DNA from: an uncultured Bacilli bacterium
GTDB lineage: Bacteria > Bacillota_I > Bacilli_A > RF39 > UBA660
Direction of reading: 5' to 3'
DNA length: 32,000 bases
Assembly: GCA_910584305.1 (NCBI GenBank)
Contig: CAJTZW010000007.1
Coordinates: forward strand, 34,804 to 66,803
The notes under the pieces were generated by a model that was not told the DNA's origin, made no database searches, and was given only the letters and a program-made list of their open reading frames with translations. Of this stretch, positions 1 to 32,000 are shown one piece after another. Both the position numbers and the translations under genes were made by a program. Positions within the stretch are counted from its first letter, which is position 1. Each line of letters opens with the position of its first letter.

Positions 1-780
1 AATGCCTTGCATTATAATAAATACATTTCCAGCAATGACTTTTGAAAAGAAATGAACGCGAGGAGAAACGTTAGAAATGATAATCTCCATTCCACGAGTT
101 GTTTTCTCATCATTTACTTCTGCGCCAATCATTTGAACTAAGAAAATAGTAAGCATAAAAAATGGCAAAATTACAACCGGAAAGACTGTTGACATAATTG
201 TATCCATACTCTCATTTTCTGATTTCTTCGTTTCATCTAAAATAATACGTTCAATTTCAATAGGCGCATAAATTTGATTCAATTCGTCTTCAGAAATCGA
301 TGAAGTATCAATCGCAAGCATTGTTTTTGTATTTTGAATGGCCTGATATAAAACCTGATAATCTAATGTATCAATATAAGATTCAGAAATCAAAGAAGCG
401 GATAGTACAAAATTATCATCATTCGCTAGTGTAATGATAGCAGCATCCTCATCACCTTCTAATTCTTTTTTTGCAGAATCTAAATCCTTATCATACAATT
501 TTACATCAAAGGTAGTTTCTTCTTCCCCCGTTATGCTAAACTCTAAAGATTCAATTTGTTCCTTTAACCTTTCAAAAGAAACACCTGTTTCATCAATAAC
601 ATAAACCGATACTGCCTCATCAAAGTCTCCTCCAAAGAAACGAATTACACTATCAATATTAATAACTGCTACAATTATAAGTGCGAGTACAATATTCGCA
701 ATCATAAACCATTTGGTATGAAGTTTTCGTTTTAAACTAACATCCACTAAATACTTTAATTTATTTTTCAAAAGACTCAC
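1..780 (-). CDS. ABC-2 type transporter permease (NatB-like), truncated by window edge
   Basis: The minus-strand frame is open from GTG at 780 to the window edge and overlaps the upstream ATPase stop by 20 nt. The translation VSLLKNKLKYLVDVSLKRKLHTKWFMIANIVLALIIVAV... shows an N-terminal TM helix, a long acidic loop, then ...NDEKTTRGMEIIISNVSPRVHFF..., typical of ABC-2/NatB permeases. Confidence 0.6.
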   Translation of the reverse strand, partial: MSLLKNKLKYLVDVSLKRKLHTKWFMIANIVLALIIVAVINIDSVIRFFGGDFDEAVSVYVIDETGVSFERLKEQIESLEFSITGEEETTFDVKLYDKDLDSAKKELEGDEDAAIITLANDDNFVLSASLISESYIDTLDYQVLYQAIQNTKTMLAIDTSSISEDELNQIYAPIEIERIILDETKKSENESMDTIMSTVFPVVILPFFMLTIFLVQMIGAEVNDEKTTRGMEIIISNVSPRVHFFSKVIAGNVFIIMQGI

Positions 781-1672
781 CTACCTTAGCTACAAAAATC
801 TCATTGAGAGAAGGTTCCTCTACTACAAATTTTGTAATGTTCTTTTTCTTACGAACGACATCAAATACACTAGTAGCAATATCCGCACTTTCGATCTTTA
901 CCTCATATTCATCCTGATGAGGTTCTACAGAAACAACACCAGTAATACCTTCAAGCTCCTCTTTTGTAATATCTCCCTTTATAAAAATATTTTTTTTGCG
1001 GAATTGTTCCTTTATATCAGATAAATAACCTTCAAGTACTGGTTTTCCCTTTAACATAACAACCAATTTTTTACAAAATAATTCAACATGTTCCATTCTA
1101 TGAGAAGAGAAAATTATCATACTTCCTTTTTTAGACATTTCCACAATTTGCTCTTTAAAAAGTTCTACATTAAATGGATCAAGGCCTGAAAAAGGTTCAT
1201 CTAAAATTAATAGTTTAGGATTATTTAAGATTGCCGTGATAAACTGAATCTTTTGTTGATTTCCTTTGGATAACTCTTTAATTTTCTTATCCTTGTATTC
1301 TTCAATTCCAAACTTTACAAGAAGTTCATCCAACCGCTTTAGAATATCACTACGGGTCATTCCCTTAAGAGTACCATAATACAAACATTGTTCTTTCACT
1401 GTCATCTTTGTAAGCAAACTTCTTTCCTCTGTTAAAAAACCGATAGAATCTGTCATACTATAATCTATTTTCTTACCATCCATCGTAATACTACCAGAAC
1501 TAACATCCAAAAGACCCATAATCATACGAAACGTTGTGGTTTTACCTGCACCATTCACACCTAAAAGGCCGAAAATTTCACCCGGTTGTACTGTAAATGA
1601 CAAATTATCTACTGCTTTAAAATCACCATAATACTTTGTTACATTCTCTACTTTTAACATGAATTCAATCAT
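761..1672 (-). CDS. ABC transporter ATP-binding protein (NatA-like)
   Basis: Walker A GVNGAGKTT, signature LSKGNQQK and Walker B LLILDEP are present. It is followed by an overlapping permease gene. Confidence 0.9.
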   Translation of the reverse strand: MIEFMLKVENVTKYYGDFKAVDNLSFTVQPGEIFGLLGVNGAGKTTTFRMIMGLLDVSSGSITMDGKKIDYSMTDSIGFLTEERSLLTKMTVKEQCLYYGTLKGMTRSDILKRLDELLVKFGIEEYKDKKIKELSKGNQQKIQFITAILNNPKLLILDEPFSGLDPFNVELFKEQIVEMSKKGSMIIFSSHRMEHVELFCKKLVVMLKGKPVLEGYLSDIKEQFRKKNIFIKGDITKEELEGITGVVSVEPHQDEYEVKIESADIATSVFDVVRKKKNITKFVVEEPSLNEIFVAKVGESFEK

Positions 1673-1736
1673 CCCATTTCTTTATTTTTTTTATTGTACC
1701 ACAACAAATAGAAAAAGAAAAGAATCAAATCGATTC

Positions 1737-2864
1737 TTATACTGTAATGATAAATGGATCTGCATACGTCCCACTACCACTTTTCTCTGATGATACAATA
1801 TTTAGTACGTAATGAATATTATGAAGTGCATTTATCAAATCTGTCTCATAAGAAAGTCCTTTATTCGCATCAATATACACAACAGACGAAGAAGTCGTCG
1901 TAAGGGTCCATGAATCTGCCATATCCAAATACGTATCTAAAGAACAACTGGATAAAATACCACTACTGCAATCACTATTTATAGAAGCTTCCATATACTC
2001 ACTCATCGAAATAAGACCAATTTCAGAGACAATCTGTGTTTTAGTCTCATACGTTCTTACTGCATTTAAATTTAAAGACTCTATCACATCAATTACCCCT
2101 ACATTCCATTTAACATTTTGGTTGGTAATTGAAGGATATAAAGACTTATTTAGATTCTCTGTATACAATGTTGAAACATTAAATCCAATATTGCCAGATG
2201 CATCCCAAACAGCAGGGCTGTAGTCTACACGGACTAGCTTTAAAGATTTTGTCATTTTATCCAAACTCAGAATTCGATAATAACGATTATCTAATTTTAC
2301 ATAATTATTGGTAACATTTCCTCTAAATACATATCGGTCTTCCATATCATATAAACCGCTTCCAGTGACTACAACATTTTCATTATCATTTCCAACTAAA
2401 TATGAAAAAATAGACTCTCTTTGCTTTGATAAATCTTTCTGCCATACACCTTTTGCATCTTTTTGATAATAATATCCTGCGGGTCCTTGGCTAGCACAAT
2501 CAATATTCCCATCATCATATGTATAAGTATATGACTTATTTGTGGCATCATATGCAACCTCAATACAACCATACATAGCCTCTCCTGTTTTTGGGTTATT
2601 TATCTTTTCCCTTGACAAATAATCCAAATCCTGCAACATTTTTACAGAAACAAAAGAGGAATTTAAATATTCACTATCAAGTAAACTGGTAGAATCCGTT
2701 GCCCACTTTTTAGCAGCAAGCTCAATGTTCTGAACCTGTGTCGTATAAAGACTCTCTTTTGATTCTGATATATTCTTCATAATAGAAGGAACTGCAATCA
2801 ATGCAACAACTCCAATAATAACAATCACCGCCAAAAGCTCTACTAATGTAAATCCCTTTTTCAT
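1737..2864 (-). CDS. large prepilin-type N-terminal cleavage/methylation domain protein (type IV pilin-like)
   Basis: The N-terminus MKKGFTLVELLAVIVIIGVVALIAVP is a class III signal (G|FTLVE, Glu at +5). The remaining ~340 aa form a Cys-containing globular region with no family I recognise. Confidence 0.75.
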   Translation of the reverse strand: MKKGFTLVELLAVIVIIGVVALIAVPSIMKNISESKESLYTTQVQNIELAAKKWATDSTSLLDSEYLNSSFVSVKMLQDLDYLSREKINNPKTGEAMYGCIEVAYDATNKSYTYTYDDGNIDCASQGPAGYYYQKDAKGVWQKDLSKQRESIFSYLVGNDNENVVVTGSGLYDMEDRYVFRGNVTNNYVKLDNRYYRILSLDKMTKSLKLVRVDYSPAVWDASGNIGFNVSTLYTENLNKSLYPSITNQNVKWNVGVIDVIESLNLNAVRTYETKTQIVSEIGLISMSEYMEASINSDCSSGILSSCSLDTYLDMADSWTLTTTSSSVVYIDANKGLSYETDLINALHNIHYVLNIVSSEKSGSGTYADPFIITV

Positions 2865-2920
2865 AAAAGCCTCCTATACTATATATTTATTGTATCATGA
2901 ATTTTAAGTAGTGTAAATCT

Positions 2921-5086
2921 TTATGAAACTTCATATTTCCCACCAAAAGTAACCAAGAGCGAACTATCGGATGAAATCACAGAACCTTCTGGTATACTTT
3001 GATTTGTTACATATCCATTTCCCTCTAACGTATATGGAATATGTAATAGAGTACAAAGAGAAATCACATCACTTTTACTCCATCCAATAAGATTGGGCAT
3101 ATTATATATAGAAGAATTGGTAAGAAGAAGTACTTTATCCCCCGCAACAAGGGTTGTCCCTACACTCGGAAATTGATTGATAACACGACTTCCATCTCCA
3201 ATTATAATTGGATGTAATCCATATCCTCGCAACTCCTCTACAACAACTTCAATCGATTGGTTGGTATAAGATGAAACCACATACTCACTTACAGTAGACG
3301 CCTCTTCCCTTTCACTTAAATTTTCATACTTTGCAATACTCTTAATTACATCGGTTACAGCTGTATATACACCCGCACTGGTTCCCCAAAGAGGAGATTT
3401 CATAGCTGCATATATAATATACTCAGGATCTTCTGCAGGAAACATTCCTGCAAAAGAGAATATATAGTGATTTTCATTGGTTTCTATCACATAAGATCCA
3501 AGCTCTGCATTATAAATTTGTGAAGTTCCTGTTTTTCCAATTATATTGAGTCCTTCTACATTATAAGCACGCCCTGTCGTTGCACCTATATCATTACCAT
3601 GAATTGTATTATACATAAGTTCACGTATCTTATCTGTAGTAGATTTTTGTACAATAGAATCACTAACTTCAATTTGTCTTTCATAATAAATCTCATTGGT
3701 ATCCGGATTTACAATTTGCTTTACAATATGAGGTTTTACCATTTTACCATCATTAGCAACAATCGTTAGAGCCTGTAATTGTTGAATGGCAGTAGTTGTA
3801 ATTCCTTGGCCGAATCCAGCATTTGCTACTTCTACCTCATAATTAAAATTAACACGTCCTTTTTGCTCCCTAGAAAGTTCTATTCCCGTAATATCACCAA
3901 AGCCATATTTTTTAAAACAATCACGGAGTTCATCCTTTGATAAATAAGTACGAATTAAATTGACAATTCCAACATTACTAGAATATTCATATCCTTTATC
4001 GAAAGTAACTGCTCCCCAACCTATAGTATTCCAATCACGAATTGTCGCATCCGCCACAGAAACACTTCCAGATTGATATAATGCACTTCCATCATATTTC
4101 CCACTATCAATCGCACACATATATGTATATGTCTTCATAACAGATCCTGGTTCAAATGTCATTGTAACAAGTGGATTCTCGTAATTTACAATATTACGAA
4201 CATTAGGATCAAAAGATGGAGTTGAAGAAGTCGCTAAAATATCACCCGTTTTAGCATTCATTACGGTAAGTTGTAGCCACTCTGGAGAATAGGTAGTATT
4301 CGAAGCCTTAACCGCACTTTCTACAAACCTCTGCACTGTAGAATCAATCGTTAAATAAATATCATACCCATCAATCGCATCAATTGATACTTCTTTCGTC
4401 CCTGAAATTTTATAGCCATAGCGGTCTTGCTGATATTCCAAATAACCATCGGTTCCCTTTAATAAATCATTATACTTTAACTCAATTCCAAGTTCACCAG
4501 CAATTTGAATAGAAGAATTATTATTTTCATCTGTAACCTCTGTATCCTTAGCATATCCAATGACATAGGAAGCAAAATCACCATTAGGATAATATCGTTT
4601 TTGGCTCTCTATAAAATCAATTCCAGAAAGATTCAAGCTTTCAATTTCCTCTTTTTTTAACTCAGTAATTCCTCTTCCTCCTGGACCAAGTTCTACCTGA
4701 AATTTATCCATAGACATACGTTCAACTAAAGTAGAGACTTCCATTTCTAGTACAGGTGCCAAAGCCTCTGCTGTCATTTGTACATCCTTTACATAATCAT
4801 CTTTCCTACTTTCACGGCTAGCTTCTAAATAAGCAATCACTGTATAAGAACTGACATTCACTGCTAAAATATTTTGATTCGCATCATACACCGTTCCGCG
4901 GGTAGCAGAAAGTGTTTTCTTTACGGTACTTCTACTTGCCGCAAACTCATCCATATCCTTACCATACACCTTGCCTGATAATGACAAATAAGCAAATTGT
5001 AGATACAATAAAAAAATACAAAGTAAAAATACACCAAAAACAAATTTTGGAAAATTCCAAGTTTGTGTATTCCTCTTTGTATTCAT
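2921..5086 (-). CDS. class B penicillin-binding protein (FtsI/PBP2B/SpoVD family) with C-terminal PASTA repeats
   Basis: It has an N-terminal TM anchor, the transpeptidase motifs SVMK, SSN and KTGT, and two PASTA-like C-terminal repeats. It sits after ftsL in the dcw cluster. Confidence 0.9.
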   Translation of the reverse strand: MNTKRNTQTWNFPKFVFGVFLLCIFLLYLQFAYLSLSGKVYGKDMDEFAASRSTVKKTLSATRGTVYDANQNILAVNVSSYTVIAYLEASRESRKDDYVKDVQMTAEALAPVLEMEVSTLVERMSMDKFQVELGPGGRGITELKKEEIESLNLSGIDFIESQKRYYPNGDFASYVIGYAKDTEVTDENNNSSIQIAGELGIELKYNDLLKGTDGYLEYQQDRYGYKISGTKEVSIDAIDGYDIYLTIDSTVQRFVESAVKASNTTYSPEWLQLTVMNAKTGDILATSSTPSFDPNVRNIVNYENPLVTMTFEPGSVMKTYTYMCAIDSGKYDGSALYQSGSVSVADATIRDWNTIGWGAVTFDKGYEYSSNVGIVNLIRTYLSKDELRDCFKKYGFGDITGIELSREQKGRVNFNYEVEVANAGFGQGITTTAIQQLQALTIVANDGKMVKPHIVKQIVNPDTNEIYYERQIEVSDSIVQKSTTDKIRELMYNTIHGNDIGATTGRAYNVEGLNIIGKTGTSQIYNAELGSYVIETNENHYIFSFAGMFPAEDPEYIIYAAMKSPLWGTSAGVYTAVTDVIKSIAKYENLSEREEASTVSEYVVSSYTNQSIEVVVEELRGYGLHPIIIGDGSRVINQFPSVGTTLVAGDKVLLLTNSSIYNMPNLIGWSKSDVISLCTLLHIPYTLEGNGYVTNQSIPEGSVISSDSSLLVTFGGKYEVS

Positions 5087-5099
5087 CTATTTCACCTCT

Positions 5100-5396
5100 T
5101 TAGTCACTCACAATGACAATATTATCATTATTATAAGCAAGTCCCATATCAGAAACAATCCCTTTAATCTTATCAAAAGAAGTAAGTTCATTTACTTTCA
5201 TAACTAAACTTTCATTCTTTCTCTCCTGACTCTCGATATCATAACGTATTTTTTCCACACTCATACTCAAATGACTTACTCCAGCACCACAGAATATCTT
5301 TAATACCATCGTCATACCAAAACAAAACAAAGCACTCACATATAAAAGTCTTTCTCCCTTAGTAATCTTCATTTTTCTTTTCTTCGCTTTTTTCAT
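5100..5396 (-). CDS. ftsL: cell division protein FtsL-like
   Basis: This 98-aa bitopic protein has a basic N-terminus, one TM helix and a coiled-coil-like tail. It lies between rsmH and the PBP gene. Confidence 0.6.
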   Translation of the reverse strand: MKKAKKRKMKITKGERLLYVSALFCFGMTMVLKIFCGAGVSHLSMSVEKIRYDIESQERKNESLVMKVNELTSFDKIKGIVSDMGLAYNNDNIVIVSD

Positions 5397-5397
5397 A

Positions 5398-6321
5398 TTA
5401 TCCCTCTTTTATTCTCTCTATAACTCTAAGTTTTGCGCTACGTGCACGATGATTTTCTGTAATCTCTTGCGCAGTTGGATCTATCACACCAATTATTTTA
5501 AATTTAGGCATAAACTCCTCTGGAATGACTGGCATCTTCTGTAAATTTTTATCCACAGAACTAACCTCTTTAAAGATTTTCTTGCAGAGTTTATCCTCAA
5601 GTGAGTGAAATGTAATAACACAAATACGTCCCCCAACCGCTAATAAATCTAATGCTTGATATAAAGCAGATTCAAATACTTCTAACTCATGGTTTACTTC
5701 AATACGAATTGCCTGAAATACCTTTCTAGCAGGATGTTTCTCTAATTTATATTTCATAGGGACACTTTTCTTAATAACCTCCACTAACTCTAATGTTGTT
5801 GTAATTGGTTTTATTTGACGTTCCTTTACAATATTTTTTGCAATACTAGTTGCATACTTCTCTTCACCATATACAGTAAAAATATGAGCTAAATCTTCAA
5901 ATGAATACGAATTTACAACCTCATATGCAGAAAGCGATTCCTCCCTGTTCATTCTCATATCCAAACGTGCATCACTATGAAAACTAAATCCACGATAATC
6001 CTCATCCAGCTGTGGAGAAGATACACCCAAATCAAATAGAATACCATTTACTTTTTCAATGCCACGTTTTGTAAGCTCTTCTTTTATATGAGAAAAATTA
6101 GAATAAATCAGTTCATAGTTATCTGCAATATTAGAAAGTCTCTTTTGACTACTTTGAAGTGCCTCTGTATCTTGATCAAATGCATAAAGAAAACCGTTCG
6201 GTATACGGTATAAGATTTCACTGCTATGTCCCCCATATCCTAAAGTACAATCTACAACAATACTACCCAAAGACAAATTTAAATTTTCTAAACACTCTAG
6301 CAGTAAAACACTTTTATGCAT
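5398..6321 (-). CDS. rsmH: 16S rRNA (cytosine1402-N4)-methyltransferase RsmH (MraW)
   Basis: The sequence MHKSVLL.E....L....G..VDCTLGYGGHS...DLGVSS.QLD is the canonical RsmH pattern. The gene is immediately downstream of mraZ. Confidence 0.95.
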   Translation of the reverse strand: MHKSVLLLECLENLNLSLGSIVVDCTLGYGGHSSEILYRIPNGFLYAFDQDTEALQSSQKRLSNIADNYELIYSNFSHIKEELTKRGIEKVNGILFDLGVSSPQLDEDYRGFSFHSDARLDMRMNREESLSAYEVVNSYSFEDLAHIFTVYGEEKYATSIAKNIVKERQIKPITTTLELVEVIKKSVPMKYKLEKHPARKVFQAIRIEVNHELEVFESALYQALDLLAVGGRICVITFHSLEDKLCKKIFKEVSSVDKNLQKMPVIPEEFMPKFKIIGVIDPTAQEITENHRARSAKLRVIERIKEG

Positions 6322-6331
6322 AAAAACACCC

Positions 6332-6766
6332 CTATAAATTTAAATTACTAGAAAACAGATTGTCAGCAATTTCAGAGAAATTCTTTTCATTCTCATCCAT
6401 AAACTGATTCCAAATGCTCTCACTCCAGATTTCTAGATGATCATTTACACCGATAATAATACAATCTTTTTCTAGTGAAGCATAATGGATCAGTGGACTT
6501 GCAATATTGATTCTTCCCTGTTTATCAACATTCATCTCAGTGGCTCCAGATAAGAAGAAACGCATGAAATTACGAGCATCCCTTGTGTTCGGCAAAGACT
6601 TATATGTATCAATAATGCGTTGCCAATCAACACGTGGATATATAAATAAGCAATGATCAAGACCTCTAGTTACAACAAAGTCATATCCTAATTGTTCGCG
6701 AATTTTTGAAGGCAAAGTCAATCTTCCTTTTTCATCAATCGCATGATGATACTCTCCCATGAACAT
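6332..6766 (-). CDS. mraZ: transcriptional regulator MraZ
   Basis: MFMGEYHHAIDEKGRLTLPSKIR...DKQGRINI shows the duplicated DxxxR MraZ motifs. I prefer the ATG at 6766 (GGGTGA Shine-Dalgarno 4-5 nt upstream) over the ORF-track start at 6778. Confidence 0.93.
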   Translation of the reverse strand: MFMGEYHHAIDEKGRLTLPSKIREQLGYDFVVTRGLDHCLFIYPRVDWQRIIDTYKSLPNTRDARNFMRFFLSGATEMNVDKQGRINIASPLIHYASLEKDCIIIGVNDHLEIWSESIWNQFMDENEKNFSEIADNLFSSNLNL

Positions 6767-6773
6767 AAAATCA

Positions 6774-6809
6774 CCCACTTATCTCCACTTTCATCCACTG
6801 TATACCACT
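6774..6809 (-). promoter_or_regulatory. array of four MraZ-box-like repeats at exact 10-bp spacing
   Basis: The minus strand reads AGTGGT-N4-AGTGGA-N4-AGTGGA-N4-AGTGGG (plus-strand NCCACT at 6774, 6784, 6794 and 6804). The array lies between the putative -10 and the mraZ start. MraZ operators are known to be GTGG-type direct repeats with 10-nt periodicity. Confidence 0.55.
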
Positions 6810-6838
6810 ATTTTACATTGTTATTCCCATTTTGTAAA
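6810..6838 (-). promoter_or_regulatory. putative sigma-A promoter of the mraZ/dcw operon
   Basis: On the minus strand, -35 is TTTACA (6838-6833), the spacer is 17 nt, and -10 is TAAAAT (6815-6810). It is directly upstream of the GTGG repeat array. Confidence 0.45.
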
Positions 6839-6857
6839 GAGATTTTGTTATGATTCA

Positions 6858-6890
6858 AGAAAAAAAGAAAAAGATATCTTTGAAATATCT
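6858..6890 (-). terminator. weak rho-independent terminator after the VWA gene
   Basis: The minus strand reads AGATAT-TTCAAAG-ATATCT (6-bp AT-rich stem) followed by TTTTCTTTTTTTC. It sits 6 nt after the stop at 6896. Confidence 0.35.
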
Positions 6891-6895
6891 CCTTT

Positions 6896-8314
6896 CTACT
6901 TTCTTTTTCCAAAATCTTGGACTTCCTTATATACAAAGTTACATAATTTTGATAGTTGCTCTTTACCTATATAAATAACCCTACCTCCTGGAGGACTTAT
7001 TTTATGATTTCCGAAAACAATCCAAATCGCATTCAAATACTGCGTAGGCATAGAGGCATACCCATCTGTAAATATAATCTTATTATCTGCTTTAGTAAAA
7101 GAATTCACAGCCACAGTAAAGTCTGTTCCTCCACCACCCACAAGAGGTATATTATCTATATCACTATTATCCCTCACTTCATAAAAACCATAAAACACAG
7201 TATCAAAGCATCCAACTTTCATTTTTGAATTTTGTAAAATATTTTTACATTCTCTAAGAAAATTTCTAAGTAACACTTCACTGATAGACCCACTTGTATC
7301 AAGCAGTATCTCCGTTTCACTAGACTCTATTTCTTCTAAATGTGGTGTCACAACACCATATTCTATCGATGCATTTTGAAATGACCAATCTTCTAACCCC
7401 TTGACTGTTTTGGATAATAAGGTTGTCCAATCAACAAATGAATCTGCCACACCAATTTCATCTATATTTCTTACAGAAGAATTTGTAGAAATTCCAACAC
7501 CCACAGATTGTTTTGCTAAAGCATTTCTTAATTCCTCCAACTGTTTTTTTCTTTCTACCTTGTTTTGTTTAAAAACCTTTTTTTCTCCTAATTCCGCTAC
7601 CTTTTGTACTTGTTCTTTAATTTTCTTTTCTCGCTCATCCTGTAAAGATACTTGTCCATTTTCCTTAGAATCTTCTTTTCTCTGGTTTTTCCTAAAAACC
7701 TTATCTAAAAAACTACGATTAGAGCTTTGTTGTTTTGGCTCTCCTTTTTCTTTTAAGTTATTATCATCCGGCTGGTTCTTTTGCTTCTGCTTCTCAATAG
7801 CCTTGTCCCACATACTATGTGAATCATGCCCAACGCAATTATTTCCTTTTTCTGGTGTAGAATTTCTATTTTTAGACAGTGAATTTTCATCATTTTTGTT
7901 TTCCCGTTTTTCTAATAACCGTTGATATAGTTCCTCTGAATCATAATTAAGAGCATCAGAAATCTCAACAACGTTATCCACCAACGTCAATCCATCATTC
8001 TTTAAAAACGCATTAATCACAGCATCTGTTGCTTTATTCCATGTTTCTTTGTCTTTACCTTCACTTCGATAAATATGATTTAAAGCGACATGGCAGACTT
8101 CGTGTGCAAAGACAAACACCTGCTCACTTTCTGACAAATTATTTATAAAATCTGGATGATAAAAAATAGTTTCGGCATCTGTTCCTGCCGTCGGATTTCC
8201 ATAATCATCTACACAATCCATTGTCTCAACATAATTTAAATTTGCTGTTATACTCCCAAAGATAGGATATTGAACAAGTAATTTACTTTTTATTTTATTT
8301 ATATCAACACTCAT
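6896..8314 (-). CDS. HExxH metallopeptidase-like domain / K,E,Q-rich linker / VWA domain protein (DUF2201-like partner of MoxR ATPases)
   Basis: The N-terminal domain carries VFVFAHEVCHVALNH (HExxH). A ~130-aa low-complexity K/E/Q/N linker follows. The C-terminal domain has the MIDAS-like motif ILLDTSGSIS and a ...GGGGTDF... segment. Its start lies 1 nt after the upstream ORF's stop. Confidence 0.75.
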   Translation of the reverse strand: MSVDINKIKSKLLVQYPIFGSITANLNYVETMDCVDDYGNPTAGTDAETIFYHPDFINNLSESEQVFVFAHEVCHVALNHIYRSEGKDKETWNKATDAVINAFLKNDGLTLVDNVVEISDALNYDSEELYQRLLEKRENKNDENSLSKNRNSTPEKGNNCVGHDSHSMWDKAIEKQKQKNQPDDNNLKEKGEPKQQSSNRSFLDKVFRKNQRKEDSKENGQVSLQDEREKKIKEQVQKVAELGEKKVFKQNKVERKKQLEELRNALAKQSVGVGISTNSSVRNIDEIGVADSFVDWTTLLSKTVKGLEDWSFQNASIEYGVVTPHLEEIESSETEILLDTSGSISEVLLRNFLRECKNILQNSKMKVGCFDTVFYGFYEVRDNSDIDNIPLVGGGGTDFTVAVNSFTKADNKIIFTDGYASMPTQYLNAIWIVFGNHKISPPGGRVIYIGKEQLSKLCNFVYKEVQDFGKRK

Positions 8315-8315
8315 T

Positions 8316-8708
8316 TTATATATGTACCATCAATGAATATATATCTTCATCAATAGGATGTTCCTTTAAATTTGAACAAGTAACAAAAATCATACAATTT
8401 GGTGGCAACTCAAATGTACTAATTTTCTTATATTTTAAAATCTCCAGAAACTTTCTTTGTTCCTCTTTTGGAATTTGATTAATACAGTCAATCACTAACA
8501 AAGGCACAGCCTGATGTAATACCTCACTATACCATTGGGGCGACATATAATGAACATCCTCATAATGTCCTGACAACAAAGAAACATCACAATTAGCAGG
8601 CAAAACAACTCCCCCCTGAATTGCATTGGCAGAAATATCTTCTAATAGAATTGGAAAAACTCCCGCTTTTACATATTCATTCAAAAATTTTAATCTCTCA
8701 TTATTCAT
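8316..8708 (-). CDS. small AAA-like protein lacking a P-loop (degenerate MoxR-type core)
   Basis: PLLVIDCINQIPKEEQRKFLEILKYKKISTFELPPNCMIFVTCSN...IDEDIYSLMVHI parallels ILFLDEISNVKSNYILNLAFNLVLDRELDGKWQLPENARVVVAGN...PLFNRMAHVFI in the upstream ATPase. It has no GxxxxGK[ST] motif and reads DC instead of DE. An ATGA overlap joins it to the upstream ORF. Confidence 0.45.
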   Translation of the reverse strand: MNNERLKFLNEYVKAGVFPILLEDISANAIQGGVVLPANCDVSLLSGHYEDVHYMSPQWYSEVLHQAVPLLVIDCINQIPKEEQRKFLEILKYKKISTFELPPNCMIFVTCSNLKEHPIDEDIYSLMVHI

Positions 8709-10324
8709 CGTTTTTGCCCTCCCATCGATAGATGCTCTGCTCGTAACTCAGCAATTCGCTCCAGTCTTTTATCATCTCCATGAACCCAAAGACTATCGAA
8801 AGTTGCCACTATCTCAGGGCCTAACTTTGTTATAAAATTTCTCACAACTTCTAAATTTTCATCTGTAACAAAAGAAAGACCTACCGCTGTCGCATATTTC
8901 TCTGAAATATCCATATATTGTAACCCTTGATCACTATAATTATTACTTACTATATCCTCTATCGTTATTACTTGTTGCTCACAAAACTTAACAAAATCCT
9001 TTGTAATTTCCTCACCGACAAGTGCCCTTAGCATATTCGGATTTTTAGTAGTATATAAAACTTTAGAAGCCAGCTCCCATTTTCTTGGATCAGCATTTGG
9101 AGTTTCTCCATTATAAGGTGTTCTAAGCACCTCCTCACCCCTATATGCTACATAAGCATAAATAGCTGGGTGTATTTTTGATTCTAACTCTGTTCTCTTA
9201 TAATCAAGTCGCTCATACTCTTCCTTTGGTGTGGCTGCCCATTTAAGCCATCCATCTACTGTAGTAGTAATAAAAACATGGGCCATTCTATTAAATAATG
9301 GTTGTGGGATTTCTGTTGCAGAAATAGAATCACATTTTTCATTTCCAGCAACAACAACCCTCGCATTTTCTGGTAGTTGCCACTTCCCATCTAGTTCCCT
9401 ATCTAACACTAAGTTAAATGCTAAATTAAGTATATAATTCGATTTTACATTTGAAATTTCATCTAAAAACAATATATGAATTTTATCAGGTTCTTTCTCA
9501 CATTTTTCTTCTAATCGCTTTAACCATGTAGGCTTAATATCCATCATTTCACCCGTTTGTTGGTTATACACAGATTTTCCTGCAAAAGAATCTGGATTTG
9601 CTGTTATCAAATACACAATTTCTGGATTTGGATCAAGTTGCTTCACTCTCGCACTCTTTCCCTCACTCGATCTACCATGTAAAAATACAGTAACTCCACC
9701 TTCTACAGATCCTTTAATGATATCTTCTTCACTTACCTCGCTGAAATCAAAGCCATATGGATTTTGTTTCCTATACGACGTTGTAGTTTCCTTTGATTGC
9801 GTATTAACTACATTAGAAAACGTCAATTCATTATGTTGAAACAAATCTTTTGATAAGTAATCATTCATAAATTTTTTAATATCCGTTGTATTAAAATTTT
9901 TTGTCTTATAATCACTCTCACGGTTAAATTGTACACCTGCAAAAATTAGCTTTTCCATCAACATAATCTTATACTTTTCATCTATCAACCATTTGACTGG
10001 CTGTACTTCTATCCAAACAAAATCTCCATCTTGATACTGCTCACCATTTGAAAGTGTAAATTTTTCCCCATCATAATAAGAGTTAGCCTTTACTCTAACA
10101 TACTTTTTACCATCATATTCATACTCAATATGTTCTTGTGCTAAAAAAGCACTATCATATTCATCATTTTTCCGTGAATCTGTTGTATATATATTTCCTG
10201 TTTTATTTAAAAATCCAGCATGTAATGCAGTTTCCAAACGATTCTGTAATAATTTAGAAACCGCTGTCTGTGGATAATAGCCATATTCTACCTCTAATAT
10301 TTCATCTTTTCCTCGCCCACTCAC
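8705..10324 (-). CDS. MoxR-like (AAA_5-type) AAA+ ATPase with N-terminal GxYPQ...W(L/V)(I/L)D beta-rich domain; start codon doubtful
   Basis: Motifs are Walker A GRSSEGKS, Walker B HILFLDEIS, sensor-1-like VVVAGN and PLFNRMAHVFI (the MoxR L-x-RF motif). The listed GTG start at 10324 has GGAG directly abutting it with no spacer, and there is no ATG in the first ~120 codons. The frame is continuous with the upstream VR-containing ORF. Confidence 0.75.
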   Translation of the reverse strand: MSGRGKDEILEVEYGYYPQTAVSKLLQNRLETALHAGFLNKTGNIYTTDSRKNDEYDSAFLAQEHIEYEYDGKKYVRVKANSYYDGEKFTLSNGEQYQDGDFVWIEVQPVKWLIDEKYKIMLMEKLIFAGVQFNRESDYKTKNFNTTDIKKFMNDYLSKDLFQHNELTFSNVVNTQSKETTTSYRKQNPYGFDFSEVSEEDIIKGSVEGGVTVFLHGRSSEGKSARVKQLDPNPEIVYLITANPDSFAGKSVYNQQTGEMMDIKPTWLKRLEEKCEKEPDKIHILFLDEISNVKSNYILNLAFNLVLDRELDGKWQLPENARVVVAGNEKCDSISATEIPQPLFNRMAHVFITTTVDGWLKWAATPKEEYERLDYKRTELESKIHPAIYAYVAYRGEEVLRTPYNGETPNADPRKWELASKVLYTTKNPNMLRALVGEEITKDFVKFCEQQVITIEDIVSNNYSDQGLQYMDISEKYATAVGLSFVTDENLEVVRNFITKLGPEIVATFDSLWVHGDDKRLERIAELRAEHLSMGGQKR

Positions 10325-10373
10325 TCCGTTCGTGGAGATTGTAGATAAATTAGAGAACGGTAAAGCTGGGCGA
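10313..10373 (-). promoter_or_regulatory. nested inverted repeat at the 3' boundary of the VR (candidate DGR target-recognition hairpin/cruciform)
   Basis: On the plus strand, tcgccca (10313-10319) pairs with tgggcga (10367-10373) and ccgttc (10326-10331) pairs with gaacgg (10355-10360). The internal loop is a symmetric 6x6 and the apical loop is 23 nt. The partner arms are absent next to the TR. Confidence 0.35.
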
Positions 10374-10439
10374 CCACACCCAAATCGTTTAATGACTCTA
10401 GTCTAGATACTAGTTCCAATTCAGTAAACGACGCGCGCG
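10366..10439 (-). repeat. DGR variable repeat (VR)
   Basis: This 74 nt matches 11957-12030 at 64/74 positions. The 10 mismatches (10383, 10384, 10392, 10401, 10403, 10407, 10413, 10419, 10422, 10426) all correspond to T on the TR plus strand, which is A on the coding (minus) strand. Confidence 0.9.
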
Positions 10440-10720
10440 TCATTATCACCGTCATCAGTTTTTGTCCAATACCAGCCTGTACGGCTTTCTAATGAAGTAT
10501 CTCCATTATAGTGATATCCACTAGACACATAACCACCTAAAAGAATTGCAAAATCTGTGATTGCTGCACTTGTTCCCCTTTTTTGAATAACATCTAATGC
10601 TTGTGTTCCAAATATTTGTTCCTCTGTTAAAAACGTAAAATCATTCATACGTAAATCACCAACCTCATAATAACATAATTTTCTGAAATAGAAAATACAA
10701 TCTTCTACTTTTTTTGACAA
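10421..10720 (-). CDS. DGR target ORF fragment, C-type-lectin-like 'WWLRS...VRPAL' type domain truncated by a stop inside the VR
   Basis: The sequence ...FTFLTEEQIFG...TGWYWTKTDDGDNDARVVY* continues past the stops as IGTSI*TRVIKRFGCGRPAL. The listed start is TTG at 10720 and overlaps the RT stop; an alternative ATG at 10648 has a GGTGAT Shine-Dalgarno. The last 6 sense codons and the stop lie in the VR. Confidence 0.6.
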   Translation of the reverse strand: MSKKVEDCIFYFRKLCYYEVGDLRMNDFTFLTEEQIFGTQALDVIQKRGTSAAITDFAILLGGYVSSGYHYNGDTSLESRTGWYWTKTDDGDNDARVVY

Positions 10721-11739
10721 AAATTGGAAATAACTGCCAATTTTAGCCTTGAGCTTTCACTTGTATCCTTAATATGATTATAATATGCATTCTTCCTAGC
10801 ATATATATATTTTTCATCCACTAACCCCTTATTCTCTAATTTTGCTAAAGTTTTAAGATGTCTTTTTAATCTCACTCTAGAAGAATTTCGCAATTTTTGA
10901 ATTACCTTTCCTGTCGGTGTTAAATAGTGACAATATCCTAAAAAGTCAATCCCATTTTTTACCTTGCCTATTTGTGTTTTATTATTTAGGGATAAATCAA
11001 GCCCTGTTTTACAAAGATTTTTTATTTCTTCCAAACAATATTTTAAATATGCCTTATCACTATGTATTAAAATCATATCATCCATATAACGAATATAATA
11101 TTTAATTTGTAATTTTTCTTTGATGAAGTGATCCACTTTATTTAAGTATAAAAGAGCAAACCACTGACTTGATTGATTCCCTAGTGGCAATCCTATACTG
11201 TTTAAAGAGGATTCATTAGAAATCAATTTTTGTATCATCCACATCTCATCCTCTGAAAAAGAGATTTCCCTCAAAAGATTTTGTAATATTCGATGATTTA
11301 TACTAGGAAAATATTTTTTAATATCACACTTTAAAAAATAAAATTCATTATTTTTGCACAAAAAGTATTCCCTCCTTAAAAAACTTTCCAATCGATGAAT
11401 TGCAAAGGATGTTCCTTTTTCCTTTCTACAAGCCGCATTATCGTATATAAGTTTTCTCTCTATTCTAGACTTTAAACAAACATCACAAAAACACCTTATT
11501 AATACTCTATCCTTATAGGGTGGCGCTTCAATCAAGCGTTCTTTGGGTTCATATACAATAAACTTTCTATACCCACCTAACTCATATTTTTTAGTAACAA
11601 TTTCATTCATCATATTCACTATATTAGCACTTAAATTTGCTTCAAAACGTATAACCTCTCCTTTATGTTGTTTTGATTTTCTACACTCCTTATGTGCACT
11701 ATATAAATTTTCAAATGTAAATATATCTTCTAACTTCAT
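10705..11739 (-). CDS. DGR-type reverse transcriptase
   Basis: The catalytic motif is YIRYMDDMILIH (YMDD). The DGR-diagnostic motif-4 LGNQSSQ ([ILV]GxxxSQ) and the N-terminal YEPKERLIEAPPYKDRVL are also present. I prefer the ATG at 11739 (GGAGGT 5 nt upstream, MKLEDIFTFENLYSAHKECRK...) over the ORF-track start at 11790. Confidence 0.9.
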   Translation of the reverse strand: MKLEDIFTFENLYSAHKECRKSKQHKGEVIRFEANLSANIVNMMNEIVTKKYELGGYRKFIVYEPKERLIEAPPYKDRVLIRCFCDVCLKSRIERKLIYDNAACRKEKGTSFAIHRLESFLRREYFLCKNNEFYFLKCDIKKYFPSINHRILQNLLREISFSEDEMWMIQKLISNESSLNSIGLPLGNQSSQWFALLYLNKVDHFIKEKLQIKYYIRYMDDMILIHSDKAYLKYCLEEIKNLCKTGLDLSLNNKTQIGKVKNGIDFLGYCHYLTPTGKVIQKLRNSSRVRLKRHLKTLAKLENKGLVDEKYIYARKNAYYNHIKDTSESSRLKLAVISNFCQKK

Positions 11740-11956
11740 TTTACCTCCAAAAAAAGAACACCCCTTATAACGCACAAAGAATGCATACACATCCGTTGTT
11801 TGTGTAGGTGTTTTATATATTTGTCCACCGCACTGATTTTCTTTTAGCGGTTAGAAAAGAAGTAAATTCCTTCACTTTATAGCACGGATATACCCTACTT
11901 AGAATATATTTCTCTGGCCTGTTTTCTAGATTCATAAAATCTCTTCAAAAGTGAAT

Positions 11957-12030
11957 CTGGGCGACCACACCCATTTCGTTTATTGACTCTATTTTAGTTA
12001 CTATTTCCATTTTAGTTAACGACGCGCGCG
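11957..12030 (-). repeat. DGR template repeat (TR), non-coding
   Basis: This is the A-rich copy of the 74-nt repeat, with 27 A on the minus strand. It lies 217 nt upstream of the RT start and 72 nt downstream of avd, and no ORF covers it. In the target frame it reads VV-AAC-TAA-AAT-GGA-AAT-AGT-AAC-TAA-AAT-AGA-GTC-AAT-AAA-CGA-AAT-GGG-TGT-GGT-CGC-CCA. Confidence 0.9.
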
Positions 12031-12102
12031 ACCAAGGAACACCCAACAAACAAAAGAAAAAATAAATCTACTCCTTAATTAAAAACCTTTCGGTTTAAAA
12101 TC

Positions 12103-12708
12103 CTACATTCTTTTTCTCCATCTTTCATCATCACTCTTTTTCCAAGCTGCTGTCAAATTCATTGCCTCTGATAATTGTATAGAGATTTGTTTATACTGCC
12201 GTGGTAAAATACAACAGGCATTTTCTGCAAGCATAGCAATATATCCTAAAAGTTTTAATTTAATAATTGCTTCTTTCTGATAATTCTCTCTCTCTTTCTT
12301 TTTATCTAAACTATCTACACGTATAAAATTTGCTTGTAGTAAACATTCTAATGACTCTAAACAATAGTTTTGCATACGGTTTACAAAAACACCACGATAT
12401 TTCTTAGGAGATTTCTCTGTAATTGCGATAATATAAGCTCCCAATTTTTTAACAGAAGTTATTACAATCAAATCATTAGAATTATATGGGATTTTTAAAA
12501 TACGATCAAGCCCTTTATCCTGTTCTTCAATCGTATCCCTTATCATTTCCTGATCAGCTTTTTTATCCTCTGAAATCCGAAATGCCATTTTTGTTGCAAC
12601 TCTATCCTCTATTGTATTAACTATTCCTTCTACATTTTCTACATCCCTTGGTATTTTTAAATTATTATCTCTACTAACTTGTAACATACTACTTACTACC
12701 TCAATCAC
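12103..12708 (-). CDS. avd: Avd-like accessory variability determinant (four-helix-bundle type) with ~70-aa N-terminal extension
   Basis: The C-terminal ~125 aa (DLIVITSVKKLGAYIIAITEKSPKKYRGVFVNRMQNYCLESLECLLQANF...LKLLGYIAMLAENACCILPRQYKQISIQLSEAMNLTAAWKKS) follows the Avd/23S-IVS four-helix pattern and sits immediately upstream of the TR. The start is uncertain: GTG at 12708 or ATG at 12687. Confidence 0.6.
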   Translation of the reverse strand: MIEVVSSMLQVSRDNNLKIPRDVENVEGIVNTIEDRVATKMAFRISEDKKADQEMIRDTIEEQDKGLDRILKIPYNSNDLIVITSVKKLGAYIIAITEKSPKKYRGVFVNRMQNYCLESLECLLQANFIRVDSLDKKKERENYQKEAIIKLKLLGYIAMLAENACCILPRQYKQISIQLSEAMNLTAAWKKSDDERWRKRM

Positions 12709-13248
12709 CTATACAACAAATAAATCTCCTATAAAATTAATTCCATCGCTTACAAAATTTATAAACAAATAGAATGTATCCCGAATTCTGTTTTTCTTAT
12801 AATCTTTCTTTGTAATCTTAAAAACGACACCATCTCTACATGATATAACATCACACTTTTGATGGTATCTTGCATAACGTTTCTTTATGATATCTATATC
12901 AATATCTTCATTTTTAACAAAAAGAACAACACTATACTCTGCCAAATATAAGCTATCTGAAATAAATCGTCTATGATACCCATGCAAATCATCATAAGAA
13001 GCAATAATATATTGAATATTTTGTTTACGAAATTTCTTTCGAATCTTACGATAAGAAATCTTTTTAGATGGACCCCTTTTTTTACCTTCCCCACCTGTAT
13101 AATTTAAATCTGATAATACTGTAAATGTTGTAATATTCTGATTTTTATCAATTTCAGATAACAATTTCTCATCTAAACTGCCAAATCCCAATACACTTCC
13201 ATGCATTGTACGAGAATTATCTAATAAAACCTTTTCTATTTTATTCAT
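12709..13248 (-). CDS. hypothetical protein with a C-terminal hydrophobic segment
   Basis: This ORF is wedged between tcdA (8-nt overlap using the ATG at 13248 with a GGTGAT Shine-Dalgarno) and avd (its stop abuts the avd frame). It has a basic patch KKRGPSKKISYRKIRKKFRK. I recognise no family. Confidence 0.45.
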   Translation of the reverse strand: MNKIEKVLLDNSRTMHGSVLGFGSLDEKLLSEIDKNQNITTFTVLSDLNYTGGEGKKRGPSKKISYRKIRKKFRKQNIQYIIASYDDLHGYHRRFISDSLYLAEYSVVLFVKNEDIDIDIIKKRYARYHQKCDVISCRDGVVFKITKKDYKKNRIRDTFYLFINFVSDGINFIGDLFVV

Positions 13249-13936
13249 AAACATCACCTATCATATGGTGTACAAGATAACTTGTACAAAGAAGTCCCGC
13301 TACACTTGGAACAAAGGAACAAGAAGCAATCGTAATACCCTCATGTGGTATAGGTCTCTCCATACTACAAACAACAGGAACTTTACCTGTAATATGCTCA
13401 TCACGTACCATTTTTCGAATAATTTTCGCAATTGGATCATAAGAAGTTTTTCGAATATCCATAACTTGAAGTTTAAGAGGATCTAGCTTATTTCCCGTTC
13501 CCATACAAGAAACAAAAGGAATATTTCTAGAACTACATACACGAATAATCTCCTTTTTTACTTCTATAGTATCACAAGCATCAACGACATAATCCACTTC
13601 AGATGTGATTCGCGTAGCAATTTTCTCTGGTAAAATAAATTCACAAATCCCTATAACATTACACTCTGGATTAATATCCAAAATTCTCTCTTTCATAACA
13701 TCCACTTTATATCTTCCAACCGTTGAATGAAGTGCAATAATTTGGCGATTGATATTGGTAATATCAACTGTATCACCATCTATTATAATAAGCTTACGAA
13801 TGCCAAGACGGGCTAGCGACTCTACAACATATCCACCAACTCCACCAATTCCTATAACCAAAACGGTTTTATTTTGAATGATTTCTACTTTATCTTGTAA
13901 CAAAAGTTCTAATCTTGTCCATTCCATATGTAACAC
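13241..13936 (-). CDS. tcdA: tRNA threonylcarbamoyladenosine dehydratase (ThiF/HesA-family, TcdA-like)
   Basis: VLVIGIGGVGGYVVESLARLGIRKLIIIDGDTVDITNINRQI is an E1-like Rossmann motif, and the ~230-aa size is typical of TcdA/CsdL. Confidence 0.8.
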   Translation of the reverse strand: MLHMEWTRLELLLQDKVEIIQNKTVLVIGIGGVGGYVVESLARLGIRKLIIIDGDTVDITNINRQIIALHSTVGRYKVDVMKERILDINPECNVIGICEFILPEKIATRITSEVDYVVDACDTIEVKKEIIRVCSSRNIPFVSCMGTGNKLDPLKLQVMDIRKTSYDPIAKIIRKMVRDEHITGKVPVVCSMERPIPHEGITIASCSFVPSVAGLLCTSYLVHHMIGDVYE

Positions 13937-14004
13937 CCAAAATAAGTATACAGAAAAATTGACAAAAAAACAACTTTCGTTGTTTTTGTAAGCATTATTA
14001 GAAA

Positions 14005-14694
14005 TTATACATTAATTCCCTTTTCTAACTTTTGAATGATTTTCTTCTCAATCCTTGAGATATAAGACTGACTAATTCCAAGCGTATCTGCAACATCTTT
14101 TTGCGTCATAGGCTCTGTTCCAAACAATCCATAGCGCATTACCATAATTTGCTTATCCCTATCATTTAATTTCCCAATTTCAGCATGTAACAAATTCATC
14201 TCCGTCTCTCTTTCAATTCCAGAAGTTACCACATCCTCTTCTGTCCCTAAAATATCTTCCAAATGAAGTTCATTTCCCTCACTATCATAACTTAAACTAT
14301 CTTCAAAACTAATCTCACTTTTTCTTTTCTTGTTCTTTCTTAAAAACATTAAAATCTCATTATCAATACAACGAGAAGCATAAGTAGCAAGTTTAATATT
14401 TTTATCAGATTTATATGTATTAATTCCTTTAATAAGTCCAATGGTCCCAATACTAACCAAATCCTCTAAATCCACACCTGTATTTTCATATTTTTTTGCT
14501 AAGAAAACAACCAATCGTAAATTATGTTCTATCAAAGTATTTTTAGCAAATGTATCATTGAGCATCAACTTCTCAACATAATACATTTCCTCTTCTTTGC
14601 TTAATGGTTCTGGAAGTTTGTCGGAACTTCCGACAAAAAAAACTGAATATTTTCCTAATACTTTGTAAATCCAAGCTAACAATTTTTGTATCAT
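14005..14694 (-). CDS. sigE: sporulation sigma factor E (pro-sigma-E)
   Basis: PEPLSKEEE...LIEHNLRLVVFLAKKYENTGVDLEDLVSIGTIGLIKGINTY...KLATYASRCIDNEILMFLRK closely parallels B. subtilis SigE. The gene lies directly downstream of spoIIGA. Confidence 0.9.
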   Translation of the reverse strand: MIQKLLAWIYKVLGKYSVFFVGSSDKLPEPLSKEEEMYYVEKLMLNDTFAKNTLIEHNLRLVVFLAKKYENTGVDLEDLVSIGTIGLIKGINTYKSDKNIKLATYASRCIDNEILMFLRKNKKRKSEISFEDSLSYDSEGNELHLEDILGTEEDVVTSGIERETEMNLLHAEIGKLNDRDKQIMVMRYGLFGTEPMTQKDVADTLGISQSYISRIEKKIIQKLEKGINV

Positions 14695-14697
14695 ATA

Positions 14698-15483
14698 TTA
14701 TCCCTCCAATATTTTTGACTGTAATAAAACATCCACTCCATCAAATTCAATTCTTTCTGGACTAATTCCTAATAAAACATGATTACGAATGCCAATCCCC
14801 TCAATCTCAATTTTATCAACAAAAAAACAACGCATGACTTGGTGATGATTAACTGTTGAAACAGGAACATATATATACTTTGAAATTAAATTCTCTGGAA
14901 TAATTCCAGGGTTTATAATCACAATAGGGTGATGGAAATATGGATCTTCTAAAATATTCCCTGTATCTAAATATCCAGTTAATTCAAATTTTGAATTTTC
15001 AAAAAATACATTCATTCGATAATAATATTGAAATGTCCGTTTTAACTCTTTTCCTTGTTTCACATAATTATATAAAATAAATGGTGAGAATAGAACCAAA
15101 ATAATAAAATTAATACTAAGTCCATGATAATAAAATACAAGCCCATCCTGTTTATAAGAAAACTGAATATTTAGATAATACAAAAACCCACCTAATACAA
15201 TACTTGTCATATACAAATACCCCAAATTCTTCAAAACATAAGCCATATTTTTATACGAAAATGTAGTCAGTACCATCAAAATACTCATTCCTAATTTGAT
15301 AAGAAAAAGTTGTAGAGATGTAAGGGAGACAAAAAGGCAGAATATTGTAAGCGCACCCACTAATGCACCAAAAATAAGTCGTTTAAAAGAAGCCCTACGT
15401 TTCAATAAAACGGATACACTTAATAATAACATAAAATCAAATCCAAAATTTAAAAGAAAAATAAGATCCACATATAATTTCAT
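14698..15483 (-). CDS. spoIIGA: sigma-E processing peptidase SpoIIGA
   Basis: It has a polytopic N-terminal half and the aspartic protease motif GYLDTGN in the C-terminal half. I prefer the ATG at 15483 (GGTGGTGA Shine-Dalgarno, MKLYVDLIFLLNF...). Confidence 0.85.
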   Translation of the reverse strand: MKLYVDLIFLLNFGFDFMLLLSVSVLLKRRASFKRLIFGALVGALTIFCLFVSLTSLQLFLIKLGMSILMVLTTFSYKNMAYVLKNLGYLYMTSIVLGGFLYYLNIQFSYKQDGLVFYYHGLSINFIILVLFSPFILYNYVKQGKELKRTFQYYYRMNVFFENSKFELTGYLDTGNILEDPYFHHPIVIINPGIIPENLISKYIYVPVSTVNHHQVMRCFFVDKIEIEGIGIRNHVLLGISPERIEFDGVDVLLQSKILEG

Positions 15484-15569
15484 GTTATCACCACCCAAAG
15501 TATAAAAAAAATAACATGATAAACATGTCGTTTTATAGAAATTACGAACAAATAAAATAACTTGCAATA

Positions 15570-15716
15570 TTAACGTAATACTAGTTCACTTTGCATTTCT
15601 AAATCATCTTCCAATACTACTTGAGATGTGTCGGTTGTAAAAGTAGTTAAATAGGTAAATCCTAATACAAAAACAACAAACCCCACTAATATTTTACTAT
15701 GTAACATTTCAATCAT
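15570..15716 (-). CDS. small single-TM membrane protein divergent from lexA (candidate SOS-induced division inhibitor)
   Basis: The ATG at 15716 is preceded by AAGAGGAGGG. The 48-aa product is MIEMLHSKILVGFVVFVLGFTYLTTFTTDTSQVVLEDDLEMQSELVLR. Its promoter has a LexA box in the spacer. Confidence 0.55.
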   Translation of the reverse strand: MIEMLHSKILVGFVVFVLGFTYLTTFTTDTSQVVLEDDLEMQSELVLR

Positions 15717-15740
15717 AAATACCCTCCTCTTACTATCTAA

Positions 15741-15769
15741 AGTATACATCAAACAAATGTTCGTGTCAA
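15741..15769 (-). promoter_or_regulatory. sigma-A promoter of the small TM gene with a LexA box in the spacer
   Basis: On the minus strand, -35 is TTGACA (15769-15764), the spacer is 17 nt, and -10 is TATACT (15746-15741). The spacer contains CGAACATTTGTTTG. Confidence 0.6.
15750..15763. promoter_or_regulatory. LexA (Cheo) box 1
   Basis: caaacaaatgttcg compared with the Firmicute consensus CGAAC-N4-GTTCG has one mismatch. It is the exact reverse complement of box 2. Confidence 0.65.
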
Positions 15770-15778
15770 TATATATTT

Positions 15779-15792
15779 CGAACATTTGTTTG
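15779..15792. promoter_or_regulatory. LexA (Cheo) box 2
   Basis: cgaacatttgtttg has one mismatch to the consensus and overlaps the -35 of the lexA promoter. Confidence 0.65.
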
Positions 15793-15818
15793 ACTTTTTA
15801 CAAAAACAATGATAAAAT
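15790..15818 (+). promoter_or_regulatory. sigma-A promoter of lexA
   Basis: -35 is TTGACT (15790-15795), the spacer is 17 nt, and -10 is TAAAAT (15813-15818). Confidence 0.55.
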
Positions 15819-15838
15819 GAACACAGAATGTAAAGGAA

Positions 15839-16468
15839 GTGATTTCTATCAAAATTTTAACGAAAAGGCAAGAAGAAATTTTAAACTATATAAAGAGTTA
15901 CATTGTATCTCATGGATATCCCCCAACTGTTAGAGAAATTGGATCTGCACTAGGAATATCTTCACCCGCTACCATTCATGCACATCTTTCAAATCTAGAA
16001 CAAAAAGGTTATATTAAAAAGGATGGTTCTAAAAATAGAGCATTAGAATTACTCGTTGAAAATGAATTTGCTCCAAAAGGAAACGATGTAGTCGTAGACG
16101 TCCCATTGCTAGGAAATATTACGGCAGGAAGTCCCATTGAAGCCATTGAGCATCCAAATGAATACTTTTCTCTACCATCCTATTTAATTCCTAAAAATAA
16201 AGATGTATTTACACTCCATGTACATGGAACAAGTATGATTAATGCTGGCATTTTAGATGATGATATTGTAATTGTCCAAAAGCAAAACACAGCAAGAAAT
16301 GGCGAAATCGTAGTTGCTATGACAGATGAAAATGAAGTGACTTTAAAAACATATTATAAAGAAGAAACTTATTTCCGCTTACAACCAGAAAATGACTCCA
16401 TGGAGCCAATCATCTTACCAAATGTCACAATTTTAGGAAAAGCAATTGGACTATATAGGAAAATATAA
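15839..16468 (+). CDS. lexA: LexA repressor
   Basis: LTKRQEEILNYIKSYIVSHGYPPTVREIGSALGISSPATIHAHLSNLEQKGYI is a winged-helix domain. The cleavage-site region reads NITAGSP, and the catalytic residues are Ser in HGTSM and Lys in LKTY. The GTG start is poorly spaced from its Shine-Dalgarno, so the exact start is uncertain. Confidence 0.9.
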   Translation: MISIKILTKRQEEILNYIKSYIVSHGYPPTVREIGSALGISSPATIHAHLSNLEQKGYIKKDGSKNRALELLVENEFAPKGNDVVVDVPLLGNITAGSPIEAIEHPNEYFSLPSYLIPKNKDVFTLHVHGTSMINAGILDDDIVIVQKQNTARNGEIVVAMTDENEVTLKTYYKEETYFRLQPENDSMEPIILPNVTILGKAIGLYRKI

Positions 16469-16498
16469 AATTACACATTTTGTGTAATTTTTATTTTA
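16469..16498 (+). terminator. rho-independent terminator after lexA
   Basis: AATTACACA-TTT-TGTGTAATT is followed by TTTATTTT. It overlaps the 3' end of the convergent 301-aa ORF. Confidence 0.55.
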
Positions 16499-17376
16499 GT
16501 TTTATAATATTTTTCTACCACAGACACATTTGCATTCAGAATATTTTGTGTCTCTAGTATATTAACAACTGTAGAAATTGGTAATTGTTGTACTGTTGAT
16601 TCTGGATAAGCAGACGTTACAATCTCCCAATTACATTCTGTCACCAAAATAGCTACCACCCTTCTCTTAATATCATCTACTTCAAGATCCGGATCACATA
16701 TAACATTTTTAATATATAGTGCTTGATCTAAATTCACTGCTTCACTGATTGCCTTAGCCCCAAAAACTGCAAGTTCTCTATCAATTACTTGGTCATTACA
16801 TAAAATATCCAATATACTTTTCGCCTGAAACTCTGTATTTGATGCTTCAATATAACAGATACCCTCCAAAGAAAGCATGGAAGGAACACAGGAAATAGCA
16901 ATTGTTTCATACTTTGCTTTATACTCTGCAGAGGATTTTAAAATAATACTCACTGCTAGTTTAGCGAGTCCTAATTTTTGTAACTCTGGGTTGCATTGTA
17001 TAAGCGATGCATATCTTGCTTGATAAGCATGCGTCGCAGAATTAATAATTCGAATAAGGGAATCATCTGGAACCCTATCAATCATACCATTACTTAATAA
17101 ATCAAGCACAACGCCTAAATGTTTAATGCCACAAAGTTTTTTAATTTCCGCACTCATATATAGGGATTTTGGATCATCATGATATTTCCTCTTCATGAAT
17201 TGTGTAGAGTAACCTGCAAACTTTATTAACTTGCATCTTCTCTCTATATCTTCACATTGTAAAATCTCTCTAGCCCAGGAATCAGAGATATTAAAAAACA
17301 ATTCTAAACCAACAGAATCGATTCCACTCGACTGTAGACTTTTTAACAATTGGACCGCATACGTTCTTTTCATCAC
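16471..17376 (-). CDS. hypothetical protein (301 aa, helical, Cys-containing)
   Basis: This is a long ORF convergent with lexA. I recognise no motif. Confidence 0.45.
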   Translation of the reverse strand: MMKRTYAVQLLKSLQSSGIDSVGLELFFNISDSWAREILQCEDIERRCKLIKFAGYSTQFMKRKYHDDPKSLYMSAEIKKLCGIKHLGVVLDLLSNGMIDRVPDDSLIRIINSATHAYQARYASLIQCNPELQKLGLAKLAVSIILKSSAEYKAKYETIAISCVPSMLSLEGICYIEASNTEFQAKSILDILCNDQVIDRELAVFGAKAISEAVNLDQALYIKNVICDPDLEVDDIKRRVVAILVTECNWEIVTSAYPESTVQQLPISTVVNILETQNILNANVSVVEKYYKTKIKITQNV

Positions 17377-17488
17377 TACTCACCTTTTCAATCATAACGC
17401 AAAACGCCAATACTATACTCCTATTTACAGATTCTTTAGCAGAACAATACATGAATAGACAAAAAATCTGCACGAATGGTAAAAATAA

Positions 17489-17511
17489 GCACATAGACTC
17501 TATCTATGTGC
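17489..17511 (-). terminator. rho-independent terminator after the lipoprotein gene
   Basis: gcacataga-ctcta-tctatgtgc forms a 9-bp stem, followed on the minus strand by TTATTTTTA. Confidence 0.55.
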
Positions 17512-17521
17512 CACTATAATT

Positions 17522-18169
17522 CTATTGATTTTTATCCCGAAAATTTTCATACCAACTCTTTATTTTTTGTTTCCCATTTTCATATTTTTCAGATATAGTA
17601 TCTCTCCAACTAGGCCATTTAGCTTCTATATAAGTATGAACTGTATCATAAACATTGAATACAATTTCTTTCGCACTTTCTGATAATGACGCTAAAGTTC
17701 TTCCACCAATCGTACCACCATAAAATAGAAAATCTACAACTTTGATAAAATCTTTTTTTACAGTATCCGTAATAGAATCTGTACATTCATTTATCTTATC
17801 GCCAAGCTTTTGAATATAATCTATAACTTCCTCATCACTCATGGTATACTCTTCTGTATTAGAATCATTATAAATAATAGTCTCTTCTATCACAGTAGGC
17901 ATTGTCGTTTTCTCTTCTACTGTTGTTGTAGGTAATACAGTAGTTGTGACACTTTCCGTTGTCGTAGGCATAATAGTAGTCATTTTTTCTAATGCAGAAG
18001 TGGTAGAGTCTGTTTCACTCAGGTTAGATAAAGTTGTCATATCCTCTGAAACAATCTCACTCGTTTTATTCTGATAAGGATTAACCTCCTTTTTTTGACA
18101 ACCAACCATCACAAAACTCATTCCTGTCAAACATAATATTTTCTTTAAATTCAATTTAAAATTTTTCAT
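17522..18169 (-). CDS. putative lipoprotein with Thr-rich linker
   Basis: MKNFKLNLKKILCLTGMSFVMVGC contains the lipobox VMVGC. Its ATG at 18169 forms an ATGA overlap with the queH stop and has a GAGGT Shine-Dalgarno. Confidence 0.6.
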   Translation of the reverse strand: MKNFKLNLKKILCLTGMSFVMVGCQKKEVNPYQNKTSEIVSEDMTTLSNLSETDSTTSALEKMTTIMPTTTESVTTTVLPTTTVEEKTTMPTVIEETIIYNDSNTEEYTMSDEEVIDYIQKLGDKINECTDSITDTVKKDFIKVVDFLFYGGTIGGRTLASLSESAKEIVFNVYDTVHTYIEAKWPSWRDTISEKYENGKQKIKSWYENFRDKNQ

Positions 18170-18783
18170 AATATAACCTCTCTTTTGGAATAAATACATC
18201 CACAGTAATCCTGTCGATACAAATGATACTCCCTAGACAATTCTATACTTCGCTTATACCCATCCTTCTTTTTAAAATCTGACACTAAATATAAAACATC
18301 ATATTCTTTTTCTAAATACCGTCCGATTTGATTTAATGTATCTGCCTTTTTGTAAGGGCTTACTGATAATGTTGTTGTAAAATAATCAAAATTATATTGT
18401 TTTGCTATACGTGCAGTATCCTCTAACCGTAAATAGTAACACTTACTACATCTAGCGCCACCCTCCTTTTCATGTTCAAGACCCTTTGCTATATCTTCAA
18501 AACGATTATTATCATATTTTCCCTCTAAAAAATGAATTGGGTGAACTGCTGGAAAATCCTTTATAAAACGTTCAATTTCTCTTATTCTTTTCTCATATTC
18601 CTCATAAGGAGAAATATTTGGATTATAATAATAAATTGTAATTTCAAAAAAAGAGGATAGCTTTTCTAATACAGAACTACTACAAGGGGCACAACAAGCA
18701 TGAAGTAAAAGTGTAGGAACCCTATGTTGCAACGCTTCCTTTTCTATCAACAATTCCATACTTTTTTGATAATTTTCTTTCAT
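18166..18783 (-). CDS. queH: epoxyqueuosine reductase QueH (DUF208)
   Basis: The pattern LLHACCAPCSS ... CSKCY ... YRQDYCGC matches the cysteine pattern of QueH. I prefer the ATG at 18783 (AAGGGA Shine-Dalgarno). Confidence 0.8.
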   Translation of the reverse strand: MKENYQKSMELLIEKEALQHRVPTLLLHACCAPCSSSVLEKLSSFFEITIYYYNPNISPYEEYEKRIREIERFIKDFPAVHPIHFLEGKYDNNRFEDIAKGLEHEKEGGARCSKCYYLRLEDTARIAKQYNFDYFTTTLSVSPYKKADTLNQIGRYLEKEYDVLYLVSDFKKKDGYKRSIELSREYHLYRQDYCGCIYSKREVIL

Positions 18784-18807
18784 AAAATCATCCCTTATCA
18801 AGATACT

Positions 18808-18842
18808 ATTCTAGCACACTTTACAAACAAAGTAAAATGATA
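18808..18842 (-). promoter_or_regulatory. putative promoter of queH
   Basis: On the minus strand, TTTACT is followed by a 17-nt spacer and TAGAAT, with TGC just upstream of the -10. Confidence 0.3.
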
Positions 18843-18909
18843 AGACAACATAACTATACGAATGTATAATTTATTATAAAATTGGTACACTAATGAGGAG
18901 AGTGATACT

Positions 18910-19419
18910 ATGAGATTATTATTATATATGGCTATTTTTATCAGTAAAATATTAGAAAATGCACTAGCTACTGTCCGCCTAATTGTAGTTGCAAATGGAA
19001 AAAAATGGTTAGGGGCTATTTTAAACTTTATAATCTCTATTATCTGGGTATATACAGCTGGTCTTGTCATCATAAATATCAAACGGGATTTACTCAAAGT
19101 TGTATTCTTCTGCCTAGGTTCTGGAATTGGTTCCTATGTTGGAAGTTATATCGAAAGTAAAATGGCACTTGGAAACAATTTATTAACATGCATTATTAAC
19201 AAACAAGATTTACCTATGATTGATCAATTAAGAAAAGAGGGTCTAGGAGTCACCACCATTCCAGGCTATGGAAAAGATAATGAGAAATATGTCTTGCTAA
19301 TATTTGCCCCTAGAAAACAAAGAAACAAAATTGTAAATGAAATCAAAAAAAGGAATCATAACTGTATGATTATTTCAGAATCTGCAGTTCCAATCTATGG
19401 AGGTTATACAAATTCATAA
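18910..19419 (+). CDS. UPF0316 family membrane protein (DUF2179-containing)
   Basis: The N-terminal membrane half ILENALATVRLIVVANGKKWLGAILNFIISIIWVY and the C-terminal soluble domain resemble the YebE/UPF0316 family. Shine-Dalgarno GGAGAG. Confidence 0.7.
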   Translation: MRLLLYMAIFISKILENALATVRLIVVANGKKWLGAILNFIISIIWVYTAGLVIINIKRDLLKVVFFCLGSGIGSYVGSYIESKMALGNNLLTCIINKQDLPMIDQLRKEGLGVTTIPGYGKDNEKYVLLIFAPRKQRNKIVNEIKKRNHNCMIISESAVPIYGGYTNS

Positions 19420-20060
19420 GCCCTATCAGTAATAATATAGTCTACTTTTGATTTATAATATTGCACCTTATCCTTATCATTCATTGTCCATATCATAGAC
19501 ATTTTATGTGTATATCGAAAACTTCTATAATGATACATAACAAATTCAAATGGTGTAATATCTTTATTTTGATTCATTGTATATCCAACAATAAGTCCCA
19601 TCAAAATATTAGGATACCTCTCCTTTAACTTACGCAACAAATCATAATTAAAACTACACAAATAAATGGTAAGATTACTATATTGGGTAAAAATAGACTT
19701 TAACGCTTCTATCCAATCCACACTAACATTAGTTCGTTCTTCCTTCACTTCAAGCAGTAAAATTTTTTTTGACTCAATCTTAGAAAGCAATGAAGACAAA
19801 ACAGTAATCTTATCTTGAAATTGATGTTGCTCAAATGTATAAGATAATAACTCATCTAAAGTTAAATTATGTACAAAACCACTCCCATCGCTAACAAAAT
19901 CAATAAGTATATTATGAAGAAGCACAATCTTCTTGTCTTTTGTTAAACGTAAATCACACTCAATTCCATCCAAATATGGTTGCTGTAAACTAAATAAAAT
20001 CGCCTTTTCACTATTTTCTCTATATTTATGATTATCATTTCCCCTATGCGCAATAAACAC
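19404..20060 (-). CDS. glycerophosphodiester phosphodiesterase family protein
   Basis: It shows the GDPD hallmarks FIAHRG....ENS...A, ...ECDLRLTKDKKIVLLHN. Confidence 0.75.
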   Translation of the reverse strand: MFIAHRGNDNHKYRENSEKAILFSLQQPYLDGIECDLRLTKDKKIVLLHNILIDFVSDGSGFVHNLTLDELLSYTFEQHQFQDKITVLSSLLSKIESKKILLLEVKEERTNVSVDWIEALKSIFTQYSNLTIYLCSFNYDLLRKLKERYPNILMGLIVGYTMNQNKDITPFEFVMYHYRSFRYTHKMSMIWTMNDKDKVQYYKSKVDYIITDRAYEFV

Positions 20061-20095
20061 AATATCACCTAATAAAGTATATGAAAAAAAGTATC

Positions 20096-20665
20096 TTATT
20101 GATACTTTTTTTGATGACCATGATTTTGGATTTTAGACTCTATAGAAAACCCAATCTCACTAAGAGCAATCGCATTCTTTTTCATAACTTCACAATCTAG
20201 TATAGAAGCATTTGGATTATACTCATATTCCTTTCTAAGTAGTGCTGAAGTATAATATCCATCATAACGAAAGAGTTCTTGATACGTATACAAATTAAAA
20301 AATTCACAAAACAAACTATATACTTCAACATTTCTCATAGCGCCATTCGAATTTACTAAAACATATAATGGAGTTAAATCTAAAGAATTAGATCGATGTA
20401 ACTTTCTAATATAGGCTGTAATATCCTCATACGTCAAAAGTGTATTACATGAATCAAAATAATTGGTCTCATATATAATGCCATATAGATATATCATAGC
20501 TTTTGAAATATCATGAATTTCAGGAACTTTTGAAGGCAATATAATACGTGTATTAAGAGATGATAAAAAAGAAACCATTTCCCTTGAATCATAAGTAAGT
20601 TTATATTCTTTCATAATTTCTCCGTCCATACACATAATTTTTTGCATAATAAAACCCACTTTCAA
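20096..20665 (-). CDS. hypothetical protein
   Basis: This is an ORF of up to 189 aa with several candidate Met starts. I recognise no motif. Confidence 0.4.
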   Translation of the reverse strand: MKVGFIMQKIMCMDGEIMKEYKLTYDSREMVSFLSSLNTRIILPSKVPEIHDISKAMIYLYGIIYETNYFDSCNTLLTYEDITAYIRKLHRSNSLDLTPLYVLVNSNGAMRNVEVYSLFCEFFNLYTYQELFRYDGYYTSALLRKEYEYNPNASILDCEVMKKNAIALSEIGFSIESKIQNHGHQKKYQ

Positions 20666-20674
20666 AATAATGTA

Positions 20675-21262
20675 TCATTCCACAATATCATTATTCTCAA
20701 ATTTAATATCTAAAAATTTACGACTTGCTAAAAAATCACACATATGAACAAATCTTTGGTACTTATTGGATGGTGCAGGTAAAACCTCATTTCCTTTATA
20801 ATCACTTGTCCAAGGCCCCATATGCGTAGAAATTACATTGGTAATAAAATCAATTTCAGAATCACTAAGAGTTAATTTATCCCTATTTTCACGAATATAA
20901 TCACAAACCACCAAAGGATGATCAAAAACAGTATATTCAGACTTCTCCCTACCATGTTTTAAGCCATCATGAAGAATAAGTGCAAAAATCATCAAATCTT
21001 TCTCATCATCAGTAAATTTGCCAGTAACACTTTCCGTCCTATATAATTCATATGCCATACGTGCTGCCACCTTTGTATGACGAACCAGGCCTCCTTCTCC
21101 TAATGAAAATGATGGATGATACTTACCTGTAGAACTCGCAGCAACTTCAAAAAAATAATCTGGTAAAAGTTCTACCATCTTTTTTAAATTTTCTCTATAT
21201 TTAGAATTTTTAATATATGTATACTCTTTTTCAAATACTTGAACTTTATTCATTACTATCAC
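20675..21262 (-). CDS. HD-domain phosphohydrolase
   Basis: It has ...RHTKVAARMA... and ALILHDGLKHG (the HD dyad). Confidence 0.7.
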   Translation of the reverse strand: MIVMNKVQVFEKEYTYIKNSKYRENLKKMVELLPDYFFEVAASSTGKYHPSFSLGEGGLVRHTKVAARMAYELYRTESVTGKFTDDEKDLMIFALILHDGLKHGREKSEYTVFDHPLVVCDYIRENRDKLTLSDSEIDFITNVISTHMGPWTSDYKGNEVLPAPSNKYQRFVHMCDFLASRKFLDIKFENNDIVE

Positions 21263-22349
21263 ACCCTATAAAATGTATCAATATATCATTTGATATATAT
21301 ATATACTTATTATTTATTTTAATATAATCTAGAGAAATAAGCAACTGCTTATTATCTAATAAATCTTTAATAGGAAATACCTTTTCCAACTCTATCCCAT
21401 ATTTTTTAAAAAAACAAGACAAAGAAACCCCTTCCAATTTACGAAGGCCTAAAATCATCTCATTCTCCATTGTTTCTTGTTTGCTCAAAAGATGTTCCTC
21501 ACTACGATACTTTCCACAAGTATATGAAGATAAATTTCTAGTATTGGTATAACGTACATCATCAATATACCCACTTGCTCCAAGACCAAATCCATAATAA
21601 TATAAATTATTCCAATACATTAAATTGTGTTTAGATGAAAAGCCTGGAAGTGCAAAATTACTAATTTCATAATGATTGTAGTGAGAAAACTTATCACATA
21701 TTAATTTGTACATTGCTTCATCTACTTCTTCATCAATAGAAGAAATACCTTGATGATACAACACTGTATGAGGTTCGATCATGAGTGAATATGTTGATAC
21801 ATGTGGAACATTTAATTCTAAAATACACGATATATCATTTTCTAAATCCTTTAATGTTTCTCCTGGCAATGCATACATTAAATCTATATTAATATTAAAA
21901 ATCCCATAAAATCGTAACATTTGAATACCATCTATAACCATTTCTTTTGTATGATGTCGATTTAAAAATGTCAAAAATTTAGTTTGAAATGTTTGAACAC
22001 CTAAACTCACTCGATTTACACCGTACTTTTTCATCAATATAATTTGCTTTTCTGTTAATAATTCTACATTACACTCTACAGTATATTCATATTCTTTATC
22101 ATGAAATACAGTACTCACAATCTGTAATAATCTCTCAAATTCTTCATCATATAAACAATTTGGGGTCCCACCACCAATATAGATAGTAGATAACTTCTCT
22201 CCCTTATAATACATTTGTATCTCTTTTTGTAAAGAATCTAAATATTCAGATATCCATTTACGATAATACTGCAACTTACAAAAATCACAATATGTGCAAA
22301 TAGATTTACAAAAAGGAATATGAATATACATTGACTGTACACCATTCAT
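21246..22349 (-). CDS. hemW: radical SAM heme chaperone HemW (HemN-like)
   Basis: YIHIPFCKSICTYCDF contains CxxxCxxC. Its size and position downstream of lepA match many Firmicutes. Confidence 0.85.
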   Translation of the reverse strand: MNGVQSMYIHIPFCKSICTYCDFCKLQYYRKWISEYLDSLQKEIQMYYKGEKLSTIYIGGGTPNCLYDEEFERLLQIVSTVFHDKEYEYTVECNVELLTEKQIILMKKYGVNRVSLGVQTFQTKFLTFLNRHHTKEMVIDGIQMLRFYGIFNINIDLMYALPGETLKDLENDISCILELNVPHVSTYSLMIEPHTVLYHQGISSIDEEVDEAMYKLICDKFSHYNHYEISNFALPGFSSKHNLMYWNNLYYYGFGLGASGYIDDVRYTNTRNLSSYTCGKYRSEEHLLSKQETMENEMILGLRKLEGVSLSCFFKKYGIELEKVFPIKDLLDNKQLLISLDYIKINNKYIYISNDILIHFIGCDSNE

Positions 22350-22407
22350 AGTTAGTCACTTCCTATAGTTATAGTATATCATAGCAAATAAAAATTAGGA
22401 AACTATC

Positions 22408-23373
22408 CTAATTTTTCATTTGTTTACAATCTTCTCCTGATTCATTTAATTGAATTGATTCCATAGGTATTCCTAATCCTTTACAAACTATAGGTACCAT
22501 AGAATGCTTCAAAATTCTTTGAATAACAGCAATAGGATATCCCACAACCTCTTGTAATTTTTCTATATCATTAGGAAACCTATATACATCCTGCACCACA
22601 CTTGTAATTAGTTCCCTACAATCCCCAATTCTATTTTGCGTCAAAATTGATTCAATATTTAATAATGACTTTAGTTTTTCATATACATTTGGTAATAATA
22701 TATCTTTTAAACAATCGTCATTTAAAGATGCTACAAGTTCATTTATATGATATCCATGATCCTTAGCCATTCTTTTCATATCTCCATTATACTGAAAAAA
22801 GTAGGCCACCTTTTGAAGAAGAGAAAACTGATAATTGGTAACATTAAAAACATCTGGATAAATCAAACAGCGATACTCTGGATCTCTTACAATAAACATA
22901 TCTTTTCTATTGATAGGTAATGTTTTTCTAATTTCAATTGATTTTTGAAGTAAGTCCACTACACCATCTCCAAATTCTGTTCGAATATAGTCTTCATTTG
23001 CAAGCATATCTGGAATCATTTTTTCCCCTACAAATATACGTTTTGCAATTTCTTCATAGTTATATAAACTATTTGACATATAATATATAAGATTTAACAT
23101 AGTTTGTTTATATGCACGCATTTTCTCATGCGCTTTTTCAACTGGTTGCAATTCCTGTCTTCTTATAGTTATTAACTTCCAAATATCCTTATCGAAACAA
23201 TCCAGAATTTTATCCTTATCATCTAAAACCTTTTTGATAAACTCTACACTTTCTCCTGTTTCCTTTGCAATTGTATCATAATCAGTATGATTGATAAATA
23301 ACTTAACAATTACCTGTAACAGTTCCCTATCAAATTCCACATTTGCGCTATTGTCCATATACCTTCCCCTCAT
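22408..23373 (-). CDS. hypothetical protein (321 aa)
   Basis: This long ORF lies between spoIIID and hemW. It has several short helix-turn-helix-like segments but no motif I can name. Confidence 0.45.
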   Translation of the reverse strand: MRGRYMDNSANVEFDRELLQVIVKLFINHTDYDTIAKETGESVEFIKKVLDDKDKILDCFDKDIWKLITIRRQELQPVEKAHEKMRAYKQTMLNLIYYMSNSLYNYEEIAKRIFVGEKMIPDMLANEDYIRTEFGDGVVDLLQKSIEIRKTLPINRKDMFIVRDPEYRCLIYPDVFNVTNYQFSLLQKVAYFFQYNGDMKRMAKDHGYHINELVASLNDDCLKDILLPNVYEKLKSLLNIESILTQNRIGDCRELITSVVQDVYRFPNDIEKLQEVVGYPIAVIQRILKHSMVPIVCKGLGIPMESIQLNESGEDCKQMKN

Positions 23374-23429
23374 TTCCTCGTACTATTATAACAACTATTT
23401 AAAAAAATGCAAGAAAAAAGTAGATTTTA

Positions 23430-23708
23430 TCATCTACTTTGTTTTAAACTCAAATACTTTTGTTTTGTAGCCTCTCCGCCACGAAGATGCTTCTCTTCCT
23501 TATTAGCATCTAGCTTTGCACGAACCTTTCCATACAAATCCAAATCTATATCCTTTAGGCGTTCTGCTAAATCTTTATGTACAGTTGATTTAGAAAAATT
23601 TTCATCTTCAGCTAGACTACGTACTGTTGCTCCTTTACATAAAATAAATTTTTCCCCTAACCTTAATGCCCTTTGCTCGATTACAACATGATGATTTGTT
23701 CTTCCCAT
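23430..23708 (-). CDS. spoIIID: sporulation transcriptional regulator SpoIIID
   Basis: ...TVRSLAEDENFSKSTVHKDLAERL...HLRGGEATKQKY matches the SpoIIID HTH and the C-terminal RGGEAT motif. Confidence 0.85.
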   Translation of the reverse strand: MGRTNHHVVIEQRALRLGEKFILCKGATVRSLAEDENFSKSTVHKDLAERLKDIDLDLYGKVRAKLDANKEEKHLRGGEATKQKYLSLKQSR

Positions 23709-23759
23709 TGTAACATTCCTTTCTCATACACTAAAATATATGTATGAGAAAAAAATTTA

Positions 23760-25562
23760 TTACGTATCATCATCCATACTTAAAACAGATAAGAATGCTT
23801 CCTGTGGAATCTCTACATTTCCAACCATCTTCATTCTTTTCTTACCTTCTTTTTGTTTTTCTAATAATTTACGCTTTCTAGTAACATCTCCACCATAGCA
23901 TTTTGCTAGTACATTTTTACGAACCGCTTTAATAGTTTCTCTAGCAATGATTTTGGCACCAATCGATGCCTGAATTGGAACCTCAAATTGCTGTCTTGGA
24001 ATCAATTTCTTTAAATTTTCAACAATAATTTTTCCACGATTATAAGCAAAATCTTTATGAACAATTGTGGACAAAGCATCCACAGGTTCTCCATTTAATA
24101 ATATATCCATCTTTACTAAATTACTACTTTTATATCCAATCATCTCATAATCAAATGATGCATATCCTTTGGTTGTAGATTTTAATCGATCAAAAAAGTC
24201 ATACACGATTTCAGATAAAGGAATTTCATAATGAATATTAACTCTTGTTGGATCCAAATATTCCATAGAAACATAATTTCCTCTTTTATTTTGACAAAGC
24301 TCCATAATTGGGCCAATATAATCACTCGGAACAAAGATATTGGTTAAAATATATGGTTCCTTAATATCCAAGATTCTTCCTCTATCCGGAAGTTTTACAG
24401 GACTATCAATCATAAGATGGCTATGATCAGTTAGTTCCACATCATAAATTACAGAAGGACTGGTCGCAATTAAATCAATATTAAATTCTCTTTCTATTCT
24501 CTCTTCGATAATCTCCATATGTAAAAGTCCTAAAAAACCTGTTCTAAAGCCAAACCCAAGTGCCTTGGAAGTTTCTGGAGTAAACTCTAATGCAGCATCA
24601 TTTAACTTTAACTTTTCAAGAGCCTCTCTTAAATCTGGAAACTTACTAGAATCAATTGGATACAAACCACAAAACACCATAGGTTTCATTGGTTTATACC
24701 CTGGTAGTGCTTCTGGATTTATGTCACTAGCAAGTACAATGGTATCCCCCACTTTTACATCCTCAATGCTTTTTATGCTTGCACACAAATACCCAACTTC
24801 ACCAGTTTCTAAACAATTCTTTTTTACTTCATGTGGAGTATGAACACCAAGTTCTACCACTTCATACATAGCACCTGTTGCCATCATACGAATTTTATCC
24901 CCTACATGTACACTTCCATTTACAACACGTATAGAAGTAATAATACCTCGATAAGCATCAAAATAACTATCAAAAATAAGAGACTGTAAACTTCCCTTTG
25001 TAGCACCAGCTGGAGACGGAACCTTTTCTATGATAGTAGCAAGTAGTTCTTCAATTCCAATCCCATTTTTAGCACTAGTTAATACAATTTCATCCTCTTT
25101 AAATCCAAGTGTATCAATGAGGTCTTTTTTGACCTTTTCAGGATCAGCATTTGGAAGATCTATCTTATTAATAACAGGTATAATTGTTAGATTATTCTCT
25201 AAAGCCAAATATAGATTAGCAAGTGTTTGGGCTTCAATGCCCTGTGCTGCATCCACAACTAAAATCGCACCTTCACAAGCAGCCAAACTACGACTTACTT
25301 CATAAGAGAAATCAACATGCCCTGGTGTATCAATTAAATGTAATAAGTATTCTTCCCCCTTATATTTGTAATTTAAACTTACAGCATTTAACTTAATAGT
25401 AATTCCACGTTCTCTTTCTATATCCATATTATCAAGAAGTTGATCTTGTTTTTCTCTTTCTGTAATTGCCCCTGTGACCTCCAAAATACGATCTGCAAGT
25501 GTACTTTTTCCATGATCAATATGAGCAATAATAGAAAAATTTCGAATGTTCTCCTGTTTCAT
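23760..25562 (-). CDS. lepA: elongation factor 4 (LepA)
   Basis: [33 protein letters not shown] and the LepA-specific C-terminal domain are present, and the 600-aa length fits. Confidence 0.97.
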
Positions 25563-25620
25563 AACATCACCATGTTCCTATTATACCATTAAAAAAGAGT
25601 ATTTTATACAAAATATTCTT

Positions 25621-26313
25621 TTATTTAATTTTACGAAATACATTTTTCTCTTGGTATGCCATATAAAAATCAGATACATCATACAAAGGAAGTGGGAATC
25701 CATTTTCCTGTAGACATTCTAAAACATCATCACCATAAAATGTCCTAACGAAATCCGCATCACTGTCACTCCAAGACGAATATTTCTGTGTAGTATATCC
25801 AATCGGCTCAATATTATTTGCAGAAATATAATCCCAAACATTATCTAATACGATAAAATTATCTTCTACCAATTTACTACCTGTAAATAAATCTAAGTCA
25901 AATAAATAGTTTACTAAAAGTAGTTCTCTTTCTTCTGTAGCAGCAATAATATAATCACTTCCTACCTGTACATATTCACTATCATTCAATTTGATTGTTA
26001 AAATAGCAGGATTCTCTCCATTATTTGTATTCACTTCAATAATCTTTAAATCCTCTTGTGTTAAACGCTTGCTAGAACCTATTTCCTGTAAATAAGAATT
26101 ATAATTCATTAAAATTTTACTAGTTTGCAACAAATTATTAGAAATATCAACAATTAATTTTTTTGATTCATTAAATTCATCAAAATCATTTTGTTCATTT
26201 TTGATTTTCTGTATATCTGATGTATCATTTTGTTTCTTACAACTAACTAAGCCGTTACTAGCAATTAGGCTTGAGATACATACTAGTGCGATTTTCTTTT
26301 TTAATTTATTCAT
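25621..26313 (-). CDS. putative lipoprotein
   Basis: The signal peptide has a lipobox (LIASNGLVSC). Confidence 0.55.
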   Translation of the reverse strand: MNKLKKKIALVCISSLIASNGLVSCKKQNDTSDIQKIKNEQNDFDEFNESKKLIVDISNNLLQTSKILMNYNSYLQEIGSSKRLTQEDLKIIEVNTNNGENPAILTIKLNDSEYVQVGSDYIIAATEERELLLVNYLFDLDLFTGSKLVEDNFIVLDNVWDYISANNIEPIGYTTQKYSSWSDSDADFVRTFYGDDVLECLQENGFPLPLYDVSDFYMAYQEKNVFRKIK

Positions 26314-26436
26314 TGCAAAATTCCCCCAAACACACGTAATATACTATAAATATTCTAAAAATGCAAATTGTCAACAATATTTTGAATATATAAATATCAA
26401 AAATCTATTTATTCTTCCCTAGACTCTTTTATCATT

Positions 26437-26790
26437 TTATGTTCCAAGTAACTTACCAATAAACTTAAATGTCGATTCAATTCCTGATTGGACAAAACTT
26501 TCTAAATGAGTAGAAAAACTATTCCCCAATTTAGAAAGATTATTCTGGTAACTAGGAGTATCCTTAACAATATAATTTTTAATATCTACCTCTTTACCAT
26601 CTGCGACATCCTGTTCAAATTCACGAATTTTCTCTTCTGTTAGAACCATTTTGTTATGTTGCTCAAATTCATAATACCCAGTAGCAGAGGAAACATAAAT
26701 CGCCAAAAAAGCTATAAATAAGGCAAGTAAAATTCTACTAAATATTTTATTACACAATTTCTTCTTATCTTCAGTTTTCATTACCATCAC
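26437..26790 (-). CDS. small membrane protein, YqxA-like by position (downstream of spoIIP)
   Basis: It has a single N-terminal TM helix and overlaps the spoIIP 3' end. The spoIIP-yqxA-lepA-hemW order mirrors B. subtilis. Confidence 0.45.
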   Translation of the reverse strand: MMVMKTEDKKKLCNKIFSRILLALFIAFLAIYVSSATGYYEFEQHNKMVLTEEKIREFEQDVADGKEVDIKNYIVKDTPSYQNNLSKLGNSFSTHLESFVQSGIESTFKFIGKLLGT

Positions 26791-27796
26791 CCAAATATTC
26801 AGAGATTATAATAGAAAGTACATCAATTGTATTCATAACTTCTTCAATACTATTTTCCATACCACCACATTCAATTAAAATTACATGATCTGCAACATCC
26901 TGATTATAAATGCCATTGACCCCCGCACCTGTTTTCTTAATAACCCCTCTACTAAGTCCTGGGTATTTTGCTTTAATCATATCATTTAATGTATTAGCAA
27001 GTGTTAAATTGGGTTCATAATTTTCATAATCAAGCCCAACTACAAATAATACTTTCGCATAACTTTTACCATTAATCTGGGCAGTAGAAAGTTCTTTGCC
27101 AATCGCATCCCTATGCAAGTCAATTAACAAATCCAGGCTATCATATTTATTAACCGTATCTAACATATAAAACCGACTTGCTTTATAACTACTCGCATAA
27201 TCCCATCCATTGATTGCTAAAAAGTCTGTAATATTAGAAGTTTCTACCATAGTACTAATTCCTAATTTATTTAATTTTTCTTTAAACAAATAAGAAGCCA
27301 TCATAACATTCGGAGTAATATTATACGCTTCAAAATTCGTAGCACTATATGCTTCCAACTGATGGGTATTATAGATATAAACTCTAGGATTATTTATATC
27401 AACAGGATTGGGATCCTGAATATAGTTGCTTAAATCAAGATCTAAATCTTCTCCTTCACTCGCATCATGATAAACAAGAGTCGTACTTCCTTCTCCTTTT
27501 TCATATCCAAATACGCTTTCCAACATATCCGTCGGTTTTTGTAAGTTGACATTCGATATCCATAATAAAAATCGATTAAATAAATTATGATTACTTTTTT
27601 CGTATAAAATATGGTGGTTTGAATCCTGTAATAATCTTTCAATAAATTCCTGATTAGAATTTGCAAGTTGGAATTTCAAAAAGAATCCAGTAACAATAGA
27701 ATACAAAAGATATATACTAGCAACAACGAATACGAACTTTAGAAGTCCTAATTTTTTTCTTTTCTTAGCCACAAATTTTTTTCTATGCCTTACCAT
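26771..27796 (-). CDS. spoIIP: stage II sporulation protein P (SpoIIP)
   Basis: It has an N-terminal TM helix and the motifs VYIYNTHQLEAY ... IDLHRDA ... ILIECGG, typical of the SpoIIP amidase family. Confidence 0.85.
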   Translation of the reverse strand: MVRHRKKFVAKKRKKLGLLKFVFVVASIYLLYSIVTGFFLKFQLANSNQEFIERLLQDSNHHILYEKSNHNLFNRFLLWISNVNLQKPTDMLESVFGYEKGEGSTTLVYHDASEGEDLDLDLSNYIQDPNPVDINNPRVYIYNTHQLEAYSATNFEAYNITPNVMMASYLFKEKLNKLGISTMVETSNITDFLAINGWDYASSYKASRFYMLDTVNKYDSLDLLIDLHRDAIGKELSTAQINGKSYAKVLFVVGLDYENYEPNLTLANTLNDMIKAKYPGLSRGVIKKTGAGVNGIYNQDVADHVILIECGGMENSIEEVMNTIDVLSIIISEYLGDGNEN

Positions 27797-27877
27797 ATAA
27801 TCACCTACTTATTTACAGTATATAGAAACAAAATAGAAAAAAATGTCAAAAAGAAAAAAAAATAATAGTTTTCTCTA

Positions 27878-28321
27878 TTATTTTTCATTCAACCTATTTT
27901 TTACCAATTTACTAACCTCTGCCATATCAGCCTTTCCCTTTAATAATGGTGTTAACTTCCCCATAATACGTCCCATATCAGACATAGCGGTCGGATGGAC
28001 CTCATTAAATACTGTAGAAACTAATGTAGAAATTTCCTCCTCTGATAACTGTTCTGGCATATATTTTTCTAATATCTGAATTTCTGCCTCTGTTTTTTCT
28101 ATTAAATCATTACGATTTCCCTTTTGAAACTCAACAATTGATTCTTTTCTTGTCTTAATCTGCTTTCCAATGATAGCAATTACTTCATCATCACTAAGTT
28201 CATGCTTCACATTTAACTCTTCCATTTGAATAGCACCCTTCACCATTCGAATCACCATCAGCTCATCCTTCTTCTGAGATTTCATCGCCTCTTTTAGATC
28301 ATTCAAAATTCTTTCCCTCAT
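27878..28321 (-). CDS. yqeY: GatB/YqeY domain protein
   Basis: The sequence L..DLKEAMKS.....L.VIRMVKGAIQ..E....... and the 147-aa size fit. The gene follows rpsU, as in many Firmicutes. Confidence 0.85.
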   Translation of the reverse strand: MRERILNDLKEAMKSQKKDELMVIRMVKGAIQMEELNVKHELSDDEVIAIIGKQIKTRKESIVEFQKGNRNDLIEKTEAEIQILEKYMPEQLSEEEISTLVSTVFNEVHPTAMSDMGRIMGKLTPLLKGKADMAEVSKLVKNRLNEK

Positions 28322-28340
28322 ATAAAATTCCTCCTATGTT

Positions 28341-28363
28341 ATAAAAGAGCCATACGGCTCTCT
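28341..28363 (-). terminator. rho-independent terminator after rpsU
   Basis: The minus strand reads AGAGCC-GTAT-GGCTCT followed by TTTAT. Confidence 0.5.
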
Positions 28364-28365
28364 TA

Positions 28366-28569
28366 CTAATAATTATTACGATTATTACGATTTCTCTTGT
28401 GACTATTTTTAATAGCTTCCGCTTTTTCCTTTCTTCTCTTTGCACCAGGTTTTAAATAACCTTCTTGTCTTTCACGAACTTTTTTTGAGGAACCATCTTT
28501 TGCATTTCTTTGTTTTAATGTTTTTAAGGCACCATCTACATTTCCGTTTTTTACAACTACTGTAGCCAT
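28366..28569 (-). CDS. rpsU: 30S ribosomal protein bS21
   Basis: MATVVVKNGNVDGALKTLKQRNAKDGSSKKVRERQEGYLKPGAKRRKEKAEA fits bS21. I prefer the ATG at 28569 (GGGAGGGA Shine-Dalgarno). Confidence 0.9.
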   Translation of the reverse strand: MATVVVKNGNVDGALKTLKQRNAKDGSSKKVRERQEGYLKPGAKRRKEKAEAIKNSHKRNRNNRNNY

Positions 28570-28632
28570 TGATAATCCCTCCCTTCTTACAAACACTGAT
28601 ATTATATCATTGTTTGCTTTTTATTTCAAGCT

Positions 28633-31245
28633 TTATTTGACTTTCTTTTGCTTTTTATGCTCAAAAGACAAATACACTCCTGTCAAAATAATTCCAATAC
28701 TACAAACCAAAAGTCCTGTCTTTATTCCTGGTGTTTGATACACAAGTTCTACCTCATGTTCACCTTCTTTTAAAGAAACACCTATAAATGCATCATACAA
28801 ACACTCATAACTAGTTTCAACACCATCTACATATACAGTCCATCCTTTTTCATATGGAATTGTAAACAGAAGAATTGGCTTATCTTTTGTGGATACGACC
28901 TTACCCTTAATAGAAGTTGCTGTAACACGTTCAACATCAAAAGAATACTGATTCAATTCTTCTAAGGAAGCATAAATCTCATCTATATTTTCTTTATAAA
29001 AATATACTACACCTAAACGTTTCTCTTCATCTTTCACTTCATCACCATATTTAGCCTCAAGTTTTATAGTAACTTCTTCTCCAGGATATTCGTTATTAAG
29101 GGCAAATATTGAGCTATGATAATATTGGGAACTTTCAACTGGTGAATCATTTACATATATATTCAAAGTATCAGGTGAATCATAATACATAATGGATAAA
29201 TAAACTCGGCTCCCATCTGATGGCATAATCACTTTATATTGATAAGATTCCTGATCTTTTATATCAATCAGACTATAGTATGTTCTAGAGCTACCTAGCA
29301 TTGAATTTACAATAGATTGACTAACTTCTAAATAGCTAACATTTTGAACATCACTTCCATATGAATCCCAATCACTATCAACCATATACCCGACTGAAAG
29401 CGAATGAGAATTCTTACAAATATGAACATCCGCCTGCGTTAAGCCATATAAGTAGCCAGACATAGCCGAATATTTAAAAGAATCAATTTGTTCATACCCA
29501 GTCCCACAACTGGATTTAGTTAGATAATATTTTACGCCCAAAATAGAGTCCATAAGTATATGATCATTAGAAGAAACAATGGAACTAATTTCATTGGCAA
29601 AATAACCATTCAATTTCAAAAAATTCAATGATGACACATTATTGGTTGATAAGAAAGATTCTATACCATTGTAATTAAAAAGTAACCCGACATTAGAAGT
29701 AAAATAATCTTGCTGATTCATGCGATAAAAATCATCCGAGCCACTTTTATACTTATCTATATTGCTTCCATATATCTCAATATAATCAGAATACTCTTTG
29801 GATGTAGTTCCAAAATACGAATGCAAAGAATAATATACATTAAAAATTAGTTCTCCTATAACGAGCAAAAGTACAAGTACCATTAAATCTTTCCTATTTT
29901 TTTCACAATTTTTAGTATTTCCTAAATACTTAAGAATAAATAAATATAAGAATATAAGTCCAATTGAAATATACATAGGTATCAAATTATCTACATATGT
30001 AGAATATATGAACATCCCATTCATAAGTAGCATATAAACAAAGCCAAATATATAATAATGTTTTGTTTTAATCGCATCAATACATAGGAAAGAACGGCAT
30101 GCCATATAAATAAAATAAAACATAAATAAGAACATAAAGCGATAATTTAACCCATTTGGAAACGCAAAGCCATGCCATATATAATTTATATATTTAATAC
30201 TATAACTTAAAATAAAAAATACAATCATGCCGAAAGAAAACATCTTTTCTTTTTTTGGTATATTTTTATTTACAAAATAGAAATATATAAGTGGTAAACA
30301 GATGAGTCCAAAATATAAATTAATTGACTGATATTCAAGAATATCAGCTGCACTATAAGAACCGATGAGTGTTCGATAGATAAGTTGCCAATAATCATAA
30401 ACATTATGAACAGTTGATAACGTAGCACCACCTTGGTAATTTCCAAGAGCCCTAGCAGTACCATTTAAATCCACAAGCATTGGAATTAACACAACCATAC
30501 TAATGACTCCACTTAAAATAGAAGAAATTGCAAATCGGAGGAATAAAGAAAAGAAATCTTTTTTATTTTTATATTTTCCTTGCATAATGACTTCATATAG
30601 AAAATAAATGCAACAAAAAATACACAACATATACCCCATATAATAATTCATCATAATACTAAGAGCTAAACACAAAATATACATAAAAGAAGATTTGCCT
30701 TCTACAAGCCTTTTAATTCCTAAAAAAACTAATGGTGCCATATATATAGCATCTAACCACATAACACAAAAATAGAAATTAACAACATAAGCACTAGCAA
30801 CATAACAAGTACTAAATAATACTAGTTTAATACTTTTCATTTTAAATGTATAACTTAAAAATATATACATACAAAGACCAGCAAGTCCCATTTTTAATAT
30901 AATAATACCCAATATCATAAAAGGAATATTACTTTGTGATACAAATACAATTAGTAAATTTAAAGGGCTGAGCAAATAATATGCAATAGTACTTGCCATA
31001 TTACCCCCAAGACCTTTAGAAAAACTATATATAAAGGATGCGTCTCCCTTTAGGACATTTTGTAAGTACGTAAATAAATTGATATACTGTGCTTGTAAAT
31101 CCCCATATGTAGGAACCAAATTTCCAGTAGACTTAAACCGTAAACAAGTATAGAATCCTATAATTGCAATTAAAACAGGAATCAAAAAGGCTAACAAATA
31201 TAATATAATTTTTTTCTCTTTAATTTTTGTACAAAAATACTTCAT
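28633..31245 (-). CDS. YfhO-family polytopic membrane protein (putative glycosyltransferase)
   Basis: This 870-aa protein has many TM helices. The N-terminal GDLQAQYINLF...SFSKGLGGNMASTIAYYLLSPLNLL matches the YfhO signature, and it has a large C-terminal extracytoplasmic domain and a final TM helix. Confidence 0.75.
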   Translation of the reverse strand: MKYFCTKIKEKKIILYLLAFLIPVLIAIIGFYTCLRFKSTGNLVPTYGDLQAQYINLFTYLQNVLKGDASFIYSFSKGLGGNMASTIAYYLLSPLNLLIVFVSQSNIPFMILGIIILKMGLAGLCMYIFLSYTFKMKSIKLVLFSTCYVASAYVVNFYFCVMWLDAIYMAPLVFLGIKRLVEGKSSFMYILCLALSIMMNYYMGYMLCIFCCIYFLYEVIMQGKYKNKKDFFSLFLRFAISSILSGVISMVVLIPMLVDLNGTARALGNYQGGATLSTVHNVYDYWQLIYRTLIGSYSAADILEYQSINLYFGLICLPLIYFYFVNKNIPKKEKMFSFGMIVFFILSYSIKYINYIWHGFAFPNGLNYRFMFLFMFYFIYMACRSFLCIDAIKTKHYYIFGFVYMLLMNGMFIYSTYVDNLIPMYISIGLIFLYLFILKYLGNTKNCEKNRKDLMVLVLLLVIGELIFNVYYSLHSYFGTTSKEYSDYIEIYGSNIDKYKSGSDDFYRMNQQDYFTSNVGLLFNYNGIESFLSTNNVSSLNFLKLNGYFANEISSIVSSNDHILMDSILGVKYYLTKSSCGTGYEQIDSFKYSAMSGYLYGLTQADVHICKNSHSLSVGYMVDSDWDSYGSDVQNVSYLEVSQSIVNSMLGSSRTYYSLIDIKDQESYQYKVIMPSDGSRVYLSIMYYDSPDTLNIYVNDSPVESSQYYHSSIFALNNEYPGEEVTIKLEAKYGDEVKDEEKRLGVVYFYKENIDEIYASLEELNQYSFDVERVTATSIKGKVVSTKDKPILLFTIPYEKGWTVYVDGVETSYECLYDAFIGVSLKEGEHEVELVYQTPGIKTGLLVCSIGIILTGVYLSFEHKKQKKVK

Positions 31246-31294
31246 TTATTTTCACCTAATTCTATAGTACTTTAAATGAACAAAAAAAGCAACA

Positions 31295-31317
31295 AAAAAA
31301 GTCCTTCGGACTTTTTT
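31295..31317 (-). terminator. rho-independent terminator after the pilin gene
   Basis: AAAAAGTCC-GAAG-GGACTTTTT is flanked by A/T runs on both sides, so it could act bidirectionally. Confidence 0.6.
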
Positions 31318-31681
31318 ATGGATTTGTTACAGTAGCTACTGTACCATCATAAGCGATAGTATAACCTTTGATAACAAGAGTACCACTTTGAATAACACCA
31401 TTTTCTAGATTTAATGTTACAGAAGTAGGAGCATCACCTTTTACTTTAGCAAAATCAACATCTGTAATTAATGTAGGTGCATTATTACTACCATTCATCA
31501 TATTAAGTGCAATCTTTGTTTCTACTTCTTTAATATAAGTATACGCACTTGATTGTGCAGCTCCCTTTCTTGCATCGTCAATAGTATTTAATACCATTGG
31601 TGTTGCAATTAATGCAATAATCGCTAAAATAACGATAACGGCTAATAATTCAATTAATGTAAAACCTTTGTTACTTCTCAT
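31316..31681 (-). CDS. prepilin-type N-terminal cleavage/methylation domain protein (small type IV pilin / ComGC-like)
   Basis: MRSNKGFTLIELLAVIVILAIIALIATP is a class III signal (G|FTLIE). The protein is 121 aa. Confidence 0.75.
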   Translation of the reverse strand: MRSNKGFTLIELLAVIVILAIIALIATPMVLNTIDDARKGAAQSSAYTYIKEVETKIALNMMNGSNNAPTLITDVDFAKVKGDAPTSVTLNLENGVIQSGTLVIKGYTIAYDGTVATVTNP

Positions 31682-31845
31682 GTAAAATCCTCCTTTATTA
31701 TTTACAGTATAAATATATCACATTACAGACTACTAGTCAATCATATTTCAAAAAAATTGTCGAAATAAAATGTCTAATAATGTAACTTTTCTTTTATAGT
31801 ATTTTCCAAATTATTTAAAATATACACAAAAAAAGAATAGTACAA

Positions 31846-32000
31846 CTATTTCTTTTTCATTATACCCTCTTTACTTAAAATATATAATTCATCAATCACT
31901 TCATCCATATATTTACGGTCATGGGATACACTAATGATTGTTCCTTTAAATTCTTTTAAAACTTTTCTTATCACAGGGTTAGAAAGCGGACTCACATTTC
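31846..32000 (-). CDS. ABC-F type ATP-binding protein, C-terminal fragment (5' part outside window)
   Basis: The minus-strand frame ...NVSPLSNPVIRKVLKEFKGTIISVSHDRKYMDEVIDELYILSKEGIMKKK* ends at TAG 31848-31846. The GT.I.VSHDR motif is typical after the Walker B/D-loop of ABC-F proteins. Confidence 0.5.
   Translation of the reverse strand, partial: NVSPLSNPVIRKVLKEFKGTIISVSHDRKYMDEVIDELYILSKEGIMKKK

Follow-up and report, generated by a model that had tools for sequence, protein, structure and literature searches.

Previous studies have described diversity-generating retroelements (DGRs) coupled to MoxR-vWA modules, namely the vWA-MoxR (VMAP) ternary conflict systems of cyanobacteria and gammaproteobacteria (Kaur et al. 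2020, PMC7159879; Dore et al. 2024, PMC10907252), in which a DGR diversifies a lectin-type binding domain belonging to an operon with a MoxR-like AAA+ ATPase and a vWA protein, with targets predicted to be intracellular and with peptidase effectors present. Direct fusion of a DGR-variable domain to an AAA-type ATPase is also on record, as CLec-AAA ATPase fusions are reported to be the commonest DGR target architecture in CPR bacteria (Paul et al. 2017, as summarised in PMC10907252), with UVR4/Midasin-like targets described in Wu et al. 2018 (PMC5758913). In addition, a MoxR AAA+ and metallopeptidase-vWA pair, acting as chaperone and cochaperone, has been described for jumbo phages and proposed to serve virion assembly and processing (Iyer et al. 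2021, PMC7824862), while characterised MoxR-vWA pairs such as NorQD act as insertion or assembly chaperones (PMC13036017). Lastly, DUF6273 domains carrying a variable repeat (VR) are used by the receptor-binding tentaclins and as other DGR targets in phages of gut Firmicutes (PMC10743442, PMC11792537).

We analysed a window of 32,000 nucleotides from an uncultured bacterium of the class Bacilli (GCA_910584305.1, contig CAJTZW010000007.1, positions 34,804 to 66,803), for which the initial annotation had described a DGR-diversified, C-type-lectin-like segment at the N-terminus of a cytoplasmic-looking MoxR-type ATPase without signal peptide or TM helix, linked to a P-loop-less AAA-like protein and to an HExxH-VWA protein. 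That observation was confirmed, as every structural statement in it was found at its place on the minus strand (Table 1), with two qualifications: the ATPase of the window gave no Pfam or NCBIfam hit at all, so that "MoxR-type" rests on homologues and on structure, and "C-type-lectin-like" was not confirmed structurally here. The 99-aa and 539-aa ORFs are one reading frame, interrupted only by a TGA and a TAG inside the VR; homologues begin MNDFTFL or MNNFTFL, placing the real start at the ATG at 10648.

Table 1. Positions within the window of the DGR, its target gene and the two partner genes.
Positions	Strand	Feature	Size	Remarks
12103..12708	-	Avd-like DGR accessory protein	201 aa	N-terminal extension of about 80 aa
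11954..12030	-	Template repeat (TR), upstream of the RT	77 nt	Reads ARVVN*NGNSN*NRVNKRNGCGRP in the target frame; 27 adenines; two in-frame TAA codons
10705..11739	-	DGR reverse transcriptase (RT)	344 aa from the ATG	GGAGG ribosome-binding site; mechanical ORF extends to 11790
10363..10439	-	Variable repeat (VR)	77 nt	Includes the GC-rich 3' end (GGGTGTGGTCGCCCAG) shared with the TR
10421..10423	-	In-frame TGA in the VR		Templated by TR TAA
10403..10405	-	In-frame TAG in the VR		Templated by TR TAA
8705..10648	-	DGR target gene, interrupted in this allele	647 codons	DUF6273-like variable domain (aa 1 to about 105), beta-rich domain (about 110-270), disordered linker, MoxR-like AAA+ core (about 296-470), helical lid and C-terminal extension
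10421..10720	-	5' ORF of the interrupted target frame	99 aa
8705..10324	-	3' ORF of the interrupted target frame	539 aa	Starts with GTG
8316..8708	-	P-loop-less paralogue of the ATPase alpha/beta core	130 aa	Start overlaps the target stop by 4 nt (ATGA; ACGATGAAT)
6896..8314	-	Zincin-like HExxH domain (DUF2201_N), variable charged linker (about aa 140-300), vWA/MIDAS domain (DUF2201)	472 aa	1-nt gap (TAAAATG) after the 130-aa ORF

The DGR anatomy was supported by both profile and sequence comparisons. The Avd-like protein matched the PHROG family "Avd protein of DGR" at 1.8e-15, with hits to NCBIfam DivGenRetAVD (1.1e-7) and Pfam bAvd (1.6e-4) that were both below the curated cut-offs, and a homologue was found upstream of the RT in 19 related loci. 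The RT matched RVT_1 at 1.9e-15, showed YMDD and the LGNQSSQ motif in its translation and is called as 344 aa in public assemblies; the nearest phage RT is that of phage nd12, at 44% identity. Within the 77-nt core, VR and TR differ by 11 A-to-N substitutions and no non-A substitution. Among conspecific samples, the TR and flanks were identical (the TR in three conspecific contigs) while six distinct VR alleles were present, differing at 11-19 positions, with only one non-A mismatch over five alleles, indicating that the DGR is active in this species.

To find out if the fusion is peculiar to this genome, we searched for homologues of the target and surveyed their neighborhoods. More than 2,800 homologues are uninterrupted proteins of 630-686 aa, most of them covering 98-100% of the fused query, and in 77 loci from gut Bacilli MAGs, drawn from 258 species-level hits, the VR-bearing domain is fused to the ATPase in 95 of 98 gene copies. 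The 130-aa gene is adjacent in 61 of 81 related copies, and the 130-aa and DUF2201 genes both follow in 58 of 81, the exceptions being almost all tandem arrays of target paralogues that share one partner set. An adjacent DGR RT occurs in 26 of 77 copies and is therefore recurrent but facultative. Even in the absence of an adjacent RT, variation is focused on the VR, as two homologues (P0066 and P0092) differ at 20 of 650 residues, 10 of them in the VR. The initial annotation had named in advance an adjacency confined to this genome, with the VR ORF normally a stand-alone secreted protein, as an outcome that would overturn its reading, and the survey showed the opposite. These data also contradict a classical DGR target, i.e. 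a secreted or surface adhesin or receptor-binding protein that merely happens to lie next to an unrelated ATPase operon. Most described cellular DGR targets are membrane-anchored or secreted (bioRxiv 10.1101/2020.04.01.020958), and the use of DUF6273 VR domains by tentaclins would fit such a view; however, the single ORF, the conserved translational coupling to the partner genes and the absence of TM helices make it very unlikely. With respect to the latter, no 19-residue window exceeds a Kyte-Doolittle value of 1.2 in any of the three proteins, although this is a crude hydropathy scan and no dedicated signal-peptide predictor was run. The cassette sits in different housekeeping contexts in different species, and the family is cellular rather than viral (1 locus in IMG/VR vs. 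258 species genomes).

The ATPase is MoxR-like by structure. An AF2 model of a homologue (pLDDT 84) gave Foldseek matches to MoxR-like 2r44, NorQ and RavA at about 1e-7 and to MCM, as well as to phage AAA_5, "MoxR-like"/dynein-related ATPases down to 4.5e-16. Walker A (GxxxxGKS), the Walker B glutamate, sensor-1 N, R454 and R522 are invariant in 40 sequences. The 472-aa protein matched DUF2201_N at 2.5e-29 and the VWA-like domain of DUF2201 at 8e-13, and HExxH together with the MIDAS motifs DxSxS, GGT and FTDG is conserved in 69 homologues. The 130-aa protein had no Pfam, NCBIfam, PHROG or PADLOC hit, but its family aligns to the ATPase core of the target family with the Walker A segment deleted (hhalign probability 95.9%, E 5.8e-9). 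In contrast, support for the fold of the VR domain is only indirect. A structure prediction without a lectin-like fold had likewise been put forward beforehand as evidence against the initial reading; our N-terminal model had a pLDDT of 63 and no PDB match, thus not reproducing the C-lectin fold, but we do not take this as refuting it. The assignment as a divergent DUF6273 rests on weak profile matches, one relative (P0002) having an above-threshold DUF6273 hit, and on the literature, which assigns DUF6273 a C-lectin-like fold (PMC10743442).

The presence of two in-frame TAA codons in the TR was unexpected. About 78% of homing events should therefore give null alleles, and most retrohoming events thus also switch the sensor off. 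The window holds such an OFF allele, which cannot make the fused protein. Among six distinct conspecific alleles, five carry both stops, one of these also with a 1-nt insertion, and the split 539-aa product is on at least 24 contigs vs. 3 contigs for the intact 671-aa product. The observed stop frequency matches the unselected expectation of 0.53 per codon, arguing against strong current selection for an intact sensor. In addition, as read from the sequence, there is no convincing ribosome-binding site before the GTG of the 539-aa ORF. One may surmise from these findings that the cassette is idling or decaying in this species, with a DGR that still fires at a target that is effectively a pseudogene, the stops being damage rather than regulation and nothing functional being made from the locus. 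We consider this possible but unlikely for the following reasons: outside the VR, the 539-aa, 130-aa and 472-aa ORFs are intact, are 100% identical between ON and OFF strains and keep all catalytic motifs; an intact allele (P0123) exists in the same species; and in-frame TR stop codons recur at the same two positions in 11 of 19 related DGR loci from other species (12 of 20 counting this window), where the targets are only 50-60% identical to this one, so the feature has persisted through speciation.

Taken together, the locus is a compact 6-kb cassette, Avd-TR-RT followed by three translationally coupled genes, in the chromosome of a low-GC gut bacterium. Our analysis directly demonstrates adenine-specific copying of the TR into the 5' part of the target gene, the activity of the DGR in this species and the effect of the templated stop codons, whereas the remainder of the model is drawn from homology and structure prediction. 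In this model, an intact allele yields a 647-aa protein with no predicted TM helix, taken to be cytoplasmic, in which a DUF6273-type (C-lectin-like) binding domain with 14 diversifiable codons sits on a beta-rich domain and a flexible linker ahead of a catalytically competent MoxR-like AAA+ module that presumably forms a ring. We surmise that the vWA/MIDAS domain of the 472-aa partner would dock on that ring, as NorD does on NorQ, that its HExxH zincin domain would be the effector or processing activity, and that the 130-aa copy of the ATPase core would regulate or cap assembly. We postulate, with moderate confidence, that the cassette is an intracellular hypervariable recognition device, most likely directed at invading elements, in which ligand binding to the variable head would be converted by ATP-driven remodelling into activation of the peptidase-vWA partner. 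The conflict role is inference: there is no functional evidence, PADLOC had no match for any of the three proteins, and the neighbors in this window are housekeeping genes (dcw cluster, a ThiF-family gene), not a defence island. The interpretation in the initial annotation, a hypervariable sensing or conflict module, is therefore only partly supported; the wiring is real and conserved, but its claim of novelty, setting the locus apart from DGR targets that are mostly surface or phage receptor-binding proteins, was too strong in view of the published DGR-diversified MoxR/vWA conflict systems.

The nearest characterised relatives of the ATPase and peptidase-vWA pair are the phage genes proposed to act in virion assembly. 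The ATPase matched phrog_1297 at 1e-37 and the 472-aa protein phrog_1314 at 6.8e-57 over its full length, and homologues occur in 229 and 334 phage records, respectively, lying close together in N4-like phages such as MIF8 and Ab2712. This raises the possibility of a domesticated phage-type chaperone/processing module that folds, assembles or proteolytically matures some cellular or mobile-element complex, with the DGR merely tuning which client the ATPase binds. We regard this alternative as doubtful, as a fixed client would not call for a hypervariable head, no phage structural genes lie nearby and the fused family is almost absent from viral contigs. The phage and cassette pairs are of the same two protein families, with the same domain order in the vWA protein (N-terminal HExxH, C-terminal vWA). 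However, the phage ATPases are about 350-400 aa and lack the DUF6273 and beta-rich N-terminal domains, no DGR is attached to them, neither the sensor domains nor the 130-aa protein has a phage counterpart, and the context is viral rather than chromosomal.

For the CLec-AAA ATPase targets of CPR bacteria, the RT clade and phyla differ and no conserved peptidase-vWA and pseudo-AAA partners are reported; the sequences were not compared here. Tentaclins continue into Ig-like domains and are virion receptor-binding proteins, while the DUF6273-type domain in our cassette is followed by an AAA+ ATPase in a cellular, apparently cytoplasmic protein. As for the vWA-MoxR (VMAP) systems, the variable FGS/CLec domain there is C-terminal and fused to the vWA protein, the MoxR is a separate gene, a VMAP protein is the third component and the hosts are multicellular bacteria. 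In the cassette described here, the variable domain is of a DUF6273 type, N-terminal and fused to the ATPase itself, the vWA protein carries a zincin HExxH domain, the third gene is a P-loop-less AAA paralogue, with no VMAP domain found in our profile searches, and the hosts are small-genome gut Bacilli.

All of the relevant genes lie on the minus strand, and their arrangement in the direction of transcription is given in the table below. The G+C content is about 31% and nearly all coding is on one strand; the cassette therefore sits in a bacterial chromosome, with the ThiF-family gene on one side and, immediately downstream, a canonical cell-division (dcw) cluster. Each element described in the initial annotation was recovered, and the observation is thereby confirmed.

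Features of the DGR-ATPase cassette and its neighbors, listed in the direction of transcription
Feature	Coordinates	Remarks
ThiF-family gene	13241-13936	housekeeping neighbor
Unassigned ORF	12709-13257	182 aa; no family hit
Avd-like gene	12103-12708	201 aa; DGR accessory
Template repeat (TR)	12030-11954
In-frame TAA codons in the TR	12012-12014 and 11994-11996
Reverse transcriptase (RT)	11739-10705	344 aa
Target gene	10648-8705	647 codons
Variable repeat (VR)	10439-10363	within the target gene
In-frame stop codons in the VR	10421-10423 and 10403-10405	TGA and TAG
p130	8708-8316	130 aa; overlaps the target's stop
p472	8314-6896	472 aa; follows after 1 nt
mraZ, rsmH, ftsL-like gene, PBP2B with PASTA domains	2921-6778	cell-division (dcw) cluster

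The components of a diversity-generating retroelement (DGR) are all present. The RT matches RVT_1 at 1.9e-15 and carries YMDD as well as the LPLGNQSSQWF segment with the [I/L]GxxxSQ motif expected of DGR enzymes, with phage DGR RTs being its nearest phage relatives. The VR and TR align without gaps, and all 11 differences in the 77-nt core are at TR adenines. The Avd assignment rests on a PHROG match ('Avd protein of DGR', 1.8e-15), as the NCBIfam and Pfam matches are below their curated cut-offs; the bAvd-like region covers residues 81-192, leaving an N-terminal extension of about 80 residues without a family match, and Avd homologues in related loci have a similar length. The 182-aa ORF upstream of Avd, which overlaps the ThiF-family gene by 17 nt, is called as a gene in public assemblies of this species, but it has no Pfam, NCBIfam, PHROG or PADLOC match and is not conserved next to the cassette in other species; accordingly, we did not count it as part of the system. 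A search for a hairpin or cruciform downstream of the VR revealed no convincing one, with only short, imperfect inverted repeats inside the VR, and Rfam gave no hit in the window.

The DGR is active in this species. Public assemblies of the same species carry an identical TR and, apart from the VR, target, p130 and p472 proteins that are 100% identical, yet they hold six different VR alleles that differ from one another at 11-19 positions, with one non-A mismatch across the five alleles of full length. In one conspecific allele (locus L085, GCA_948655615.1), the VR is 74 nt long instead of 73, causing a frameshift in addition to both stops, which may be an indel introduced during retrohoming or an assembly error. 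Another allele (P0123, 671 aa as called) is uninterrupted, with Ser and Tyr where this window has stops.

A 99-aa ORF and a 539-aa ORF form one frame that is broken only by TGA and TAG inside the VR, and a search with the joined sequence found more than 2,800 homologues, most of which are 630-686 aa and cover 98-100% of the query at 55-62% identity. The initial annotation had conceded in advance that it would fail if the DGR and the ATPase genes were neighbors in this genome alone, with the VR normally on a stand-alone secreted protein. We scanned one genome per species, obtaining 258 confirmed relatives, and retrieved 77 loci from gut MAGs labelled mostly Bacilli, with some labelled Tenericutes, Clostridia or Coprobacillus. 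In these loci, 95 of 98 target copies have the N-terminal domain; the vWA partner is adjacent in 72 of 81 related copies, and 58 of 81 copies are followed directly by both partner genes, the remainder being almost all tandem arrays of 2-5 target paralogues ahead of a single p130/DUF2201 set (L063, L039, L019, L030 and other related loci). In locus L001, one TR matches the VRs of two target copies about 3.9 kb apart. An adjacent RT is found in 26 of 77 copies with enough upstream sequence, but variation concentrates in the VR even without one, as exemplified by homologues P0066 and P0092, which differ at 20 of 650 residues, 10 of them in the VR. These two near-identical proteins also differ at a second patch at residues 45-52 (S/Y, S/L, D/Y, A/T), about 25 codons upstream of the VR, which could mean a longer TR or a second TR in that lineage. 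Longer architectural variants exist as well: P0002 has two consecutive sensor units (VR domain plus beta domain) before one ATPase, P0003 and P0004 are of similar length (909-914 aa for the three), and P0011 (1018 aa) and P0087 (932 aa) have a duplicated ATPase module. The cassette lies in different housekeeping neighborhoods in different species; of the 77 related loci, only L019 and L030 have both mraZ and rsmH nearby, and L073 has rsmH alone.

As for the target protein, an AF2 model of a 62%-identical homologue (P0005), used in place of the window's own interrupted sequence, has a pLDDT of 84 and shows an N-terminal alpha/beta domain (1 to about 100), a beta-rich domain (about 109-268), a disordered linker (271-291) and an AAA+ core with a long helical lid. 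The residues of Walker A, Walker B, sensor 1, the arginine finger and sensor 2 (G325, G330, K331, S332, E397, N436, R454 and R522) are invariant in 40 sequences. Foldseek matched the model to the MoxR-like 2r44 (CHU_0153), NorQ (9qh4) and RavA (6q7l) at E of 2e-7 to 1e-6, and to phage ATPases named 'dynein-related' or 'MoxR-like' down to 4.5e-16; given that MCM subunits score as well or slightly better, the safe statement is that the protein belongs to the AAA+ group that includes MCM and MoxR. At the level of profiles, the window's own protein gives no NCBIfam hit and no Pfam hit even at E up to 10, whereas homologues P0016 (24.0 bits against a cut-off of 22) and P0011 (29.1 bits) pass the AAA_5 threshold, so that membership in AAA_5 is not settled by sequence for the protein encoded here. 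A sequence search of PDB chains found nothing for the full-length family, the N-terminal half or p130.

Profile evidence that the VR domain is a divergent DUF6273 is limited. The window's own sequence gives no hit; relative P0002 scores 27.3 bits against a cut-off of 23.5, covering profile positions 77-168 of 172, but 4 of 16 relatives give weak hits, the best at 0.0018, and relatives other than P0002 hit DUF6273 or Fib_succ_major only weakly; we therefore leave the assignment undecided. The literature assigns DUF6273 a C-lectin-like fold, with the VR at its C-terminal end, in phage 'tentaclins' (PMC10743442), and the nearest phage RT to that of this window is from the tentaclin phage nd12. 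Structure prediction, which the initial annotation had put forward as a test of a lectin-like VR segment, did not decide the matter either way: the full-length model is confident in residues 1-100 (block pLDDT 70-96), but its top 50 Foldseek hits are all to the ATPase, while a model of the N-terminal part alone was worse (pLDDT 63) and had no match with E below 0.3. Of the partner proteins, p130 is a paralogue of the ATPase alpha/beta core from which the P-loop segment is deleted, and p472 combines DUF2201_N (HExxH) with the DUF2201 vWA domain; the HExxH and MIDAS motifs are conserved in 69 homologues, while the charged linker is variable. None of the three proteins has a hydrophobic segment compatible with a TM helix.

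The target and p472 also belong to phage families, matching phrog_1297 at 1e-37 and phrog_1314 at 6.8e-57, respectively, the latter over its full length. Co-location of the pair in phages rests on phages MIF8 and Ab2712 and on PMC7824862; we considered the 'homing endonuclease' near the ATPase of phage PA5oct as a candidate DUF2201 partner, but Pfam shows that it is a genuine endonuclease-like protein. A non-immune chaperone or processing role inherited from phages (PMC7824862) is a rival that our data do not exclude. However, the cassette is flanked by mraZ/rsmH and a ThiF-family gene rather than being encoded in a phage or prophage, p130 has no similarity to the small genes next to the phage ATPases, and only one relative of the fused protein (L089, IMGVR_UViG_3300006217_003178), on a contig whose viral nature was not checked, was found among 2.9 million viral contigs.

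The unexpected feature of this locus is the presence of stop codons in the template. TR adenines are typically, though not strictly, placed in AAY codons so that no nonsense codon can arise; here, six AAY codons are accompanied by two in-frame TAA codons, with the TR reading ARVVN(stop)NGNSN(stop)NRVNKRNGCGRP in the target frame, and both give stops in this window. In-frame TR stops (TAA, TGA or TAG), mostly at the same two positions, occur in 11 of 19 related DGR loci from other species (L002, L003, L008, L009, L014, L015, L021, L035, L039, L053 and L058), or 12 of 20 counting this window, and 6 of the 15 codons templated by these stops, this window's two included, are themselves stops in the VR. 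At the second position, some relatives have TGG in the TR, which suggests a TGG to TGA to TAA series. An alternative genetic code was rejected as an explanation because TAA, TAG and TGA all terminate long ORFs in the window (15, 6 and 4 on the minus strand) and long genes are intact under table 11. We likewise rejected a reading of the VR in the +1 frame, which is open across the VR, because the AAY codon pattern of the TR and all homologous proteins fit the frame that contains the stops.

Based on the substitution spectrum measured outside the TAA codons (A kept 55%, G 21%, C 15%, T 10%), a TAA-templated codon is a stop 53% of the time, and about 78% of homing events in this species should therefore give a nonsense allele. 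Consistent with this, the split 539-aa product is recorded on at least 24 contigs and the intact product on 3, although this sample is not independent and part of it was ascertained through the 539-aa product. Neutral idling of the target in this species is a second rival that has not been excluded. Alternatively, though we regard this as unlikely on present evidence, the stops may be a selected design, in which each retrohoming event re-draws the specificity of an intracellular sensor-ATPase and, with about 3:1 odds, also switches it off; the population would then keep a minority of armed cells with random specificities and a majority that avoid the cost or autoimmunity of the system. In this view, the DGR would act both as a specificity generator and as a phase-variation switch for an immune-like MoxR/peptidase-vWA machine, widespread in gut Bacilli. 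The DGR literature stresses that AAY codons cannot yield stops (for example bioRxiv 10.1101/2024.11.15.621889), and our literature searches found no description of TR-encoded stops. These stops are a real oddity and contradict the usual statement that DGR templates avoid nonsense; if they are adaptive, they would reveal a new regulatory use of DGRs.

Taken together, our data establish the A-specific transfer from TR to VR, the conserved fusion and operon, the conserved catalytic motifs, and the existence of ON and OFF alleles. The mechanism, by contrast, is our inference: we surmise that the variable heads sit on a MoxR-like ring, that the vWA/MIDAS domain of p472 docks onto this ring as in NorQ-NorD (PMC9976466, PMC13036017), that the zincin domain is the effector or processing activity, and that p130 modulates ring assembly, with recognition of invading elements inside the cell as the most likely role by analogy with published DGR-MoxR-vWA systems. 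The interpretation in the initial annotation, that of an intracellular hypervariable recognition module, is supported in part, as the wiring is right but the novelty was overstated, the function is unproven and the allele in this window is OFF.

Most cellular DGR targets are thought to face outward, and the few intracellular cases, fused to STAND or vWA domains, come from multicellular cyanobacteria and proteobacteria and underpin the idea of DGR-based 'antigen sensors'. The present cassette, an architecture that is widespread, coherent and experimentally tractable, extends this theme in that it occurs in unicellular gut Bacilli, many labelled Tenericutes in their records, with at least 258 species-level hits, places the variable head directly on a MoxR-like ATPase, and pairs that ATPase with a peptidase-vWA family so far known mainly from phages. 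It offers a compact, three-protein, soluble system in which ligand recognition, ATPase remodelling and peptidase activation could be reconstituted, with natural ON and OFF alleles already available in public assemblies.

The concept of a DGR feeding a MoxR/vWA conflict module is published (PMC7159879, PMC10907252), as are AAA-fused DGR targets in CPR bacteria and the phage MoxR + peptidase-vWA pair. We found no paper describing this family in a literature collection that was not complete, and the family was not compared with the 'Ig1/Ig2' class of Wu et al. 2018 (internal or N-terminal VRs). A comparison with PADLOC-DB 2.0 gave no hit for the target, p130 or p472, with only the RT matching generic RT models. 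Two defining features of the VMAP ternary vWA-MoxR conflict systems (Kaur et al. 2020) are lacking here: none of the three proteins matches a VMAP family in Pfam, the third gene being an AAA-core paralogue, and the variable domain is fused to the N-terminus of the ATPase rather than, as an FGS/CLec domain, to the vWA component. What sets the present family apart is a variable head, tentatively of the DUF6273 type, at the N-terminus of the ATPase, a phage-type peptidase-vWA partner, a pseudo-AAA third gene, and a host range in gut Bacilli.

Follow-up and report, generated by a model that had tools for sequence, protein, structure and literature searches.

In-frame stop codons templated by a DGR in the gene of a predicted MoxR-like ATPase of gut Bacillota

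Introduction

In the DGR literature, template repeats (TRs) are described as consisting mainly of AAY codons at their mutable positions, so that mutagenesis never truncates the target, and the error spectrum of the reverse transcriptase (RT) has been argued to have evolved to minimise truncation. This raises the question of why, in the locus described here, the target gene is interrupted by two stop codons inside its variable repeat (VR). The locus is contained in a stretch of 32,000 nucleotides (the window) from contig CAJTZW010000007.1 of an uncultured Bacilli bacterium. This paper will focus on the origin of the two stop codons, on their occurrence in natural alleles and related loci, and on the explanations that can be given for them. 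At the end, a comparison to known systems is presented.

The Organization of the Locus

All genes of the locus are encoded on the minus strand. The following features were assigned:

12103 to 12708, minus strand: Avd-like DGR accessory gene (201 aa), assigned by weak profile matches, directly upstream of the TR
11951 to 12030, minus strand: TR, a direct repeat of the VR with 85% identity
12012 to 12014, minus strand: first in-frame TAA of the TR, position 4 after GCG CGC GTC GTT AAC; in the codon register of the VR, its counterpart is the stop TGA at 10423-10421
11994 to 11996, minus strand: second in-frame TAA of the TR, position 10; by codon register it corresponds to the VR stop TAG at 10405-10403
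10705 to 11790, minus strand: DGR RT, an ORF of 361 aa from a GTG, identified by RVT_1, PADLOC RT and the SQ motif
10424 to 10648, minus strand: codons 1 to 75 of the target gene, which precede the first VR stop; the translation aligns from residue 1 with full-length homologues
10360 to 10439, minus strand: VR, about codons 71-96 of the target and thus near its N-terminus, identified by the match to the TR and by 14 alleles in the species
10421 to 10423, minus strand: first VR stop, TGA (TAA in the TR, A to G), from the translation and the TR/VR register
10403 to 10405, minus strand: second VR stop, TAG (TAA in the TR, A to G), from the translation and the TR/VR register
8705 to 10402, minus strand: rest of the target in an open frame, with the end of the VR module, a predicted beta-rich middle domain, a predicted MoxR-like AAA+ ATPase and a helical C-terminal region; listed as an ORF of 539 aa from GTG 10324
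8316 to 8708, minus strand: conserved partner gene of 130 aa, the start of which overlaps the ATPase stop (ATGA)
6896 to 8314, minus strand: partner gene of 472 aa with a DUF2201_N putative metallopeptidase and a VWA-like domain, identified by Pfam

The DGR is thus arranged in the order Avd-like gene, TR and RT, followed by the target. For the 201-aa gene, the matches to DivGenRetAVD of NCBIfam (E 1.1e-7; 32 bits with a cut-off of 80) and to bAvd of Pfam (E 1.6e-4; 22.6 bits with a cut-off of 40) are weak; its place directly upstream of the TR and its size are kept in related loci. The RT was identified by Pfam RVT_1 (E 1.9e-15) and PADLOC RT (E 1.7e-34), and its sequence LPLGNQSSQWF (GNQSSQ) contains the SQ dipeptide that is typical of DGR RTs (PMC3521204). 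The likely start of the RT is ATG 11739, resulting in a protein of 344 aa, as called in loci L001 and L080. A gene of 130-133 aa is present at the position of the 130-aa partner gene in L001, L080 and L097. Neither this gene nor the 182-aa gene gave a match in profile searches of Pfam, NCBIfam and PADLOC. The 472-aa partner was matched by DUF2201_N (E 2.5e-29) and by the VWA-like DUF2201 (E 8.1e-13), and it is kept downstream of the target in related loci. In a scan for promoters and terminators, the counts were at chance level, and no terminator was identified between RT and target.

The Target Is a Single Gene

On the minus strand, positions 10720 to 8705 form a single frame of 672 codons with two internal stops. 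The initial annotation had claimed that an upstream ORF of 99 aa and the 539-aa ATPase ORF share this frame, which holds for the window, since the distance from 10720 to 10324 is 396 nt or 132 codons, and the TAG is indeed the only stop in the 32 codons from the first stop to GTG 10324. The upstream part was, however, placed too far upstream. It had been listed from TTG 10720, while translation from ATG 10648, which is preceded by GAGGTTGGTGA, gives MNDFTFLTEEQ as in homologues; the N-terminal fragment therefore comprises 75 aa and not 99. From ATG 10648 to TGA 8705, a gene of 647 codons results, the sole interruptions of which are TGA 10423-10421 and TAG 10405-10403, both located within the VR.

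Downstream of the TAG, the codons GTG 10324, TTG 10237, TTG 9988, ATG 9964, TTG 9961 and ATG 9958 are in frame. The proposal that the ATPase lacks a credible start of its own was borne out when a Shine-Dalgarno match at a spacing of 3-12 nt was required: none of these starts has one, the GGAG overlaps GTG 10324, and the next ATG lies 120 codons downstream, as had been stated. Ribosomes may initiate at a low level at GTG 10324 or may reinitiate downstream of the TAG.

Homologues of the fused query were identified in large number (2848), and among the best 120 nearly all are single proteins of 630-686 aa with a coverage of 98-100%. In GTDB genomes, 355 stretches encode relatives, and in the 78 loci that were examined the match extends across the fused query. 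The homologous loci consistently contain one gene and not two genes in different frames; the 99-aa and 539-aa ORFs are one gene and descend from a single gene. Reading of the VR in the +2 frame, as a 44-aa ORF (10455-10321), was rejected, because the AAY codons and the match to homologues are present only in the target frame.

The Stop Codons Are Templated by the TR

The VR (10439-10360) and the TR (12030-11951) share 85% identity. In a core of 77 nt (TR 12030-11954), 11 mismatches were identified, all at TR adenines (11 of 28 adenines) and none at any other base. On the minus strand, the TR reads ...GTC GTT AAC TAA AAT GGA AAT AGT AAC TAA AAT AGA GTC AAT AAA CGA AAT GGG TGT GGT CGC CCA GAT TCA C, and in the frame that is marked by the typical AAY codons it contains TAA at both stop codons. 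The VR stops are thus templated and not accidents of mutagenesis, and this templating of both stops is the new observation made here. A stop codon is therefore the templated default and the likeliest outcome of each retrohoming event. In other respects the locus has the properties of a DGR, namely the RT type, TR/VR differences confined to TR adenines and ongoing diversification of the VR.

Alleles in the Species of the Window

From other assemblies of the same species, 14 distinct VR alleles were obtained, and the ATPase is nearly invariant in these: in contrast to the 14 VR alleles, 16 sequences of the ATPase ORF (1620 nt) differ at only 3 sites. Of the 18 other loci of the species, 15 contain the identical TR; the TR region is absent from two, and one is a run with a TR-like VR. 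Mismatches at bases other than adenine amount to 3, summed over the 14 alleles. The codons derived from TAA are stops in 20 of 28 cases, and the sense outcomes TCC, TTA, TCA, TAC and TAT are all of the form T-N-N. In total, 13 of the 14 alleles are disrupted.

The single intact allele, L084 (protein P0123), carries TCC and TAC at the two codons next to an identical TR; it is called as 671 aa from the upstream TTG and comprises 647 aa from the ATG. This uninterrupted allele supports the earlier proposal that both VR stops have to be converted to sense codons for the production of full-length ATPase. The shared frame does not extend to all alleles: in L001 (+1) and L096 (-1) the two parts are out of frame, because the VR carries an indel of 1 nt.

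The alleles represent consensus assemblies, not single cells or reads. Identical alleles were obtained by different assemblers and from different runs (L081 and L085; L080, L083, L088 and L090; L082 and L089). Two contigs from different runs contain different alleles (L084 and L092) and have the identical length of 79215 nt, which suggests a shared or reference-guided assembly in that data set. With 13 disrupted alleles and one intact allele, and with ON and OFF alleles also in a second species, the locus shows coexisting ON and OFF states generated by a locus-specific mechanism, as is found for phase-variable loci.

Related Loci and a Second Species

In-frame TAA, TAG or TGA codons were identified in 14 of 20 distinct related TRs with a known target, each of the 14 carrying at least one. 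A TR codon design unable to give nonsense, a stated hallmark of DGRs under selection though not a formal criterion, is thus found neither in most of these TRs nor in that of the window with its two TAA codons. The stops recur at two to four positions (3/4 and 10/12) and span an RT clade of about 61-67% identity; from the RT tree the branch of L009 was left out, since the extracted ORF was the wrong one (20% identity). At position 10, five related TRs carry TGG (Trp), a codon also present there in homologues that lack a DGR; two TRs have TGA and three have TAA.

Stops in the VR occur only at codons that are stops in the TR. Among the 14 species with such TRs, 5 have them in their representative locus (the species of the window, L003, L004, L015 and L056), and, with the same restriction, they were identified in alleles of the second species; none was found in the VRs of species without TR stops. 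The other codons, about 560, are open in every disrupted species. In the second species the TR contains a TAG, which is kept in the OFF alleles, and in the ON alleles the residue is S, W or L, as would result from TCG, TGG and TTG. It was shown by these data that ON/OFF allele series exist in nature and that TR stops recur across the family.

In one related locus, L012, the whole VR segment is missing. A metagenome scan with the conserved 3' end of the TR, CCAGATTCACTTTTGAAG, gave 33 matches, mostly by chance. Seven of these were TR-like loci (L110, L118, L120, L122, L124, L128 and L134), and three gave new TR sequences, which contain no in-frame stop in the part that matches the VR.

The Target Protein

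The target contains the Walker A motif GRSSEGKS and the Walker B motif HILFLDE, both of which are invariant in alignments A1 and A2, as in an AAA+ core. Searches of the window ATPase and of the N-terminal fragment gave no match in Pfam, NCBIfam or PADLOC, and a sequence-profile search of the PDB with alignment A1 gave nothing meaningful. In homologues, Pfam AAA_5 was identified (P0016, 24.0 bits with a cut-off of 22; P0087, 33.9 bits). For the homologue P0005, which is 62% identical to the window ATPase, a model with a mean pLDDT of 75 was compared by Foldseek. The top PDB match was NorQ of the MoxR class (E 1.8e-7, TM 0.45 on the target), followed by MCM, and the model also matches phage dynein-related/MoxR-like AAA proteins. 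The DUF2201 VWA gene is located two genes downstream, so that structural similarity occurs together with a VWA partner. Judged from the predicted structure of P0005 and the gene context, the window ATPase is MoxR-like.

The variable N-terminal module is weakly similar to two families. Of 19 N-terminal segments, 15 gave a match to Fib_succ_major (best E 0.002), and DUF6273 was identified over the equivalent region of the paralogue P0002 (27.3 bits with a cut-off of 23.5). Both are families which we take to be lectin-like. The module is therefore probably C-type-lectin-like. A model of the N-terminal 112 aa alone had a pLDDT of 42 and was unusable for fold assignment.

A Model for Diversification and Switching

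We consider it likely that each retrohoming event has two effects, the diversification of a cytoplasmic sensor that is fused to a MoxR-like ATPase and the setting of the gene to ON or, usually, OFF. The predicted target protein, to which the same degree of confidence applies as part of this model, would be cytoplasmic and begin with a small hypervariable module, followed by a beta-rich middle domain and the MoxR-like AAA+ ATPase. Adenine-mutagenised cDNA copied from the TR would replace the VR, by which about 14 sensor codons would be rewritten in one event and a T-N-N codon drawn at each of the two TAA codons. TAA, TAG or TGA, and with it a stop, would be drawn unless a change of an adenine yields F, L, S, Y, C or W; a stop would be the usual result because adenines are often retained and A to G is the commonest change. 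Most alleles would thus be OFF and encode a fragment of 75 or 81 aa with no translatable ATPase, and a minority would be ON and encode the complete protein of 647 aa, with a new specificity. A lesion of the VR, be it a stop or an indel, could be erased by the next retrohoming event. OFF alleles would be expected to yield no functional ATPase, the module may sense an intracellular ligand, perhaps from an invader, and the switch may have a biological role.

Selected or Tolerated Stop Codons

It can be proposed tentatively that the nonsense codons of the template are selected, in which case the DGR would act both as a diversifier and as a stochastic ON/OFF switch for an intracellular sensor-ATPase-VWA/peptidase system, probably directed against invaders. 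Most cells would then be silent, and each cell of a small remaining fraction would express a single new specificity, which would limit cost or self-reactivity, loosely like the clonal expression of immune receptors, and an OFF or frameshifted copy would be reset by the next retrohoming.

The stop frequencies bear on this proposal. Stops at 20 of 28 codons are more common than the 0.42 predicted from the spectrum at AAY codons (p=0.0017). However, adenines are retained at a frequency of 0.66 in the TAA codons, equal to the retention of other adenines outside AAY codons. For the Bordetella enzyme, an in-vivo spectrum with about 31% misincorporation and predominantly C in the cDNA (A to G) has been published (PMC12875486). 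It predicts a stop at a TAA codon with a frequency of about 0.73, compared to 0.71 observed, and ON alleles with a frequency of about 0.08, compared to 0.07 observed. Positive selection for stops is therefore not proposed on the basis of their frequency, which agrees with this context-dependent spectrum. The excess fits a neutral draw from the template and needs no selection, so that an adaptive role of the ON/OFF states is not demonstrated by it. The within-species pN/pS of the ATPase had no power, because only 3 sites are variable. Since relatives use the stop-free codons TAY and TGG at the same TR positions, TAA is not forced, and its presence implies tolerance or selection without indicating which.

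By the same mechanism, the stops may instead be a tolerated by-product, an explanation to which we give some credence but which we would not favour outright. TAA, TAG and TGA would be kept in the TR since T-N-N/T-G-N alone samples Trp, Leu, Phe, Tyr, Cys and Ser; the two positions would be aromatic-preferring positions of the binding site, and the stops would be a cost at the population level with no selected OFF switch. The codons TGG, TGA and TAA at position 10 suggest a G to A path (TGG>TGA>TAA) that adds variability, the stop frequencies fit the neutral expectation, and the sense outcomes are of the F, L, S, Y, C or W types. However, TAY, which is used nearby by relatives, gives F, S, Y and C without stops, and the price of two TAA codons, with a whole protein in about 8% of events, would be very high. 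That natural populations of this species are mostly OFF is also hard to reconcile with a strong benefit of the protein.

Other Explanations

Two functional products, with the ATPase translated alone from GTG 10324 or from a start made in the VR, would turn the locus into a toggle between sensor-coupled and sensor-free forms rather than an ON/OFF switch. This is unlikely, although gene callers choose GTG 10324 in the species of the window and the homologous GTG in another (P0121, P0051). In the P0005 model, residue 109 lies at the end of or just after a low-confidence linker (residues 100-108), so that the 539-aa product might fold, and in the VR of L001, AGGATAGAG precedes an ATG that is in frame with the ATPase. 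However, neither GTG 10324 nor the later in-frame starts have a Shine-Dalgarno sequence at a usable spacing, the GTG simply encodes the conserved Val of NGVSGR, a motif of the full-length homologues, and the stop 79 nt upstream of it is too far away for efficient coupling.

That the system is decaying, with disabling mutations in the TR, a target on its way to a pseudogene and a DGR that still runs at a locus irrelevant to the cell, appears improbable. The disruption of 13 of the 14 alleles, in some by indels, and the missing VR segment of L012 would agree with decay, and in a GenBank survey over half of the candidate DGRs were discarded as defective (PMC5758913). However, TR stops are found in 14 of 20 TRs across the RT clade, yet the remaining codons stay open in AT-rich genomes. 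The RT and the Avd-like gene are intact, intact ON alleles coexist with the disrupted ones in two species, and VR lesions would be reversible by retrohoming, unlike in ordinary pseudogenisation.

An artefact of assembly is very improbable, and so is a recoding of the stops (alternative genetic code, readthrough, selenocysteine or pyrrolysine), which was rejected: hypervariable regions are hard to assemble and a few alleles have indels, but independent assemblers and different runs gave the same stop-bearing alleles, all three stop codons occur at the same positions exactly at the TAA codons of the TR, and neighbouring genes, the RT and the ATPase itself among them, end with TGA or TAG.

Significance

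The family of DGRs from gut Bacillota does the opposite of what the literature describes, since stops are templated at fixed positions, natural populations are mostly OFF and full-length alleles are rare. If the OFF state is selected, this would represent a new form of phase variation, in which a hypervariable intracellular sensor is kept silent in most cells. If it is merely tolerated, the family shows how much truncation cost the target of a DGR can bear. Such families are missed by DGR-finding pipelines that discard targets with premature stops and by annotation that splits the genes into a '99-aa hypothetical' and an 'ATP-binding protein'. The fusion of a variable module to the N-terminus of a predicted MoxR-like ATPase is an unreported architecture.

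Comparison with Known Systems

With canonical DGRs (Bordetella phage BPP-1 Mtd, Treponema TvpA and the Bacteroides pilus DGRs), the locus shares an RT with the SQ motif, an Avd-like gene, TR/VR differences at adenines only, AAY as the main variable codon, a GC-rich shared 3' end followed by divergence, and a strong natural diversity of the VR. In contrast, the TR contains in-frame nonsense codons, which TRs are said in the literature to avoid by design, and the gene order is Avd-TR-RT-target. While the VR of canonical DGRs is located at the C-terminus of a surface or tail protein, here it is near the N-terminus of a predicted cytoplasmic ATPase of 647 aa.

Similarities also exist to the DGR-associated vWA-MoxR (VMAP) ternary conflict systems of cyanobacteria and gammaproteobacteria (Kaur et al. 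2020, PMC7159879), in which a DGR-diversified ligand-binding domain is also found together with a MoxR-class AAA+ ATPase and a vWA protein in one neighbourhood, and recognition is presumably intracellular in both. Of the three-component core, the ATPase and the VWA protein are present here, the third gene of 130 aa is without a family match, and the variable domain is on the ATPase. In the VMAP systems, a variable FGS domain with a TvpA-like extension is fused to the vWA protein, whereas here the ATPase carries a much smaller module at its N-terminal end and has a DUF2201 metallopeptidase-VWA protein as its vWA partner. VMAP systems occur in multicellular bacteria, the present family in gut Bacillota MAGs, and no TR stops were reported for VMAP (PMC7159879).

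The DGR-diversified NTPase 'antigen sensors' of multicellular bacteria (Dore et al. 2024, PMC10907252 / 10.1101/2023.09.22.558884) likewise carry a hypermutated sensor domain on the NTPase of a putative conflict system. There, the codon composition of the TR prevents nonsense codons, which was proposed as a mark of DGRs under selection (PMC10907252). The present family breaks this rule, and its NTPase is of the MoxR-like AAA+ type by structure prediction, in contrast to STAND in the antigen sensors.

Like classical phase variation by slipped-strand mispairing or other contingency loci, the locus combines a dedicated process, which would be reversible and of high frequency, with a mixture of ON and prematurely terminated OFF alleles. 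However, switching would come from an error-prone RT copying a nonsense-bearing template, and each ON event would give a new protein sequence. NorQ/NorD and other MoxR-VWA chaperone pairs provide the best structural match for the ATPase domain (9qhg, 9qh8 and 9qh4; E about 1e-7) and also have an adjacent VWA-domain partner, but sequence identity is about 13%, the present protein is extended by a predicted sensor and a predicted beta domain at its N-terminus and by a long helical region at its C-terminus, and a context of metal insertion is absent.

The Target of the DGR Is a Single Interrupted Gene

Every relevant gene of the diversity-generating retroelement (DGR) cassette is carried on the minus strand, with the gene order as read from 12708 to 6896:

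12708-12103, minus strand: Avd-like (accessory protein) gene, first in cassette order
12030-11951, minus strand: template repeat (TR)
11790/11739-10705, minus strand: reverse transcriptase (RT; RVT_1, GNQSSQ motif)
10720-10421, minus strand: ORF listed with 99 aa
10439-10360, minus strand: variable repeat (VR), inside the target
10324-8705, minus strand: ORF listed with 539 aa
8708-8316, minus strand: 130-aa ORF, its own ATG overlapping the ATPase stop
8314-6896, minus strand: 472-aa protein combining a putative metallopeptidase domain (DUF2201_N) with a VWA-like one (DUF2201)

To one side of the cassette lie lexA, spoIIGA-sigE and a gene of the ThiF family, to the other mraZ-rsmH-ftsL-PBP. 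These flanks are chromosomal and therefore identify the host as a spore-forming Bacillota genome, excluding a phage. At 12709-13936 (minus strand), an E1-like ThiF-family gene (231 aa), whose ThiF domain gave PADLOC 'E1-E2' matches, and a 182-aa ORF without a family match overlap each other and immediately precede the Avd-like gene. Both occur in every assembly of the window's species and are missing at the matching site of a second species (L097), where Avd is preceded by a tRNA synthetase gene annotated as Val-tRNA synthetase-like; both are probably outside the DGR system.

The initial annotation proposed that the two ORFs share one frame and that the ATPase has no credible start of its own, and both proposals were borne out. 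The frame is open from 10720 to 8705 except for two internal stops, TGA 10423-10421 and TAG 10405-10403, both located within the VR. No Shine-Dalgarno sequence with usable spacing was identified at any in-frame start past the TAG (GTG 10324, TTG 10237, TTG 9988, ATG 9964, TTG 9961 and ATG 9958). The Shine-Dalgarno-like GGAG overlaps GTG 10324. The first ATG lies 120 codons further, as claimed; GTG 10324 itself is the Val codon of an NGVSGR motif conserved in homologues. The true start of the target gene is ATG 10648, with GAGGTTGGTGA ahead, which yields MNDFTFLTEEQ, the same N-terminus as in the homologues.

A sequence search with the fused 647-aa query identified 2848 homologues, the best 120 of which are nearly all single proteins of 630-686 aa with 98-100% query coverage. 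In a GTDB genome scan, 355 stretches were found to encode relatives, almost all of them in MAGs from the gut that carry the label Bacilli, 'Tenericutes' or Clostridia, and at the 78 of these loci that were examined the match spans the fused query. The homologues were inspected for two genes in different frames, and were found to be one gene.

Both Stops Correspond to TAA Codons of the Template

VR and TR are 85% identical; their 77-nt core has 11 mismatches, each at a TR adenine and none at another base. In the frame of the target, which is the frame with the typical variable AAY codons, the TR reads GTC GTT AAC TAA AAT GGA AAT AGT AAC TAA AAT AGA GTC AAT AAA CGA AAT GGG TGT GGT CGC CCA. Its TAA codons at 12014-12012 and 11996-11994 are exactly the codons read as TGA and TAG in the VR; as read from the sequence, both VR stops are templated by the TR. 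Under adenine mutagenesis, TAA becomes T-N-N, coding for F, L, S, Y, C, W or any of the three stops.

TR (11958-11973) and VR (10367-10382) have a GC-rich 3' end in common, TGGGTGTGGTCGCCCA, with the potential for a 6-bp hairpin. In the TR, GATTCACTTTTGAAG comes after this end and is conserved as a motif among the TRs of the family. It may belong to the RT-recognition or priming element.

Natural Alleles Are Mostly Interrupted

Alleles of the window's species were collected by cluster look-ups and contig look-ups in NCBI MAGs, ENA and Logan (loci L001 and L080-L096). The TR is identical in every locus retaining it. The 1620-nt ATPase ORF has three variable sites (n=16 sequences), and the 64-nt VR is present in 14 distinct alleles. 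In these alleles, 20 of the 28 TAA-derived codons terminate translation (as TAA, TAG or TGA), with TCC, TTA, TCA, TAC and TAT as the sense codons. The L001 VR carries a +1 insertion, and the L096 VR a -1 deletion together with an AGA to TGA change. Only one allele of the 14, L084 (TCC, TAC), is uninterrupted; it encodes a protein (P0123) of 671 aa as called, or 647 aa counted from the ATG. On the level of contigs, the 539-aa product (P0121) was identified on at least 24 and the full-length product on three.

The alleles are consensus sequences of metagenome assemblies, and the stops might be assembly noise. This is argued against by the recurrence of identical stop-bearing alleles across different assemblers and different runs (L081=L085; L080=L083=L088=L090; L082=L089). 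Caution is required in counting alleles as independent haplotypes, since the contigs of L084 (ERR3199683_459) and L092 (ERR3199631_459) have the same length of 79215 nt, the same number and the same gene coordinates, while their VRs differ, one being ON (without stop) and one OFF (interrupted). This suggests a shared assembly backbone with a per-sample consensus, in a data set that may be partly co-assembled or reference-guided.

Indels of 1 nt in the VR that shift the ATPase frame were identified in several alleles and more than one species, at L001 (5954-6018), L096 and L018 (~5210-5290) and in the proteins P0030, P0139 and P0143; the L001 insertion creates an in-frame ATG within the VR. They reflect either an appreciable indel rate in retrohoming or assembler errors in this segment.

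In the alleles of the window's species, the fraction of adenines retained is 0.40 at AAY codons, and 0.66 both at TAA codons and at the remaining adenines. Compared to the 0.42 per codon expected from the AAY spectrum, stops appear enriched (p=0.0017). However, for the Bordetella enzyme a 2026 study reported context-dependent misincorporation of ~31% on average in vivo, with cDNA C (A to G) as the commonest error and AAC as a special high-mutation context (PMC12875486). With these values, taken from the spectrum of a distant DGR, TAA is predicted to stay a stop at ~0.73, and a gene with two TAA codons to be whole at ~0.08; observed were 0.71 and 1/14. The alleles are therefore consistent with unselected draws from the template, so that OFF alleles are not being purged in the sampled populations; a favouring of OFF alleles is not claimed.

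At TR positions 28, 40 and 42 (AGT and AGA codons), adenines are retained in 86-93% of the alleles (window, L001, L080-L096), although most alleles are truncated upstream, whereas AAY adenines are kept at ~40%. This may be due to a sequence-context bias of the RT or to selection while alleles are ON.

Stops Are Present in the Templates of Related DGRs

Related loci in which a TR precedes the VR by ~1.6 kb were compared; of their 20 distinct TRs, that of the window included, 14 contain at least one in-frame stop.

In-frame stops in the TRs, by codon position
Position 3: TAA in L041; TAG in the second species (L097)
Position 4: TAA in the window, L004, L009, L010, L015, L018, L036 and L061; TAG in L016
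Position 10: TAA in the window, L022 and L056; TGA in L010 and L015
Position 12: TAA in L003

In the other TRs, position 10 is TGG or AAC and position 4 is AAA, AAG or AAY; three TR-like sequences from a metagenome scan (L110, L118, L128) contain no stop in the VR-matching part. The RTs of these TRs are ~61-67% identical to each other and stops occur in 11 of 14 main-clade members, so that the trait is old, recurrent, or both.

VR stops are confined to the TR-stop codons and occur in the window's species, in L003, L004, L015 and L056, and among the second species' alleles. In L018, the disruption is a -1 frameshift in place of a VR stop. Among the related loci compared, no disrupted target was found in species without TR stops, and the remaining ~560 target codons are open in every disrupted species. 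The second species (L097-L102), whose TR has a single TAG, represents an independent replicate: four distinct OFF alleles retain the TAG, and at this codon the three ON proteins carry S, W or L, as predicted by T-N-G.

In a low-coverage assembly of this species (L098; 1231-2125, 4633-6217), the RT is split into ORFs of 56 and 186 aa and the DUF2201 gene into ORFs of 295 and 240 aa, by either degradation of this copy or sequencing error. At L012 (~5100-5130), TR and RT are present and the target is without the whole VR, ~32 codons between DNDAR and SSNGVRG being deleted in frame. Many genomes contain two to four tandem sensor-ATPase paralogues (L002 at 5001 and 8883, L008, L011, L020, L031, L040/L041, L066/L075). 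In L002, a single TR matches the differing VRs of two paralogues, and judging from these matches both appear to be served by the one DGR. No TR lies within 5 kb of many other homologues.

The Predicted Sensor-ATPase and a Proposed Mechanism

Profile searches were uninformative for the window's own ATPase; it has a Walker A motif (GRSSEGKS) and a Walker B motif (HILFLDE), neither of which varies within the family, and homologues match Pfam AAA_5 above threshold. For P0005, the intact homologue closest to it (62% identical), the AlphaFold model (mean pLDDT 75) has a confident N-terminal region of ~100 residues including the VR, a low-confidence linker (100-108), a beta-rich domain (110-270), an alpha/beta ATPase and a helical region. 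In Foldseek, the top PDB match was NorQ, a MoxR-class protein whose partner is the VWA protein NorD; MCM came next, and the viral library gave dynein-related and MoxR-like phage ATPases. The predicted structure of this homologue thus points to a MoxR-class ATPase. The N-terminal module gave weak matches (Fib_succ_major in 15 of 19 segments), DUF6273 was significant for the equivalent region of one longer paralogue, and modelled by itself the module folds poorly. The sensor is probably cytoplasmic, because no signal peptide or membrane segment was identified in the target protein sequence.

The template from which an active DGR rewrites codons ~71-96 of a single gene specifies two stops, and natural alleles are mostly interrupted and rarely whole. 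From an interrupted allele, a fragment of 75 or 81 aa would be made but no ATPase, and expression of the translationally coupled downstream genes would probably be reduced as well. Retrohoming that changes both TAA codons to sense would produce the complete sensor-ATPase and give it a new binding surface; the following event would usually return the gene to OFF, and could also repair indels. Speculatively, the ATPase-VWA-peptidase module might act on anything bound by the sensor. Participation in phage or plasmid conflict is likewise speculative, suggested only by analogy to DGR-linked vWA-MoxR systems (PMC7159879).

Comparison to Known DGRs

The codon usage of TRs has repeatedly been said to prevent nonsense codons, which was read as evidence of selection (10.1101/2023.09.22.558884, 10.1101/2024.11.15.621889, PMC12875486), and DGRs with premature stops have been discarded by surveys (PMC5758913). 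In the accessible literature, including the largest metagenomic survey of DGRs, neither templated stops nor ON/OFF switching by a DGR were found to be described. Where DGRs are known to diversify domains associated with MoxR/vWA or STAND NTPases, the variable domain is located at the C-terminus of another component. The system can therefore be classed as a genuine DGR whose target architecture is new and whose template design goes against the accepted rule.

Follow-up and report, generated by a model that had tools for sequence, protein, structure and literature searches.

Can an active diversity-generating retroelement (DGR) carry a template that writes stop codons into its own target, and what becomes of the target if it does? 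DGRs have been portrayed as mutators with AAY-rich templates from which no nonsense codon can arise. The locus described here lies in a window of 32,000 nt (the whole stretch of DNA that was analyzed) from an uncultured Bacilli bacterium, and its template repeat (TR) contains in-frame stop codons. It is very likely an active chromosomal DGR in a gut bacterium that works through the mechanism proposed below (joint probability of about 0.85), with the restriction that turnover was judged from assemblies and that no read-level data are available. The features of the element and of its target are compiled in Table 1.

Table 1. Features of the DGR, its target gene, and the target's partner genes
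Feature	Position	Strand	Basis or remark
avd-like accessory gene, 201 aa	12103..12708	minus	phrog_3206, directly 5′ of TR
TR	11951..12030, core 11957-12030	minus	repeat alignment
Structured spacer RNA, seven helices	11752..11969	minus	RNAalifold; TR 3′ end to RT start
DGR reverse transcriptase (RT), 344 aa	10705..11739	minus	ATG at 11739; mechanical ORF from GTG at 11790
Variable repeat (VR), ~25 codons	10366..10439	minus	repeat alignment, frame holding AAY codons
Small conserved hairpin CCNC-GAACGGAGTGA-GN′GG	10317..10335	minus	~30 nt 3′ of IMH
Target gene, one frame of ~647 codons	8705..10648	minus	ATG at 10648; homologs, full-length allele
130-aa protein, second cassette gene	8316..8708	minus	start overlaps target stop
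472-aa DUF2201_N + DUF2201 protein, third cassette gene	6896..8314	minus	Pfam, PHROG, synteny

Repeats and overall architecture

The element is arranged on the minus strand in the order avd-like gene, TR, structured spacer RNA, RT gene, and VR-bearing target. The core of the TR (12030..11957) and the VR (10439..10366) are 74 nt each and are identical at 64 positions. All 10 mismatches fall on adenines of the TR, which is composed of 27 A and 47 non-A positions (hypergeometric P = 1.17e-5). The repeats can be extended by six more nt, to 10360 and 11951, which adds one A>C and one C>T difference. These two differences are constant in all related loci (20 lineages), where the TR takes the form ...CCAGATTCAC and the VR the form ...CCAGCTTTAC; after the common GGGTGTGGTCGCCCAG, all 20 lineages continue with ATTCAC in the TR and CTTTAC in the VR. 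As they are fixed in every related locus, the extension differences are assigned to the IMH*/IMH end and not to mutagenesis. The GC-rich IMH*-like end of the TR is GGGTGTGGTCGCCCAG, and the IMH-like end of the VR is found at 10366-10381. The DGR criterion of a GC-rich IMH at the 3′ end of the VR with a divergent IMH* at the TR is met by sequence, with the function being inferred.

The frame of the VR contains seven AAY codons and is common to a 99-aa ORF and a 539-aa ORF. The VR is located within a protein-coding target with its adenines at codon positions 1 and 2, which is a further DGR criterion. An open third frame (44-aa ORF, 10321-10455) was considered as the VR frame and is ruled out by the AAY codons and the ...G.RPAL homology in the stop-bearing frame. 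The TR harbors two in-frame TAA codons, at 12012-12014 and 11994-11996, and because of these the VR of the window carries a TGA (10421-10423) and a TAG (10403-10405) and the target gene is split. A template design that is unable to yield nonsense, which is a typical but not a strict DGR property, is thus absent.

Downstream of the VR, the N/N′ pair of the small hairpin covaries in the family (UA in 10, CG in 7, AU in 3, none broken). The exact paired motif is present in 25 of 27 DGR-containing targets compared to 39 of 91 targets without a DGR (Fisher p = 2e-6), and the hairpin may possibly serve as a target-recognition element. It was revealed by the family alignment alone; the single-sequence fold of the VR 3′ flank is not significant (z = -1.1). 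Rfam and tRNA scans of the whole window gave no matches, and a promoter/terminator scan performed no better than shuffles. A 182-aa ORF upstream of avd, which has no Pfam, NCBIfam, or PADLOC matches, was ruled out as a part of the element, as it is missing from all related loci.

Reverse transcriptase, Avd-like protein, and spacer RNA

The RT contains the motifs IRYMDDMIL and LPLGNQSSQ and is matched by Pfam RVT_1 and phrog_1423 (1e-97). Its best PDB sequence match is 8ub7_A (328 aa, E = 9e-38, compared to 1e-8 for group II), with LGNQSSQ aligned on IGSLTSQ and the YMDD motifs aligned to each other. We take 8ub7 to be the Bordetella bRT, which was recognized from the aligned sequence; a literature search for 8UB7 found nothing. 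The nearest RTs in the phage collection are DGR RTs (the nd12 RT is 43.6% identical), and the similarity to the NCBIfam and PADLOC models of group II, Drt3a, and retron RTs is far below the family cut-offs. The 344-aa product is unchanged on 14 contigs. The DGR-clade criterion of [LIVM]GxxxSQ in motif 4 together with YxDD is met by sequence.

The Avd-like protein is built from an N-terminal extension of ~80 aa and a four-helix Avd-like C-terminal part. Residues 78-199 match phrog_3206, "Avd protein of DGR" (E = 1.8e-15), while the matches to NCBIfam DivGenRetAVD (1e-7) and to Pfam bAvd (1.6e-4) remain under the curated cut-offs, and a PDB sequence search yielded nothing useful. The gene is kept directly upstream of TR-RT across related loci. 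The criterion of an Avd-type accessory protein adjoining the TR is met, although this rests on the phrog_3206 match.

The spacer RNA between TR and RT was folded with RNAalifold from 20 distinct TR lineages; the fold contains 45 pairs, and 95.8% of cells are paired. Two-sided changes occur at 25 pairs, in comparison to 13.4 ± 1.7 in shuffles and 3-11 in slid controls. In helix 2, the TR end GAUUCACUUU pairs with AAAGUGAA ~85 nt downstream.

A preliminary description, made from the sequence alone, had claimed 74-nt repeats with 64 identities and all 10 mismatches at A, a chance of about 1e-5 for this, an RT with YMDD and LGNQSSQ between the repeats, and an Avd-like protein just upstream of the TR, all of which held. 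The short VR downstream of the RT was confirmed as well, with ~25 instead of ~24 codons. The order that had been called noncanonical is correct as an order, but avd-TR-RT-target is a known variant that is shared with the nearest phage relatives nd12, MT835552, and Lelie; architecture B1 with a variable target position (PMC5758913) and a variable cassette order (PMC3521204) have been described. Two outcomes that would have refuted the description did not occur: the RT is far closer to 8ub7 than to group II, retron, or Drt RTs, and non-A mismatches are not comparably frequent in related genomes, as detailed below for the VR alleles. The claim of a complete DGR holds for the parts, with the caveat that the window's target is broken by the two TR-templated VR stops.

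Target gene and its partners

The target is a single ORF, which is shown by its homologs and by a natural allele. Homologs of 630-690 aa span 96% of the read-through, and a full-length allele is found in the same strain (P0123, 671 aa, locus L084). In the window, the stops split the gene into a 75/99-aa fragment (10421-10720 as listed) and the 539-aa ORF (8705-10324), the start of which, a GTG at 10324, has no convincing Shine-Dalgarno sequence in front of it. The VR takes up codons ~72-97. The target had been left unidentified in the preliminary description; the VR belongs to the N-terminal domain of an AAA+ ATPase gene of ~650 aa and not to a small stand-alone ORF.

Three parts make up the protein: a variable N-domain that is inferred to be DUF6273-like, a β domain in the middle, and an AAA+ ATPase resembling MoxR and NorQ. 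Its AF2 model (pLDDT 78) is matched in Foldseek by MCM, the MoxR-family structure 2r44 (TM 0.46), NorQ (9qh4/9qhg), and phage MoxR-like or dynein-related AAA proteins; the ATPase part dominates this search of the full model. The target further matches phrog_1297 ATPase, and its homologs show weak AAA_5 matches. The read-through target has no match in Pfam, NCBIfam, or PADLOC, P0123 likewise has no Pfam match, and a PDB sequence search with the target profile gave nothing useful. In the homolog P0002, DUF6273 (PF19789) is recognized with 27.3 bits, above the cut-off of 23.5, and the match spans profile positions 77-168 of 172 and includes the VR region. Lectin-like DUF6273 domains are already known as DGR targets (PMC10743442, PMC11792537). 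The lectin-like fold of the N-domain is inferred from this match and the literature and has no structural support, as the AlphaFold model of the isolated domain is poor (pLDDT 47) and was not used for a fold search.

A conserved cassette of three genes begins with the target gene, which is followed by the 130-aa protein and the DUF2201 vWA/metallopeptidase protein. The 130-aa protein has no match in Pfam, NCBIfam, PADLOC, or PHROG and comes after the target in nearly every related locus. The 472-aa protein matches DUF2201_N (2.5e-29, HExxH metallopeptidase-like), DUF2201 (8e-13, vWA-like), and phrog_1314 (7e-57), and its synteny is conserved. The defense-system models of PADLOC match no cassette protein, and the biological role of the cassette is only inferred. 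The cassette is present in ~250 species genomes but matches only 1 of 2.9 million viral contigs, which rules out a phage-borne origin. A conserved chromosomal position is ruled out as well, since the cassettes of other species are not located beside mraZ, thiF, or sigE.

VR alleles and stop codons in one strain

The turnover of the VR was followed in the window and 14 loci from other assemblies of the same strain. These loci have zero flank mismatches over up to 13.6 kb, and the TR is identical in all 13 loci that include it. The VR, in contrast, occurs in 10 distinct alleles. Across the nine ungapped alleles, 116 substitutions are found at TR adenines and one at a non-adenine. Two contigs of 79,215 nt from two runs differ at 12 VR positions only, with one encoding the full-length and one a truncated target. 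Ongoing VR diversification with an invariant TR, a defining DGR criterion, is thereby shown. It must be considered that most of these assemblies come from one run series (ERR3199xxx) and that the same sample recurs across ENA, Logan, and NCBI, so the alleles do not all represent independent hosts.

Of the two TR-TAA positions, codon 2 is a stop in seven of the ten alleles and codon 8 likewise in seven. One allele is full-length, and nine are cut short by stops or a frameshift. A neutral model predicts ~20% full-length alleles, and the 9/10 truncated alleles agree with this expectation. The exact 539-aa product is present in 28 blocks of the collection, whereas the 671-aa product is present on three contigs. 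TAA, TAG, and TGA all end ordinary conserved genes in the window and all three appear at the same codon among the alleles; the genetic code is therefore standard, and an alternative code is ruled out as the source of the VR stops.

Stops and DGR loss in related loci

In-frame stops occur in 12 of 20 distinct related TRs, in comparison to none of four related phage DGRs. The stops of these 12 lineages, whose RTs are ~55-67% identical, recur at two or three shared codon positions and have arisen several times independently (TGG>TGA>TAA at codon 8; in two clades, TAA at codon 2). The other TRs invariably have Trp (TGG) at codon 8, as do most homologs. RT, Avd, target, and partners are intact in the stop-bearing lineages. 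In the loci L025, L032, and L162, the VR codon and the TR disagree at the T of TAA. In L001, the VR contains an inserted nucleotide and a single non-A change, and frameshifted VRs are also found in L005 and L061.

In other species, ~7 of 13 VR alleles are in the ON state, with ~45% being expected. As the VR stop frequencies equal the neutral expectation, there is no signal of selection for or against stops. The family comprises 27 loci with an intact RT, 52 without an RT, and 19 with RT remnants. The VR is disrupted in 8 of 27 DGR-containing loci versus 1 of 83 loci with no DGR or a remnant (p = 4e-5). All RT-remnant loci (21 in this comparison) have an intact target, from which it follows that the target is kept after DGR loss.

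Comparison with known systems

The prototype order is that of the DGR of Bordetella phage BPP-1 (mtd-VR, avd, TR, brt). In both elements, the TR contains AAY codons and is accompanied by an Avd-like gene, the RT has [LIV]GxxxSQ and YMDD, and information flows A-specifically from TR to VR. The GC-rich IMH and IMH* of each element diverge at the 3′ end, and a structured RNA follows the TR on its 3′ side, as a hairpin does the VR. They differ in the target, which lies upstream of avd in BPP-1 and downstream of the RT here. It is a phage tail fibre with a C-terminal VR in BPP-1, whereas the present target is a presumably cytoplasmic AAA+ ATPase, encoded by a long gene with the VR close to its 5′ end. 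The two in-frame TAA codons, the ~80-aa extension of Avd, and the short VR (~25 codons) likewise set the present element apart.

The DGRs of gut Firmicutes phages with DUF6273 targets, namely nd12 with its "tentaclins" (PMC10743442) and Faecalibacterium phage Lelie (PMC11792537), have the same TR-RT-target order, a target that starts at the RT stop with the VR near its 5′ end, and a variable domain that ends in ...G.RPA/L and is DUF6273/lectin-like, as is inferred for the present one. Their targets are phage-borne receptor-binding proteins with Ig-like domains, and their TRs have no in-frame stops (0/4 checked). The present cassette, in contrast, is cellular, and the domain is fused to an ATPase.

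DGR-diversified MoxR-vWA "ternary" NTPase conflict systems were described by Kaur et al. 2020 (PMC7159879) and Dore et al. 2024 (PMC10907252). The present system resembles them in combining a DGR with a MoxR-class AAA+ ATPase (by Foldseek) and a vWA protein (DUF2201) with a peptidase-type domain, and in its predicted cytoplasmic lectin-like variable domain, a possible sensor. A third VMAP component or effector domains were not recognized when the 130-aa protein was searched with Pfam, NCBIfam, PADLOC, and PHROGs. In the ternary systems, the VR is located in C-terminal CLec domains of the vWA protein or another sensor separate from the ATPase, whereas the variable domain is here the N-terminus of the ATPase itself. 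The hosts also differ, with the ternary systems being found mostly in multicellular proteobacteria and cyanobacteria and the present system in small-genome gut Bacilli. For the ternary systems, codon design is stated to prevent nonsense (PMC7159879, PMC10907252). What is new here is a template prone to nonsense and an ATPase as the target.

Phase-variable contingency loci (slipped-strand repeats, invertons) likewise undergo local, high-rate, reversible changes between intact and truncated forms, and assemblies of one strain differ at the switch site only. The present change is produced by templated reverse transcription with adenine mutagenesis instead of slippage or site-specific inversion, and each ON event brings a new binding-site sequence.

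Proposed mechanism

By analogy with the Bordetella DGR, the RT/Avd complex would reverse-transcribe the TR-spacer RNA with misincorporation opposite adenines, and the cDNA would replace the VR of 74-80 nt that directly follows the RT gene. The replaced VR would encode the ligand-facing end of the DUF6273-like (C-type-lectin-like) N-domain that is fused to the ATPase, with the fold being inferred. For a full-length product, the rewriting would have to turn both TAA codons into sense codons, as is predicted for ~20% of events; otherwise, the variable domain would be severed from the ATPase. The element would thereby both diversify the domain and toggle the gene between a full-length and a split form. 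The DGR parts, the A-specific rewriting under way, the single-ORF target, and the template stops with their outcome in natural alleles are shown. The assignment of the target as a cytoplasmic sensor, probably in a conflict or defense-type ATPase-vWA system, is inferred. The same applies to the split state as a functional OFF state, and there are no data on the translation of the 539-aa part from truncated alleles.

Alternative explanations

For the origin of the template stops, a neutral or degenerative by-product is an explanation that we can neither favor nor set aside. As the TR is never translated, selection on it would be second-order, and drift at 31% GC (G>A, A>T) would turn TGG or AAA into TGA or TAA. 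The DGR would then vandalize a target not needed in the guts that were sampled, and the family would be heading toward DGR loss or target decay. This is supported by the apparently neutral VR alleles, by the commonness of RT-less and RT-remnant loci, by the invariant TGG at codon 8 elsewhere, from which TGA and TAA are simple transitions, and by the T-of-TAA differences in L025, L032, and L162, which fit a recent AAA>TAA change in the TR. Against it stands that the same positions are struck repeatedly and persist over deep divergence while the element and the cassette genes are all intact, and that the intact targets of all RT-remnant loci point to a target that is useful rather than dispensable.

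Programmed phase variation is a more tentative possibility. Here, selection would keep the TR stops, and the DGR would act as an ON/OFF switch in addition to a diversifier. Most cells would be uncoupled and a minority ON with a new specificity, which would amount to bet-hedging for a costly conflict system. In a bolder wording that is just as tentative, this family of DGRs would link hypermutation to phase variation: in a MoxR-type ATPase/vWA-peptidase system, the lectin-like sensor domain would normally be uncoupled (~80-90% of alleles) and would be rejoined in a minority of cells only, with a different specificity on each occasion. The recurrent stop positions with their repeated independent origins, the intactness of the genes in stop-bearing lineages, and the lack of stops in the related phage DGRs speak for it, as does literature according to which DGR templates avoid nonsense (PMC10907252; bioRxiv 10.1101/2024.11.15.621889). 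The ON frequencies in the strain and in other species, however, give no selection signal, AGG could reach Trp without the risk of a stop, and phenotype data are missing.

It is very unlikely that the stops and variants are artefacts, i.e., assembly chimeras of a mixed VR population or TR/VR cross-assembly. The insertion and non-A change in L001 and the frameshifts in L005 and L061 could be assembly errors in a hypervariable region. Yet alleles recur across independent assemblies and assemblers (L080/83/88/90, L081/85, L082/89), TGA and TAG are absent from the TR and cannot be borrowed from it, changes fall on A at 116:1, and stops occur in other species too. Another RT system (retron, group II intron, or Abi/DRT) beside a chance repeat is practically excluded, as its only support, the subthreshold model similarities, is outweighed by the 8ub7 match, the SQ motif, Avd, the A-only TR/VR differences, and the VR turnover, which all indicate a DGR.

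Significance

Read as an active DGR, the locus is a well-sampled natural counter-example to the view that DGR templates exclude nonsense, with a stop-encoding template and a target that is mostly truncated in the wild. Stop-bearing DGR templates occur in many gut Bacilli species. Large surveys drop DGR candidates with premature stops (PMC5758913), and filters for intact target ORFs can conceal a class of DGR behavior. If the phase-variation design were true, it would parallel, in bacteria, a receptor repertoire that is generated at random and held mostly silent. The finding opens the question of what the DGR-diversified lectin-ATPase-vWA/peptidase cassette, with its inferred cytoplasmic location and lectin fold, senses, and whether DGRs can serve as ON/OFF switches besides being diversifiers.

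Components of the retroelement

The interpretation of this locus as a diversity-generating retroelement (DGR), put forward in the preliminary description, is supported and the finding is real. The gene order avd-TR-RT-VR, which had been called non-canonical, is a known variant that is typical of this reverse transcriptase (RT) clade. The template repeat (TR) and the variable repeat (VR) are identical at 64 of 74 positions, and all 10 mismatches fall on TR adenines (27 A and 47 non-A in TR; hypergeometric P = 1.17e-5). Length, identities and placement of the mismatches thus held exactly as first described. The likeness runs on for 6 nt past the 74-nt core with one A>C and one C>T difference, both of which are fixed in 20 related TR lineages (TR ...CCAGATTCAC, VR ...CCAGCTTTAC). 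Judged by this behavior, the two end differences likely represent the IMH*/IMH directional marker and not mutagenesis.

Features of the retroelement and its target cassette
Feature	Position	Strand	Evidence or remark
182-aa ORF	12709-13257	minus	abuts avd upstream; overlaps end of ThiF-family gene
avd-like ORF, 201 aa	12103-12708	minus	phrog_3206 'Avd protein of DGR', 1.8e-15
TR	12030..11957	minus	74 nt
Structured RNA, TR-RT spacer	11752-11969	minus	conserved, covarying, 7 helices (alignment A4)
RT, 344 aa	ATG 11739, stop 10705	minus	YMDD and LGNQSSQ
VR	10439..10366	minus	74 nt
Hairpin CCNC-GAACGGAGTGA-GN'GG	10317-10335	minus	~30 nt past VR, within coding sequence (alignment A5)
DUF2201 vWA/metallopeptidase gene	6896-8314	minus	Pfam; phrog_1314, E=7e-57

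The best solved relative of the RT by sequence is 8ub7_A (328-aa 'Reverse transcriptase', E=9e-38), which is taken to be the Bordetella phage bRT from its aligned sequence; the PDB name is silent on this. Group II, retron, and Drt3a RTs match at 1e-8 or worse, and the closest phage RT is that of the DGR phage nd12 (43.6% identity). The Avd-like protein carries an ~80-aa N-terminal extension and is also hit by the Avd models of Pfam and NCBIfam, in both cases under the cut-off. None of the family libraries gives a match for the 182-aa ORF, and related DGR loci lack it.

Over 20 lineages, the spacer RNA forms 45 pairs, with 95.8% of the cells paired. Compensatory changes are found in 25 pairs, compared to 13.4±1.7 in shuffles and 3-11 in slid controls. 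A long-range helix joins the extreme 3′ end of TR (GAUUCACUUU) to AAAGUGAA ~85 nt downstream and covaries from CA/UG to UG/CA. The RNA matches no Rfam family; it is inferred by analogy to act like the Bordetella spacer RNA.

The target is a single ATPase gene

The target, which was initially left unidentified, is a single ATPase gene around VR. The frame of the AAY codons is shared by a 99-aa ORF (10421-10720) and a 539-aa ORF (8705-10324), and the only breaks between them, TGA at 10421-10423 and TAG at 10403-10405, both lie within VR. A read-through query retrieves >3,000 homologues that are mostly 630-690 aa long and cover 96% of the query, which indicates that the ancestral target was one ORF. 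Its start is placed at ATG 10648 because homologues begin with MNDFTFLTEEQ.

The AlphaFold model of P0123, the full-length allele of same-strain locus L084, has a pLDDT of 78 and consists of an N-domain (~30-130), a β-rich middle (~140-290), and an AAA+ module (~330-660); the first 25 residues, counted from a TTG, are disordered. Foldseek groups the AAA+ module with MCM, MoxR, and NorQ-type AAA+ proteins, with the top per-target TM scores for MoxR-family 2r44 and NorQ, and the module also resembles phage dynein-related and MoxR-like ATPases (phrog_1297). The window's target protein itself has no Pfam match. In the homologue P0002, DUF6273 is found above threshold, and profile positions 77-168 of 172 correspond exactly to the VR-bearing region. 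DGRs of gut Firmicutes phages are described as targeting DUF6273, a C-type-lectin-like domain that has VR at its C-terminal end (PMC10743442, PMC11792537). The middle domain could be the N-terminal half of this fold, related by circular permutation, which remains an inference.

The target gene is followed by a gene for a 130-aa protein and a third gene, whose product combines an HExxH metallopeptidase-like DUF2201_N with a vWA-like DUF2201. Given this Pfam architecture, the 'HNH endonuclease' label of phrog_1314 looks mis-annotated. The three-gene cassette is kept in 250 species genomes (gut 'Bacilli', 'Tenericutes', and Clostridium-CAG MAGs); among 2.9 million viral contigs it is found only once. 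It fits no PADLOC model. The remainder of the window is ordinary chromosome (dcw cluster, spoIIGA-sigE, lexA, lepA, queH, yfhO). New is the type of target: a MoxR-like AAA+ ATPase that carries a DUF6273-like VR at its N-terminus, within a widespread cellular three-gene cassette. The inferred working of the cassette resembles that of the DGR-linked MoxR-vWA conflict systems (Kaur et al., PMC7159879; Dore et al., PMC10907252), with the difference being that here the ATPase itself bears VR, N-terminally.

The target is modular and expanding: some homologues have two copies of the N-domain and middle unit (909-914 aa) or a second ATPase module (1018 aa), and in several genomes two tandem target paralogues precede one copy of the genes for the 130-aa and vWA proteins (modular or tandem cases: proteins P0002, P0004, P0011; loci L006, L007, L020/21, L033, L062, L074, L076, L077, L079).

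VR is rewritten within one strain

By exact-sequence look-ups, the same strain was located in many public assemblies. Across flanks of up to 13.6 kb, 14 loci (L001, L080-L092) show no mismatch to the window except for one in L086, and TR is identical in every locus that reaches it. With the window included, these loci have 10 different VR alleles. In the nine ungapped alleles, TR adenines are substituted 116 times (60 by G, 37 by C, 19 by T) and other positions once; the per-adenine frequency is 0.48. Between two 79,215-nt contigs, each from a different run, there are 12 differences, and all of them lie within VR. TR stays constant, and the rewriting of VR is confined to adenine positions. Comparable mismatches at non-adenine positions would have refuted the DGR reading; the ratio of 116:1 favors it.

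Template adenines are replaced unevenly by the other three bases (A>G 52%, A>C 32%, A>T 16%). Two TR adenines, the third base of AGA (codon 10) and the A of CCA in the IMH-like end, are unsubstituted in the ungapped alleles. In the VR allele at L001:5936-6050, one nucleotide is inserted and one non-adenine position altered near IMH; the frameshift and a new ATG lead to a called product of 562 aa (P0001). The indel may be RT-made or an assembly error. The 90%-identity cluster P0048, of a human-gut homologue, comprises 818 member sequences on short contigs, as would be expected if its VR diversifies at a high rate in human populations.

The N/N′ pair of the hairpin 3′ of VR covaries perfectly (UA 10, CG 7, AU 3). 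The hairpin is intact in 25 of 27 DGR+ versus 39 of 91 DGR- targets (p=2e-6), and the motif decays without a DGR. By analogy, it may guide cDNA homing to VR. Its loop holds the GTG start of the 539-aa ORF.

The template encodes stop codons

Translated in the target frame, TR gives ARVV N * N G N S N * N R V N K R N G C G R P, in which both asterisks are TAA and fall on variable codons 2 and 8. Most natural alleles of the gene are truncated: among the 10 same-strain alleles, codon 2 is a stop in seven and codon 8 in seven, and only the 671-aa P0123, in which these codons encode Ser and Tyr, is full length. The exact 539-aa product occurs in 28 indexed blocks of the collection and the 671-aa product in three contigs; both tallies contain samples that recur under several sources. 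Under the empirical substitution rates, a TAA remains or becomes a stop with P=0.53, which gives an expected full-length fraction of 0.20. The observed 1/10 is unremarkable (P=0.37), so stops are neither purged nor visibly enriched. Recoding as the cause of the VR stops is ruled out, because the window's conserved genes end in all three stops (TAA 19, TAG 7, TGA 5) and alleles mix TAA, TAG, or TGA at the same VR codon.

Such a nonsense-prone template with mostly truncated natural alleles is new. AAY-based templates are described as unable to yield nonsense (bioRxiv 10.1101/2024.11.15.621889; PMC10907252), and DGRs with premature stops are discarded by surveys (PMC5758913). Within the limited literature searched, no DGR template with stop codons had been reported, which is no proof of novelty.

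Related loci

Among loci with enough upstream flank, 27 carry avd-TR-RT directly upstream of the target, 19 retain remnants of the RT, and 52 lack it. Every DGR-bearing locus keeps the order avd-TR-RT-target. In-frame stops are present in 12 of 20 distinct TRs (codon 2 TAA/TAG in nine, codon 8 TAA/TGA in five, codon 10 TAA in one) and are scattered over the RT tree. Codon 8 is TGG (the invariant Trp of most homologues), TGA, or TAA on different branches, which points to several independent origins. VR stops (L002, L094, L003, L019, L029, L060) and VR frameshifts (L005, L061) are also found in other species. The N-domain/ATPase junction is broken in 8/27 DGR-bearing loci, versus 1/62 DGR-less and 0/21 RT-remnant loci (p=4e-5). 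No in-frame TR stops occur in four related phage DGRs (nd12, MT835552, Lelie, Saumur), three of which have the order TR-RT-target with VR in the gene right after RT, as in the window.

The 19 loci with RT fragments only, upstream of an intact target (L010, L015, L030, L037, L064, L066, L072, L078, and others), show that the DGR decays repeatedly while the cassette stays. At codon 2 of L025, L032, and L162/L170, a TR TAA faces AGA, CCG, or AAG in VR and differs at the non-mutable T. Either TR changed from AAA to TAA after the last homing or a VR stop reverted by ordinary mutation; both are possible. The DGRs of L025 and L162 appear decayed (split RT; 7/19 mismatches not at A).

Significance of the template stops

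The leading explanation, at a probability of roughly one half, is that the template stops are a non-adaptive by-product. It is supported by neutral allele frequencies, AT-biased drift on an untranslated template (31% GC), frequent DGR loss in the family, and the existence of stop-free routes to Trp, e.g. AGG. A selected switch, in which the stops are adaptive, is rated somewhat less likely; for it speak the same-codon stops that recur and persist over deep divergence with all genes intact, and the phage relatives without TR stops. Against simple dispensability of the target stands the intact target kept after DGR loss in 21/21 remnant loci.

The descriptive mechanism holds under either the by-product or the switch reading. 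By analogy to the Bordetella DGR, an RNA covering TR and spacer would be bound by RT and Avd, misincorporation opposite A would occur during cDNA synthesis, and the cDNA would replace VR with IMH as guide. Each homing would randomize ~12 codons of a lectin-like surface and carry an ~80% chance that the domain is cut off from the ATPase. The variable domain is inferred to be a cytoplasmic ligand sensor of a MoxR-type ATPase, which would work with the vWA/metallopeptidase partner.

Follow-up and report, generated by a model that had tools for sequence, protein, structure and literature searches.

The stretch of DNA analysed here (the window, 32,000 nucleotides from an uncultured Bacilli bacterium) carries a DGR on its minus strand. 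An Avd-like gene, the template repeat (TR), the reverse transcriptase (RT), the start of the target gene with the variable repeat (VR) and the remainder of the target follow one another in this order (Table 1). The surroundings are chromosomal, with mraZ, rsmH and a PBP gene on one side and a ThiF-family gene, sigE, spoIIGA and lexA on the other. Promoter-like sites are no commoner in the window than in shuffled sequence, tRNA genes were not found in it, and the single terminator-like match within the TR corresponds to the GC-rich hairpin that both repeats share.

Table 1. Features of the DGR and the adjoining genes, with positions as numbered in the window
Feature	Position	Strand	Remarks
Avd-like accessory gene, 201 aa	12103..12708	-	5' of TR; residues 81-192 match bAvd/DivGenRetAVD
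Template repeat (TR)	11951..12030	-	TAA at 12014-12012 (site 1) and 11996-11994 (site 2); 27 core adenines
DGR reverse transcriptase, 361-aa ORF	10705..11790	-	RVT_1 match; 344 aa as called in public assemblies
Target N-terminal fragment, 99 codons	10421..10720	-	closed by VR TGA at 10423-10421
Variable repeat (VR)	10360..10439	-	TGA at 10423-10421, TAG at 10405-10403
GC-rich hairpin element GGGTGTGGTCGCCC	3' end of VR	-	same hairpin also in TR
Target C-terminal part, 539 codons	8705..10324	-	in frame with 99-aa ORF; holds rest of N-terminal module (its second half) and MoxR-class AAA+ ATPase (predicted)
130-aa gene	8316..8708	-	4-nt overlap with target end; no family match
472-aa gene	6896..8314	-	DUF2201_N metallopeptidase (HExxH) and VWA-like DUF2201

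The DGR machinery and its target

The RT matches Pfam RVT_1 (E 1.9e-15) and carries the sequence LGNQSSQ, which we take to resemble the signature of DGR RTs. In tblastn searches, it is up to 44% identical to phage RTs, with Bordetella phage records among the matches. Its relatives in metagenomes are accompanied by adenine-biased TR/VR pairs of their own, and the RT is intact wherever conspecific loci cover it. The C-terminal 110 aa of the Avd-like ORF match bAvd (E 1.6e-4) and DivGenRetAVD (E 1.1e-7), both under the curated cut-offs, and a homologue of this gene is found in 20 of the 31 related loci that carry an RT. Its location and its conservation agree with a DGR accessory gene.

The 99-aa ORF, the VR and the 539-aa ORF lie in a single frame of 672 codons. 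When the two stops in this fused frame were replaced by sense residues, a database search returned more than 3,000 homologues; most among the 120 matches listed are 630-686 aa long, cover about 96% of the fused frame and are 55-62% identical to it. Judging from these homologues, the uninterrupted architecture is the normal form of the target gene, and no lesions were found in the target outside the VR. An AlphaFold model of the 671-aa form (mean pLDDT 78) yields Foldseek matches of the C-terminal half to NorQ (9qhg_E, E 7e-8) and CbbQ (6l1q_A, E 3e-6); RavA and McrB are among the other matches listed. The family alignment shows no variation in the Walker A (GKS) and Walker B (DE) residues, and AAA_5 matches are precomputed for a few longer homologues. 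According to the model, the target is an N-terminal variable domain fused to a MoxR-class AAA+ ATPase. The N-terminal module of 274 aa, which holds the VR, was modelled with a pTM of 0.87; a search for its fold in the PDB and BFVD gave no significant match, and the E-value for DUF6273 was 0.19 at best. Profile matches of this module are weak as well (Fib_succ_major, E 0.03; DUF6273, E 0.002 in two of 17 members), and PF19789 is precomputed for two longer homologues of the target; a C-type-lectin (FGE-sulfatase-like) fold of the module is accordingly tentative.

The 130-aa gene is present at 75 of 79 related loci, and the target is followed by the 472-aa gene in 66 of the 67 that are long enough to show it. 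The 472-aa protein matches PF13203 (DUF2201_N, E 2.5e-29) and PF09967 (DUF2201, VWA-like, E 8e-13) and is presumably the partner of the AAA+ ATPase. Neither Pfam nor NCBIfam has a family for the 671-aa or the 130-aa protein; PADLOC returned no match for the 671-aa, 130-aa and 472-aa proteins and matched the RT to generic RT models only. Most simply, the three genes can be read as a module for intracellular recognition or conflict, with the target as its sensor-like subunit. The arrangement recalls the NorQ/NorD and CbbQ/CbbO pairs, in that the modelled C-terminal half of the target matches NorQ and CbbQ structurally and a VWA gene adjoins. Unlike those ATPases, the target lacks membership in a sequence family and has an extra N-terminal module of 300 aa, and its putative partner carries a metallopeptidase domain. 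Parallels also exist with DGR-linked conflict systems built on NTPases, namely the 'VMAP ternary' systems of the MoxR-vWA type (Kaur et al. 2020, PMC7159879) and the putative sensors of antigens in Thiohalocapsa PB-PSB1 (10.1101/2023.09.22.558884). There, too, a DGR diversifies a presumed ligand-sensing domain, the module combines a MoxR-class AAA+ ATPase with a VWA protein, and the locus is chromosomal rather than phage-borne. In those systems, however, the diversified FGS/C-type-lectin domain sits on the vWA or STAND protein, whereas here the ATPase carries a DUF6273-like domain (by weak matches) at its N-terminus; its presumed partner combines a DUF2201 metallopeptidase with a VWA-like domain, and the hosts are gut Bacilli instead of cyanobacteria or multicellular proteobacteria.

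Template stops and their outcomes in one clone

TR and VR form an 80-nt direct repeat with 85% identity. In its core (12017/10426 to 11974/10383, minus strand), all differences are changes from an adenine in the TR to another base in the VR (10/10), and there is no non-adenine difference between 12030 and 11957. This adenine-only pattern identifies the upstream copy as the TR and the downstream copy as the VR. An A-to-C mismatch at 11956/10365 (TR GAT, VR GCT) is fixed in 14/14 VR haplotypes of the species (see below) and in every related species aligned there; it marks the end of the exchanged segment and does not stem from mutagenesis.

When set in frame with the 99-aa ORF, the TR reads GCG CGC GTC GTT AAC TAA AAT GGA AAT AGT AAC TAA AAT AGA GTC AAT AAA CGA AAT GGG TGT GGT CGC CCA, and the VR reads GTT TAC TGA ATT GGA ACT AGT ATC TAG ACT AGA GTC ATT AAA CGA TTT GGG. 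The two TAA codons that a sequence-only reading had seen in the TR, among seven AAY codons, are thus real, as are the TGA and the TAG that it had aligned to them in the VR. The VR occupies codons 96-120 of the 671-codon target. Besides the two TAA codons, one AAA and one AGA of the TR are stop-capable (by themselves, these two would be expected to truncate roughly 10% of alleles), and the modelled probability that a rewritten VR is free of stops, P(open), is 0.22.

By exact look-up of the window proteins, we collected 17 public loci of the same species, with contigs from runs ERR3199567, 597, 609, 620, 623, 631, 673, 683 and 695, SRR17071706 and SRR22869827. Twelve assemblies, including the window, show 0 differences over 4,535 nt outside the VR, and the TR core is identical at every conspecific locus that reaches it. 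By contrast, the 17 loci and the window carry 14 distinct VR haplotypes, although these are not fully independent, as each sample is represented by its dominant haplotype only and most samples apparently come from one sequencing series. Many of the 26 variable TR-adenine positions differ between the VRs of flank-identical assemblies, and only three non-adenine changes occur over all haplotypes. Given the invariant TR, the identical flanks and the 14 VRs, we are looking at one clone in which the VR has been rewritten repeatedly: the DGR is active, and it diversifies the VR while the TR stays constant. The haplotypes L002 and L004 have their first six variable codons in common. A search of JGI metagenome contigs with a degenerate VR pattern, for more haplotypes of this species, gave 0 matches.

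Stops and sense codons occur at both sites within this clone, as the sequence-only reading had anticipated. At site 1, ten of the 14 haplotypes have a stop (TAA, TAG or TGA) and four a sense codon (TCC, TTA, TCA or TAC); at site 2, ten again have one of the three stops and the other four read TAC, TAT, TCC or TTA. Just one haplotype is fully open (P0123 from L006); it encodes 671 aa and represents the uninterrupted product of about 670 aa that had been predicted. The predicted 99-aa product is also found in six other haplotypes, with a differing last residue (six such residues are on record in all), and a predicted 105-aa product on record corresponds to an open site 1 and a closed site 2. The open haplotype of L006 and that of L008, which is closed at site 2, were obtained from same-sized contigs of two runs.

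To derive the expected frequency of stops, the adenine spectrum was taken from the 22 variable TR adenines outside the two TAA codons, with all haplotypes combined. At these positions, the VR base is A in 0.495, G in 0.264, C in 0.134 and T in 0.107 of cases, which translates into an expected stop frequency of a² + 2ag = 0.51 per TAA. Roughly every second adenine is retained and G is its most frequent replacement, so the stop fraction of a TAA is near one half and not, as initially supposed from the 16 possible TNN codons, 3/16. The 20 stops among 28 site-states exceed the expected 0.51 (one-sided p = 0.02). For codons with a single substitution, 9/15 are stops vs 0.52 expected (p = 0.6), and 1/14 haplotypes is open vs 0.22 expected (p = 0.33). 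There may be a slight excess of stops, which we do not claim as selection, because the single-substitution outcomes are neutral and the haplotypes share ancestry and samples. Conversely, the haplotype stops show no sign of purifying selection against them when set against the measured adenine spectrum; a dN/dS comparison of two strains, L017 and the window, had no power, with four substitutions in the target (two synonymous, two not). Once the template contains a TAA, finding a stop at that codon of the VR is therefore unremarkable (probability about 0.51), and the unusual feature is the in-frame stop of the template.

In several respects, this element resembles the canonical DGRs of BPP-1 (Mtd), Treponema (TvpA) and the Bacteroides pilus-tip proteins: it has an RT and an Avd-like gene, adenine-only substitutions between TR and VR, an AAY-rich template, a GC-rich element, a fixed TR/VR mismatch at the 3' boundary and a one-way flow from TR to VR. 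Unlike those systems, its template contains in-frame TAA codons, so that each site yields nonsense in about half of all outcomes. Its VR falls close to the N-terminus of an AAA+ protein of 671 aa and cytoplasmic type, and not in the tip that a binding protein has at its C-terminus, and its TR is short, with about 75-80 nt.

In-frame template stops in related and unrelated DGRs

Three recent studies of DGRs, among them 10.1101/2023.09.22.558884 and PMC12875486, describe the placement of adenines in the TR as preventing nonsense codons, and the first of these lists stop avoidance among the features that selection must maintain. For BPP-1, the RT has been argued to be biased against stops from AAA and AAG (PMC12875486), and a global survey (PMC8144416) does not mention stops. 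What we found on stops and DGRs consists of such statements on avoidance and of engineered reporters that use stop codons. Template stops had been supposed to be undescribed, and our search for TR stops, nonsense outcomes and DGR phase variation likewise found no account of the pattern, an absence of evidence from incomplete coverage of the literature.

A scan of one genome per species identified 79 target-bearing loci, the hosts being gut MAGs labelled 'Bacilli', 'Tenericutes' and similar, from human, mouse, rabbit and other hosts. The RT lies upstream of the target in 31 of 78 related loci, and only fragments of it are found in L022, L031, L032, L053, L073, L074 and L082. In 25 DGRs of this family, including three close relatives from metagenomes, the TR was read in frame (22 distinct TRs), and 12 of them contain in-frame stops (TAA, TAG or TGA), mostly at sites 1 and 2. 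Site 1 is TAA in the window and in L021, L024, L027, L029, L049 and L070, and TAG in L034; site 2 is TAA in the window, L038 and L062, and TGA in L024 and L029; and TAA is found in other columns in L019 and L050. In L093, the VR has a TAA at site 1 and the TR is off the contig. Moreover, AAA, AAG and AGA codons in the TRs of this family are stop-capable as well; in the conspecific L017, for example, AGA has become TGA.

In six other species, site 1 of the orthologous TR is thus a TAA, and in a seventh a TAG; site 2 is TAA or TGA in four. Because stops recur in the same TR columns across species, the TAA is not a private, recent lesion. The RTs of the stop-bearing related DGRs are 58-67% identical to that of the window, and in the RT tree, members with TAA or TAG at site 1 are scattered through a deep clade, among others with AAA, AAT or AAC.

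In the reference genomes of the other species, the VR codon at the TR-stop sites is a stop in L019, L021, L029, L062 and L093 and a sense codon in L024, L027, L034, L038, L049, L050 and L070; stops make up 5/13 codon instances vs 0.5 expected (p = 0.58). In L027 (AGA) and L049 (CCG), the VR codon opposite the TAA of the TR differs at the T. Since a DGR is unable to change T, these codons suggest a recent AAA-to-TAA change in the TR or a repair of stops by point mutation. The TR/VR pairing of L050 includes several non-adenine mismatches.

At site 2, the VRs of 66 matched homologues encode W in 33 cases, C in 9, Y in 5 and F in 2, and the corresponding TR column contains TGG, TGA and TAA. This looks like a G-to-A series, in which wider variability may have been gained at the price of stops. 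An aromatic bias of the diversification, as proposed from the sequence, holds loosely, in that Trp and Cys prevail at site 2 elsewhere; the sense outcomes within the species are Ser, Leu and Tyr. Site 1, which had been aligned with an aromatic position, is not fixed as aromatic: it is mostly Lys, Phe, Tyr or Ile in the 66 homologue VRs.

For comparison, we assembled 43 unrelated DGRs with distant RTs from the metagenome scan, in which TR and VR were paired and the frame was set by at least five AAY codons. None of these 43 controls has an in-frame stop in its TR (Fisher p = 1e-6, with the family count entered as 12/26), and 37 are free of any stop-capable codon (TAA, TAG, TGA, AAA, AAG or AGA). 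In the controls, the modelled P(open) is 1.0 at the median and never below 0.90, compared with 0.22 (window and L029), 0.24 (L024) and 0.40-0.51 (nine more) in the stop-bearing members of the family.

Origin and possible role of the template stops

We are confident that an active chromosomal DGR with two TAA codons in its template flips its target between a diversified full-length form and stumps of 99 or 105 aa that can be opened again. In the mechanism we propose, mutagenic retrohoming would overwrite the VR with a copy of the TR that has errors at adenines only, whereby each TAA would turn into TNN. The result would be a stop if both adenines are kept or one is replaced by G (about 0.5 per site), and a codon for Phe, Leu, Ser, Tyr, Cys or Trp otherwise, so that an open outcome is expected in about one of four or five rewrites. 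As the VR lies so close to the start of the gene, a stop in it would remove the whole AAA+ ATPase. The 539-aa ORF begins with a GTG that lacks a well-spaced Shine-Dalgarno sequence; its independent initiation is possible. From the position of the VR and the lack of a good ribosome-binding site before this ORF, we infer that interrupted alleles are functionally null. They need not remain so: the TR, the RT, the Avd-like gene and the 3' element of the VR are untouched by the stops and independent of target translation, and rewriting would accordingly continue from OFF alleles, with the next retrohoming event able to reopen them. The two states at both sites in one clone, the invariant TR and the presence of the trait in other species are observed directly. 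The stochastic ON/OFF switch first suggested by the sequence is borne out insofar as open and interrupted alleles are found in assemblies identical outside the VR, and its reversibility would follow from the intact parts.

Why the template contains stops at all is a separate question. They may simply be a collateral cost, that is, a by-product of T-first codons kept for the sake of Trp, Tyr, Phe and Cys at two binding-site positions, tolerated as the cell can mostly do without the module, with no switch involved. The residues at site 2 of the homologues, the TGG, TGA and TAA series in the TRs and stop frequencies that match the neutral expectation all fit this account, as does the fact that the module often lives without a DGR, with an RT match in only 31/78 loci. 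On the other hand, TAA is an expensive route to aromatic residues, as TAT and TAC give Tyr, Phe, Ser and Cys stop-free and TGG gives a fixed Trp. In addition, stops are slightly over expectation rather than depleted (p = 0.02), and a trait that disables 50-78% of rewrites has been kept over deeply diverged lineages. We give this explanation a little less than an even chance.

The remaining explanations fare much worse. That the TAA is a recent disabling mutation of the TR in a target on its way to becoming a pseudogene might be supposed from the 13/14 interrupted haplotypes and from the loci that retain mere RT fragments. Yet TAA recurs at the same TR columns in many species with RTs of 63-67% identity, neither the RT nor the Avd-like gene is disrupted, activity of the element is evident from its VRs, the 2 kb of the target are undamaged outside the VR, and the Walker residues of the family are invariant. 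The orthologous TRs and the open 671-aa allele on record largely rule out such decay, to which we attach very little probability. Even less can be said for a reassignment or readthrough of TGA, TAG or TAA, by which the gene would always be expressed at full length. Some of the related MAGs are labelled Tenericutes or Mollicutes, and some lineages of these groups read TGA as Trp. Sites 1 and 2, however, feature all three stop codons, and we know of no genetic code that reassigns all three. The flanking mraZ, rsmH, PBP, sigE, spoIIGA and lexA genes are long and uninterrupted under table 11, which together with the three stops leads us to reject recoding, and no suppressor is visible in the window, as it is devoid of tRNA genes. 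Lastly, an assembly artefact, in which mixed VR reads were stitched into chimeric stop codons, might be suspected in so hypervariable a stretch, where the contigs L005, L009 and L014 break and two haplotypes (L001 and L017) have 1-nt indels that are possibly assembly errors, but it is rejected as very improbable: any assembly k-mer covers the two neighbouring adenines of a codon together, so that a chimera within the codon is impossible, independent assemblers and runs agree on identical stop-bearing haplotypes (L003 and L010 share theirs in one run with two assemblers, and another recurs in three runs, in L002/L013, L005 and L014), and stops occur only at codons that are TAA (or AGA) in the TR, as the mechanism predicts.

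The alternative to mere tolerance is that the template stops are under selection as an ON/OFF dial, which would keep most cells OFF and seed a minority with new receptors, the ON fraction being set by the number of stop-capable codons. This fraction would be about 0.5 with one stop-capable template codon and about 0.22 with two, and a costly or potentially self-reactive MoxR-AAA+/VWA-metallopeptidase sensor would be silent in most cells, which would be the benefit of the OFF state. The dial itself is a tentative proposal, to which we would give roughly one chance in three. As between selection for stops and their mere tolerance, we lean weakly towards selection, because the stops persist over deep lineages, are not depleted, and could have been avoided with TAY or TGG codons, which give aromatics stop-free.

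As in classical phase variation by slipped-strand loci or invertible promoters, a single gene would be switched ON and OFF stochastically and heritably by a local mutational mechanism, with reversibility here deduced from the intact element, and OFF alleles are common in natural populations. In contrast to those systems, the mechanism is template-directed retrohoming, each ON state is a new protein variant, and the ON:OFF ratio is determined by template codons instead of repeat length or an invertase. A role in phase variation for this DGR with its stop-encoding template is plausible but unproven.

These findings show an active DGR family that breaks the stop-avoidance rule at conserved template positions, a rule that has been put forward as a hallmark of selected DGRs (10.1101/2023.09.22.558884). 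In the natural samples, most target alleles are interrupted; such alleles are probably null and should be reopenable. For annotation, this is a warning that split targets beside DGRs may be live alleles and not pseudogenes, and for engineered DGRs, it offers a design for switchable libraries. If the stops are only tolerated, they gauge how weak purifying selection on this module is in the gut and allow the raw spectrum of adenine errors made by a DGR RT to be read from natural alleles. If they are selected, DGRs would constitute an added mechanism of bacterial phase variation, in which every ON event yields a new receptor, and the stops might exemplify a way to keep a hypervariable intracellular sensor harmless to its host, comparable to self-tolerance in adaptive immunity.

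The 3′ end of the repeats and the accessory region

Just past the GC-rich element that is common to the template repeat (TR) and the variable repeat (VR), the TR reads GAT TCA and the VR GCT TTA (11956 and 10365, respectively). This difference is constant: all 14 haplotypes share it, as does every related species in which the codon was aligned. It marks the 3′ boundary of the exchanged segment, with an IMH*-like sequence on the TR side and an IMH-like sequence on the VR side. Despite its position at a TR adenine, this difference did not arise by mutagenesis. The GC-rich element itself can form a hairpin, which may, by analogy with other DGRs, serve as a target-recognition structure; in a simple scan, its TR copy was scored as terminator-like.

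The N-terminal extension of the Avd-like protein (about 80 residues) matched nothing. The adjoining ORF is likewise without a family match, and no homolog of it was found in any related locus.

Features of the repeat ends and the accessory region (window coordinates)
Feature	Position	Strand	Size or structure
GC-rich 3′ end of VR, TGGGTGTGGTCGCCCA	10382-10367	minus	hairpin, 6-bp stem, 4-nt loop
GC-rich 3′ end of TR, TGGGTGTGGTCGCCCA	11973-11958	minus	hairpin, 6-bp stem, 4-nt loop
Avd-like protein	12103-12708	minus	201 aa
ORF adjoining the Avd-like gene	12709-13257		182 aa

Irregular variable repeats

Two conspecific haplotypes carry a 1-nt indel in the VR, an insertion in L001 (5960-6030; AAT to AAC-G) and a deletion in L017 (about 2781-2853), through which the two halves of the target gene are out of frame with each other in both. 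In L001, an ORF of 562 aa is annotated, the ATG of which arose within the VR. These indels represent either genuine retrohoming errors or assembly errors. The VRs of two further conspecific loci, L002 and L004, have their first six variable codons in common (CGC TAA AAT GGC GAT AGT) and differ downstream, as would be expected if a single event had left the 5′ part of the VR in place and replaced the rest. In the related locus L028, the VR segment is gone from the target in frame (…DNDAR|SSNGV…, about 4756-4770), with TR and reverse transcriptase (RT) intact upstream; this reflects either a genuine deletion or an assembly collapse.

Decayed loci and target-gene duplications

The RT is absent from the vicinity of 47 of the 78 target loci. 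In seven related loci (L022, L031, L032, L053, L073, L074 and L082), the target gene is intact but the RT preceding it is reduced to fragments; the DGRs at these loci have decayed, leaving a VR that is frozen.

In some homologs, the N-terminal variable module occurs twice in a single protein. At some loci, between two and four paralogs of the target gene lie in tandem. Together, these cases comprise the proteins P0002, P0003 and P0004 (909-914 aa) and the loci L018, L025, L035, L077 and L086. The overlapping loci L048 and L050, both from the 20-kb contig CANAXT010000025.1, also contain several target-gene copies in tandem, with identical VR regions. One DGR adjoins these copies; TAA is the first variable codon of its TR, and several differences in its TR/VR match are non-adenine.

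Stop-capable template codons

Opposite the TR TAA at site 1, the position of the first of the two in-frame TAA codons in the window TR, the VR reads AGA in L027 and CCG in L049. Here, TR and VR differ at the T itself, which is outside the reach of adenine mutagenesis; either a former AAA in the TR has only recently become TAA, or an ordinary point mutation repaired the stop. In the L017 VR, a TR AGA has become TGA at the codon equivalent to window 10398-10396. AGA, AAA and AAG codons in the TRs of this DGR and its relatives are thus additional sources of stops, each with a stop probability of about 0.05, lower than that of TAA.
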